Shown: positions 1-64,000 of the stretch, in pieces | Numbering within the stretch: position 1 is the first letter of the stretch | Layout of the letters: every line of letters begins with the position of its first letter | NCBI GenBank assembly: GCA_965644295.1 | Contig: CBFFRP010000150.1 | Span: 310,001 to 374,000 of the forward strand | Length of the DNA stretch: 64,000 bases | Origin: Paraphysomonas bandaiensis | Lineage: Eukaryota; Protista; Chrysophyceae | Reading direction: 5' to 3' | The notes under the pieces: model-generated | Told to the model about the DNA's origin: nothing | Databases searched by the model: none | The model's input: only the letters and a program-made list of their open reading frames with translations | Made by a program: the position numbers and the translations under genes

Positions 1-2853
1 GACTGGGCTGGATGGTCATTACAACCTCACCATCGTCATCATCCTCTTCCCCTTCAACCGCGACCTCTTCTACGAATGTCACCACAAAGTCCGAAAATGG
101 CTTCATCAGTCCATACTTACGACCTAGAGAAGGGTCGGGCCTTGCCTCATCCTCATCATACGAGTCTTCCTCATCTTCAGTAGGCTCGGCATCTTGATCA
201 ACATAAAACGTTTCAGCATAAAACTTGTGCTCCTTTTCAATAGGATCTGGAGTGGTAGGTACATTTCTAGACTCTTTGTCGGCATCTTCTGGGTCTACAT
301 TCTCAGCAGGTGCACTTTCTCCATTATCGTCACCCGTGTCGGCGGCGTGCTCCTCGTCGTCAGCATTGTCTTCTTTGGTCTCAACAGCGGGTTCTGGTTT
401 GGGATGCTCGAGATATTTCTTATTGAGTCGTTTATTCTGCTCATGTAATCTGGTTTGTTCATCAAGAATTCTATGTGGTGTAATCGGTTCCATTTCAAAC
501 ATTTCACAAAGAACACCCATATGGTCTACATAGTCGTCAGCGAGGCTAATCGGATGTTTATCTGCCAGAAAACATGCCTCTCCATGGTATACGCGATAGC
601 TTTCCAGAATTTCAGCTAGTTTGGCCAGCACCAAGTCAAAATTCTTTTGAAGGTCAGCCATATCGGCACTGCGACGAAGGGCTCGACAAGCCTCTTCAAA
701 CTCTGCCTCTCGGTCTTCCTTCGCTAGACGGTTCTCCTCCTTGAAGTCCCAGAGCGCATCAAGAGATTGCTCGTCTAAGTCGTTTTGATGCTTCTTGTGA
801 TCTTCCACGATTTTAGCAATTTTTATGTAGAAGGCAGTAATCTTATTCGAACTAAAAGACAGTGACCCCGTTTGTAGCTCAAGAAATGTGGCTATTGCAT
901 CAATGAGGCGCTTGTAGCGAGAATCCAACCTATCTAATTCGTAGTCACATTCATCACGAATCACCACGTCAACGTAATCATTGCACGTACGCTGCTGTCG
1001 GACAGCATCAAGGCAACGACAACACTCCTGATATATACAAACATTACCCAGTCTAATATGATATATATATACCGGTTTACCTCTTTGTAATTGTCTGGTA
1101 TGTCTGATCCATAGTACAACATACCAAGTACTTTTGACCATTGCTTAACAAGGAGAGGGTCTGCACATGAATTTTTCTCCATTGCATCTGCTGTTGCCTG
1201 TCGCATCGATCTGGCGGTGCGCCTTGTAGACTTGGCAGTCGATATATCGGCCGGCGACTTTGTACCTAAACCTGTCTCATCATACTCCGCAAGTCGCTGT
1301 AACTCTTTTTCTATTCCCTCCGCGCAGATAGATAGATTGTTCTGAAAAACATAGGGCATCTTCTCAAAGCTACTCATTTCTTTCAAATCAGGTAGAAGGC
1401 TGGCAAGGATGCCCGCAACGTCAGCACGAGGCACAGTCTTGACTTTAGTGAGTAAAGCTCGCACGTTGTCCAGGCGAGGTAGGCGCCCGCGCTCATTTAG
1501 AACTTCCTTTAGAGTAAACCCACACACAACCACCTCCAGACGACTCTGGACACTTGCTACGAGATTCTCGTATACGATATTATCCGAACAAATATCGCTT
1601 GCAATTGAAGCGATTTCGGCCTTAAGCCCCCCTCCAAGACGCCACAGTTCGCTCAGCTCTGGATCTCCTACAGCAGTACGTAGGTTGGCGGCAATTTCAT
1701 GTAATGGTGGTTCGTCGTGTAAAGCTCCATATACGTGCAACTCCTTTCGTAGTTCTTCCATACGAGTCTCAGCAATGCCTCTGAGGTTTGCTCGTAGCTG
1801 AGACAATCCGTTGTAACATTCTTGTGTGGCATTGAGTTCCTCCTCATTGAGAGCAACAAGAGCCTGTTGAACCCGTGCCACTTCTTCGCTCTTGATCGTG
1901 TCCGCATTTAGAGCTGCCAAATCCTCCAGGGCCTTTTCCCGACATGCGTGACGCTCTAATTGATATTGCCGAACTTTGGACATAAATTGCTGTCTATCAG
2001 ACGGCTCTGTGTAATCTTTACTCTGAATATCATAATGAAAGATACGTATCGCCTTCTGGTGACGTAGAAGACGCCATTGCTTTTTGGCTACTTCCCATTT
2101 GTGAAGAGTGCACACTTCAACCTCCACTTGTTTCGTACGCATTACCCCTAGCAGTTCTGCATGGGATTTACGGTTTGTCGTAAGAACAGTGTTGAGATCA
2201 AACGCCTCGGCCTCTACTATGTGCTCAATATCATCCGGAAGTTTATGAGCGATGGCTATCAAGTTATCTACCAACAATTTTATCTCGGTTCCTACTCTAT
2301 CAGCACGGCCACACTCTAGACTCTCTAATGTTGAGCCGAACGACTCGATTGTAGATGATCGTTTCGAGATAACACTTTTGAGGTTATCTAGTGCAGTATC
2401 TAAATCTTCACTCGATTGTTCTACTAAATGATCGTCCTGGGCCAACAAATCACACGCAGCTTTCAGCTCATCGTCGATTTTCTCCAAATCCTCACGAACC
2501 GCTCTAGATGATTTTAATACCTCCACTTCAATATTTTCGGCAACATCTTCAAGGGTTTTAGCGAATGTATCCAGTGCTTTAATATGGCGGTCCTTTTTGG
2601 CAATCTTCTGCTTCTCAATACCTTGAAAGGTTCGAGTCTTATCGAACATCGGTACCTCCAAATTAAGAACAGTGCGAACCTCATCCTCACCATCAGTGAT
2701 TGGAGGTTGAGGAGGACGTACTGTTGATTTCTTTGAGTCAGGAGAATTCCCTTTATTCAATGTAGGTGATTTGGCGTAAAGGGCATTCTTTTGAGTGCGA
2801 GCTATTTCTAACTTTTCAACTAAAGCAGATTCAGCCTTAGCGATTCCACTCAT
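1..2853 (-). CDS. CCDC180: Coiled-coil domain-containing protein 180-like (DUF4455; flagellar CFAP76 family), 3' end runs off the window
   Basis: The 630-aa ORF contains the DUF4455-like segment ERADRVGTEIKLLVDNLIAIAHKLPDDIEHIVEAEA...NRKSHAEL. Removing a GT-AG intron at 1028-1080 restores the frame (YKE|ECCRCLDAVRQQ...RRSADMADLQKNF...YHGEACFLADKHP), which continues toward position 1. Confidence 0.75.
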
Positions 2854-3638
2854 CTTCCCGCCGTAATGGCACCTACACTGAAGTTAATGAATCCTGATAT
2901 AAGGGTATGGTAAATAACAACAGCAAGATGTAGGGAAGTGTTATAGTGAGTATATCTCGATATATATTAAAGTCTATGTGTACATGCCTGCATCAGTGCA
3001 GTGCAGTGCAGTGCTTGTATATATACGCACATACATACATATATATACACATACAGTTATGGCAGTTTCAAAAACCAGACTACATCAACTGTATATTACT
3101 GTATACAAGTGTATTGATATACTGTACAGTTGTATTCTGCATAGAAAAATTATTTAGCCCGCACCGCAGGTGCGGGATCCCGCACCCTTGTTTTTACACA
3201 AAGGCCGCACAGCAAGTGCGCCCATCGAGTGATCCAATCAGCAGAGTGCATCATAGCATAGTGCATCATATCACATGCATCGAGTATATGTATATAGTAA
3301 TATGACGAGGCAGCCATATGCAGCAGATACACGTTAATGAGTGCTTGAATGATAGGTGATAACATGTTGCTACCATCTTATTTCATGAAACTGTGAGATG
3401 AGATATGCAGTTACTGGACGAGGTTTATAAGGCTGTATGGAGAGGAACTGTGAAGGGCTGTATATTATGGTATGAAGTGATTTGATATGGATATCAATGA
3501 TTGAATTCCAGGTGGGAGCATCATGCTCCCATCATCCTATTTAAAGTGTCAGGTATGTAGAGAGATGAGAAGTGGTACATTTGAAGGAATAGAAGGCTGT
3601 ATATCATGCATGCACTATGTTGTGTGATGGTATATGAT

Positions 3639-4572
3639 ATGCTGAATGTTGTCATGGTTTATTATGCTGTTGTAGGCGCAATGACGTTTATACTTACCGG
3701 TGCAAGAGGGATGCCTAAGCGACACAAGCGCCCGGCTGCCCCTGTACCATCTTGCAGTGAATATGTGTCATGTTGTGTAAGGGTATGCAGTATGGCTGTA
3801 TGTGATAAGAATTCTGAACGGTGTGGAATAATAAAATGCTGAAGGCTGTGATGGTTTATTATGCTGTTGTAGGCGCAATGACGTTTATACTTACCGGTGC
3901 AAGAGGGATGCCTAAGCGACACAAGCGCCCGGCTGCCCCTGTTCCATCTTGCAGTGAATATGTGTCATGTTGTGTAAGGGTATGCAGTATGGCTGTATGT
4001 GATAAGAATTCTGAACGGTGTGGAATAATAAAATGCTGAACGCTGTGATGGTTGATTATACTGTTGTATGCTCTGTAAATAATGATACGATGTATTCCAA
4101 TTACTAATGAATCATTAATTATAAGGGTACAGTATAAAAAGTTGATGGAGTGGTTATAAATGAATACATATAGGCATTCTACAGATTACTAACATCAGAC
4201 TGTGTCGAATAATAAAATGCTGCACGCTGTAATGGTTGATTATACTGTTGTATGCTCTGTAAATAATGATACGATGTATTCCAATTACTAATGAATCATT
4301 AATTATAAGGGTACATTATAAAAAGTTGATGGAGTGGTTATAAATGAATACATATAGGCATTCTACAGATTACTAACATCAGACTGTGTCGAATAATAAA
4401 ATGCTGAACGCTGTAATGGTTGATTATACTGTTGTATGCTCTGTAAATAATGATACGATGTATTCCAATTACTAATGAATCATTAATTATAAGGGTACAT
4501 TATAAAAAGTTGATGGAGTGGTTATAAATGAATACATATATTGGCATTCTACAGATTACTAACATCAGACTG
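3639..4572. repeat. Composite tandem array: 2 x 197-bp units plus ~3 x 184-bp units sharing a ~46-nt head
   Basis: The head GAATAATAAAATGCTGMASGCTGTRATGGTTKATTATRCTGTTGTA occurs at 3826, 4023, 4207 and 4391, with a partial copy at ~3639. Spacings are 197, 197, 184 and 184. Unit bodies are near-identical within each class. Confidence 0.95.
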
Positions 4573-4649
4573 AAGTTTCCTTTTCTTTGTCCTTGGAATA
4601 ATGTTACCATCACTGTCCCTTCGTGCACTCATTGCATCATATATACTGT

Positions 4650-6843
4650 TTATGTATTTCTTAGAGGCTTTTTTTTGGGGTGAAACTTGTCGTAATTTTC
4701 CTGACCAAATAAATCAACAATAACACGCAATTCAACCTTTTCAGCTATGCATTTTAAATTACTCTTCCATTCTCTGTACGAAGTAGACTGACTTGCCATA
4801 CAGGGTTTCGGCTCATCAAGAAAACGTTTCTCGTCATCGTACAATAGGCCGAGTCCTTTAGTCAATACTCGATTTAGTTTTTTCTGTTTGTTGACGTTGT
4901 CTACCATAGGGTATCTCTTTCCTACAATTTCATGTAATTCATAATCAAAATAGTCAATAATAACTGTTGATAAGCATAATTTTTCGAGAGTTTTATATTG
5001 AATGAAGGATATATGGGGCATGCGCTGCATGTTAACTCTCATGTATTGAAAAACATTTGTCGTAGTAGTGGATGGACCTTTGGAAGGTCCTTCAGTAATC
5101 GGAGGCAAGACTGTAGGCGATGTAGGTATCCGTGATACAGTCTCTGAAGTTGGTATAGTGGTATCCGTTGGAATATTTTTCAAGCCTTCTAGAATATCAG
5201 CCACAGCAGTGTCTAATTTCTTGTGCAGATCAGCTATTGCAATAGTTTGGGTGTCACACTTTCTATGAAGCTGTTGTATTTGGTCTCGAAGAATGCGATT
5301 CTCCTGGTAAATTTCGTCTACATTTCTTGTGTCTACAAAATTAAGGCGAAGCCATTCCTCCTCAATCGCAGCACTCCATTGCATTATGTCATTCCAAGTG
5401 AAATGGTGGCGCATCATGTTGTGCTTGAATTTACAAACCACTGCATGTTGTGCCGTGTATTTAGAAACAAATGATGGTAACCTCATAAGGAATGTAGCAA
5501 ACACAGAGAGTTTAAATTGAAATAGACAGCCATCAACCCCAAATTCTGGGTAAGTGAGTGGATAACATGTTTCGATTAACGCCATCACTTGTTCTCGGTT
5601 TCCATTGTTGATAAATACACACTCGGGTGGATATATCTTATTCCTGGGATTAGAGTAGCCACTTAAAATTTTTCCACCCACAGCAATAGTGACATCTAGT
5701 CCCATGATATACTCAAAAATGCTGCACTCTCCGGAGAAGTCCCATCCTCCACGCATAATCGCATGGAAGATGCCGCCTGACTGACTACTGGCTATGTCAG
5801 TTGCAGCCCCGACTCTAAGACCCTTGCCTGTTGTTTCCTTTGTAACTCCAGGTACCTTCCCGATCATTTGTTTTAGTAGCTTAGAAACAAATTGACTAGC
5901 GCTTGATGTAGTCAATGCTAGATCTGGAAAGACGAAGTCACCGTTGAGATCTGCTGCAGTACAGGACATCCAGTACATTGAATAAGCGAAGAAAACACAA
6001 GTCTCTAGACAAGAGTAGTCGGGAAAAAAGTTCATTGTTTTGATAGAAGCCACCTTCAATTCTGTCCAATCAAACGTTAAGTATCCATCGCAGTGCCACA
6101 TTGCATTATTATACGAAGCAAACATTGCTTCAGACACCCGACCAACAGCAGCAAACGTGAAAACCAAATAGAGATTGTACAATGAATACTTCTTCACTTC
6201 TAAATAAAGTTTATTAGCATACAGTAAATCATAGATATGTGAAGTATGTCCACTTACCGGAGAAATCAGATGCCCGATGTATAATGTATTCACCTATGCG
6301 CTTCATTAGTTCTTTCCCCACTGGACTTGTTTTCTCTGATATACGCACTCCTTGTGCGATACACCGCTTGATAATATGCTTTGATACTGCCGCTCTCACA
6401 TCTTTGTACCACAGCTCATTGGAGCTGCTTAATAACTCATTTCTTTTAAATCGCTTCGTCAGCGCAGTCTTCGTGTCTGACAAATACTGCCAAGCAGTAC
6501 CTAGGGTCAAAGGCTTCTTCGTTGTTCCATGGACGGCGTGATCGATCAAAAAGCCACCGAAACATTGAAATAGTTCTACATTTATATCACTGTCTATGAG
6601 TTCCTTATACCTCTTCTTCCCGTCGAACCGCATCTCCAAGTACTTCGCAAACTGAGCTAACGCAGAGGAGTTACGATTTTTGGTTTCCCCATCACCGACT
6701 TTTCTAATGCCCCCTGTGGTAGTTGATTCCGTGGTAGTTGATTCCGTGGTAGTTGATTCCGTGGTAGTTGATTCCGTGGTAGTTGATTCCATGCTACTAT
6801 GATATGTTCTCGCTGTTATTATGTTCTGTATGTATGATACCAT
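4650..6843 (-). CDS. Tyrosine recombinase (Crypton-like), two exons
   Basis: ORFs 6229-6873 and 4650-6293 join in frame via intron 6200-6257 (GTAAGT...GCTAAT...TTTAG; SDFS-E-VKKY). Catalytic motifs occur in order: AVGRVSE (R), TGKGLRVGAA (HxxR position), RGGW (H/W), SIFEY (Tyr nucleophile). A coiled coil follows. The start ATG is 6843 or 6792. Confidence 0.85.
6716..6790 (-). repeat. Coding minisatellite, 5 x 15 bp encoding (ESTTT)5 at the recombinase N-terminus
   Basis: GTGGTAGTTGATTCC is repeated five times perfectly. Confidence 0.95.
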
Positions 6844-7359
6844 GCTGTGATGAGAGAGCTCCTCCTTCAACACCCACCTCCCTGGATCTATTACTCACCA
6901 GCAACACCATACATACCACTGGTCACTCATCATCACCACTTATATAGTTCCACACCATTATGGTGCGGGCTTGAGTACGGTACCTTCCACATTTTACAGA
7001 AAATACGGTTGATTGGAATGCTGTACTTGAATGGAATATGTACTTGAATAGTTAAGTTATATGCAGCAGTACATGATACCTCAGTCAGTGTTCCCCACTA
7101 TGACGTAGGAGTTCGCAGGACAATACACTGGTATCCCACACACTGCCTATTGGAGTGTTCTATGGCATAGTTCTATAGGCATATTGCTGTGTATATACAT
7201 GTGCTATAGATATTCCGCACATTGACATACAAGCCAACGGGCACATATACACACATATACATACATACACAGAGGACAGAAGAGGTAAGACAATATAACA
7301 CAAGAGTCTCTCATATCAATCCATCATATAGTGAACACATCATTCCATACATATCAATC

Positions 7360-8839
7360 ATGTTATTAGCACGATTTGCTGCATTAGAACAAGAAGCTAA
7401 AGAAGAGATTGAAAAGAAAAAACAAGAACAACAATCTTCAGTATCGTCTACAGATAAATCAGATGATGTGAAGTGGTTATCGAAAGAAGATCATACTAAA
7501 GTATCACCATCTAAATTAATTCGTTTACGTACAACTGCTATTAAGAAAGTTGATAAATCAGATTTAATTTGGGCGATTTGTTCGAATCTTAAAGGCGGCA
7601 AGAGTTATGTGTTCGGTATGTGATGTTTTATATTATGTATATATATTTGATCACCCAGAGCTAATACGATATGTCTACTACTTTGTTTTAGCGCGGAAAT
7701 GTGAACATCATGAAGCTGCGACTGATCCCAACATTGAGTGGCCTATTCCCGTTGACCTCACGCTAGTTGAATATATTACAATGCCAAGGACGTTCCCTCA
7801 GTTTGCCGCACTTAGAGAAGACGAATTTTTTCCTTTCAATGCCTCGAAATTGGACAGTAGTGATCAGTGGGATCCGTACTGGTGCGACCATATGGTTGAT
7901 GTACTCAGGAGGCGATACACTAAGTCGGAGTCGGAGCGTATTTACAATCATTGCAAGGCCACTGCTGATGAATTTCTCAGGTATGACATTATAGCATAGT
8001 CACATGATGCAAAGGGTCTGTACGTGCAATGCACACGCGCTTGGTTATGGTCCTTGTATCTCTCTAGGTTGGCGCTGGCGAAGGAGCGAGAGGAAAAGGA
8101 GGCTGCATTGGAGACAGTAGATATGACGACCGTGCCCAATGAAACTGAGTTACAGGATGGCACTGTAGATATTACTCAATTTGCACTGGCTTCATCTAAT
8201 CACGGCTGTCAAGTACTCAAGCCAGGTGATTGGCTGGGGTACGAAGACAAGGTAAGCTCTTCCGTCCAAGGATTATGACTTTTGTCCAATTTGTGTCGCG
8301 TCCATATGTTAGTCATCAACCTCGTTAGTGTGTTCTTTTTCTCCACTATCTATATACTATTCACGGGGTTGTACGTAGTTGTCAACAACTAGCAAGAAGA
8401 GTAGGATTGTTTGTGTAAATAAAGCATCAAAGACTCCTATCGAGCTGGAAAATGGAGACTTTCTTTATCGGGATGATCTTGTGCGGAAGCTTGAGACGGA
8501 TGACGAAGGTGTCGGGCAGGCCACGAAATATACTGTCACACAAGTTCTTAAGGAATTTGAGTTCCAGGATGGGCGAATTATCGCAGCACAGGTCTGTAGT
8601 AATCCTAATTCACTTAGATACACATTGCGCTTGCCTTGTTCCTGTTTGTGTAGCACTTGTTTACAATATAACACGTTGCTGTGATGCATTCTCGATGATG
8701 TGGCTTATGGTATTAATTTGAGCAGGGTGCTCAGCAGGAGATTGGCAGAAAAACGAGGAAACGTTTGGACAAAATTACTGACGAATGCGGCATAGCGTTG
8801 AATAGCCGGTCATATAAGAGATTGAGAAACAAGAAATAG
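7360..8839 (+). CDS. Five-exon hypothetical protein with a PWWP/Tudor-like segment
   Basis: GT-AG introns 7616-7691, 7981-8067, 8252-8378 and 8592-8725 join the ORF fragments in frame. The segment DLIWAIC...YVFARKC...LVEYIT...FFPF resembles a PWWP beta-barrel. The C-terminus is basic. Confidence 0.65.
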
Positions 8840-9204
8840 TCGATTCGTGTTTGAGTTACCCAGTACATGTAGATACGTAGATACTTACTTTGGCGTGCTA
8901 TTGAGTCGGCGTTTGGTTTGAATAATGCTCATCTTGCTGCTTACGATATTATGTTGCTATTCGATATGGTATAACGTTGTTTGAAATCTTTTTGTTATGT
9001 GTCTACGGAACGATTTGTACAACACTCAAAACTTATATTCTGAAAGTGTAGACGTTGCTAGCATTGGTATGTATGTATGGCATCCGTTCCCAATTCAGAT
9101 GTATTTACCGCACTATGAAATTTTTGTGTATTTGAAAAACTACTGCAAAGGGTATGGTGGTGCTTTAGAACGCACTAAAAGACTACGATAAGACACACAC
9201 TCAG

Positions 9205-9260
9205 CAGGGCTGCGTATCAATGTGTCAATTATTGAAATTGCAATAATTCAAATCCCTGAT
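9205..9260 (+). mobile_element. Solo hAT-like terminus (CAGGGCTGCGT...GTCAATTATT)
   Basis: A similar sequence occurs at 51760 and a degenerate one at ~47493. The CAGGG start matches the TSD-flanked hAT elements in this window. Confidence 0.4.
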
Positions 9261-9528
9261 TCAAACTGGGGCATCAAATTATAATTGATATAAAATACCA
9301 CCTTTTCGCGCTTAAAAGTTGTTAAAAACGGCATTTTTATTGTCACTCAGATATTAATTTTTAACAATATCTCAATAATCAATAAAATACCAGATATTAC
9401 ACAGCTTTTATCTGTTTCGACGCCCAAAAACTAAACAGTATGAGCATTCGCTTTATTATATACAAAGTAGGAACGCTACCGAGATATCACATGGAGAAAG
9501 TAACCATTCGAAAATCAGAAACATATAT

Positions 9529-11427
9529 CTATATAACAATTGATAACTTCTTAGGAGAAGATTTTTCATTATTTTCACCAGCATGGCTCTCCTTCTGCGT
9601 AGACTGCACGATTGGTTTCGGGTCACATGTGTCAAAATTTCGATTAGCAGCAGTAAGCCCATCGAACTCTTTCAGTCTCTTGTACTGACTACTCAAGCTG
9701 GTTGCTTTCTCTAAATTGCTTGAAAGTTTCTTAGCGTGTGCAGCAAAAAGCGCAGCCATGTGATCATCATTCGGATCTAACTCGGCAGGCTTCTTTGCGT
9801 TCTTATGGCTCTGCATGCTTGAAGCAGGCTGAGACACCCTGGTACGTATAGAGCCCTGTTGGGAAGACTGACATGAAGTTGTAGAAGCACCCCCTCGGAT
9901 CCTTTGCGCTCCCCAGTCCTTTTCTACCTTGGCCCCTCCTTCTGTTGCAGCAGTACCGGTCGGTATAACCGGTTTCAGTCGTACTCCTGCTCGCTGCAGG
10001 CGACCCGAGTAGTATTTGCCGGTCATAGTACTTCCGACACCGCGGCCAAGCAATCGTTGAGTTCCAGCGAGGGGCTGAAGACGGTAGGGAAGTGCATCTT
10101 CCCTGTTTTCTTCTACTTGTACAAGTTGTTTAGAACGTCGAGATGATTGCCCTATACTCGGAGCAGACTTTGAGCCCAGTAGATTAGCGGGCTTGAGTCT
10201 TCCTCTTGGACCTATCCCACTGGCACTCCGCAGGAGTTTACTATCTCTATCACTGTTGTTTCCAACTGAACTAGTAACATCGGACACTGTCCGGTCCACA
10301 CGCTGTAGGCCACTCAGTCTATCTCGAGTTACCTTGCGGGCTGGTTTCAATCCCTCTGCGCCAATACCAGTACGACGAACCGGGACCAATGCTCCACGTG
10401 TGTTGGACCCAGATACACCGGTAACAGTTGTACTGGTCTTCTTCTTCATACGGGATGTTTTGGTAATTGCTTTAGACTTCGCCTTGCTACTGCGCATAGA
10501 AGTATCGGTATCCGATTTCTTCGTTTTCTTTTTACGGGCAGGTTTACCAGTAGCTGTCTTTGACGCCACTTTTTTCACCCGACCCTCTGCCCTCCGCTCC
10601 GCACACTGCTCCGAAAATTTCTTTGTTGGTTTAGGAGGAGACAACGGTAGGGCATTGCGAATGAGTTCCTCTTGGTGGTCAGTCATATCTTCCTTCTCGA
10701 GGGCCTGGCGCAGGTGCTCTCGCGTGCGTGCCGAATACATACAGGTAGGTGAGTAGGCTTCTGTCGTACCTCTTTTTGGTGAACGTATAGGCGATTGAAC
10801 ATTAATTCGTACATCCATATAAGGGCGCTTGTCATTCTCCTGGCCAAGACCAGTAAGGAAGAAAGAATCAGGCTCTTCTTCACAGTCTTGTGGATTAGTT
10901 GACTTAGTCGAATTTTTCCTGGGCGAAGTGATGGGTGAAACTCTATCATCTGGTGATGACTTCTGTCGTATAGGAGAGTGCATCCTTTCTACTTTCCGCT
11001 GAAACTTTGGTTGCTTGGTTTTTACGCGGCGAACAGGAGGCTTATCTACCCGCTTATGTACATTCTTACTAACAGAAGACTCGTGGCGACCTTTCAGTGG
11101 ATCTGCCAATCGCTCCAGTGTTTTCTTCGCAAGTACTTTTGGTTTCGCCGGTTGACAATTATATCGTTGCATTATTACACCATAAGCAGCACTCTCTACA
11201 ACTTTGTTATGTTGATAGAAGGGGTCCTATATAGGGGCATGATATCACTATGATGTACTTTTCAATTAATAACAGCATACCTTCATTTTCTTTGCCTTCA
11301 CAAGAGCATCATTCTCCCTCTGTAAGTCATTCAACAAGCTTCCTAAATTTAATCCATCCCATAAATCGGATATATCTTCAGATATGGGTTGATCTGCAGC
11401 AGCTGATTTGTTCTCTACTTCCAACAT
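9529..11427 (-). CDS. Basic (K/R/S-rich), low-complexity hypothetical protein, two exons
   Basis: Exon 11281-11427 splices via GT-AG intron 11227-11280 to the 547-aa ORF (KKMK|DPFYQHNK...GVIMQRYN). Confidence 0.7.
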
Positions 11428-12507
11428 AACTAATGAACGACTATATATATGCACTCAATATATATACAGCATATAATGCAGTGGAAATGATGATCCCACA
11501 GATTACTTGATTAGTCTCTTCACAATGAAGAGAGAACTAGTTGTAGTGTGTTTAATATATCTGATATAATGGGAAGGAATGTGTTGCAACTGTTGAGTAG
11601 CTATTCAAATGCGCGCTACATACTGCTGTACGCTGTACGTACACACACGAGTAGAGGTACAGCGGTACAGTAGTACATGTATACAGTACATGTATACATA
11701 TATACATATACATATACACGTAGGCCACCATAACGCGAGTGTCGTAGTTCGTATCGTATGAGTATATATGTACTGTATAGCAGCACACAGTAGGATCCTA
11801 GAGGTATCTATATCTTACTTCTTGTTAGCTTTGCTTGTTAATAGTAAGTGTCATGATTGGTTGCAACCCAAAGGCACTTGATGGCCTATTGGATGTCGAA
11901 AGCGACATCATTACCCGTACGAGACAATGTGGATTGATGGATTAAATCAGACTAAAAGTCGCATTAGTACTACATATTATGTAAAGCATAGCGAAGATAT
12001 ATCCTTAGTGATATGCCTGCTTTGTCCACAGGGAGGAAGGAATCATCTGGTCTATGTAGTCAATTATGAATATTTATATCTTTGTCATGAAAATCGAAGG
12101 CTGCAATCAATTTACTGCAACTCCAGTGATGACAAATGTTGCATGCGTGTATTCGTTTATCAATGCTCCAGTGTTTTAAAATATCATAGTAATTTACTGC
12201 AAAGACAGACGAAGAAATGGCCGACGCTCGAAAACAAACTTGATATTATTGCGCTGTTGCCATAGCCTTAAAGTTTAGAAGTAATGTGAAATTCAATTAG
12301 TAAGTAGAATACTTACTATATTTAGCCTAGCTTGTAGTCATTTTGAGTACAGGCCATACTCATAAATACATTATAGCTCTCTGTAAAATTATTTAATTGT
12401 GTAGTATTACTACATTCTATGCAGTGGACTATGTAATAACGAATAAGGTAGTACACTGCAAAAATATATAGTAATTTAAAACATTATTCTATTGCACTTA
12501 TAGTCTA

Positions 12508-13583
12508 CTATAGAGTATTAAAGCCCAGTAATAGCCTTGCCTGCTCCATCAACACAAATGCTAATATCGTATAGGGTCCTATTCTAAGATACGCCGGTGT
12601 CCATCCCTAGTTCTCACGTTAGCAAACACTTCCAAGTGAGCTAAAGTTTCATGTGTACCTTAAAGAATGCCATCATTCCTTCTGCTTTGTATGTAGTTAC
12701 AACACAATGTAAAGGGTTCCGATAGAGTCCATTAATGTCACTCATGTATCGGGTCTTGATTACATCAACTACAATGGGGATTATATTAGCCAAATCATGT
12801 ATAGTGTATAGAACATAAACATAAAGTTGGCAGAATCAACAACGACAGATGTCATACCTGGATTAGCTGCTGTAGTAGTAATAATGCCTGCAAGCATAGA
12901 GCATACAGAAAATAGCCCCAACCCATCTTCCATATCGAAATACTGCTTGAGGATATTATTCTTGATTGTATCGTAGCTCCCAATGCAAGCCGACGTAACT
13001 ATGGATGCACGTAATGTAGTCACAACACATCCCTTGTAGAGTCCTGCCAAGCCGTGATTCCGATATACATACGCGAACCCCCCTAAAGTAGTTGTATAAG
13101 GGATCTTGTGACCAGCTAATGCAGCTTGGAATTGGACTTTAATCAGATCCGTAGGGTTTGCGACAGCCGCACCGAGACCGCCAGAAAGCAATGCACTGAA
13201 GAATTTTACAGCGGGAGACGGCACTACTTGACGATCTTTATTTCCGCTTAAACCTTGCAATATAGGCTCATAAGCCCCCATGCGGATAGTCGAGTAGAGC
13301 ATTTCACGAATAATAGTGGCGTTGAGGCCTTTGCATAAACCGGCAACACCATCTTCTCTATAAATACGAGCCATTCCCTTCATCAAGTTCTGCTCTGGCC
13401 ATGGAAAAGATGCAGAGTTATTTTGCATCCTAATTTTGACTATTGAGGCATGAGTTGAGAGAGTAGTTGTCTATACAGAGATTTCATACCTACATCAATG
13501 GGGTTCAAGAGACTTCCTGCAATTGCACAGGATGCTCCCCCGATACCAGCTTTTATGAAATATCCACTCGTATCTCCTGTCAT
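12508..13583 (-). CDS. Mitochondrial carrier protein (SLC25; UCP/oxoglutarate-dicarboxylate carrier-like), 4 exons
   Basis: Three Px[D/E]xx[K/R] signatures are present (NPIDVVKIR, NPTDLIKVQ, NP-DVIKTR), along with GLCKG/GLYKG motifs and a terminal GWTPAYLRIGPY...MEQARLLLG. Canonical introns separate the exons. Confidence 0.92.
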
Positions 13584-14119
13584 TGTGTCACTGTACAAGT
13601 ATGCAAATCTATGCATTGAACACCAGTGAAAGGATTGCTTTATATTTTACACGCACATTTAATACTGACTTTGAAGAAATCCGGATATTTAATATCTACA
13701 AAATCGTAATATATACTCAAAATATCAGGGTTTGTGATGATTAGATTGGTTAAAAAGTTGCATTTTCTCATCTATATGTTTTTGAAACCGCCCCCTGTAG
13801 ATTATACAGCAAATTGTCTATGAATGAAGTCGAAGTATGAAAATAAAGAAGAAAAAAGAAAGTTAGAAAAATAAGTGAATATAATAAACTGAAAGACTGT
13901 GTGATGAAATTCATACATAATCTTGTTTATATTAACTGAAGTAGTCATTAAAGTGAGCTCACAGGTATCTCTGTAGAAGAGAGGTGTGTGACTCGTGACT
14001 TGTGTCATTGTTTTTTCTCAGAGAAGAGATATGTGTGATATTCGTTATTATTTATGCAGTGTGGTTGATAGAGTGGATTGTGTTCTATCGCATTGATTTG
14101 AATTAATATCTGCCTGAAT

Positions 14120-17100
14120 ATGCCACGAGGCAGTCCGAATGGCAGGTCGAATCTAGAGCCAATCATTCGAACCTCTACAACTCAACCACAGCTTCTTGGT
14201 CCAAATCGAAGGCGTAATAATGACTGGGATGCTAGCTCTCCTATATGCGAGAGGGTCCGTAAAGAGTATGATGCGATTGTAGATCCATATTGTCCATATA
14301 CACAAACAAGTACATTTAAAAAGCATATGGATAAACGGCAGAAACTTGAAAAAATTCCAGTCGAGAAGATGTCGAAGTCGCAAACTATGGACTTGCAAAC
14401 CTCAATGAAAAATATGGCCCGACCTATCTCTGCTCCTCAAAGAGAGAGAGTTCCTAAACACCAAGTTGAGAACCAACATTTCCAAGATAGTGGGGTAACA
14501 ATATCTGCGGAACCTCGAGGCCACTCGGCCGAAAGTCAAGCAGAGTTGGAGATATTGAAGGCAATTTTGAACCGTGAGAGTTATCTGGTGCGTCTAAATA
14601 AGGCTGTGAAGAAAGTGGAGAGGAAATTTAAGCCCGAGGTTGCGACAGTGCTCGACTTGGTCCGTTCTGCCACCACTGAGGTTGTTGATGCAATCGTGAA
14701 ATGGCGTAGTATCAAGGTAACATGATGTTTGTGTGTTGCTGTGTCGTGCCTAACGCTTCATTTAGAACGACCCGGACTGTGCCTTCATGTGGAATGGAAT
14801 CAACTACTTGCTAAAAATTCCAACAGATATGGATTATATTGGTCAGTACAGAGCTATTACGGACTGGTTAGGTTTTGGAATTATTCGTAACCCATTCTGT
14901 GTGCCGTACCCAATGGAGGAAGGAGCTGAGCTATTCCCAGGCACAGCGCAGGATCCCAGTGACCTAACGGGCATGTCTGCTTCCACCTCAGATGAATTAG
15001 CAAACACCGGAAGTATGGCATTTTCTACTTCATCTAAGCTACGGAGTAAGTTTCCTCGGGGAGGAATGTCTCGTCGGGGGGGTATGGATAGCACTACAAC
15101 GCCCGGCATTAGGTCACCGAATAGAGCTCGCCGTGGCGAATCCTTAAGTCTCATTCAAAGTGCGCAGAATACGTCCGAATCAACCAACATAGAATTAATG
15201 CAGGGTTTGGGGCCTAATAGAGAAATGGCACGGATTCGATGTGCTGAAAGAGTAATATTGCTTGAAGAGGAGAAGTACGGTAGATTGGACAGAGATCCTC
15301 AGGGCAGAATAGTACCAGAAGATCAGGTATAGCTCTAGTTCCTTCTGTGCACTGAATTGTTGGAAACGTATCACTACTCAACCTCTCTGACGGTTATTTC
15401 TTCAGGCGTATATGAAGCATCTGGCTTTAAGTCTTAAAAAAGACGAGCGTCGTACCATGGCTGACAAAGCAGCAAGTAAGCGCACATTTGCTCCACATGT
15501 AGAACGCAGTGGCATTGGTTTCGCCGAACCGCCTTGGTTTCCGGAGGAGGATGAAGAGGAAGATGATGATAATGAGAAAGACCTGCGCGAGCCAGAAGGT
15601 GTGAGTGATAAGCATACGATTACTAGGAACAAGGAACGCCTTGGAGGTGCACTATCGCAGATAACAACTGCGTGTGGATCGTCGCGTACTCGAAAGCCAC
15701 AACACCCCAATCCCTCAAATGAAATAGAATTCAAGAATAGTCGCAAAAAGCAAGCAGTTTTAGATAGACTAAAGCAGGTTCTGTCGCTAAAGGAGAAGAT
15801 ATTCCGAGAAAAGTGCCTCCTGGAGAAGGATGAAACGAAATCAGGCGAGTGGAATGGTGTGAAAGCGATAAAGGCTAGGAAAAGTCGTGTGAAGGGTCGT
15901 ATGACCAAGATTGCAGAACAGTCAGTTGTTAGTGAAACAGATACAATGTCTGCAGAGGAGAAGGAATCCCTGCTAGGCAATCTACTGCAAGAAGAAGATA
16001 TACTGGCGGTAGAACTGAAGAAGACTGCAGATCATGAAAGTCACATCCATAAACTCAAAGCAATTCATCGTGAAGCTGAGGTTAAAGAGCGTTCGCGTGA
16101 GATTGAGCGTAAGAGACGATTGCTAAATGAGGAGGAAGCCAAGCGTAGAGGCCCACCGGATGAGGAACCTTTTAACGCTTATGATTACTATGCCACAAGA
16201 GCACAGACACAAGTTCGAAAGTGGTTGGCCCAGCGATTTGTGAAGTGGTTTAGGAAGGAGGCAAACGTAGCTAGCAGAATTATCCAGACCAGAATTAGGG
16301 GTATGTGTGCAAGATTAAGATGTAAGAGGCTGCTGAAGCAACGGTTTGCGGCGATTGAAATTCAGCGAAATTTCCGTGGTATGGCTTCCAGGGTAAGTCC
16401 CTTACACGTAGTAATTCGTCAATAAATATCTCATGTATCAGCTTGCAAGTGCTGCAATGGCACGTGACTATCATGACGCCAAGGCAGCTATTCAGATACA
16501 AAAGATATGGAGACGCATTATGGCTCTGAAGCGTGTAGAAACAAAAAGAGTTTTAGATAATTGTGCTGCTGATGCCATGGTCTGCGTTAGTGCCAAAAAT
16601 TTGTTTCCAATGGATGTCAAGGAACTTTCCCATCGAATTCAATTAGCTCTTAATGAACCGCACGCCAATTCTCTTCCACCAGATGAAGTGCTGCATCTTC
16701 TAAGAATCAGTAGCGTCCTTGTGCTCGCTGGAGAGGGTTCAGCAGGAATAACGACTTACGACCATATTGGGTCCCGATACCACGTGGAAACAGACGGCCG
16801 TAATCTATCTTGGGAGCAGGCCATGAAGCTCATTAACAGGTCGAACAAATACCTTCGTCGCGTTAGAGCGTTGGCATATGCGCCAATCGCAAAACCCCCA
16901 CGATTAATTAATCTTCCTGAAGATGTTGTGGCATTGTATAAAGCGCAGGCACGCAATCCGAAGTGGTGTCTCTCGTTTTTTGAGTCAATAGGAAGGGGAT
17001 CGAAGTTTTGCGTGCAGCTGTTTAAATGGCTCGAAAGCATGATCAGAGTTGGTCAGGCTCAAACAAAGTTTTTCGACTTCATTGGGGACAATTTTCCGGA

Positions 17101-20100
17101 TTGGCTCCCGAAATTATTCGAGGTGCAAAAAAAATCTCGCAAATGCGAGTTTGACATAGCTTTGAATGAGCATTGTATATCCTGTCTTCAAAAAATCATA
17201 GATGATAACCCTAATAATGAAAACCTACACAGTATACTTGAGGCAGAAAAACAGAGTCTCTCTAGGGAAAATGAAGGCTTGAGACAAAAATTAAAGAGCT
17301 ATACGAAGAGAGAGAGAATTATTGGTGAGGATCAAAATTCTGTGGAAGCAATGACTCTCAAAGCCATGACAACTAAACTTCGCGAGAAAGAAGATAATCT
17401 TAAGGTGTGCGCTCGAGAGTATTTGGACTTAGTGAAGGCCACGGAAGAAGGGAACACAATTGCAGAGAGTAAATTGCAGTCCACACAGGAGAACTTGACC
17501 ACGCTCCGACTTGAGGTCCAGGAGGCTAGAATTCAACATGGCCTGCTGATTTCTCAAATTGAAAGCAACCAAGAACGACGGCGCGAAAGAAAACCTCTAT
17601 CAGAGGAAGTTCTAGTCCGTGTAAATTTTGCTGGAGAGGCGAAAGCTGTTCTTGCCCACGCAACCGCCAAGAAAGCTGTACTGTTAATGGACCGCGGCAT
17701 TCGTTCCGAAGATGGTCTTCATCGACAGCCTGATGCTGCTGCCATGTACGACGACTTATGTGTCCAAGAAAGGGCTAGAAAGAACGAATTTCGTGCACTT
17801 TTGCGTCAAGCAGACGAAGAGCTCCAGGATCTTAACTTTGCTATTACAAGTGAAGTGTTTCAGCGCGAAGAGGATGAAAAAAGTGAGCGGGCAAGATTTA
17901 TTCCCACAGAGGAAGAAATGGAGGAGGAGCGCCTAGAAGATGATAATGAAGCGCGGGCTGAACGTTTTGCGAAACAGATGTTTGTTTCCCATGAAGTCAT
18001 ATATGATGCTCCTGAGAGACTACGACCTGTGATTGTTGCGTTTGGACGTGATGTGCCGGGCTACACGAAGGCCAAAATAATATCTGATATAACAGCCCAG
18101 CTTCCTGGAATGTTTGTACAGCTGGACTGTGATAGCAACATGGGGCTAGATCTTAAAGAAATGCAGAGTGTGTTCGATGCGAAGAAATCGATCATCATGT
18201 CTGTAGATCATGGATTGACTCAAACTACTCGTATAGATTTCATCAAGAACTACTCCATGATTGTGCGATGCCTAGTTCCTAAACCGTACACAGTATTTGT
18301 TATTGGTGAAGATGGAAACATGCGTAAACCCACTGGTGACCCTCGCTATGGTGTTTCTGGCAATGACATTCAACGGATGTATGATGCGCCCATTAAATTG
18401 TCACTTGAAAAAATGTCATGGATACTGCAAGAGCTTGTGACGAAGGATATTCGCAAGCGAATGGAATCCCGTGCTTCAATGATTGTTCCTCCGTCTCCTG
18501 CGTATATAGTTTGCCTGGAAGCACTTTTTATTCTGCAGTCTGATCATACTCGATTTCGACAGCCAGGTGATAGAATTGCTGCTATATCATATAGGGCAAC
18601 ACAAGCGTTAATCCAAGACCCATATGGCCTCGTAAATATTCTTCGCCAAATAAAGAGAGGTAAAGCTGACTATATGTTGTGTGAACTTCTAAAGAGTTAC
18701 ATCGAACATCGATCTTGGCCGTTTTCGTCTCATCCTGAACGAAAAAGTGACCCTCTCTTGAATTTATTGGCGATGTACGTGGAAGAATGGACCAGTTGTG
18801 AAATGCTAACACTTCAACGTGGAGGGGTACCTGACAGTAGCTTGTTTAAAAATTCCATGGAGAAGGTTCAATGCATTGTATCTCTCGCCGATGTTACAGA
18901 CGCGAATGATGAACTTGAGGTGAAGAGGAGGTGTGGCTGGAAGACTCCAATGACTCAAATATTGAAAGGTATTTTGTATGAAATGAGGGTTGTCAAGGTT
19001 GTTCGTAGGATAGACAACCAGATGTACAGCATCAATGTATACCGTGAGGCGGGACGAATATTCTTCGATGCGTACGATGCAACCACGTCTCAAAGCTATG
19101 TGACGTCGATATCCCTGTTAGACATACCTCCGCTTCTTCAACCAAATACTCAGGGCAAAGAATCAGATCTAATTTCACCTCCGGATACACCAAAAGAGAT
19201 GTATTTGCGTTTGGTGAAACTGCTTCGTTTTGAAAAATCAGTTAAGTTGCGGTCCGGTCGAAAGGAGCTCCTATGTCGCAGAGATATCAAGTTTTTAAGT
19301 CAACAGATAACGAAGATATGCGGGCACTTTGTCATTCTCAAATGCTTCGAAGCTGCCCTGGGTGAATTGTACTTAGAGGCATATTTGCCGGAATATTGTG
19401 CCAAACTTACACTACAAGTCGGAGATTCTTTGCGTTTGAGGATGTTAGCAAATTGTGACCACCAATTGGAGTACTACATGCTGGAAACAAACCACAGTGT
19501 AGATTTATTGCCGTATGTATTGGATCGACTTCGGATCGCACCTACGAAACCTAGCGCCGCATCCCGAAGAGAAAAACCTACTGGCATAACAGCACTGTCA
19601 AAACGAACGGCACACCAAGGATTTGCCCTCTTGGTGAACTGTAAAGCTGGGGCAGGTAGATTTCTCACTAAAAAGATAATATCATTCGCTAATCTCCCCT
19701 ATATACTGGCAATACGCTCATCCTCCGTGTCACAAACCCTACGAATTATTGCCTACGAGCCTCGTACGCAGGCGACAACCGAATGTCGTATGACGAAGTT
19801 TTTACGTGTTGTTTTACTTGGAGCTGTCAATGACGATTATAAAGTGTGGTTTCCTAAGTTGGCTAAAATTCTTCGTTTAGATTGGAAGAACAATAGACAG
19901 TTGATTGTTGACAAGACTCTCTATCGCACCGTGCGGCGAATCTCCAAGCGGCGTTTGATTTTAACATTTTCTCTCACTGATGAAAATGGACTTGCATTTG
20001 ACTTTCACGACCCTGTCACAGGAGATCATTTTTATGCTGTTGTCAAGAAGAACCATATTATTGATTTGTTGCACTATGACCAGAGCGAAATACTGGGCGA

Positions 20101-23100
20101 GAAAAAGCATAAGAAGTCAAGCGGGATGAATCTTGTGAAAGATATGCTGCGATATATGCTCGGAGAAAGACGAAAAGCAAACAAACATGCTCCCAAAGAG
20201 CTGCATCCATCCGAGTATGACATTCCGTTGGAGAATATATTGTCTCAAAAAGAATGCCTAATACATCTCGCAAATCAAATGCAGGAACTTGTGGAGCTCG
20301 TGAACCCAAAAGATCGTAGTAGTGGATACTTATGCCGCTTTCCATCACGAATTGTATTCGAGAGGACATGCAGTGATGGAAATAATAAATCTAAAAGTTA
20401 CATTGAAGATGATGACGAATCTGTTATAACACGTGCGTCATCTATTGCATCAGGACGACTTCCTCCATGTTCAGTTTTTGAACCTGCATCGCCTGAAGAA
20501 GATGAAACCAAAGTACCAAAGCTTGATATAGCCCTTCGACATTCATGCCGCCTTATTCAGCAAGAGCGAGGGGGGTCCCTAGAGGATCTGATTGCTCGAC
20601 GGAGACAAGCAAAAGTTGTGATGCTGGAGGATGAGCTGAATTCTCTTGCGAAGTCTCAAGTGGCTGCAGCTGAAGAAAAGGTACTTGCCGACAAGATTTT
20701 AGCAGACGAATTAGCTCGGAGTCTTGCACTGGAAGGGATTGATTTGACCGGTGCTAATGAAAGTATGCAACGTGCTGGATCCCCCAGTGCTATTGACAGT
20801 GATAAAGATAACATTGTCACTGATACTTTAGAATCTTCAGAATTTTCGAATGTTCCTGAAGGTACCACACCATCTGTTAGACCATCTGAGCAACCCTCTT
20901 CTGCAGATATTGCGGAGTCAAATGATCCACCAGTACCTGATGGTACACCCACCACTGAGGAGCCTACTGCTGCAGAAGTACCTTTATCATCTGATCAAGA
21001 AGTTGACGGTAGTAGAAACATGCCTGATACGCATATGGATGAACCGCAATCACCTGTTCAACCAACTCCTGCAGAGGTTCCGAATCCTTTGGACCAGCCA
21101 ACTCCTGTGGAAGTGCCTGTGTCTTCTGATCAAACGAGTCCTGTGGATGAGCCCAACTCCCAGCCAGATCCCGTAACAGAACCAGTGTATCCCAGAGATA
21201 GAGACCTTCAAAAGTCATCGGAACCAGAACTTGATGAGGACGGCCTTGTGATCGTAGATTATGACGATGATAATTCTGTCCGGGATAATGTCCATACCGA
21301 TACAGTTGAGGAGCATGAGGAGGAGGATGTCAATCCTGTTGTATTGCCATCTGTCGATCAGTTTGCTGCTCTCATCACAGTGAATGACATCATCAGTCGC
21401 ATTGAAAAGCGTAATTCTGAGAGAGATATTGAGCGCAATGCACCGGGAACTGTTCAAAAGAAGTTTTTGGAATCACTTAAAAGCAGGTCGCCTCTATATG
21501 CTTCCCTTAAAGCGGACGAGAAAGTATACAAAGAGATCCTTATTGGGACCGAGAAGTGTGTGTTTGATCAAACTGTCAAAACCAATTTCCGAGAGGGCAC
21601 TTCTAGATGGCATGGCCGTGTAGCTGTTACTGCATTTGAATCTGCTTGCTGGGATGGAGCCGAAGGGGTGGGGAGAAGGTTTCGTTTTGTGGTGCACGAG
21701 TCAAAGACCTCTTGTGACTACGAAGGTTTCATAAGAGCAACCAAACATCTTCGTGAAGTTCTCGGTCCTACAGCTCAGGACTTACTTCCTATGGAAAAAA
21801 CGACTGAAATGATGATATTTCTGTGCAGACACCGGTTAGAACTTGTTAAAAACATTACATCGGACGGTGCTCCCGTGGGGGACCCTATGGCTCCAACATA
21901 CCTTGTAGAATTCATGACTGGAGGATTACACGTAAGTGAAAAGGATACGCCTAATGCAGGAAGCACGAAGGGCGAAAAAACGAAAAAAGACAAGCTGATT
22001 GATAATGGTAGCCGATTGTTACTTATTGTAAATGCGTGCTAACATGTATGTATATAGCTCAAGCGCGTGGTAAGAAAATTCTTCGTGTGGCGAAACGCAT
22101 CAGTGGGTTATTACTTCAATTGGTTGTATTCGAGCTTCCTGCTGACGGGGTAGATCAAGAGAAAATGACCGAAGAGGAAGAACTAATGAAGAAGGTGTTA
22201 GAGGATGAGGAATCCGCAAAACAGTCAAAAGTTTCGAAACCTCAACTTCGATCACAATTAACGAAGCGGACAAGTATGGAGTTGCTATTGGCCCCTTCTG
22301 TTCGTATAGTTGGTTACGATCCGCGCACAAAGAAGCGTTCTGTTCTTATTATACCTCCCGAAGCAGTGACGGAACTGGCTGGTGGCGCTTATTCTCACTT
22401 TCTTAAGTTGGAACGTAGACGTGATTTGGGAAGAATTATATGTGAAGCGCTTCAATTGAAGTTTCAACGAGGAGGTGGTTTTGATCTAGTGATCCCTTGG
22501 TCAAGACAGGCGAAATTGGTCAACACACCAAATGGTAAAAATTCTTGGATGTCTTCTGTCTCCGAACAAATCCTTCAGAGACCAGGCAAAATATTCAGGG
22601 CAGCAGTTTCTGTTTCAAATTATGATATTGTAGTGTCAGTGTACGCTCTTGGTATTGGGCCTGGCGGAATATTAGGCAGCGACAAGACGATTGCTGTCAC
22701 ATTCACTTCTTCCACAGTATCTGAGCCAGTAGAAATAACAATGTCTGAGAGTGTTCAGGTTGAGTACCTTGGGCAAACAGTGATGAGTTTCTTGCCGGGA
22801 GAGACTCGATCTACTGCAATACAGAACATGTGCAAATATTTTCGTGCTAAAATATACGAAGATCCCGGTGATAGTTCTAAAAAAGTTCTTGATGTGGAGT
22901 TACTTCCTAAACAGAAAGGTTTTATCTCTGATTACAAAAATATTGGACTGCCGCGTCCGGAAGATGACATACGTGCAGTTGGTGTGCCACAAGTGTTTAT
23001 GCCACCCGATGCAACTGGAAAGATCCTGTTCCGTCGCAGTACCCAAGTGTATATGGAGGATAAGAACGCTCTCTCTGATGTCGAGTTCGTGGTATCAATT

Positions 23101-23463
23101 TACACTAAGTCCGAAAAAGAGGGACCGGAGAGAGGGGTTGTTGCAAAAGTTTACGACCCGGGGATTTCACAAACGGTTGTGTTACACTACGGTCACAACG
23201 AAATTTCCAGGCTTTGTGACGAGGCCAATGAGCCCGATCTTTTGAAAAACATTGTTTCTGCACGTGAGTACGTTACTGATGGCCCTCAAGATGAATTAGA
23301 GGAGGGATTCATTACTCTAACTGAGAAAGGAGAGATTCTGGAGAAGATAAATAAACATACATCTGTCCTTTGTGATATAGTGATAAAGGATATGGGTTTG
23401 ACGACGAACTCACAGGGGGAAAGGAGCTTGTATTCACGTACTTCGAATTTTGAACCCAAGTAG
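14120..23463 (+). CDS. Giant (~3000 aa) IQ-motif protein with dynein-stalk/MTBD-like segments and repeated beta modules, 5 exons
   Basis: ORFs 14120, 14787, 15412, 16433 and 22036 are linked by short GT-AG introns (~14717-14765, 15327-15405, 16393-16441, 22008-22057). IQ motifs include IQTRIRGMCAR, IQRNFRGMASR and IQKIWRRIMAL. Confidence 0.8.
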
Positions 23464-24222
23464 TAATTCCTTTATCAAAAATAGCAGCTTTTCTGTGTCG
23501 TGGTGTGAAATTTTCTTAGCATCTGGCTGAACCTAGCCATTGTAATAGCAATATATGTTTTCTATAAGAAAGTATGTACATACCGAAGTGCTGTTTCCTG
23601 TGCTGCTATGGAGAAATCTACCAATTCTTGTGCCCGTTAAATTTGAGTAATTATCGCCATAGCACACACAACACGATTGTGAAAAAAATTGATCTGGTAG
23701 TGACTGATCCCCATGAAAACTTGGTAAAGGTGTTTAATATACATTAACGCTAGCGTACAGTGTGATTTATGTATTTATGTATAATATACAGTACTAGGAA
23801 AGGTGTATGACGTAGTAGTACAGTAATAGCACTCTACCACTATCAGTTCTCTAAACATATTTCAAAAGAAAAAACAAACATTACGATTTAGTTAATAAAA
23901 ATCAAAATACTGAATTCATGCGTCAAGAATTTGGAATTTTATATGCATTCTTCAAGTTAGTTCTGTGGTAGCTGAGATTGTATTTCACTGTTCTGTGCGA
24001 CATACGACATACCCCTATTGTTGTCATGTCCGTGTAAGATACCGGAGTCATTGGGGTGAATGGTTGGATTGATGGTATGATGGTATACAGTATACAGTAT
24101 ACATCTGTACAGTACACTATCAGTACGGTTGTACAACAGAGTGCTGTGTGGCCAGCCAGGTACCAGCTACCAGCTACAGTATGATGCTGTACACTGTATA
24201 CTATAGTACAGTCTATAACAAC

Positions 24223-25325
24223 ATCCCTCAACAAAGTCGGACTCGCACCTTTCGTTGTGTTCTGGGGGATAAGCACCGGAGAGATTCTCTCTGGGCCGTC
24301 AGCAGATATTGTTCTGCCCACTCATAGTCGAATCCTTCTTGTGTGATACAAGAGGGACACTAATTGGTGTCACTAATGTAGACGTCTTTAGGCTTTGACG
24401 AATAAACAGACATCCGGAAATAGGCCCACCTCAAGGGCATCCGGGGTATTGCTTTGAGTGTGATAAGTGAAATTGGTTACACCTTGGTGTTTGCACAAGC
24501 AGCTTTCGTAGCGTTAAATAGTAGGATATCAGAGTTACATTGCAGTGCTAAATTAGTTCTGACTCTTAAACGCCTATATATTGCTACGTAATAATAAGAT
24601 AATAAGACATTCTCTGCTGTTGTAAAGTGTTGATATTAATAGTGTGACAATTCTTTATTGAAAGTACGTTGTTTGCAACAAAAACAAAGTTAAGGATAGC
24701 GTGTGGAGCAAAGTTAACGTCCAATTCTAACAAACACCAAACAGTACATATATATCCTCTGTTATTGTATTTTCAGCATACGTTGTGATATATTGAAAGT
24801 CTTATTATTAGCAATAGGCGTTAAAAATCTACACCAACTTAGTAGCTAGTAGATAAATGTTAGACAAACTAGTTAGACCTCTACCTGTAACTAACCAGTA
24901 CACACTTTCTTTATCCTACTATTTAACGCTACGGAAGCTGCTTGTGCGTCGCCGCAAGCACCAAGGTGCGACCACTTCCGCTCTGAGTTCTTCTTAAGGT
25001 GAACTTCCCGGATGCTTGACTTCAGCAGACAGCCCGATACCCCGGTTATTACCCTTCAGGTGGGCCCTGTCCCGGATGCCCTTGAGGTGGGCCTATTTCC
25101 GGATGCCTGTTTATTCGTCAAAGCCCAAAGACGTCTACATTAGTGACACCAATTAGTGTCCCTTGTATCACACAAGAAGGATTCGACTATGAGTGGGAAG
25201 AACAATATTATCTGCTGTCAATATTTGCGGCTCACGTTAGTTTCCCAATGAAATCTATTCGATTAGGGTTAGGCTCAGGTAATCATCCCCCAGAACACAA
25301 GGTGCGAGTCCGACTTTGTTGAGGA
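24223..25325. repeat. Long inverted repeat (two opposed copies of a dispersed repeat family)
   Basis: 24303-24445 is the near-perfect reverse complement of ~25069-25217. 24224-24250 pairs with 25299-25324, and 24480-24528 pairs with 24912-24967. Confidence 0.9.
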
Positions 25326-25387
25326 ACAATTTTTGTTTGACTATATATCTTACATAGTCACACGTCAGTAACTGAATTTACTTCCTT

Positions 25388-25848
25388 TGTGACCACGTGG
25401 CATTTCCTATGCCCTATCTACGTGGCTATAGTACCAGAACTACATGCATTGCCCATTCAGGACCCTGTGACATTAGTTTAGGACCCTATATCAAGAACAT
25501 CTTATGAGATAGAAACAGATACCAAGAAGATTTCGACGCATGATGATTTGTCTGGTTTGGAGCATGGACAAATAGTGGAACCATGGTCTAAAGCGAGTAC
25601 TCAAATTGCACCGGAGGAAGAGGCGAAGAGCGGGCCTCACGAAGAGGTACACCTGTCGGCTCTAGGAGCCACGACGTAAATCAATTACCCTCTTCATCAT
25701 CTATCTGAAGAACTGGGGTATTCGAGATTTATCTGCTCTGGACCTCGATCAAAATCCGAATCATCAGAAACTAATTTCATGCCAGAGGGTATAGCACCTG
25801 CTACTGATAGCCACGTAGATAGGGCATAGGAAACGCCACGTGGTCACA
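25388..25848. mobile_element. Non-autonomous DNA transposon (MITE), Ginger-like: TGT...ACA ends, 42-bp TIRs, 4-bp TSD
   Basis: TIR TGTGACCACGTGGCRTTTCCTATGCCCTATCTACGTGGCTAT matches at 41 of 42 positions. CCTT lies directly on both sides (25384-25387 and 25849-25852). Confidence 0.85.
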
Positions 25849-26419
25849 CCTTGGTAACGATGATATTCACCCATTACCCTATATATGAACCCACTACTAT
25901 ATTATAGCGTATTGCGTTTTACCTATAGGGTACACTATATATTAAAACCCACTACTTTAATTTCATAATAATATATTATATTGAATCACATACTGACTGC
26001 AGAACTCAACACGATCCAATATAAACACTCTATGATCTAGTGTATTGAAATCGTATATTCATGTACATAGTCCAATGGAGTATAGTGTTCGTGTGCTGAT
26101 GACATATTGCAGTACCAGTAATTATTTTTACGTATAACATAATATATTATTATAACGTCTGATTTATTAATAATACTCTTTTTATTCTTTATTATAAAGT
26201 TGCAGCACGCATTTATTATAAAAAATTTCTAGACTTGCTAATACCAAACCTAGTATTTGAAACAACAGTTAATATAACAACTGCCATTTACGGATAGCTT
26301 TCATTAAGACTACAGTAACAAAAAATAAAATAGATTTATTAGTCGACTATTATTTCATTATGTATATTCGTGTATAACCACGGACTCTAAAACATATATA
26401 TAATATATATATTATAGGT

Positions 26420-26715
26420 ATTAAAAGTCTTATAATTAGCAATAGGCATTAAGAATCAGCACCAGTTTTTAGTAGCTAGAAGAAAACCAGTCAAGCTAGA
26501 TAGACGCCTACCTGTAACTAAGTAGTACAAACTCTATTTATTGAAAGTCTTTTATTTAGCAATAGGCGTTAAAAACCTGTACCAATATAGTGGCCAGTTG
26601 AATGCTAGACATAGTAGTTAGACCTCTACCCATAACTAATCAGCACAAATTCCATTATTCTACTATTTAACGCTACAGAAGCTGCTTGTGCGTCGCCGCA
26701 AGCACCAAGATGCAA
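26420..26715 (+). repeat. Tandem copies of the GAAAGTCTT...GCAAGCACCAAG dispersed repeat family
   Basis: Matches 24793-24969, 51570-51642 and, in reverse, 52185-52362. Confidence 0.85.
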
Positions 26716-27110
26716 TGTGTGATTTGCTATGGTATCTAACGTTCATTGCCGAACCCCTCGGCTTGTCCCATAAGTTCTTTGTACTATTGAACTGAACCTG
26801 TAAAAGCAAGTTATATCCGTTTGTAGTGTATTATACGGGTAGCCAATGGCTACTAGCCATTATTATTATATATATCTTATTGATACACTGACTTCGCTCA
26901 CACCGATTTTTCAAGGACCATTAACACATGACAATAGTACTATAAGTAAATGAATATACTTGTAGGGTCCCTGCAGGGGATTTTAATTTGTGTTATTGTA
27001 TACTAAATATGAAAGTAAAACTATAGCACATACGCGGCTGAACTCGTACGCTATACTAGATGGGCTGACCATATCAAAGGTACAATCTATCAAAGTATGT
27101 GAAAGTGAAA

Positions 27111-27983
27111 TTACGTTGAGATCAATTCATAATCATAATATGCATACTGTGCTAGAACCTGCAATATAATCAATTCGCTTTTGAGCAAGCTGTTGACCTT
27201 AAACTGCATCAGGTTTCCTTTCTTCACAGACTTTTTACACTTCAAACATGAAACTTCAGTTTTTTTCTCCAATGACTCGATAAGTACTGATAGTTTAGCA
27301 GCTAAAGCTGGTGCATGAGTGTGATCTACATCACCTCCTTCAGCCACATTGATCTCGTCATCTTGCAAATGATGCACTAACAAATCAACTAACTCATTGT
27401 CCTTTAGTAGTACATCATACCAAGCTGTCTTAAGGGGTCCTATCATACCATAATGATTATACAGTGTTTCTTTGATGTTAACGGACATCCCCATATGGGG
27501 ATTTCTTTCATTATAAAAAAAAACTCGTTCATTCATTTCTTTAGCGATAGATTTCATATGCTCTCTAGCGGGTGATTGCACATCATGTATGTTGATACGT
27601 GGTATGGTAGATAGTTGAGTATTGCATGGATGGATAGTATCATCGATAGACTGTGATTGTAAGGATGGATTAAAGTATATAGAGTCATAGTATGCATAGG
27701 GTCCTACTCCACTTGTAGTTGTTTGTGTATGCCGGATGAATGTAATCCGGCTTCTACAGTCCATGGAGGGTATATTGCTCCATCCTCCGGCATACCCAAT
27801 CATATAGCGGTATACACCCAACTCCATCGCGGAGTGGATACGTCTTATCATCACCTGAAGTGTGTTTCTTATCCTATGAAATCTATCGTATAATGAATCA
27901 GTAACTTTACTTCCACTTCATCTTTCATTCTTCAGATACGTGAATTCATACATCTCACTTTCAGACTTCACTCTTGTCTCATT
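27111..27983 (-). pseudogene. Hypothetical gene exon with in-frame TGA, possibly a pseudogene
   Basis: The 247-aa ORF extends upstream in frame to an AG acceptor at ~27984 but is interrupted by TGA at 27918-27920. A CxxC (CLKCKK) lies near the end. Confidence 0.4.
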
Positions 27984-28333
27984 CTACAAAAACAGGAAAT
28001 TCAAGTTGAATTTCTACTGTATTTGTGCAGTATAGGACTACAACTATAAAATATTAGGTTTTTATCCATTTTTTTGATGTCATTAAGAAAAAATCTGTAA
28101 AAATACAACAGTGCATGATAGGCAGGTATATACAGTACTCTGTTGTATATATGACAGTAAACACCATGCAAGAGGTACGTATGTATGTACAACAACATCA
28201 CTCGCTCAGTCTGGTAACTCTATTCAAAGAGTTTGTCTACTAAATTCCGATTACTTCCTTGTTCTTTCTTTTTCCTTCAATTGTCGTGTGGCTTGTTAAA
28301 TTATTTTATTCGTTTATCTAACAGCACTGCATA

Positions 28334-28450
28334 ATGGCTGATTTGGACGAAAACTTGATGGTGTTTGTAAATATATTAGGGGCTATTACTTTCACAGCAA
28401 TAGTGGTGTATCATGTAGTTGTTTCATCACCCCATGATGTTAAATTATGA
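28334..28450 (+). CDS. OST4: Oligosaccharyltransferase 4-kDa subunit
   Basis: The 38-aa ORF MADLDENLMVFVNILGAITFTAIVVYHVVVSSPHDVKL has a single TM with the OST4 pattern D..L..F.N.LG......V.YH. It is below the ORF-track size cutoff. Confidence 0.85.
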   Translation: MADLDENLMVFVNILGAITFTAIVVYHVVVSSPHDVKL

Positions 28451-30493
28451 TGAATATATGTTGCATCTTTGATATTTTATAAATTCACATCTGTTGCCAT
28501 ACAGTTTACGATAAAATAACTGAGCCGTACTAGTATTCTTCAAACTGAGTTATATGTGTTATTAATTAGTCCAGGACGAAGCTCTGGTGGTGTATGGACA
28601 TGTTCTAGCAAGCCACATTTTAATGAAGCAAGACATCAATGTATATTTCAATCTCCTATACCTGTCGTTTGAATTATTGATGGGTCAGATTTATCACAAT
28701 ATGATGATGGAGGTCAGATTCATAATGGAGTAAATACCACGTATATAATAATTATTGCTATCTTTCAGCATTATTTTACTTGTTTCTTCTTTCAGGGCTA
28801 ATAGTCATTACATAATGGTCAATGATTGTACTTGAGAAATCAGTAATCACATGTCAGCATGTCAGAGGCCATATTGTAAGTAATTCAACATATCATGTAC
28901 AAGTGTCCTATTGTTAATATATAAATATTCAAGTACATGTTTTTGAAATAATCATAAAAGACTGGACATTGACTTACTAATAATTAATAACACATAGTTC
29001 TATGTGGTGTATAATATATACAGTTTAATATGTGTAGTGAGTAAATGTATTGTATGGACAGGAGATTGATGTTCAAGCTGGTGTAGCGTAGTAGGTGTGT
29101 AGTTTTTCACGGCTTTGTGGCCGTCCTGTGTGGTTGTGTACTTTGTGTCCGTTTTTAGTACTACTTGTGAACAGACTACACTGCAAGTCTTTGTTATTAC
29201 AGATAATCTATAAGCGTAAGAACACTATTCTCTGTAATCAACTTGTGACTTGTTATTGCTTACACTTGTATTTAACTATACTGGGTATGCTGACCGTTAA
29301 AGCAAGACATATTAGTAATTTCTATAATTTCAATCAGAGACTGGGTTATAACAACAGCAGTCGAGTAGACATTCAATTAGGTCTGTAAAAATTAGATTTT
29401 GCTATTCTGTTGATGCCTATCACAAAGGTCTCGAACGTATATTACACCTTACGGAAAGAGTCTACAAATCGGCGAAACAAAAGTACCAGATATTATTGCA
29501 GAATAAACTATATATATTATATGTACAATAAACTTTAAGCAGGGCTGTAACAAATCATTTGGAATGTACAGTAAGGGTTCGCGCTGCATTAAAACTTGGC
29601 ATATCAATTATTTTTTTCTGCTTATAGCCGGCCCGTATCATATGTTCGATTCTGTCATATTCATTCCGCTTTACTGATGCAGCATTACTTCTAAACGTAT
29701 TCTTCACTACATTTATGACAATGATTATACAATGCAGTATTCGAATACAGACATACCAATATCAGATAGTGCCATTGAGGGGTCTCTTTTATTAGCTGAC
29801 CGCAACAGAGAACGATAGAGTTTCAGCACTTCTTTCTGTAATCCTGATAGCGTCATTAATTCACTCGTCTACTTCACAGATCGTTTAAATATCCCAGTTA
29901 GACAAGGTGTTATTAATAGAGATCCATGAGTATTCTATACAGACATATGGCTATATAGGCACAAGCTGATATGCGGACATCACAGCTCACACTCAGAATA
30001 CAAGAGGAATGCAGAGTGTATAATCACAAAAGCAGGAAAATAGTGCATGGAATGGATTTTATCTCTTAAAATATCCGATTTCTATATGAAAAAAAGAAGT
30101 GTTTCTTGTTGATGGTTTTGATGGTGGGGAGTATGTGTGTGTCTCTGTCTGTAGAGAGGCGTATTACGTAAAGTATGGTAGTGGGCAGTAGTATATGTAG
30201 GACAGATAGTTGTATACAGCTACAGAAGTATATATATGTGTGTATGTATGTATGTGTGTGTGTGTGTGTGTATGTCTGTATGTATGTATGTATATATGCA
30301 TAGAGTTCCAGGCAGTGAGTGTTCCATCATAACACTATTGTTCCATTCCACCATCAGGACCACACGTGTGTTACTGTCAGGTGCAATATCATTCAACAAC
30401 ACTTCCCTATACTTCCTTATACCAGATTCACCTGAGGGTGTAGCGGTGGCTCATATTTAGAGACGTTATACATAATTATCGTATAGTTTAAAC

Positions 30494-33400
30494 ATGCCCG
30501 TTAAACGAGATCATAAGCCCTCATGGCACTCACAATGGATACTTGGGTTTATTCTAGTATTGTTTAGTGTCTCATTCATAACACTTGGACACTTTGCTCA
30601 GCGGAGAATAGCTGATAGCAACAAATGTGATATGACGTATTCACGTCCTCATATACAGCAGATGAGTGTAAACACATCTGTCTCTGAATATAGACTGCAT
30701 ATACACGGCAGTATTAGTGATCTGGCACCTACACCGGTACTGTTTATACCGGGAAATAGTGGATCGTAAGTTCATGTTTTGTGTTAAATAAACAATGAAT
30801 AATTATTCTTGTAGGCCGATGCAAGTTCGGTCATTTGCCTCCAGCATGCACAATGATGGCTCTCTTCAGTATTTTTCTCTTGACTTCGGAAATTCTAGAA
30901 GTGCTACACACGCGAGTACAATTCTTCTGCAGGCTGTGTTTCTCAATGATGCGCTTAGGGAAATTGCAAGCATCTACTCTTTTTCTCCTGGTATAGAACT
31001 ACTCACCCGAATGATGCATTTTCTATATTATTACGTCCTTGAAGTTAACAGCAGTTCCTTGCAGGAGAAGGACAAGTTATTATTGTGGCTCACTCTGCTG
31101 GAGGGATGGTTGCGCGAACTGCCATAGCTTTGGACAATCACCCTCGTTGTATCGTACAATCCATCCTGATGCTGGGCACTCCCAACTCAAGGCACGTTGA
31201 ATTCTATGATACTTTACGAGTACTGTTTTAATTATAGGTATGAATATTCTATTTTCAGGCCAACATACACACCAGATGCATCATTAACGAAGCTCTACTC
31301 CTCTGTGAACGCACTCTGGCGCAAATCTATGTACCCCACTTCAGCCCAATGTATGGCTGCCGCAGCAGCTGAACAAGATGATGACGTCTTCGTGAAGCAA
31401 CATGGTGCCGTTTCCGCTGATTGGTCTTGTGTCTCGTGTATTGAGCGAGTTCGTATCATTAGTATTACTGGAGGTATGTGTCCGAACATCAGCTTCTTAG
31501 GTACTCACTGTGCGTATTATGACGTACAGGTGAAGTCGACATGCAAGTGCCGAGCACTCTGACCCATCTTCACTCTATATCGCCGTTACCTCATAACAAC
31601 TCTGCGAAGCTTCCAACTCCGGTAAAAATAGGATCTCTGTTAAAACCTAAAGGCGGATGGGTTCGATATATCTTTACCTCAGTATACAGACTCATTGTCC
31701 CACCCCCACCAACTGAGAGTGCACCAGCATCTGAAACACATGAACCTAATAGAGAAGCTGTTCATCGGCCGACTGATGATTCTACGCAACCTTTTCAGGA
31801 ATCTAATGAAACTAGCAAGGAGGGCGAAGTACCTTCCCCTGACTCTCGCACCCCCTTTCAGCGCATCACGCTTGAGAGTTGGAACCAGCATATGACTCCA
31901 TACACTGAACCACAGCATATATCCGTTCGCACTTCCCAGCTTCAAGGAGTTGGGTTTCCCGTGGACCATCAGGCGCTACTGTGGTGCAAACAGCTACTGA
32001 AGGTGTCCACCAAGTACATAAAGCGACTGGCTACTCTTTCGCCAGAAGAGCACGTGAACATGTCGTCCATAGTAAAGCTACGCCCCGAGTACCGTTCTAA
32101 TGTTGATGTGAGTGGCGTTATCCCACCACTAGCGGAATTCTTGCATAGAAATGCGTCACTACACACTTTCCACACCCAGGCTGTAACTGCAGAGCGAAAT
32201 ATGTTCCATACACAACTAGGGGGTGAAACACTAAGTCTTTTTGCTCTAGTTTATAATACTTCGTACTTGACAAGCGTCCTCACATGTTACGTCTTAATTC
32301 CACTACTGATAATGGTATCAGCGGTTTTATTTGACGTGGCAGATAAGAGTGAATGGACTCGGGGAAGCAAACCCACTGGCATGTTTGAGATGCTCGCCCC
32401 ACCGAACCACATATGCTTAGGCGCACTGGACGATATCTTCATGGCACTTGTCCCCACCGCATACCTCTTTTTCAAGGCCAACTTGTTGTATGTGCTAATT
32501 CCTGCGGTGGCTGTGTGTGTGGGATTTATGACAATGGATTATTCGAACCATGCATTCTTTTTGCAGAGATATGGAACAGTGCTGCAGTGGGTGATTTCCT
32601 ACGGTGCTGCGCTTGGTCTGCATGTCGCATTTGTAGTTTTGCTCAAGCTACTAAGATGTAGTATGGGCTTATTGTTGCGGGCTGGGTACACTATTTTGCG
32701 ATATACAGTTTGGTGTAATCTTATCCGCAAGCCGATAACTTCTGCCATTAAGCCGATGAAGAAGTCGGCGAAGGCTGTAATGGATTTGTTCACCGCTGAA
32801 GCTGTTACAACCATCCTTCTTGTGTCAGTTATAACAGTCGGTGTGTATTTTAGCAAAAAGCGCTCTGAGGAGAACTACGCAAGCAATATCTTGATTGTAT
32901 CTGCTGTTGTATACTTGGCCTTGTGGGCTTTTTTCTTGGTCGTTTTTATTCTTGGCCTTGTATGGAAACACAAGAAAGAGAGCATATTATTTCCCTGTAC
33001 CATGGCTCTATATTTGCCTGGACTTATTCTGATGAAGCCCTCAGCACAATACTGCGCAAGGATAGTATCTGGGGATGTTACCACCGTAAGGACTGTATCT
33101 CAGCTGTTTGAGCTGTTTGGTCCTGACCTGATCAACTACTGTGTGGCAGTTTTCTTAATGGCGTATCACCTTCAGTACTTGCAAAGGTGAGAAAACATTT
33201 AGTTTGATGTATGTGTTGTTTTGACTCTATATTACCGAATTAGAAATGAGCTGGTTGTGAAACCCATTGCGTTTATAGTGGAGTTTTTTGACATGTCCAA
33301 GAGAGCGCAGAAAAAGTATAACTTTGGCCAGAATAGTATGGATTTTTCTACTCTTATCGCACTTAGCAGCAATAATCAGTGCTTGCACGAGGATGGGGGG

Positions 33401-33836
33401 GAAATGGCAATATTCGAAAGGAATACCAAGGTATTGTGTATATTTGTTTCTGAAAACGCTAAATTCCCTTTCTGGTGGACAGGGGGTATCATCATTGTCG
33501 AATGGTGCTGTGTTATATGGACCTGCGTACAAGGTTGTGTCGTGTAACTGTTCGGTGAACACGAAATTGAAATCATTTGCGGAGTGGTGCGACTGGTGTC
33601 GGTGCGTGAATTGTGGTGGTAAGAACCTTCCGAGACATCTTAGGGATTTGGACTCGTCCCGAACATATGGCATGCCTGATTTGAATTCTGATTTGGTGCT
33701 GGTGGTTGGCTTGGTTGTGTGTTGCACGTTTGGCATGATGTATGCCCACGAACAGCCTTATAGACACTTATACATCATGGGAGTGGTTGGCGCATCTTTT
33801 ACGTTAGCTCGAATAGCGAAGATACTTGGCTATTGA
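30494..33836 (+). CDS. PGAP1: GPI inositol-deacylase (PGAP1/BST1), multi-exon
   Basis: Has an N-terminal TM, CDMTYSRP, PVLFIPGNSGS..QVRSFAS, YFSLDF, the lipase-type VAHSAGGMVAR (31084-31118), MLGTPN and DHQALLWC, followed by multiple C-terminal TMs. Confidence 0.9.
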
Positions 33837-34694
33837 CGACAGCACAATTTGTCCATTTTAAGTCGGTACATGCAATTGAATTTACGATGATAGCTTCCCT
33901 TCGTTGTGATATGATAGCAGACTTTTCTGGTGCAGATTTTCAGTTATGTAGATTACACAGAGTGTTAGGCTTCTTAGTTGTTTATTTAAAATAATGTGTA
34001 GATTGCTCTAAAAAATTGAGCGTCACAATCTGTCATATAGTGTCTTGCTGTAGATTAGAGTCTAATGTAGATATCTTTTCATTACTTCATTACGCAAGCT
34101 ATATACGATCTGCTCGTAAACGGTGTAAACTTGTCAGAATCAGTGCAGCGGACCACCTCAACTATGGAAACAAAGTATGGCGAAGTGATGAAACAATTAG
34201 GAGAGACGAAGTAGCAGATATTTGGTTTTATAATTGTAAGTGATTTCTGTAGTTTATTAAACATAATGTCAAGCTCTCATACACACTCTGACTCTCAGCT
34301 ACTCATCATTCAATCACTTTATTTTTCGTTCCTACTAAATTTTTCATCTGATTCTACTAAGCTAAAAGCAGTAGTTGAGCGTAGTAGGAACTAGGAACAA
34401 ATGGAAAATATAGTAGGTTTGTAGTTTTATATATTCGTTACTCCCCATACGATGTATAAAGAAACGAGGATTATATATTAATAGCCTAACGGTTCCGGTG
34501 TATATGTGTGTGATTTCGATATATATCAGATATAAGTGAATATGATACAAAAGCAATATATGACGGTGACAATCTTCGTGCATATGTACTATTCCACTCA
34601 CATACTATTTTTTCCGCTACTAATAATATATTAATTAATAATTGCAATACACAACCGAATAATATCAACAACCTAAAACTACGACTAGTGTGAT

Positions 34695-36604
34695 TTATTT
34701 CTTCTTTGTTCCTCCTGACTTTTTAATCGATCGCTTTTTAATGTGCTTAGGAATTTTCTGTGTACGCTTTAGTGCAGCAGCTTCTTTAGTCAACCTCTTC
34801 GCCTCCTTCCGGGCTTCTTTTTCTCTTTTTCTGGCGTCTGCGTCAGATTCCGTATTGGGAAGTCTTCTACGATATTTATTCTTTTTCTTAGGATCCCTAC
34901 CCTCATCGCCACTATTATCGTCATCTTCATCGCTGTCATCACTCTCGTCACTGCATTCAGACCCCTCTTCTCCATCTGACTCATCCCCTTCCTCAGAATC
35001 AACATCTCCGCTCTTCATCGTCCCACTATGTAATTCTGCTTCATTCGAAGTCGGTGCATCCTGTGACACCCCTCCAAGCATACTCTGCACAGCATGTGTG
35101 TACGCTTCCTCTCTATGCCCTGCATTAATCCGCGCCATTTCCTGTGCCGGATTACTAAATTCATTCAAACTCTGAGGAATATACGACTTAAGGAACACTG
35201 CGTCTGCAATATCCGCTTCATGCTTTTGCGCATCCGACTGCTCATCCATTTGTTGGTCCTCGACACCTTGTTTCTCTAACAGACGGCGAAAGATTTCCTC
35301 CAGTATTTTGACTGGCAGAGGGGGAGAAGACTTGCTCGCTTTGCTGGAACTAACTGATGGAGGAGGAGGTGGGGCGTCAGGATTGTGAGAAGTATTGGAT
35401 TCATCAGAAGCTTCAGAAAGAGAAGTAACATCAGTCTCTGTCATACCCACAGTCTGAAGCATTATATCTCTTGGCGAAGTCACAAAAACAAACAACCGAA
35501 AGTTCGATAGTGTTGGTACATCTTTCTTCCGGAAGAAATCATTGATGTTGTTGATATCCTTCTTGAGGAAGTCAGAGGCATAAGGGTGGGCATGCTCCAC
35601 AGATTGCGAAACATCAATGATGACCGCCTGGTTTCGGTGCCATAACAAATTATACTCACTCAGATCCCCGTGGACGAGATTACATTCTTGATACATTCGT
35701 CGCATATTGATACATATTGAGTTGTAGCACTTGACACTCTCTTCGTATGTAAGATCCACCTGGTTATTGTTAACATGCATTAATAATATATATGGAGAAA
35801 TTCGAATATATGATCTACTAACACAGCCATTGTAATGCCATCGAGAATACACTAATTTACAGAATATACGGAATTGTACCTCTTTGAGCCTGGGGGCACA
35901 CCATCCACCTTCTCCCAAAAAGTCCATCACTAACACATGCTGCTTGAGAAGTCTTGGCTCCGGACAAGGCAAACCTGCTACCCATAATCGTCTGAGGTTT
36001 CGTAACTCCTTCTCAGCCCATGTGCGAACCATTTTACGTGGATTCGACTTACAGTACCCATGGCGGAACCTATGCTCGCCGCTGACATATCTATAACAAA
36101 AATTAGTCCCATAAATACGATATAGTAATATAAAAATACATTTCCCTCGAGTGGGAAGTAGCATACAGTCTCTCTAAGGTCTCACCTATCACGATCACGG
36201 AATACTAATATAGATGTTTTAAATATCTTTACAGCATATTCTTCATCTTTTGACCCTTTAGCATAATATACATTTGCTTCTTTCCCCGTACTTAAACATC
36301 CATTGATTTCACTTAAATAATTGCTATTTAATAGTTTAAATAATATCATACGTGTACGAGGATCGAGTACTTGTTCAGATGTAGCCCGATCATCACGACC
36401 ATAATAATTGGGACGCTTTTCACCTTTCTTTTCAGAGCGATTAATATCGTTCGTTATACGTGACGACAAGTTGATCTTCTTCTCTAAGCCACTCATCCCA
36501 CCACTACCTCCTGATGTACTTATACTTGCCCCTTCTCCCATTAATGCAGCTTCCAGATCATCAAGATCACATGCATCATCATAATCATAATCATTATCTG
36601 ACAT
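34695..36604 (-). CDS. RIOK1: Serine/threonine kinase RIO1
   Basis: Motifs DRATSEQVLDPRTR, STGKEANVY, KIFKTSILVFRDRDRYVSGEHRF, WAEKELRNL, LVHGDLSEYN and IIDVSQSVE are present, with an acidic then basic C-tail (KIPKHIKK). Introns lie at ~36091-36185 and ~35760-35879. Confidence 0.96.
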
Positions 36605-36805
36605 GTTTGTATATGGAGGGGTAGGAAGGAGATGTATGTATGTATGTATGTATGTATGTATGGAGAGAGAGTGTGGACACTGAGATGGATGAGATACTGC
36701 TGTACACTTCTCATGTCGTTCTTTTATCTCGACACACTTCCCTCCCTCTGCGTCCATTCATACCTACACACTCTATTGGAGCAAACGGAGCTCCAGGTAC
36801 AGACG

Positions 36806-36960
36806 TGTATGTATGTATGTATGTATGTATGTATGTATGTATGTATGTATGTATGTATGTATGTATGTATGTATGTATGTATGTATGTATGTATGTATGT
36901 ATGTATGTATGTATGTATGTATGTATGTATGTATGTATGTATGTATGTATGTATGCATGT
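36806..36960. repeat. (TATG)n microsatellite between divergent RIO1 and LysRS
   Basis: About 37 perfect units, plus a shorter run at 36632-36662. Confidence 0.98.
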
Positions 36961-37102
36961 AGGTAGGTACACCGGTACATATGTAGGTAGGTACATACAT
37001 ATGGACTGCTGTGTGTGTATTCAACTATTTGGTTCTGTGTCTTGTTGAGGTGTCTTCTGGCTGGTAATGTATGTATATATCAATCCAACATAATCGTATC
37101 AA

Positions 37103-39074
<1,972 letters not shown>

Positions 39075-39336
39075 ATAGCAGTGTTGTTCGGTGATAATAA
39101 TTTTTACACGGAAATTAAATAAGTGTGGCCGTTACAGAAAGATTCCGTTGCATTCCGTTTTCGTAATTAGTAGAATTCGTAATTAGTAGAATAAATAGTA
39201 GAATATGTTAAAATTTATGTGCTAATATACTAAGTTTAGAATCATTTAATAACAGTGTTGACTTTTAAGAATAATTTTTTAACGATTAATCTTTGTTTAT
39301 TTACCAGTATTGTGCCACCTTCAAGTAAAATGAAAC

Positions 39337-39476
39337 AGCTAGAGCATATAAGAGGCAAGATTTTCAACATAGATCATACATGCTTTGTGAATATTGTCGC
39401 GTTTGATAGCTAGAGCATAGAAGAGGCAAGATTTTCAACATAGATCATACATGCTTTGTGAATATTGTCGGGTTTG
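39337..39476. repeat. Tandem 71-bp duplication just downstream of the 39535-40746 gene
   Basis: AGCTAGAGCATA.AAGAGGCAAGATTTTCAACATAGATCATACATGCTTTGTGAATATTGTCG occurs at 39337 and 39408. Confidence 0.9.
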
Positions 39477-39534
39477 AAAAGATGTAAGATGATAAATCTG
39501 AAGACATAAATACATACAGAAGAGCATACATATC

Positions 39535-40746
39535 CTATTCCGAAGAAACGGATACAACATCTTCAACTTCCACAGCCGACGGTTGAGTTTTCTCAGCACA
39601 TTGAGATACTTTCTGCTTGGAACTACCAGAATCTTCAACCAGTTTCACAGTGCTCGTACGAACACGACTTACTTCAATCAATAGATCATCCTGGTCAATT
39701 CGTTCCTCCGGCTCAACATTTGATGTAATATCTTTGACCACTGACTCAACAGATACGCCTCCCAATCTTTCGGCCAATGCAGGTACGAGCATTGCACGAA
39801 ATACGCAGTAGCGAATACGTTTTCCTCCAATCACATATTTCGCAAATTTTCCCTCATTTGCGTATTGTACAGTCGTCAGTGTTTTATCGAACATATGCAA
39901 ACCATCATTGAAAATAAACGGCTTAACTTTAGGAACGTGTCGTTGAAACAGCATTGCATCGTGACAAATTTCACAGAACTCATATCGATTCAAGCTAGGT
40001 CCAGCTGTTGATAATTTGGTTCCATATTCCTTAAATATATCTCGAAGCTTATCTTCATTGGGGCCGTTAAAAGTCGCAGTCTCCAAATCAACATCGATAG
40101 TTAGTCCTACCGTATTTTCGATCATTTTTAATTCTTTCTTCTTTATGGAATTGTTTCTCGAATGTTTTGCTCTAAATAAGCTCTGTATTTTTAACACAGC
40201 CCTGAAAGCTACATGCACATCAGAAACAATACCAAGAAAGTTGGATACATTATCGGACTCGGGATCATTAGTGGCAGCTGACGTCAAACATTCAGAAATT
40301 TCAGAGGTGACTAGCCGATTAGATAAGCGAACTATAACCATTGATGTTTCCATTTTCACTTCCTCCGATATCTGAGGTAGCAATTCGAATCGCAACTTGT
40401 TATAACTTAGGGTTTTATTTCCAGCAGATGAACGAAAAAGTTGTAGTGCTTTCTGCTTAGGCAATTTTCGCTTCGATAACAACTTCCCCTCCCGGAAAAA
40501 CTTAATGAAGGACTCCTTATTCATTTCTCCATTTGGACAACACCTCAAAAACAACCCAAATGTCTCCATTTCAGAGTCATTGAACACAATGGACAGCAGT
40601 TTGGCTCTATCGATCATGCCATTTTTCTCTTTCATGGTATTGTATATAGCCATTCTATATTTCTCATGAAAGAATGGGGCAAATTCTTCTCTTGAAATGA
40701 ATTCTGGCAAAGCAGTAAACTTCTCCACAGAAACTCCACTTCCCAT
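39535..40746 (-). CDS. Putatively N-myristoylated p25alpha(TPPP)-like domain plus IQ protein
   Basis: The N-terminus is MGSGVS. CPNGEMNKESFIKFFREGKLL...ALQLF...LSY resembles p25alpha, followed by the IQ motif IQSLFRAKHSR. A second degenerate p25alpha-like unit follows (LNRYEFCEICHDAMLF...KRIRYCVF...LAERLG). Confidence 0.6.
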   Translation of the reverse strand: MGSGVSVEKFTALPEFISREEFAPFFHEKYRMAIYNTMKEKNGMIDRAKLLSIVFNDSEMETFGLFLRCCPNGEMNKESFIKFFREGKLLSKRKLPKQKALQLFRSSAGNKTLSYNKLRFELLPQISEEVKMETSMVIVRLSNRLVTSEISECLTSAATNDPESDNVSNFLGIVSDVHVAFRAVLKIQSLFRAKHSRNNSIKKKELKMIENTVGLTIDVDLETATFNGPNEDKLRDIFKEYGTKLSTAGPSLNRYEFCEICHDAMLFQRHVPKVKPFIFNDGLHMFDKTLTTVQYANEGKFAKYVIGGKRIRYCVFRAMLVPALAERLGGVSVESVVKDITSNVEPEERIDQDDLLIEVSRVRTSTVKLVEDSGSSKQKVSQCAEKTQPSAVEVEDVVSVSSE

Positions 40747-41914
40747 AATACTATCGATACAGCTTAATTGTATAGTACTTTGTAATGCATCTACTAATAT
40801 TTCGAGAGGTGGTCTCGTCAGATAGGTGTGAACTAGATGATAATATAGTGTGAACTATCAGATGAGTGGTGCAGTTAATTTTTTGCTTTAAGTGCGACCA
40901 ATTAACCGTCCATTTCTTGTCCACCAATATCACCAGCAGCAGATACTTCATATGATGTGCACAGTTCAGCAATGCGGCAGTGTATATCTCTACGTATGAT
41001 ATAATACTGCGTCATATACTGCCGTATATAGCTGTATATCTGTATACATATACAGGCTGCACCGTATGCTGCCTATGCATGAGCAGGTACAGCAGAGCAA
41101 GTAGATTGAGGGGTAGATATGAATGAGTATGTTAACCAGTGACGCCAACAACCTCATTCAGGTGCAGCACATCGGACATCTCTCTATGCTAGGGGGTACC
41201 TATTTTTCGCAGTGGGGCCTATTTCTATCAGCTCTCCGTACACATATACAGGAGTATGTACCTCATGTTGGAGGACGTGAGATGCATAGATGACTACGAT
41301 TATTCTGTGAGAAAGGAGTGTTCTTCTTCCCCCTAAATAGTAAAGAGGAGACTGCAGTTGCAGTAATGTAACTCAATGCTTATCTGTTACTTCACAGCAA
41401 CTCGTCTTTATCTAGAGCGAGCTCTGGGGATCTTCTATAATATTTCACAGATGATGTTATTAGACCATCCTCTATACGCTGCGATATTATAGAAGATCAT
41501 CGTGGTGATTAAGAGATATTAAGTACTAAGAGGTTTTATGAGACGACACCTTAAGAAGAAAGAATGAGTTTTCTATGCATTAACTAGTGTGCTGTGTGCT
41601 TATTTTCCCCAAGAAGTAGTTTTAAATTGTCAATAACCCATGTTAATGAATTTCTCAACTTAATATAAAATTTCTAATAATGATGACCTCGACCTATAGA
41701 ATCAACCGATTTCAGGTGTAAGACCAGTGTTCAGTTGGTCATCGAAAGCTAGTATTTATATTGATAGTGCGTATGCAATAAATATTCGTTTTTTTAGGCA
41801 GCAGATTCCACGAGGCTGGTGAGAGATGTCGATTTAGTATAATTTATTCATGAACAGCAGAGACCAATTGCATTCTTTTAATGAATCGTTTATTTATCTT
41901 AATATGTACAAAAT

Positions 41915-44401
41915 TTACACTACCAGTGCCACATTCGGTGGTTTACTATAGCGATAAAACGCACTACCTGGCTGAGTTCTATGGGCACTTATATCCCTCT
42001 TTAATATACGTACAGATTGAACGGCTTGCCAATATATGATTTCTAAGGCTTCGAAGTCTAAAAGCACACCACATTGTCGCAGTCCAAAGCACTTCAATGC
42101 ACTTCTACCGGTCAAACTCTCCCCTAAGCAGTCAGAATAGAACGCACAGTCTACGCTGCGGTCGATATTAGTTTGAGGTAGTGAGAAATAATTCACCCCT
42201 ATTGCTAATGCAGTGGCCTGATATGCAGCCTCATACCAAGGTGAAGTGAGAACTTCAATAACTACCGAATGTGGCATCAGGAACAACAAGTTAATTAACG
42301 CTCCGCCATGTGTTGCTATGAGTACATCCGTCGAACGCATCAGCTTCACCTGTTCCTTAAAGCTTAGGGTTTCTAAGCGGCGCCCCCCTTCCTTTCCTCC
42401 TCCCTCAGACATAAACCACTCTATATCCATTGTATTTGTTTCAAACAACATATCAATAACATCTTCTAGATTGTAGATCCACCGGTTCTCGGAACGACTG
42501 ATGATAGTCACACGAATAGGCGAATTCGGTGAACCCACTACATTCTCTACATGACTGCACTCTTTAGGGGTATTCAACATCGAACCAGACACAACATCAA
42601 CAAGACCATCCACCCAAGCATAGGAATAGCAACGAAGTGTTTCACCCTCTTGAGCAGATGATACGAATGGACTCGTTAGCTCTGTAGATCCAAGTATTAT
42701 AAGTTCATCAAAGCCCATAAACCTTCTTGTTGTTTTTACACCATGAAGCGGCGAGCCCGTAAAGTGAAAAGTACTTTTCCCACTCGGCTCCAATATGTCT
42801 TGTACATCTTCTTCTAAAACAACTAACGGAGCAACTCCAGTGTGAAATAATACAAGAGATCTTAACATGGCCACGAATTCCAGAGACCAAGGATAATCAC
42901 CTCGCCCTATTGTAGGAAGAATGACTCTACACGTACTTAAAACCCATGGATACAAGTCAGGGTGATGCAGAGCATGCACCACAGTCAGAAGGGTCTGAGC
43001 TAAGTGGATCGGAGAGCGCGCATAGGGAGGAGAGGCTGCTACAGACAAACCTGGAAACCACAAAACTTCCTCAGAAGAGTTCATACACCGGTTATTTGTT
43101 GAAATGTTATCACTGCTATACCAACTGCAATGATGATCATCATCGTCGCGACTGGATTCCAAAAATACCCATCCAGATGAGTCTTTATTCAGCGAGTAGA
43201 ACCCAGACGATGATTGATTGAGATATATTCGATCTGAGTTAGATATAACCGTGGTAACACTCGTATCAGTATCCCGGTGTGCATGGACAAGAATAGCGGT
43301 GCGGTTATACAAACATGCATTAGTAAATTCAGCGGTGTGAATCCCGTACCGAGAAAAAAAGGTTGCAGTTGATGGTGGTCGTCGCACTGGTGCTGCATTC
43401 CTCATAAATAAATCATTTCCAAATAAAATGCTTTCATTCGGTGGAACTGAATTTGGGCTAAGTGTACTACCGGCCCACAGCATAGACATATCAACAAGAA
43501 GAAGTGTGGTATAGAGCGATCCAACTCCGTAGTACGACGGATTCAGGTTCCAGAATCTTGCATTCTCCACAAGTTTCTTTGGAACGGAATTAATTACTTC
43601 ATTTTTATCCAGTTGATCCGACAATAATAAGAGTCTACCATTGGTAGTAGATAGCAATGCAAGCAATACATCTGCCATTACAGGAGTTGTGTATTCATGA
43701 AGCTGTGTGACATACACGGCAGCAAAATCTGATACGACAGGAATGCATGACGCATCTAAGTCGTGCAACACACAGCAATGGACGTAATTACCAGAGAGGG
43801 AATAACAATACGGAATTTCTTTTTCATGAATAAACATATGGGGACTGGCGGTCATTCCAATTGCAAGTTGCATATCGATATCAGTCATGAAGCCAATAAA
43901 CAATCCCGTTGGAGAATGCCAAAGGGCATCTTCAGAAGGTATAACAGTTTTGGAGAGTAAACTTGCACCTCTCGTTTGTGGAGCATGAACTACAAAATAA
44001 TATTGCATAAACGATGTCGCATTGCACTCGCGATGAGTAGATTCAAAGTCTGCTGATATATCAGTGATATCAGTGGAAGAACACAACACGATATTAACTC
44101 TAGTTGAGTAGTTTGCATGATTCAATCCGATCTTATAACTAAGAACAGTCCTATCAATCGCATTACAGGCACCTGATTGGTCATACACAAGACATATAGA
44201 TAACCCCTTCAGATAGTTGTAATCATAGGGGCGATCTAAGTCAATCACCACATCAAAGTGCAGTAAATAAGAGGCAATGGTGTTGTTAATATCAGGAATA
44301 AGGCGTAGATTAATATCAGTAGACTTATTAAGGGAACTGCTGATGTCTGAGTTAAGTAACAGGAAGAGAATGATAACCCACTGGGAGGGAACTGATACCA
44401 T
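41915..44401 (-). CDS. Secreted/type II glycosyltransferase family 61 (DUF563) protein
   Basis: Has an N-terminal hydrophobic peptide and the GT61 signature ISRSENRWIYN...LSFKEQVKLMRSTDVLIATHGGALINLLFLMPHSVVIEV. Confidence 0.85.
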   Translation of the reverse strand: MVSVPSQWVIILFLLLNSDISSSLNKSTDINLRLIPDINNTIASYLLHFDVVIDLDRPYDYNYLKGLSICLVYDQSGACNAIDRTVLSYKIGLNHANYSTRVNIVLCSSTDITDISADFESTHRECNATSFMQYYFVVHAPQTRGASLLSKTVIPSEDALWHSPTGLFIGFMTDIDMQLAIGMTASPHMFIHEKEIPYCYSLSGNYVHCCVLHDLDASCIPVVSDFAAVYVTQLHEYTTPVMADVLLALLSTTNGRLLLLSDQLDKNEVINSVPKKLVENARFWNLNPSYYGVGSLYTTLLLVDMSMLWAGSTLSPNSVPPNESILFGNDLFMRNAAPVRRPPSTATFFSRYGIHTAEFTNACLYNRTAILVHAHRDTDTSVTTVISNSDRIYLNQSSSGFYSLNKDSSGWVFLESSRDDDDHHCSWYSSDNISTNNRCMNSSEEVLWFPGLSVAASPPYARSPIHLAQTLLTVVHALHHPDLYPWVLSTCRVILPTIGRGDYPWSLEFVAMLRSLVLFHTGVAPLVVLEEDVQDILEPSGKSTFHFTGSPLHGVKTTRRFMGFDELIILGSTELTSPFVSSAQEGETLRCYSYAWVDGLVDVVSGSMLNTPKECSHVENVVGSPNSPIRVTIISRSENRWIYNLEDVIDMLFETNTMDIEWFMSEGGGKEGGRRLETLSFKEQVKLMRSTDVLIATHGGALINLLFLMPHSVVIEVLTSPWYEAAYQATALAIGVNYFSLPQTNIDRSVDCAFYSDCLGESLTGRSALKCFGLRQCGVLLDFEALEIIYWQAVQSVRILKRDISAHRTQPGSAFYRYSKPPNVALVV

Positions 44402-44487
44402 GCATATAACTCTCTGCAATCTGAACTTTTGAAGAGTACAGTGCAGAGAAGTGAGAAGTGATCACATCTCGACATTGTGATTGGCTG

Positions 44488-44521
<34 letters not shown>

Positions 44522-44866
44522 TGTATGTATGTATGTATGTATGTATGTATGTATGTATGTATGTATGTATGTATGTATGTATGTATGTATGTATGTATGT
44601 ATGTATGTATGTATGTATGTATGTATGTATGTATGTATGTATGTATGTATGTATGTATGTATGTATGTATGTATGTATGTATGTATGTATGTATGTATGT
44701 ATGTATGTATGTATGTATGTATGTATGTATGTATGTATGTATGTATGTATGTATGTATGTATGTATGTATGTATGTATGTATGTATGTATGTATGTATGT
44801 ATGTATGTATGTATGTATGTATGTATGTATGTATATGTATGTATGTATGTATGTATGTACGTATGA
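44488..44866. repeat. Long (TATG)n microsatellite between divergent GT61 and cyclase genes
   Basis: About 370 bp of nearly perfect TATG. Confidence 0.98.
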
Positions 44867-45010
44867 ATGTGTGCATAGGTACGGATATTTAAGATTGCTT
44901 GTAGGGTTGTGTCGTTGAGAGGTGTCGTCAGCATCTAGTAACACTATCCTTCCTACACTTCGACTTCTCTTTCACTTCACGATGATACATATACACTTTC
45001 CCCAATCAAC

Positions 45011-46856
45011 ATGCACTCATACTACTCCACCACACTCATCAATCACGTGCAGTCTGTAGGGGACAACGCCCTCTCAGTTCATCATATATCTCATACAGGT
45101 GTATGTATAATCATAGATATCAGCGGATACACATCATATGCATACAAACACAGTCATTCAACAGATTCTTTACATCATCTACATGATGTAGTCAATGAAT
45201 TCCTCTCAATGTCTGCTGATACAGTGTATCTGTACGGAGGAGATGGTAATACACTGCAGTCATGTATATATATATAGACTGTATATAATCATATGTATAT
45301 CTGCAGTGGTGTTCTATGCAGGCGATGCGGTTATCAGTATCTTTACAAATCATCCAAACAACAAACAGTGCACTCATATAGCCCGTGCATTACTCTGTGC
45401 AGTGCAGTTAAAGAGCATATGCTCTCATGGTCTAGTAGCTCATGTGGGTATAGGCTATGGATCATATACATTAACAACTCTAGGGGGACATAAACACCAC
45501 TGGACACAAGTTATAAGTGGAGAATGTGTAAATGTAGCGTGTAGGTGCTTGAGAGAAGCCAGTGGTGGTACTGCGGTTAGCATCAACAATCTTTTATCAT
45601 CATCTGATACATCAAACGATCCTCATAACTCCTTATTGAGTGCGTTTAACTGGAAGCGATTGACATCTGGGAGTTACGAACTACTCGGTGTAAAAGAGAA
45701 CCTGTGTGCAGAAGTAATGTACGACCTCATTGTTTCTCCACAATTTGATTCCCTGCCACACAGAAAATCGCATTTACCACGGCTAAGACAAGGTGATTCT
45801 GACCCACAGATTCTGAATCTATTGCAAAGCTTTATGCAACCTGGTATCGTGAATGCACTAGCTGAAGTCTCGATGGGCTCTGTAACTGTAAACAACAATG
45901 AGATATCATGTTGCGATGAGATGTTGACGTGTTGTTGTGGTTCGGGCGATATGGTATTTCCCATAGAAGTTACAGAATTAGATGATGAGAAATTTCAGAT
46001 ACCCGAACATTCATGCATAGCTCAGCACATGTCCAACTTATTTACGCGAGAAATACCAGGGGCTGTGTGTGATATATCGGCTCTATTCGTATGTATTGAG
46101 GATTATGATATTAATAACATTGAGATTATGTCCACCGGTGGACTAGAGCATCTACAACCCGTATATCTAGCTATGCAAGAGGCAGTCGAAGATTCGAATG
46201 GATTTTTGCGACAGTTTGTCGTTGACGACAAAGGGTGTGTTCTTGTTGCACTCTGGGGAACTGGGATGGGCTGGGAAGGGCACTCGATTGAAGTGCCCGA
46301 CCATGGTCATATAATTGCGGCTGTTCGATGCGCCTTCAGAATTTGTTCTGCAGCGAAACTTCTGCATCATAGCGTATCAGTAGCTGTATCGACAGGTTCT
46401 GCATACTGCGGTCGTGTTGGCTCCCCTTCTCGCCGCGAATACGGTGCAATTGGTGATGCCGTCAACAGGTGTGCTCGTATGGTACATACCTCATATACGC
46501 CGTCAGACTCTGTGGTTATTGATAGGCCAACTTATACAGGGCTATTACAATTACTAGATTTAAATTCATTAGATTTGAAGGACGAAGTGTTTCGAGTAGA
46601 TTCTCAGTTTTCGAATTATAATTCGATCGACGAAGTATATATACTGCACACTCCTGAATGTGGACCCTCGAAGTGTACTTCAATTATTGAAAGCTTATTT
46701 TCTACATTAGGGAAATCTATATATTCTACAGAAAACCTTCTTGATGCGCCTAACTGTAAGAATTGCGTGACCCCATTGTCGTTTCGTCGACCGAAAGAGC
46801 ATTCGTCTCGAACAACTGCATGGACGATGAGTGATGACGAAAGTGACAATCAATGA
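45011..46856 (+). CDS. Soluble adenylate cyclase (ADCY10-like), two class III cyclase domains
   Basis: C1 contains IIDISGYT and YGGD|VVFYAGDAV across intron 45246-45306. C2 contains RQFVVDDKGCVL and GSAYCGRVGSPSRREYGAIGDAVNRCARM. Confidence 0.88.
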
Positions 46857-47615
46857 GTACGATAAAACTTTTTTATTTCATAGCGAACTGAACATCGATG
46901 CATATGTTTATGCTCCGTATGATTTTATATTTATATTTTTACATTGATTTGTACTCTAATACTCGGATTTATATTTGCACCCATATTTAAAGCCGTGAAA
47001 ATGATGTGACGCTAATATACGTAACATCCAATGTATTATTTTCAGTATTCGCACATATTCGATATGAGTATATATGCAAAGGGCAGATAATCATTTTTAT
47101 CTTAAAGTATGTCTTAATAATTAAGGATGTATAAGAGAAATTGTGCTTGGTATCGAGTATGTGGTCAGCAGAGGCTTCCCTTTTCTACAACAGTAACCAA
47201 CAAATAATCAGGGCAGTATACCACAGCTATAAGCTTTGCTAGTAACTATTTCACATACTTTTAGCTTTTAACGTATGCTCCTGAGAACAGATGTTCACCA
47301 AAGTCAGTATCGTGCCTTTTCGTGGCTTTCTGGGAGATAAGTAACAGAGAGATTTCTTCGGGAAGCTAATGTGAACCCTAACCGTTCCGCAACTAATAAT
47401 CTAATAATAGCCAAAATGTTTGTGTGGTACAAGGGACACAGATAAGAAGTGTCACTTGTGTAGACATTACTTATAGGTTGTATCCGCTGTACTAGGCTGC
47501 GTGAAAACTAAATGCCAATTATTGAAATATAGCAATTGGGACAGCAAATAATAATGGTAATTATAATAAATCAAAAATTTCCTCTATTACTAGATATGAG
47601 ATATACTATTCAACC

Positions 47616-48423
47616 CAGGGCTAGGAAACAATATATTGCAATACTATTGTTTGAGAGCGCTCCATCAATACTATTGATGGAGATTTTAAACAGGCCCAAC
47701 AATACAATTACAATATATTGCAATTTATTGTCAATGTATTGCAATATATTAGTATGACTAATCAGTAAGTAAACATATCCGTAGACTCCACTTTTAGTGT
47801 TAGTCATTAAGATCACATGACAACGAAACCAACTACTGCTTATAGCTAATAAAAATCCGCCTCTTCCTCATCCTCTGAGCCATCATTGGTGAAGTCAACA
47901 TCACCATATTCATCCACAGTATTAATCGAAATATGCTAGTATCCGGCCACAACTGTCGAATAGCTTTCAGAAACAACAGCATATTAAGTAGGATGGATAC
48001 TATTGCGCAACACTGATATAATAATATTTTTAGCTGCGCTGAACAGACGTTCCCATGTATTGGAAGTACATACCAGGGCCTGGTAACCGTTAACGACTCG
48101 TGGACCTGTACGTTTCTAAATTTTTTGAGATGACTGAAGATTTTTATTTGCGTAGTCAACATTCAACATCAGCTTCATCATCCTCTGTAATGCTGTAATC
48201 AATTTCTCGGTTATTTATATCCATTTTGCACCCTACAGTTGAGAATCTTCTCTTATATGACTATCATAATATTGATTGCAATATATTGCAATATATTGTG
48301 AGCTACTTTAACAGAAACAATATTGATGGGATTTTTGGCCGGTCGACCAATCAATATATTTTACAATATATTGCAATATATTGTACAATGTATTGCAATT
48401 CAATATATTGTTTCCTAGCCCTG
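47616..48423 (-). mobile_element. Non-autonomous hAT element, 808 bp, with transposase C-terminal remnant
   Basis: TIR is CAGGGCTAGGAAACAATATATTG. The 8-bp TSD ATTCAACC is at 47608-47615 and 48424-48431. Subterminal CAATATATTG repeats are present, and the frameshifted minus-strand remnant reads TSNTWERLFSAAK...LFLKAIRQLW. Confidence 0.92.
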
Positions 48424-48718
48424 ATTCAACCTATTCAATTTGAGTTCGTATAGTAGTTTCTAGTTTAAGGTTCAAACACACTATAGGATATAGGAAGACT
48501 AATATATGTGTGAAACTGAGAAACAGCAAAATACGTGTTGCAGTTATAAGTGACAATTAAAGGCTACCCAGCCCTGATACTAGGAAGTAGGAATACACTT
48601 GAGAAGAAACGACTAGAGTTGTAGACATAGCGCATAACTTATAATATACAATTAACCTTTACTTTATGTACATTATAATAACCTCTATACAATTATCCTC
48701 AAATCAACACTGAGGATA

Positions 48719-49828
48719 TTATGTATCCATAGAACCTCCGGTATCACCAGATAAGGAGTGGGTCCAAAAATGTGGTGTGGTTATTACACCACTGCATGAT
48801 CCAATGCATTGCACAGTACATACATGCTGAACGCCTACGTGCTTCATCACAGCCACAAGCAGACACAACTTAGGAACGATTATTTTTGGTCCGTCTGAGT
48901 ACTGAAAGTTCACATATTTACACAACTCATCATCCGTGCTATTAGTACATGTCTTGAGAGCCAAGAGAGCTTCATCGTACGAAAACACAGTAATTTTGGA
49001 TGCACCCGGAAGAGAATCTTGCCGATACCGGCCTGGTGGAATACAGGCATCTTCTTGACGAAGTAATTCTAGCACGTTGCAGCATAATTTAAATATTGAA
49101 TTCTTTCCAGAAACCGCAACAATATGGTCTTTATCCTTCAACCAGGAAGGAACGGGAGCTAACTTTTGAACTAAAATATCTATCAGCGATTGACATTGCT
49201 CCATGGACACAGGATTTGGAGTTGGAGTTTCCTGTAAACTTTTATGAAGCACCTCACGCACAAGTAGTGCGGCAGAGACACTGCTTCCAAGCGATCCCAT
49301 ATAAGTGTCGAAAGTATGTGATGGCGAGTCCTGTAAGTTACGCCGAGTCGATATTTGAAAGCTGGCCCCACCACTGTCCCATACACACAAATCGCTTTCG
49401 TCATATCCTGAGACAACACTGGTATATCCAAGCTCTGCCTCCATATCTTGAGTCAATACTCGCACAGGAATATCAAGAGCACGTATTCTATTAAGATACG
49501 AGTCTCCATTTACGGCTTTTCGAAATACTTCAGTAGCAATACCAGAAAATTGCGTTGCGCCATGTCGTACAGCAATCTCTTTAAGTTCAAGTATAGTGTT
49601 TAAGCCTTTTAACTGCAGAGCTTCACTGAGACATCCATCACTTGATTTCAAATAATCGGCCCCAAAAGGAACTGGGCGTTCTTCACCAACAATCGTGTTG
49701 AGTATTTTACCCCTTCCATTCAATATATTAAATTCAAAATCTGAACACTGCATTTTTGTTGATCCGCTCCCGATATCGAAAGCTGCTCTTCGAACTACTT
49801 TATAAGAGCCGTTCAGCATATCGACCAT
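48719..49828 (-). CDS. Ppx/GppA phosphatase family (ASKHA fold) protein, intronless
   Basis: Motifs AAFDIGSGSTK, GIATEVFRKAVNG, LTQDMEAELGY and VWDSGGASFQI are present. Confidence 0.85.
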   Translation of the reverse strand: MVDMLNGSYKVVRRAAFDIGSGSTKMQCSDFEFNILNGRGKILNTIVGEERPVPFGADYLKSSDGCLSEALQLKGLNTILELKEIAVRHGATQFSGIATEVFRKAVNGDSYLNRIRALDIPVRVLTQDMEAELGYTSVVSGYDESDLCVWDSGGASFQISTRRNLQDSPSHTFDTYMGSLGSSVSAALLVREVLHKSLQETPTPNPVSMEQCQSLIDILVQKLAPVPSWLKDKDHIVAVSGKNSIFKLCCNVLELLRQEDACIPPGRYRQDSLPGASKITVFSYDEALLALKTCTNSTDDELCKYVNFQYSDGPKIIVPKLCLLVAVMKHVGVQHVCTVQCIGSCSGVITTPHFWTHSLSGDTGGSMDT

Positions 49829-51569
49829 TACAAATACACACTTCAGATAAGAATATTCTATATATGGTGCTCTATACTCGTTTATGTAATAGAAGTGTTT
49901 GGAATCTTTCGCTCAGTGTTATGTTCTTGCCACCTGCTGGCTGTTATATATATACATATACATACACATGCAAACTCTAACGGAAAATACATACATATAT
50001 ACATACATCTATATACTATGTATATGTATGCATAGGACGGTTAACAGTGGATCAATACTACAGCTGTATATACAGTACACTCGTACGATATTAAAACACA
50101 ATATTCAGAATATTTATATTTCATATGTAAAAACCACGGTATTTATATAAAAAAATATTTGGTGTATGAAAAACTATGGATTATAGCAATAAATAGGAGT
50201 GGGATTCTATAAATTGAAGGATTTCTGCAGCTAGAGATGATGGTGCAGGTGGCATATTGAGAGCCTCTCATTTCGCCAGTTCACCACAACATCATAGCTG
50301 GCACAGCAGATATATTCACTGCAATTAACACATGTATATATTGTGGTACATGATTTCGATGATGTCAGCGAGTATGCATTCATTCATCACAGAAGTATAT
50401 GCAATTTCATGAGGTCAATTGCTGTATATGAGGGTCGCCGCATGTTTACATGCATATCAGAGTAACAATCGGTAAGAATACAGTTATACAACTCGAAATT
50501 AAAATAGCATACATTCTGTTCAATATATGAGTAACAGTTACATGTAATGATGTCTTTTAGCCAAATCTGATGTCAAACTGAGACAGCTTATGCTGACACA
50601 GTGACAGTGATTGCTGAGGAGCCCTGAAAATGTAACTGTTATATGTATGCTTGTTATATCATGTTGTGTATGTTATGATTGTCTCTATGTGCCACAATGA
50701 TGACATCAAAAGGCCGAATTACATGTTGTTTGTGCATTTCGATGCCATCCGACGGTGCTTAAAACTTTCGAAAAGAGCAACTTAACTGATGTGGCACTGG
50801 CAGACAATATATATTGTTGTAATGTACTATGTATATATGCCTTATTGGGCGATGATGACTAATTATTGCTTGAAGTGATAACTGACTCGTTTGTCGTTAT
50901 ACTGGTGATGGCTTATACACTTGATCTGAGCCTTATATGTATTTTGTTGGACTCAATTTGTATACAGGTAACCACGGATCTTTTAGTCATCCCATCATTA
51001 AGTCTCATGGCGGTACCAAGTCGAAGTATTGATACGGGGTCTGTATTTCTACGTTTCTACTGCAATATTGTTAAGTTGAGGCAGTACTGAATAGGAGTAT
51101 CGATAAGAGATGAGGGGTTGGTATCCTATGTTTGGTCTTTTTTCGGTAAATGTGTCACAACTGAGTTGTGTACACCTCGTCAGAGAACAATTAGATGTTG
51201 TTAAGAGCAGTTAAGTCTTGTGAAATAGAAGAGAAGGTAGACTACAAACAGTAAACTGTATAAACGGCTAATAGTATTAGCTTAAATATCGTATCGGTCA
51301 AAAATAATGATGCACAAATGCACAGAAATGGATATTAGCGTTATATTTCTAGATAGAGTCATGTTTACATCAATAGGGTTATTAACAACACAATAGGCAT
51401 ATTGCTAAACCAGTTTAACATGTTTTAGCAGGTGTTAAATTCGTATAATATTTGTGTACTATTTCTTCACTACATGTGTTTCTGGTTTCTGTGTTACACA
51501 CAAACACTATGAACTACTACTCTATGGTCAATACCTGTATGACTAGTTTTCTGAAGCCGTGTATATCTA

Positions 51570-52362
51570 TTATTGAAAGTCTTTTTATTTAGTAATAGGC
51601 GTTAAGAACCTGCACCAATGTAGTGGCTAGTTGAATTCTAGAAAAAGAGTGGACAACGTGGGCTTAAGTGAATGCATCAGGGGGAATGGCAAGCGGAAAT
51701 TTTACCACCAAACCACTGATGCAAAAGTATATCTAGATATCTATTAATATTATAAATAACAGGGCTGCGTATGTCTATTAATTGTCAATTATTAAAATAG
51801 AGTTGCAGCTATAATTAATTGACTGCAGCTTGTTTCAACTAGTTCATAAAAATTGCTGTCAATTACACACTGAGAAGGTATAATTGGAGCGCGTATAAGC
51901 GGTACATAATACAGTAGTGTATGTCTTATTACTTATTATCAGCTATTAGCAATATGCATTGCTTTATGAGTCAGAACTAATTTAGAATCTAGCATCGCAA
52001 TTTAACTCTAATATCCAGCGCCATAGAAAGCACCTAGGTCCAACCACTTTTGTTCTTGAGTATGTGTGGGACCTTCCTTGGGTGCCAGGGGGATCATTTT
52101 CAGCACCGAAACTATTTTTAATGAAACACGCGCCAGTGAGCCCTCAAACACACGAGCAGGGCGAACTCACACACAACATCAAGAACGGAAGTGGTTGCAC
52201 CTTGGTGCTTGCGGCGACGCACAAGCAGCTTCTGTAGCGTTAAATAGTAGGATAATAGAATTTGTGCTGATTAGTTATGGGTAGAGGTCTAACTAGTAGA
52301 CTAGTATTCAACTAGCCACTATATCGGAACGAGTTTTTAACGCCTATTGCTAAATAAAAAGA
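51570..52362. mobile_element. MITE-like composite bounded by inverted GTCTTTTTATTTAGYAATAGGCGTTAA ends
   Basis: 51578-51642 and 52300-52362 are inverted copies from the family also seen at 24793 and 26540. Internal 51920-52015 matches 24530-24610 in reverse. No clear TSD was found. Confidence 0.55.
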
Positions 52363-53013
52363 CATTAAATATGATGACTGCATGCTTATGTTGAAACAGC
52401 ATTCTTTGCTGTGTAATCCAATGGGATTTATCTATATGAGTGGTGAGCGTACTGTACCGCAATATCATTTTTAAACATACTAAATTTTTCGTTTAAACAT
52501 CCCTCTAAACTAAGTTGAGCCATATTCAAATTGAGTAGAATCATAAGAAATTCTTAACGTAGTAGGAATATCTGAAAGATTTACTAGGTTCAGCTGGAAT
52601 TTTAATTTAATATGGACCGAATAATTTAGTAGGGACATATATATGACTGTACTGTACCAGAAGTCACTGCTACTCATCATTAATTCGCCATTGAAAAATC
52701 CAGCATATTTTCATAAGTGGCTGTGCACCTGCTTTTCACATTGTGAAGCTGTAATGATCACGCCTCGTGGGTATAAAATTAGATTGTTTAGTTTACATGT
52801 TTTCCATTGCATACATCGTAATCGTCTCTTCATGGTACTTTTTTTGAACAAAACAAAACAGGGTAGGTACTGACAATGTTTTGAACGCTGAAATTTATTA
52901 TAATATACGTTTTTAATAAGACGTAACGACACTGGTATAATTGACTCTTCAAATGTAGCTTCATATGAGTCGCCTTAGAAATAGGAACAAATGGCAATGC
53001 CGTTCACTGAAGG

Positions 53014-54144
53014 CTATGCGTTGAGGCAGTCGACATGCGGCAAATGCCTGCCTCCCAGCAGCTGCTTTTCCAATTTACTATACATTTGATCGACGTATAC
53101 AAGGATACTTTCAAGTGAACAATCACCCCGACTTTTGCAATCAAAACACCTGTCCAATGCGTTAACAATTGTTTGCCATTTTGCAGGAGAGATTGTGGGT
53201 AGGGCGGCTTCCAGACTCCGTTTGTGCGCCTCGTAGCAATCACCATTAACTTCCATATCGAAAATCAAGTCCGCTTCTTTCCTCCTCAATCGTCTCTTTT
53301 CAAGTGCAAACTCTTCCCATGATATCTTATCATCGTTATTGGAATCATATCGTTTCATAAATTTTATAACTTCCGACCTGGAGTCAAGGCCAGCTTTGGA
53401 AAGCTCTCTTTTGCTTAAGAATCCATTACAGTTTTCATCAGCGGATATAAATGTAGACAAATCTTTTTTCTCGTGTACATCTAGATTTATGTAGTCATGA
53501 GGTTTCCACCGACAATGCTTGTCCTCAGTAGAAGTACTCTGTGCATTATTGTTTAAAGAAGTACTAGCCTGTGGGGGTGTTTGATATTTGGCATGTAACG
53601 ATAGTGCTATGTATGCCATTAACAGTATCAAGAGTGTGGCGCTCAATTTCTCAATGAGTCCTATAATGTTCTTTAATGATAGGGGAACCACCCGCCAAAT
53701 TTCATTTGTTTTGAGTCTTAGGCGCCCGAACCATGTAGGGTTTCGTATTTTCACCAATTCTTCCTCCACCCAATTGCGTATTACTCTCTGTTTATTATCA
53801 TCAACCCGCAGTGTCTCTCGCATGACGATCACCATAGGGTTTATAGGAATGTGAGTAAAAGGATCCACTCTGCCACCGTTCTTAATCCACTTCTTAATCT
53901 CACATTCATCATATACACTAGTTACTGTGGTGCCATCCTTCTGTATAACAGTGAGATTGGTGGGTGTACGCATAATACCCTCTGAAATAGGACAAAAGAA
54001 ATCATCTCTCCCCTGTGCTCGTGCACGATTCTCCAGCATGTATTCTTCTGTCGCATTTATGCCTAAATTAATCCACCATTCATGGGGACTGATAGTGAGC
54101 AGCTGTTCAACACGACCAGCTATATCTGGCAAGAGATGTTCCAT
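53014..54144 (-). CDS. U-box + transmembrane + EF-hand protein (putative E3 ligase)
   Basis: U-box reads FFCPISEGIMRTP...YDECEIKKWI...DPFTHIPI. A hydrophobic helix reads LSATLLILLMAYIALSL. EF loops are DENCNGFLSKREL and DSNNDDKISWEEF. Confidence 0.85.
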   Translation of the reverse strand: MEHLLPDIAGRVEQLLTISPHEWWINLGINATEEYMLENRARAQGRDDFFCPISEGIMRTPTNLTVIQKDGTTVTSVYDECEIKKWIKNGGRVDPFTHIPINPMVIVMRETLRVDDNKQRVIRNWVEEELVKIRNPTWFGRLRLKTNEIWRVVPLSLKNIIGLIEKLSATLLILLMAYIALSLHAKYQTPPQASTSLNNNAQSTSTEDKHCRWKPHDYINLDVHEKKDLSTFISADENCNGFLSKRELSKAGLDSRSEVIKFMKRYDSNNDDKISWEEFALEKRRLRRKEADLIFDMEVNGDCYEAHKRSLEAALPTISPAKWQTIVNALDRCFDCKSRGDCSLESILVYVDQMYSKLEKQLLGGRHLPHVDCLNA

Positions 54145-54947
54145 TACACCTTTGAAGCTTCTTGTGTATTCTAATTATCCTCAAATACAGTCGATGTGTG
54201 TATATATAGGAGTGTGTGTTAATACTTGATTGATCTTATGTAGAGCTCGATATGTTACTCATATGAGTGTCTACGTATGTATCTATCGAGATGTCTGCTC
54301 TACTCTACTGCTCGGCTCTGTATGTATGTGTGTGCCGTATGGTATCTTTCTCCATAACAGTAGATTGAATTTCTTCAAATATGGATATTTTGTAGGGACA
54401 TTTCCACACAATTTCTTGTGCAATACAAAATACGGTGCTGTATTCCATATTATTAATGCCGCTTTTTTCAGTTTATTATAATCAGTGCACTGAGAAAATG
54501 ATATCTGTTTTCAAAATTGGTCATTTTTATGTCAAGAAATTGTTTTCCTTCAGAAATAAAGGGGTATCTGACAAAAAAAATCGGATATTTCGTAGCTGCA
54601 AATGGAAATATTTCTCTATTAGCGACTTTCTTTAAACTATGAGGAAGTGAGTAAATATGCTCATGATGGTAACTTTAATATACTGAACACTTCTATGAGG
54701 TGGGTGTGTTAGTGAGTTGAGGTACTTATATATGTGTGGACGGATCGTGTGTAGTGTGATTTTACAGTAATGGGTGAAGATTGTCAGGATGAAGATATTC
54801 CGCGACTACAGAAATCTCCTGAAGCGACTACGGAAGCAAATCTGAATTCTGTGAAATCATAAAATCAACAGAAGAGCATACGCATCATATCCATATGGAT
54901 ATAGTTACATATATCACTAACAGACACATACCTCATACAGCCTTATC

Positions 54948-56230
54948 ATGTCGAATGTTTCACAACCCAGAAACGGATCTCTATCACGATCCGACTCTTC
55001 TGTTCCAAGAGCAATTCCAGCTCTATACACTTCTATCAGTGACCCACCCACTAATCTTGACGATATCAATGCACTGATGAAGCTTGGGGCCACCACTACC
55101 TCAAAACTATACGGCAATGAAAACCATGCCGAGACCACAGTGTCTGTCTTGATGTACGATGAGTTAGCGGAGGGCCTTCTGCATCAGAATGATACGAGAG
55201 AACATGAGTCGGTCCTATCAGAAGCCAATAAATCACTCCCCTCCCTCTACGAGTATCTCTTCTCAGTTGTGCCACTTCAGGTAATGGAGTTTGAAGCAAC
55301 GTTCCTCTTGAATATAGAAGCTTTTAATATGATAGGCTCTCTGCCTGTCCTGCCAGGTCCTTGTCAGTTCTATGACTTCTGGCCCATGACATCCTGGTGC
55401 ACAGAGAAATTACAAGCCCTGGGGAGTTATCTAAGTTGCAGGTATGTACTATAGAGTTTTAATCGTCTTCGTTGACTTTCTAAATCATTTTACTTTCAGC
55501 GATTGGTGTGATTTTGCGGTCTGCTACATTGCCGATCGCTTTCCTTTCGGATTGATGAGGTGGTGTTTGAAGACAGATGAGAGTGGTGTTGTGATTAGGA
55601 ACGAGGTGAGTCTAATTTATCGTATATGCATAACGGTATGAACTAGAGTTTTGAATGTAGGAGACAGGGATGGCATCCTTAGCTGATTACGAAAAAACAG
55701 TGGTGATACCAATAGCGGTGATATCAATTGTCGTAACGGGTTGTATCATGATATATCTGATGGGGGCATTTTTTTGCTACACTTATTTGAACGGATTTTC
55801 GTTCTTTCAAGTCTTAGTGCTCCTGATTTCACTGTGTCCTTTTATTCTGGCGTTTCTGAAATGTGAGCCAAGTAACATCGGGGTCTTGTTGACGATCTAT
55901 ATTCAGTACACGTTGGCATTGTTGTACTACAGCTACATCCCCGCCTTCTACGCACCAGTAAATTACCATGATGTATCGTGGTCATCCGATGGCACTGAAA
56001 GTATGACACAAGCTGTTGACGAGTCTCGGGAGTATGGTTTGACTGTTGCTGCTTGAAGATCAGTGTCGTGGATATTGCTGCTTTCTTTCACATCACGGAA
56101 CCAAAGCACCTGACAAATCTCTTGTGTATTGCATTTACCATTTTGAACATCGTGTAGGGAATTGTTTGCGTTATCGCTGTGGACCCTGAGTATGGATGTG
56201 GAAATTCCACGAACCTTATCAACCAATGAA
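54948..56230 (+). pseudogene. Multi-exon membrane protein gene with a disrupted 3' part (hypothetical)
   Basis: Exons ~54948-55441, ~55500-55605 and 55661 onward are bounded by GT/AG and encode several TM helices. Hydrophobic coding-like sequence continues past 56056 only with a frameshift and an in-frame TAG. Confidence 0.4.
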
Positions 56231-56793
56231 CTCTTGTAATCGCTTTGTTCTTCCTATTCTTGTCACTGCTGTTTGCATATCTACCCTACAGACAGTCTGC
56301 TGCTTATTCGATAAATCAAAGTTGTTCAAGAGTTATATAGTTTGTTCTTTTATCAAGGATGTGCTACTTTTGATCAAATTTTAGAGATTTAATAATTTGG
56401 TGGTAATATATATTTCTTCAAGATCTGAGTTGCAACCCTAGATTAGTACTTCTGCAAACGGACACTGTTGGAAGGGTTGAAATCTCTGATATATAAGAGG
56501 ATGGAAGTTGCAGATAGGTTGCAAGGTGCTGTGGTAGTTTGAGTCTCGTGTAGTTAGCAACAAGTAACACATTGGTAAGCGCCACTGCATAATTTTACTG
56601 TTGTTACTACTGTAAAGTGTGCAGAAGTGCTGTTGTAAGGCAAGTCAGATTGTGAACTCCGTAAAGACAAAAGATTAGGTTGGTGTAAACCTGTAGAGGT
56701 TAAATGCAGGTCTTATAGTAATATGTACTATGTATGATAATGGCTCCATGTTATCTATCTATCTATACGTATATGTATGTATGATAATGGATT

Positions 56794-57222
56794 ATTAGTT
56801 ATATAATTACAGTTGGGAGTATGTATCCATACACACGTCTACACTAACCAACTGCCTCTCAATCACTCATACCTTACTATATATAGGTACTCCTACCCTC
56901 TCACATATGGCATCTATATATCTATATACACATGGTTCTAAATCTAACCAGTGAAATATAAATGCACACATATATCTTTCGTCACCACCTATAGTACGTA
57001 CACAGTGTGTACCTCCTTTCTATATATTAAGTAATTAATAATTATGTACGATAATGGCTCTACACTCTCTATATATGTCTATTTATGACAGTGTCTCTGT
57101 ATATTATCTAAGGGTATACACCTGCCAGCTGTTGTTATAATCACAGTCTATGAATTAGTTATATAATTACAGTTGGGAGTATGTATCTATACACACGTCT
57201 ACACTAACTAACTGCCTCTCCA
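56794..57222. repeat. Direct ~67-bp duplication at 360-bp spacing
   Basis: ATTAGTTATATAATTACAGTTGGGAGTATGTATCYATACACACGTCTACACTAACYAACTGCCTCTC occurs at 56794 and 57154. Confidence 0.9.
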
Positions 57223-59997
57223 TCACACACATATATATATATATGTATCTACCCCATTCCTAGGGCGTGGCCATAGTGTAGACTGGCTGGTGCACCACCT
57301 AAAACACCGAGATATATAGCACTGATTCTACGACCCACCCACCCGTGTACTAACGTAGCTGACCACATAGATCACGCGCAGATTCTGTTGCCCCCCCACC
57401 TGTGTTAACCTTTGCTCAGATTACGCGGGATTTCTCATAACTACGCATGACTTTTATATATTATGTAATTCGCGCAGGTTCCAGTGTAGGACCATGTGTA
57501 CCTTCCCATTATTACCTAACAAAGATTACGCGGGACTTCTCGTGACCATGCATGACTCAGTATAGGTGTAGTGACATTGGCCACCCCCCCTCCCTCAACT
57601 GCTTTATATACAATAGCGATTCTTCCGTGGACATACTTCACTTCAGTATTGGTTCCATTCATAGTGTATTTAGGGTTGAATAATGTGAGGGATCTCATTG
57701 CAGTCGATATTAAAGCATTCAGCAGAGGTCATCACATCTATGCGATATATGTCTCCACTGTGTGTGTCGTCTGCATTGATGATGAGATATTTAAGTGGAA
57801 GAGTATATAAGTGTGTTATATTGTCCCCTGTCGCATTCTACTGTTACAATGTATTATTATAGATGTTATAAGAGGTCTAGATACGAGGTATATATATGTT
57901 CTGTGTAATCGTTCTGTGCGATTCATACAACATATAGGGGCTATATATATGGTATACTGGTACATGATGTGTATGTTCACTTTGTGCTCTTCACACAGTG
58001 TACACAAGGGTTATATAGGTGCTATACGAGGCATGTGTTGACGCTGTGCTTTCCATAAGACACACAGGGACTGTATGCGTGATATGTGCTTTGTATATTC
58101 ACTCTGCGTGCTTCGTACAACACACAGAGACTATTTAAGTATTTGGGAATCTCTATGAACTCTTCAATATTATACTTGCTCATAATAGTTGAATATTTAT
58201 GCGGCGAGCACATATATGAAACCTCACCTTCATATTTTCGGGCGAGATTATCCTAAGGAAATTTTCATAGTCTTCAGTCATCTATTGTTCATTACTAGGC
58301 TTCGGTTTCTGCTCGCATCAAATTCCATCTTTCTATACAATCTATAGCCAGCAGCAACTAATGGGTCATGCCAAGTCTGACCGCATCACACACCACTCAG
58401 ACTATACGGTTGCATATTACACTAAGACATAAACATACTATTCATGGGGTGTTCTGTCCCGTAATAGTACAGCCTCACATCACCCTGGTAAAAGTATGGC
58501 ACTCGCCTCTTTGTGCTCATGTCTGCAGCCACTATGCGTATATTCTTTCTGTGGGTTCGTATAGTACACAAGGACTCTGTATTTGAGTGGTATATGATGT
58601 ATATGTTCACTGTCTATTGTCTATACATTGTATATAGAAGACAAGGACTACAAAGGTAGTAAACACAGCACTTTGCAGTGACATGGAACTCAGGATTTCT
58701 GTGTTTAGTCTATATCCTGGCTTACTCTAGTGTCTCTATTTACACTATTAGTACCTAGAGTGTTACTACCTACTGTACACAATGCGGTAGGACAGATTAG
58801 AACGATAGTAAAGCACTTATGGACGACCACTGAAGTAAAAAATTAAGTTATTCATTTCAAAACTAATAAAGAGTGTGCACTGTGGACAATTGTGCACAAA
58901 TTTAAAAATCAGCAACATCAAACTTAACTGTATGCTATACTACCTACAATCATATGCTATTCTACTTCCATAGCCTCGTTGTCATTAATTGCTTTTAGTG
59001 CCTCGATTGCATTATCGAGTCTGTACTGTCGCCTCTCCTGTGGACATTCCTCGTAGCAATATTTTCTTTGCTTTGGCTGTCACCTATCCAAGTTAGCTTG
59101 GCGTTTCTTCGCGTCGGCCTGCAACTTCTCTTCCGCTCTTGCTTGTGCAGAAAGTCCCCTTTCCACGGCATAAGCACGAAATTTCGATATCGATATATCG
59201 CTGAAGCAAGTACGTCTCGAGGGCGAGCTACTATATATGAGACGTTCAGCTCTAACCTTCGCCCTCCAACTCTGAAACCGTTTTCTACTCACTGTTTGTG
59301 CATGTCATGGACAATTGAACATATTTCATCTCGGTCGAAACAGTGACCACTGTAGTCTCTATTGCATCGCAATAACAAAACAACATATGCAGGATTTGCA
59401 TCACATAAATATACTTTCGGTAAATATACTTGTTTTAAATTACGTACAAAGATGTATATGATTTTAAGGTTCATTCTTGATAGTATGTAGAATCGTATCG
59501 CTCGGTAGTCAGCATCTTATTTTTCGGGAATAAATTGAAGCAAAACTTATCTATATAACTGCAACACAACTACGGCTGTAATACACATAATTGTTGTCTC
59601 AATAATAGAGGCATATTTGAACAAAAATATACAATGGATGCCTATACGATCAAGCAAGAAAAATAAAGAACTGAAAAAAATAAGTGGCATTGATAAAGTG
59701 AGTGATATACATATACATGTACGTACCGTGTACACGACCACATACAGAAAAAAGGAAAGGGTAACATGGCACGAAACTAGTCATTTATAGGAAAATCTAG
59801 GTTTTCTATGGTTTTAGGTAGGAATTCCAAGTTTGATTTCGTATGACATACTTCGTATATGGTTTCAGTCATATCTCGATATCACCTTCATGCCTCTTGA
59901 GACTTCATAGCTAGATCACAGACAGTCTGTACAGTAGCAGTATGTACATGTTTCTGTAGTTGAATAGCAGATAAAGTTGAATAGGAGATAGAGGCAT

Positions 59998-61050
59998 ATG
60001 CTCTTTTTCTCTTCCTTACTTTTACTCCTCTCCTCTGCCTTAGCGGGATGGTCTGTAGTCCCTCTATCGGAGTGCACAGAGTGTCTTCAGAGTGGTTACT
60101 GTGAGCGTACGAAGTCAAGTTGTTTACAATACACGCCCGACCCTTCACACACTCGCATCACCCCCTCAGAGTTCACCAAACAAATCCCTCCTGGATCAGT
60201 GATAGTATTCTACGGTGATAGTGTGATTCGAGGGTTGTTTGTTGCGGCGTTAGAGTATTTCGGACAGGGTGACTGGTGCAATCAGACCCACCATGCGATC
60301 ACTCACGCCATTCTGGCATCTGGCAAGCCGCTTCCAAGAGAGCGTGCTTTAATGGATCATACCTATCTCTGTCCGCCACCTATTGTGGAGCATAAGAATC
60401 TGACTCTCGCGTTTATGTGGAACCCTCTTCTTCACATCCCGCACTTTTTTACGAAGCGACCATGGGCAACAAATTGCACCCATAGGTGCCCCTCGACTGT
60501 GAATATATCGAACTGTGATGGTAGTCATCGACCTACCGTCGACTTGCGATGGCGGTGTGGCAATGCGTTGGATAGTCTTCAAATGAATAGTTCAAATAAG
60601 AGGCAATTTATTATCGTGTCTGGTACAGGGGTTCATTCTATTATACATCAATTTTCTTCGTTTAAAGTGCGACACAATATGAGTGATCAGGGAACTTATG
60701 AAGCAACCGAGAGAAAAATTTACGAGTGGGTAAAGCATTTCAGTTCTTGGGCAGAATGCCAGGGTAATTTAAGAGCACATAATGCAGTAGAAATTCTCGT
60801 GCCTACCCTGGAACTACAGAAACTTGGGTGGGTCAAATCACGGGTTTTCGAATATAATACGATCAGTGAAATTGTATTGCGTGCCATGAAGGAAGACACT
60901 TACCTCTCTAAAGTAGTGTTTCATGAGTATTTCAATGCGACTCCTTATATAGACTATCTCGCCTCTGTGGATGGAATTCACTACAACAGTGTTTTTAACC
61001 GATTGGTAGTCGAGAAAATACTAGGTGATGCACTGATGGCTTTTAAGTAG
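59998..61050 (+). CDS. Secreted SGNH/PC-esterase-like (O-acyl transferase/esterase) protein
   Basis: Has the signal peptide MLFFSSLLLLLSSALA, the GDS motif IVFYGDSVIRGLF and a C-terminal DGIHY (DxxH). Intronless. Confidence 0.75.
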   Translation: MLFFSSLLLLLSSALAGWSVVPLSECTECLQSGYCERTKSSCLQYTPDPSHTRITPSEFTKQIPPGSVIVFYGDSVIRGLFVAALEYFGQGDWCNQTHHAITHAILASGKPLPRERALMDHTYLCPPPIVEHKNLTLAFMWNPLLHIPHFFTKRPWATNCTHRCPSTVNISNCDGSHRPTVDLRWRCGNALDSLQMNSSNKRQFIIVSGTGVHSIIHQFSSFKVRHNMSDQGTYEATERKIYEWVKHFSSWAECQGNLRAHNAVEILVPTLELQKLGWVKSRVFEYNTISEIVLRAMKEDTYLSKVVFHEYFNATPYIDYLASVDGIHYNSVFNRLVVEKILGDALMAFK

Positions 61051-61068
61051 ATCTTTCGTGGTAATAAT

Positions 61069-62350
61069 CAGGGCCAGTCAATAATATATTGGATTGCAAA
61101 ATAAATTCAAACCCACTACTTCTTAACTACTTAAAAATTTCCTCATCCTCATCCTCATCGGTGACGTCAACATCACCATATTCATCCTATATTAATTGAA
61201 GTACTGTCGATTAGCTTTCAGAAACAAAAATCGACAACATAGGTGTAATTGGATGCATACGTTTGGCAACACTAATAAAATCAGTTTTGCAGCGCTGAAC
61301 AAGCGTTTGCATGTATTGGAAGTACATACCACATGACTCGGCACCTAATACGTATATATTATATATAACTGAAAAATTATAACATACGACAATTTTACTC
61401 AAGTACAGTAAGGTGTTACCGGAATCAGTTATCTCCAAGATAAAACTGAACAAAGTGTCGCAAGCCTTATCAGCGTTAACCTCAACACCGAATTTGTTGA
61501 TAACGTCTATGGCAGTATCAAAACATCAGTAGCAGTAAATCGGTAGAATTTCTCTTCATCGGGTAGATCCAGGGCCTGGTAACCATTAATGGTATTGCCT
61601 GGATTTGCAACTGGATTTATCCATGGAGTTGGTGTACCCGACAGAAATAACGAGGACGAGAGTGAAGGAACTGATTTTGCACAGCGTGTTCTGGTCAGCG
61701 CCGAGGTCACCAAGAGAGCTCGACTTGGTACTTATGAGTCCAACTACCGCTGCTTGCTTCATATTGAAGCACAATCTAATGTTGTTGAGAGGCTCTTTAG
61801 TCGTGCAAAGTTGATTATGACACCAGAGTGTCTAGAATTATATCCATATCGTCTAGAATTGTTGCTATTCCTACGAGCCAATTACATGTTGTGGGATGTT
61901 TATACCCTCCATGAAGATCCTGATGTGCCAGTAGAGAGCTAGAAGTAGTTAAAATTTGTAGTCTGCTCTTTAACTAAAAATTAGTAATGAAGGGGGCACA
62001 AAACTATCTATTATATGAGTGGTGCTATCTACTTTAAGTTAGTAGGTATTAATGGCCATTATAATTGCCGGGACATTTTTTATTCATGCCATTATAATTG
62101 CGGGAAGTGGGCTACCATTAATGGGCCATTAATGGTTATCAGGCCCCCTGGGTAGATCTTAATCGACAACAGTGTTGTCATTAATAACCTCTTGTACATT
62201 ACAATAAGAAACCAGGAGTATTGCTGCGGTCTTAAATGGTTGCAAATATGCACTGTAGTGGTGGGAGTCCGATGTCCAAACGTCCATTACTAGAACTAAT
62301 GCTGGTGTGAGAATAACTTTAATCATATCACGTAGCTTCAGCTCCAATTG
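61069..62350 (-). mobile_element. Degraded hAT transposon (host of the nested element)
   Basis: Terminus CAGGGCCAGTCAATAATATATTG at 61069. 61140-61330 is homologous to 47860-48075 (ERLFSAAK region). 62159-62347 encodes LVMDVWTSDSHHY, like the first-Asp hAT motif. Confidence 0.7.
61570..62150 (+). mobile_element. Nested non-autonomous hAT, 581 bp, retaining a dimerization-domain ORF
   Basis: TIRs are CAGGGCCTGGTAACCATTAATGG and CCATTAATGGTTATCAGGCCCCCTG. The 8-bp TSD GGTAGATC is at 61562-61569 and 62151-62158. ORF 61589-61942 reads SNVVERLFSRAKLIMT...LELLLFLRANYMLWD. Confidence 0.92.
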
Positions 62351-62524
62351 TTTTTAGTGCTTTCGCAGTTATCTTACCAAAAGTAGTAATCGTAATATAT
62401 ATACGCACTCAATGATTTACTTACAAATTGTAATCAATCTAACTAATCATTTATTATCATTCGCCAAATTCAAGTTATCTCAACTTAGTTTTACGTTTGT
62501 ACATCGTTTGACGAACTCATCGCA

Positions 62525-62792
62525 AGGCGTACAGTAGAAGGATACTGCTAGATCACACTCTGATTTGTGCGCTCACGCGCTTCCATATCTCTCTGCAACA
62601 TTCGTTAACTAGGTTGGGGTCTGCAAATATCAAAACCCTTCGACGCGATAATTACTTTACGTGTATGCGTTTCGTAATCATACACTGGTACAGAGGTAGT
62701 CCGGTTCTTCTTTAGGTCTATAAGACGTTGCACCAGTATATCCGTATCAAGAGCATCAGGATGGTCAAAATTTGGTTGTCTCGTTCCACCAT
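62525..62792 (-). pseudogene. Degraded partial tandem copy of uridine kinase
   Basis: Colinear similarity to ~63295-63645, including identical blocks ATTCGTTAACTAGGTTGGGGTCTGCAAATATCAAAAC and TGCACCAGTATATCCGTATCAAGAGCATCAGGATGGTCAAA, with internal deletions. Confidence 0.9.
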
Positions 62793-63095
62793 TACATTGG
62801 TACGCAGCCCAGTTATGTTAAGGTCCCCACCAAGTTGTTAGGGTTAGGAGCATGAGCTGCTGTTGTCATCTAGTACTTGATCACTAAATAATATACTATC
62901 TACTATTATCGCTTGTTATAAAAATACGTATTCAGTATCAACATCTATAAAATAGATATTGATAACGGGTTGTAGTAATAAGTAACATATTTCATTTACT
63001 TACAGCACAACAGTGAGAGAAGCAGAATTGATACATCGCACGTGTGAAGCACCCTTGAGAGCCATTCTAGAGCTACTTCGCAAGCTACGCCATAT

Positions 63096-63864
63096 CTAAG
63101 AGATGTGCATACATGATTTAGACTGCCCTTGATTTCTATTTATACACTCAGTACACACTGCATGAACACTATTACCATGCATTAATGCGGTCTTTAATTT
63201 AAGTGCGATGAGGTCCAAAGCAACTGCATTATTCCCAGACGGTATAATTATATCAGCATGTTTCTTGGAGGGCTCAACGTACAGCTCATGCATAGGGCGT
63301 ACAGTAGAAAGATACTGCTCGATAACACTCTGAGTTGTGCGCTCACGCTCTTCAATATCTCTCTGCAACCTTCGGATGAATCGTATGTCAGAGTCTGTAT
63401 CGACGAAAAGTTTAATATCAAATTCGTTAACTAGGTTGGGGTCTGCAAATATCAAAACTCCTTCGACAATAATTACTTTACGCGGATACGCAATGACAGG
63501 ATTCGGTAATCGTGTATGAGTTTTGTAATCATACACGGGTACAGAGGTAGTTTGGTTCTTCTTTAGGTCTATAAGATTTTGCACCAGTATATCCGTATCA
63601 AGAGCATCAGGATGGTCAAAGTTTCGGTTGTCTCGCTCCACCATTGTCAAGTGAGACAAGTCCTTGTAGTAACTGTCATGGCATATGAAAGTAATATCGT
63701 CCGCACCCACAGTCTCAAGAATTGCACGAGTGAGAGTAGTTTTACCACTTCCACCTACACATGTGATTTAAAGCACTTCATTATAGAGATGCTTTCAACT
63801 TACTTCCACCAGCGACACCAACAATTACAGGTCGATGTTCCTCATGAAGGCCTTCCATCTCCAT
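63096..63864 (-). CDS. udk: Uridine kinase, two exons
   Basis: The P-loop VIVGVAGGS|GSGKTT spans intron 63755-63803. Other motifs are HDSYYKD, NFDHPDALD, PVYDY, IIVEG, RFIRRLQRDI and VRPMHELYVEPSKKHADIIIP. Confidence 0.95.
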
Positions 63865-64000
63865 ATAAATAGATGGACACGAACACTTATTAATAGAAAG
63901 TGTTCTGCTTTAAGATAATAGTGTATGACTATGTGAGAAGAACAATATATCAGTGTCTCTTGAGTGTTATACTGATAACTTTGTAATGAAACACCACCTC

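Follow-up and report, generated by a model that had tools for sequence, protein, structure and literature searches.

The locus studied here raises the question of where a mobile element ends and its host begins. The window, that is, the whole analysed stretch of 64,000 nucleotides from the chrysophyte Paraphysomonas bandaiensis, contains a tyrosine recombinase (YR) gene with a tandem array and palindromes close by, and a five-exon gene placed head-to-head with it. An earlier note on this DNA had read positions 3057-8839 as a possible composite mobile unit made up of the recombinase, the array, the palindromes and the neighbouring gene, taken for a chromatin 'reader', and had proposed that the partner protein or RNAs from the array guide recombination. 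Few eukaryotic transposons are as poorly understood as Cryptons, the ends of which are difficult to define and the copy numbers of which are usually tiny. To our knowledge, Crypton activity has been observed in Chlamydomonas alone. Cryptons have been defined by a YR together with terminal direct repeats of 4-6 bp, an end signature recognised by Goodwin as well as by Kojima and Jurka (PMC3212892; PMC13465315). We conclude that the window very probably holds a Crypton-type DNA transposon, one of multiple copies, with a single YR gene of the Cre/Flp fold, located in the divergent intergenic region between two host genes. The element represents a well-preserved example of a class already known, rather than a new composite system.

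The element covers positions 3143-7003 (3,861 bp, minus strand), as judged by a step in depth at its edges, by contig breaks and by unrelated flanks. Contigs of four runs (X3, X5, X6 and X7) were aligned to window positions 2900-8899 and their depths were summed. Summed contig depth, which is not a copy number, was 1,700-29,600 inside 3100-7099 in the DNA run X3 versus 16-49 outside, an unmistakable contrast, and X5 and X6 showed a similar step. Contig pieces begin at 3143/3144, and loose ends extend before 3143, where there is one, and behind 7000-7003, where there are several distinct ones. Both ends of the element carry the same direct repeat, TTTTCT on the minus strand (AGAAAA on the plus strand). 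The 5' repeat at 6998-7003 was seen with four independent flanks: when the junctions were aligned, four unrelated flanks each joined TTTTCT followed by GTAAAATG. Among the contigs from other sources, L001, L003 and L010/L011 have unrelated 5' flanks, with L010 and L011 sharing one flank. The match of the ocean-metagenome contigs L003, L010 and L011 to the window breaks at 7003-7005, and L001 corresponds to the window from 7003 down to 4383, after which the divergence is complete. Four additional 5'-end flanks were seen as loose ends among the mapped contigs of the four runs. The 3' repeat at 3143-3148, with a seventh T at 3149, was seen with three independent flanks: those of the window and of the ocean-metagenome contig L009 differ after ...CTAAATAA-TTTTTCT, the match of L009 to the window breaking at 3142/3143, and the third is the X7 loose end before 3143. 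Since the flanks are unrelated right beyond the shared TTTTCT ends, we place the limits of the element at 3143 and 7003, each end carrying one copy of a 6-bp direct repeat. Both ends of one single copy were seen together in the window copy only, and neither an empty site nor a 7003-to-3143 circle or tandem joint was seen among the joints listed. The span 3057-8839 had been considered as one unit, with a reference to the TATGG-type ends of stramenopile CryptonS elements; neither fits this family: the repeat stops at 3143 and 7003, and TATGG/TTATGG at 3058/6959 and TATGGCA at 3058/7161 lie off these positions, at which homology between copies also stops. A target microsatellite was also considered, formed by the (CATA)n tracts (3019-3061 and 7242-7271), but these lie away from the junction, 82 bp outside one end and 239 bp outside the other.

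The five-exon gene (7360-8839, plus strand) lies outside the element and begins 357 bp beyond its end. Its exons (7360-7615, 7692-7980, 8068-8251, 8379-8591 and 8726, or 8723, to 8839) encode 351-352 amino acids. An RNA contig of 1,273 nt contains the joints of the introns 7616-7691, 7981-8067 and 8252-8378, so that the gene is expressed and three of its four introns are confirmed, with the fourth modelled only. The head-to-head arrangement described in the earlier note is therefore real, and the closeness of the two genes, both of which are transcribed, is what speaks for a composite unit. The partner gene nevertheless does not travel with the recombinase: beyond the TTTTCT at 7003, the 5' flanks of the other copies are unrelated to window 7004 onward and none holds a counterpart of the gene. 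The partner region has single-copy depth, whereas the element is roughly 50-900 times deeper (summed contig depth, not a copy count), and the mRNA contig of the gene begins at about 7275, outside the element. Nor is there support so far for the PWWP-like, chromatin-reader fold proposed for its product: no exon had a Pfam match even at E<=1-10, the candidate domains being split by introns, and both the scan of JGI loci and a fragment-sized search for protein homologues were blank. Taking these results together, we regard the composite reading as highly improbable. Copies without the partner gene had been named beforehand as the outcome that would reduce the locus to an ordinary Crypton sitting in a bidirectional promoter, and such copies are what we found.

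Its position outside the element, its single-copy depth and the dissimilar flanks of the other copies make the five-exon gene a host gene whose upstream region took the insertion. On the other side of the element, and likewise outside it, lies a CCDC180-like, single-copy host gene (961-2853, minus strand; DUF4455, Pfam PF14643, E 1.3e-43). The two divergent start codons would be about 645 bp apart in the absence of the element. A scan for bacterial promoters and terminators gave matches at chance level and is not applicable to this DNA. For the annotation of the locus, this means that a false 'novel system' is removed and that the neighbour becomes an ordinary host gene, upstream of which a transposon has inserted.

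The recombinase gene is the only convincing open reading frame of the element. It consists of exon 1 (6258-6792, minus strand), which includes a coding repeat, (TESTT)5, at 6716-6790, a spliceosomal GT..AG intron of 58 nt (6200-6257) and exon 2 (4650-6199), which encodes the catalytic domain, a coiled coil and a C-terminal region that is truncated in the window copy. The product has 694 amino acids. In a word-index search, its sole match was P0001, a protein of 742 amino acids that is 99% identical to the window recombinase and has three TESTT units in place of five. P0001 is encoded on L001, a JGI contig of 2,670 nt, which we take to be a cDNA because the intron is absent. Splicing of the gene, already described in the earlier note along with its R, RGGW and Tyr motifs, is proven by this cDNA and by the RNA joint 6199->6258. 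The element is transcribed and its recombinase gene is well expressed.

DNA copies (L003 and X5 record 11) still have the intron, whereas RNA contigs do not, and this difference argues for spread as DNA. This bears on the idea that the locus is a fragment of a YR retroelement of the DIRS/Ngaro type, or of a larger cargo element. Such elements likewise encode YRs and have repeats of their own, either internal or terminal (PMC13465315). The repeat unit found here is just 3.86 kb long with sharp ends, and we found neither a reverse transcriptase nor RNase H in the element, the other open reading frames of which had no Pfam match. A repeat search detected no long terminal repeats, split direct repeats or inverted terminal repeats. 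An origin from a retroelement or from a larger cargo element is accordingly very hard to reconcile with the data, and we return to a DNA transposon.

The distinct flanks and the 50- to 900-fold excess of summed depth show that the element is multi-copy and sits at different loci. Its middle part (4900-6099) has a summed depth 5-10 times below that of its ends, which fits the internal-deletion derivatives that were actually found: L003 and L004 lack window positions 4825-6022, and deletion joints at 4910/4912->6219 were detected in X3 and X5. Such derivatives are present in ocean metagenomes and fall into several independent deletion classes. The identity of the copies, their distinct flanks and the mRNA suggest that the family is active. 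A single-locus host gene domesticated from a Crypton recombinase, as for Ndc10/Gcr1 or the DUF3504 genes, might also keep an intron and be well expressed, and the neighbours of the protein in a language-model atlas include NDC10_II/GCR1_C and DUF3504 clusters. Many copies with differing flanks and shared exact termini, and the existence of deletion derivatives, are not what a domesticated gene predicts. The catalytic residues are also kept here, whereas domesticated Crypton-derived forms lose them (PMC3212892). We therefore see very little chance that the gene has been domesticated. With exact ends, apparently many near-identical copies, deletion derivatives, a spliced mRNA and presence in ocean metagenomes, the TTTTCT family would make a convenient model, from a marine protist, for studying the biochemistry of Cryptons.

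An exhaustive HMMER search returned 560 relatives of the recombinase at E<=1e-3, the best non-self match being 39% identical; none was found on a viral contig. The window protein has the motifs R199, R328-G-G-W331 and Y342, and its catalytic positions are R199, K227, R307, W331 and Y342. In an alignment of 60 sequences, from which all conservation counts were taken, Arg I, a Glu and the beta-hairpin Lys are conserved throughout (60/60 each), Arg II in 59/60 and the Tyr in 58/60, and the Trp/His III position is occupied by 57 W and three H. The His-II position is variable (H in 20, T in 19 and K in 15 sequences); the window protein has Lys (K304) where the canonical R-H-R-Y tetrad has His. No significant Pfam match was obtained for the recombinase and ten relatives, the sub-threshold matches having E values of 0.025-0.09; among 60 members, two relatives reached Phage_integrase and none matched GCR1_C, NDC10_II or DUF3504. 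A sequence search of the PDB with the recombinase gave coiled-coil noise only, plus Cre at E 1.2. The AlphaFold model of residues 45-480 (pLDDT 93.1, pTM 0.89) had Flp, Cre, Ndc10, lambda Int and XerH as its top Foldseek matches (probability 0.95-1.00), with TM scores for Flp/Cre of 0.54-0.63 by target. The model of the C-terminal domain (pLDDT 71) had no fold match.

The window protein thus has the same predicted two-domain fold as Cre and Flp, and we take its catalytic-region motif ..LRVGAA..(20 aa)..GGW..(10 aa)..Y to correspond to HSARVGAA...GGW...Y of Cre. It differs from these enzymes in its low identity (about 13%), in the extra coiled coil and C-terminal region and in the Lys at the His-II position, and the crossover shows no evident lox/FRT-like site (13-bp inverted arms, 6-8 bp spacer). 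Within the Cryptons, to which the catalytic residues, the YR fold, the 6-bp terminal direct repeats in the absence of TIRs or LTRs, the lack of a reverse transcriptase and the multiple loci assign the element, it is closest in design to the CryptonS elements of oomycetes and Phaeodactylum (PMC3212892). Both have a single YR of about 700 amino acids without GCR1_C, a C-terminal region with a motif common to relatives, and terminal direct repeats of 5-6 bp but no TIR or LTR. In the language-model atlas, the clusters nearest to the window protein, which adjoins these as well as the Crypton-derived families, consist of oomycete and diatom proteins; this proximity is a lead only and not a phylogeny. 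Unlike most, although not all, CryptonS elements, which end in TATGG, the element described here ends in TTTTCT, and it has a large internal tandem array and subterminal palindromes. Most Cryptons have been reported to be very low-copy, whereas abundance is apparently high here and deletion derivatives are many. The latter are internally deleted and keep both ends (L003, L004; joints 4910->6219), as do the non-autonomous CryptonI-1N1_RPro and the medaka Crypton-1N1 (PMC3212892), but they come from a marine protist and ocean metagenomes and represent several independent deletion classes.

A mechanism for the insertion can be proposed by analogy with the model of Goodwin, which was confirmed for CryptonF-1_cRei, the first Crypton seen transposing. 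This element is active in Chlamydomonas; it has CACCG at its end and CAYCG as its target, and inserts preferentially into intergenic DNA close to genes (bioRxiv 10.1101/2022.05.23.493040). CryptonF-1_cRei belongs to another Crypton group and host, and transposition was observed there and is inferred here; the two have in common a short end motif that matches the target (TTTTCT in our case) and a gene-proximal intergenic insertion. In such a model, the recombinase would exchange strands between two TTTTCT copies, one at an end of the element, which is probably an excised circle at this stage, and a matching one in the target. The strand exchange would leave TTTTCT at both ends of the element. 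The insertion that gave rise to the window copy went into the divergent intergenic region of about 645 bp between the CCDC180-like gene and the five-exon gene.

The palindromes noted earlier on both sides of the gene are present just inside the ends defined here. At the 5' end, the palindrome CCGCACCA-TAA-TGGTGTGG (6949-6968) is located 35 nt from the terminus and is identical in L001 and L003. At the 3' end, a triple CCCGCACC motif (3156-3187), consisting of a palindrome and an extra half-site, is located 13 nt from the terminus; contigs of three other runs cover it with no differing letter listed, and an exact scan of JGI metagenomes for it gave 0 matches. Both sites can fold into an 8-bp stem with a 3-nt loop. 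CCGCACC occurs seven times in the window versus 2.1 expected, four of the seven being at 3159-3186 and 6962-6968, and CCRCACC, with 7 of its 15 occurrences in the window inside the element, is about 16-fold enriched there. If proteins bind near the ends to mark them, the CC(G/A)CACC palindromes are the likeliest sites.

The five-unit array 3' of the gene was likewise detected as described. It is made up of 197-bp units (2.2 copies at 3639-4068, score 811; as two units, 3634-4027, minus strand), which were found also in L001 and L009, and three 184-bp units (4018-4572, score 1064; as units, 4015-4572, minus strand), in each of which the last eight codons and the stop of the intact open reading frame are repeated; the two kinds of unit have about 50 nt in common. 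The array (2x197 + 3x184 bp) is placed in the 3' region of the recombinase gene and covered by RNA contigs. As both recur in other copies, array and palindromes are parts of the mobile element that carries the recombinase gene, as the earlier note had suggested. The array would have arisen by a tandem duplication beginning within the last eight codons, after which the number of units varied between copies. Because this number drifts between near-identical copies, the array appears to be an internal minisatellite of the transcribed 3' region, and probably a neutral one.

A refinement of this main reading would be that the array and the palindromes are not neutral and control recombination, whether by offering binding sites of an arm-type or iteron-like kind or by giving rise to small RNAs. 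The enrichment of CCRCACC, which also occurs at the boundaries of the 197-bp units at 3820 and 4017, points in this direction, as does the retention of the array in other copies and its transcription. One to three 184-bp units per copy among near-identical copies is, however, the pattern of a drifting minisatellite, the motif in the 184-bp units is degenerate, and in the related element L005 just a 30-bp repeat (2.2 copies) follows the stop codon. The array has no Rfam match, and no indication of RNA guidance from it was found here; the 197-bp unit (ATACTTACCGG...), considered as U1-snRNA-like, had no Rfam match at E<=1 and only chance low-complexity matches to mir-297. We thus consider such a role of these repeats unlikely. 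In its most specific form, the palindromes and the motif-bearing array units might act as accessory binding sites, much as the arm-type sites do for lambda integrase, and might assemble a higher-order complex at TTTTCT that sets the direction or frequency of recombination. This is a quite unlikely elaboration, and we know of no such control architecture described for any eukaryotic Crypton.

Lastly, the window copy differs from other copies at a homopolymer in exon 2 (4669-4676, minus strand), which reads as 8 T in the window versus 9 in L001, X5, X6 and X7. The open reading frame stops at 4650 in place of 4549 as a consequence. The 9-A frame adds a net 37 amino acids, ends in the stretch PRTKKRKL and stops at 4549 within the first 184-bp unit; the tail that the window copy lacks aligns to a ..VGS.Y.. 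motif common to distant relatives. Judged from these sequence comparisons, the window copy has lost a conserved, NLS-like C-terminal tail by a frameshift. It is probably not autonomous and would depend on intact copies, which are those seen as mRNA. In X3, most of the depth carries the 8-nt form of the homopolymer.

The recombinase gene of the element carries a run of eight T residues at window positions 4669-4676, which shifts the reading frame and truncates the protein C-terminally. In the DNA run X3, which carries the same organism label as the window, the intact nine-T form accounts for only about 2.5% of the summed contig depth, a measure that is not equivalent to copy number. The RNA run and the DNA of two other organisms contain solely the intact form at this position. 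The frameshifted form may represent a subfamily that has been amplified in the host of the window and is mobilised in trans.

The copies also differ at the N-terminus of the recombinase, where a 15-bp coding repeat encoding the motif TESTT is present in five units in the window (6716-6790) as compared to three in the cDNA, and the corresponding region of L003, another contig with a copy of the element, is 45 bp shorter. This repeat is a variable minisatellite within the coding sequence. At window position 5271, a shared foreign sequence is joined to the element in the metagenome contigs L002 (1-227) and L009 (1-348) and in a loose end of run X6; the junction belongs either to a copy that recurs in truncated or rearranged form, or to DNA inserted into the element.

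The intron-less cDNA contig L001, derived from another copy, begins 116 nt beyond the 5' end of the element (L001 1-116), and hence transcription of this copy seems to start in, or to pass through, the flanking host DNA. Microsatellites resembling (CATA)n/(TATG)n are found on either side of the insertion in the window (3019-3061 and 7242-7271), at distances of 82 and 239 bp, and were for this reason rejected as the junction of the element family. Further along, a low-complexity Ser/Lys/Arg-rich ORF of 547 aa (9529-11172, minus strand) has no match in Pfam.

The 3' non-coding region of the element contains a perfect palindrome with 8-bp arms, GGGAGCAT-C-ATGCTCCC (window 3514-3530). Within the 197-bp unit, a GC-rich core of 40 nt (3693-3732), for which Rfam gave no match, recurs in contigs from two other runs, whose loose ends lie before 3693 and behind 3732/3734. 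Long, differing sequence adjoins the core on both sides in these contigs, which points to a captured fragment or to a related family of repeats.

A distant relative on contig L005 is encoded by an intron-less recombinase gene (1136-3349, 737 aa) with a 30-bp tandem repeat of 2.2 units directly behind its stop codon (3357-3422). An identical recombinase is found in three contigs, all with an end at L005 position 3688; on L005, its gene is adjoined by a Ty3/gypsy-type reverse transcriptase-integrase ORF (5694-9191).
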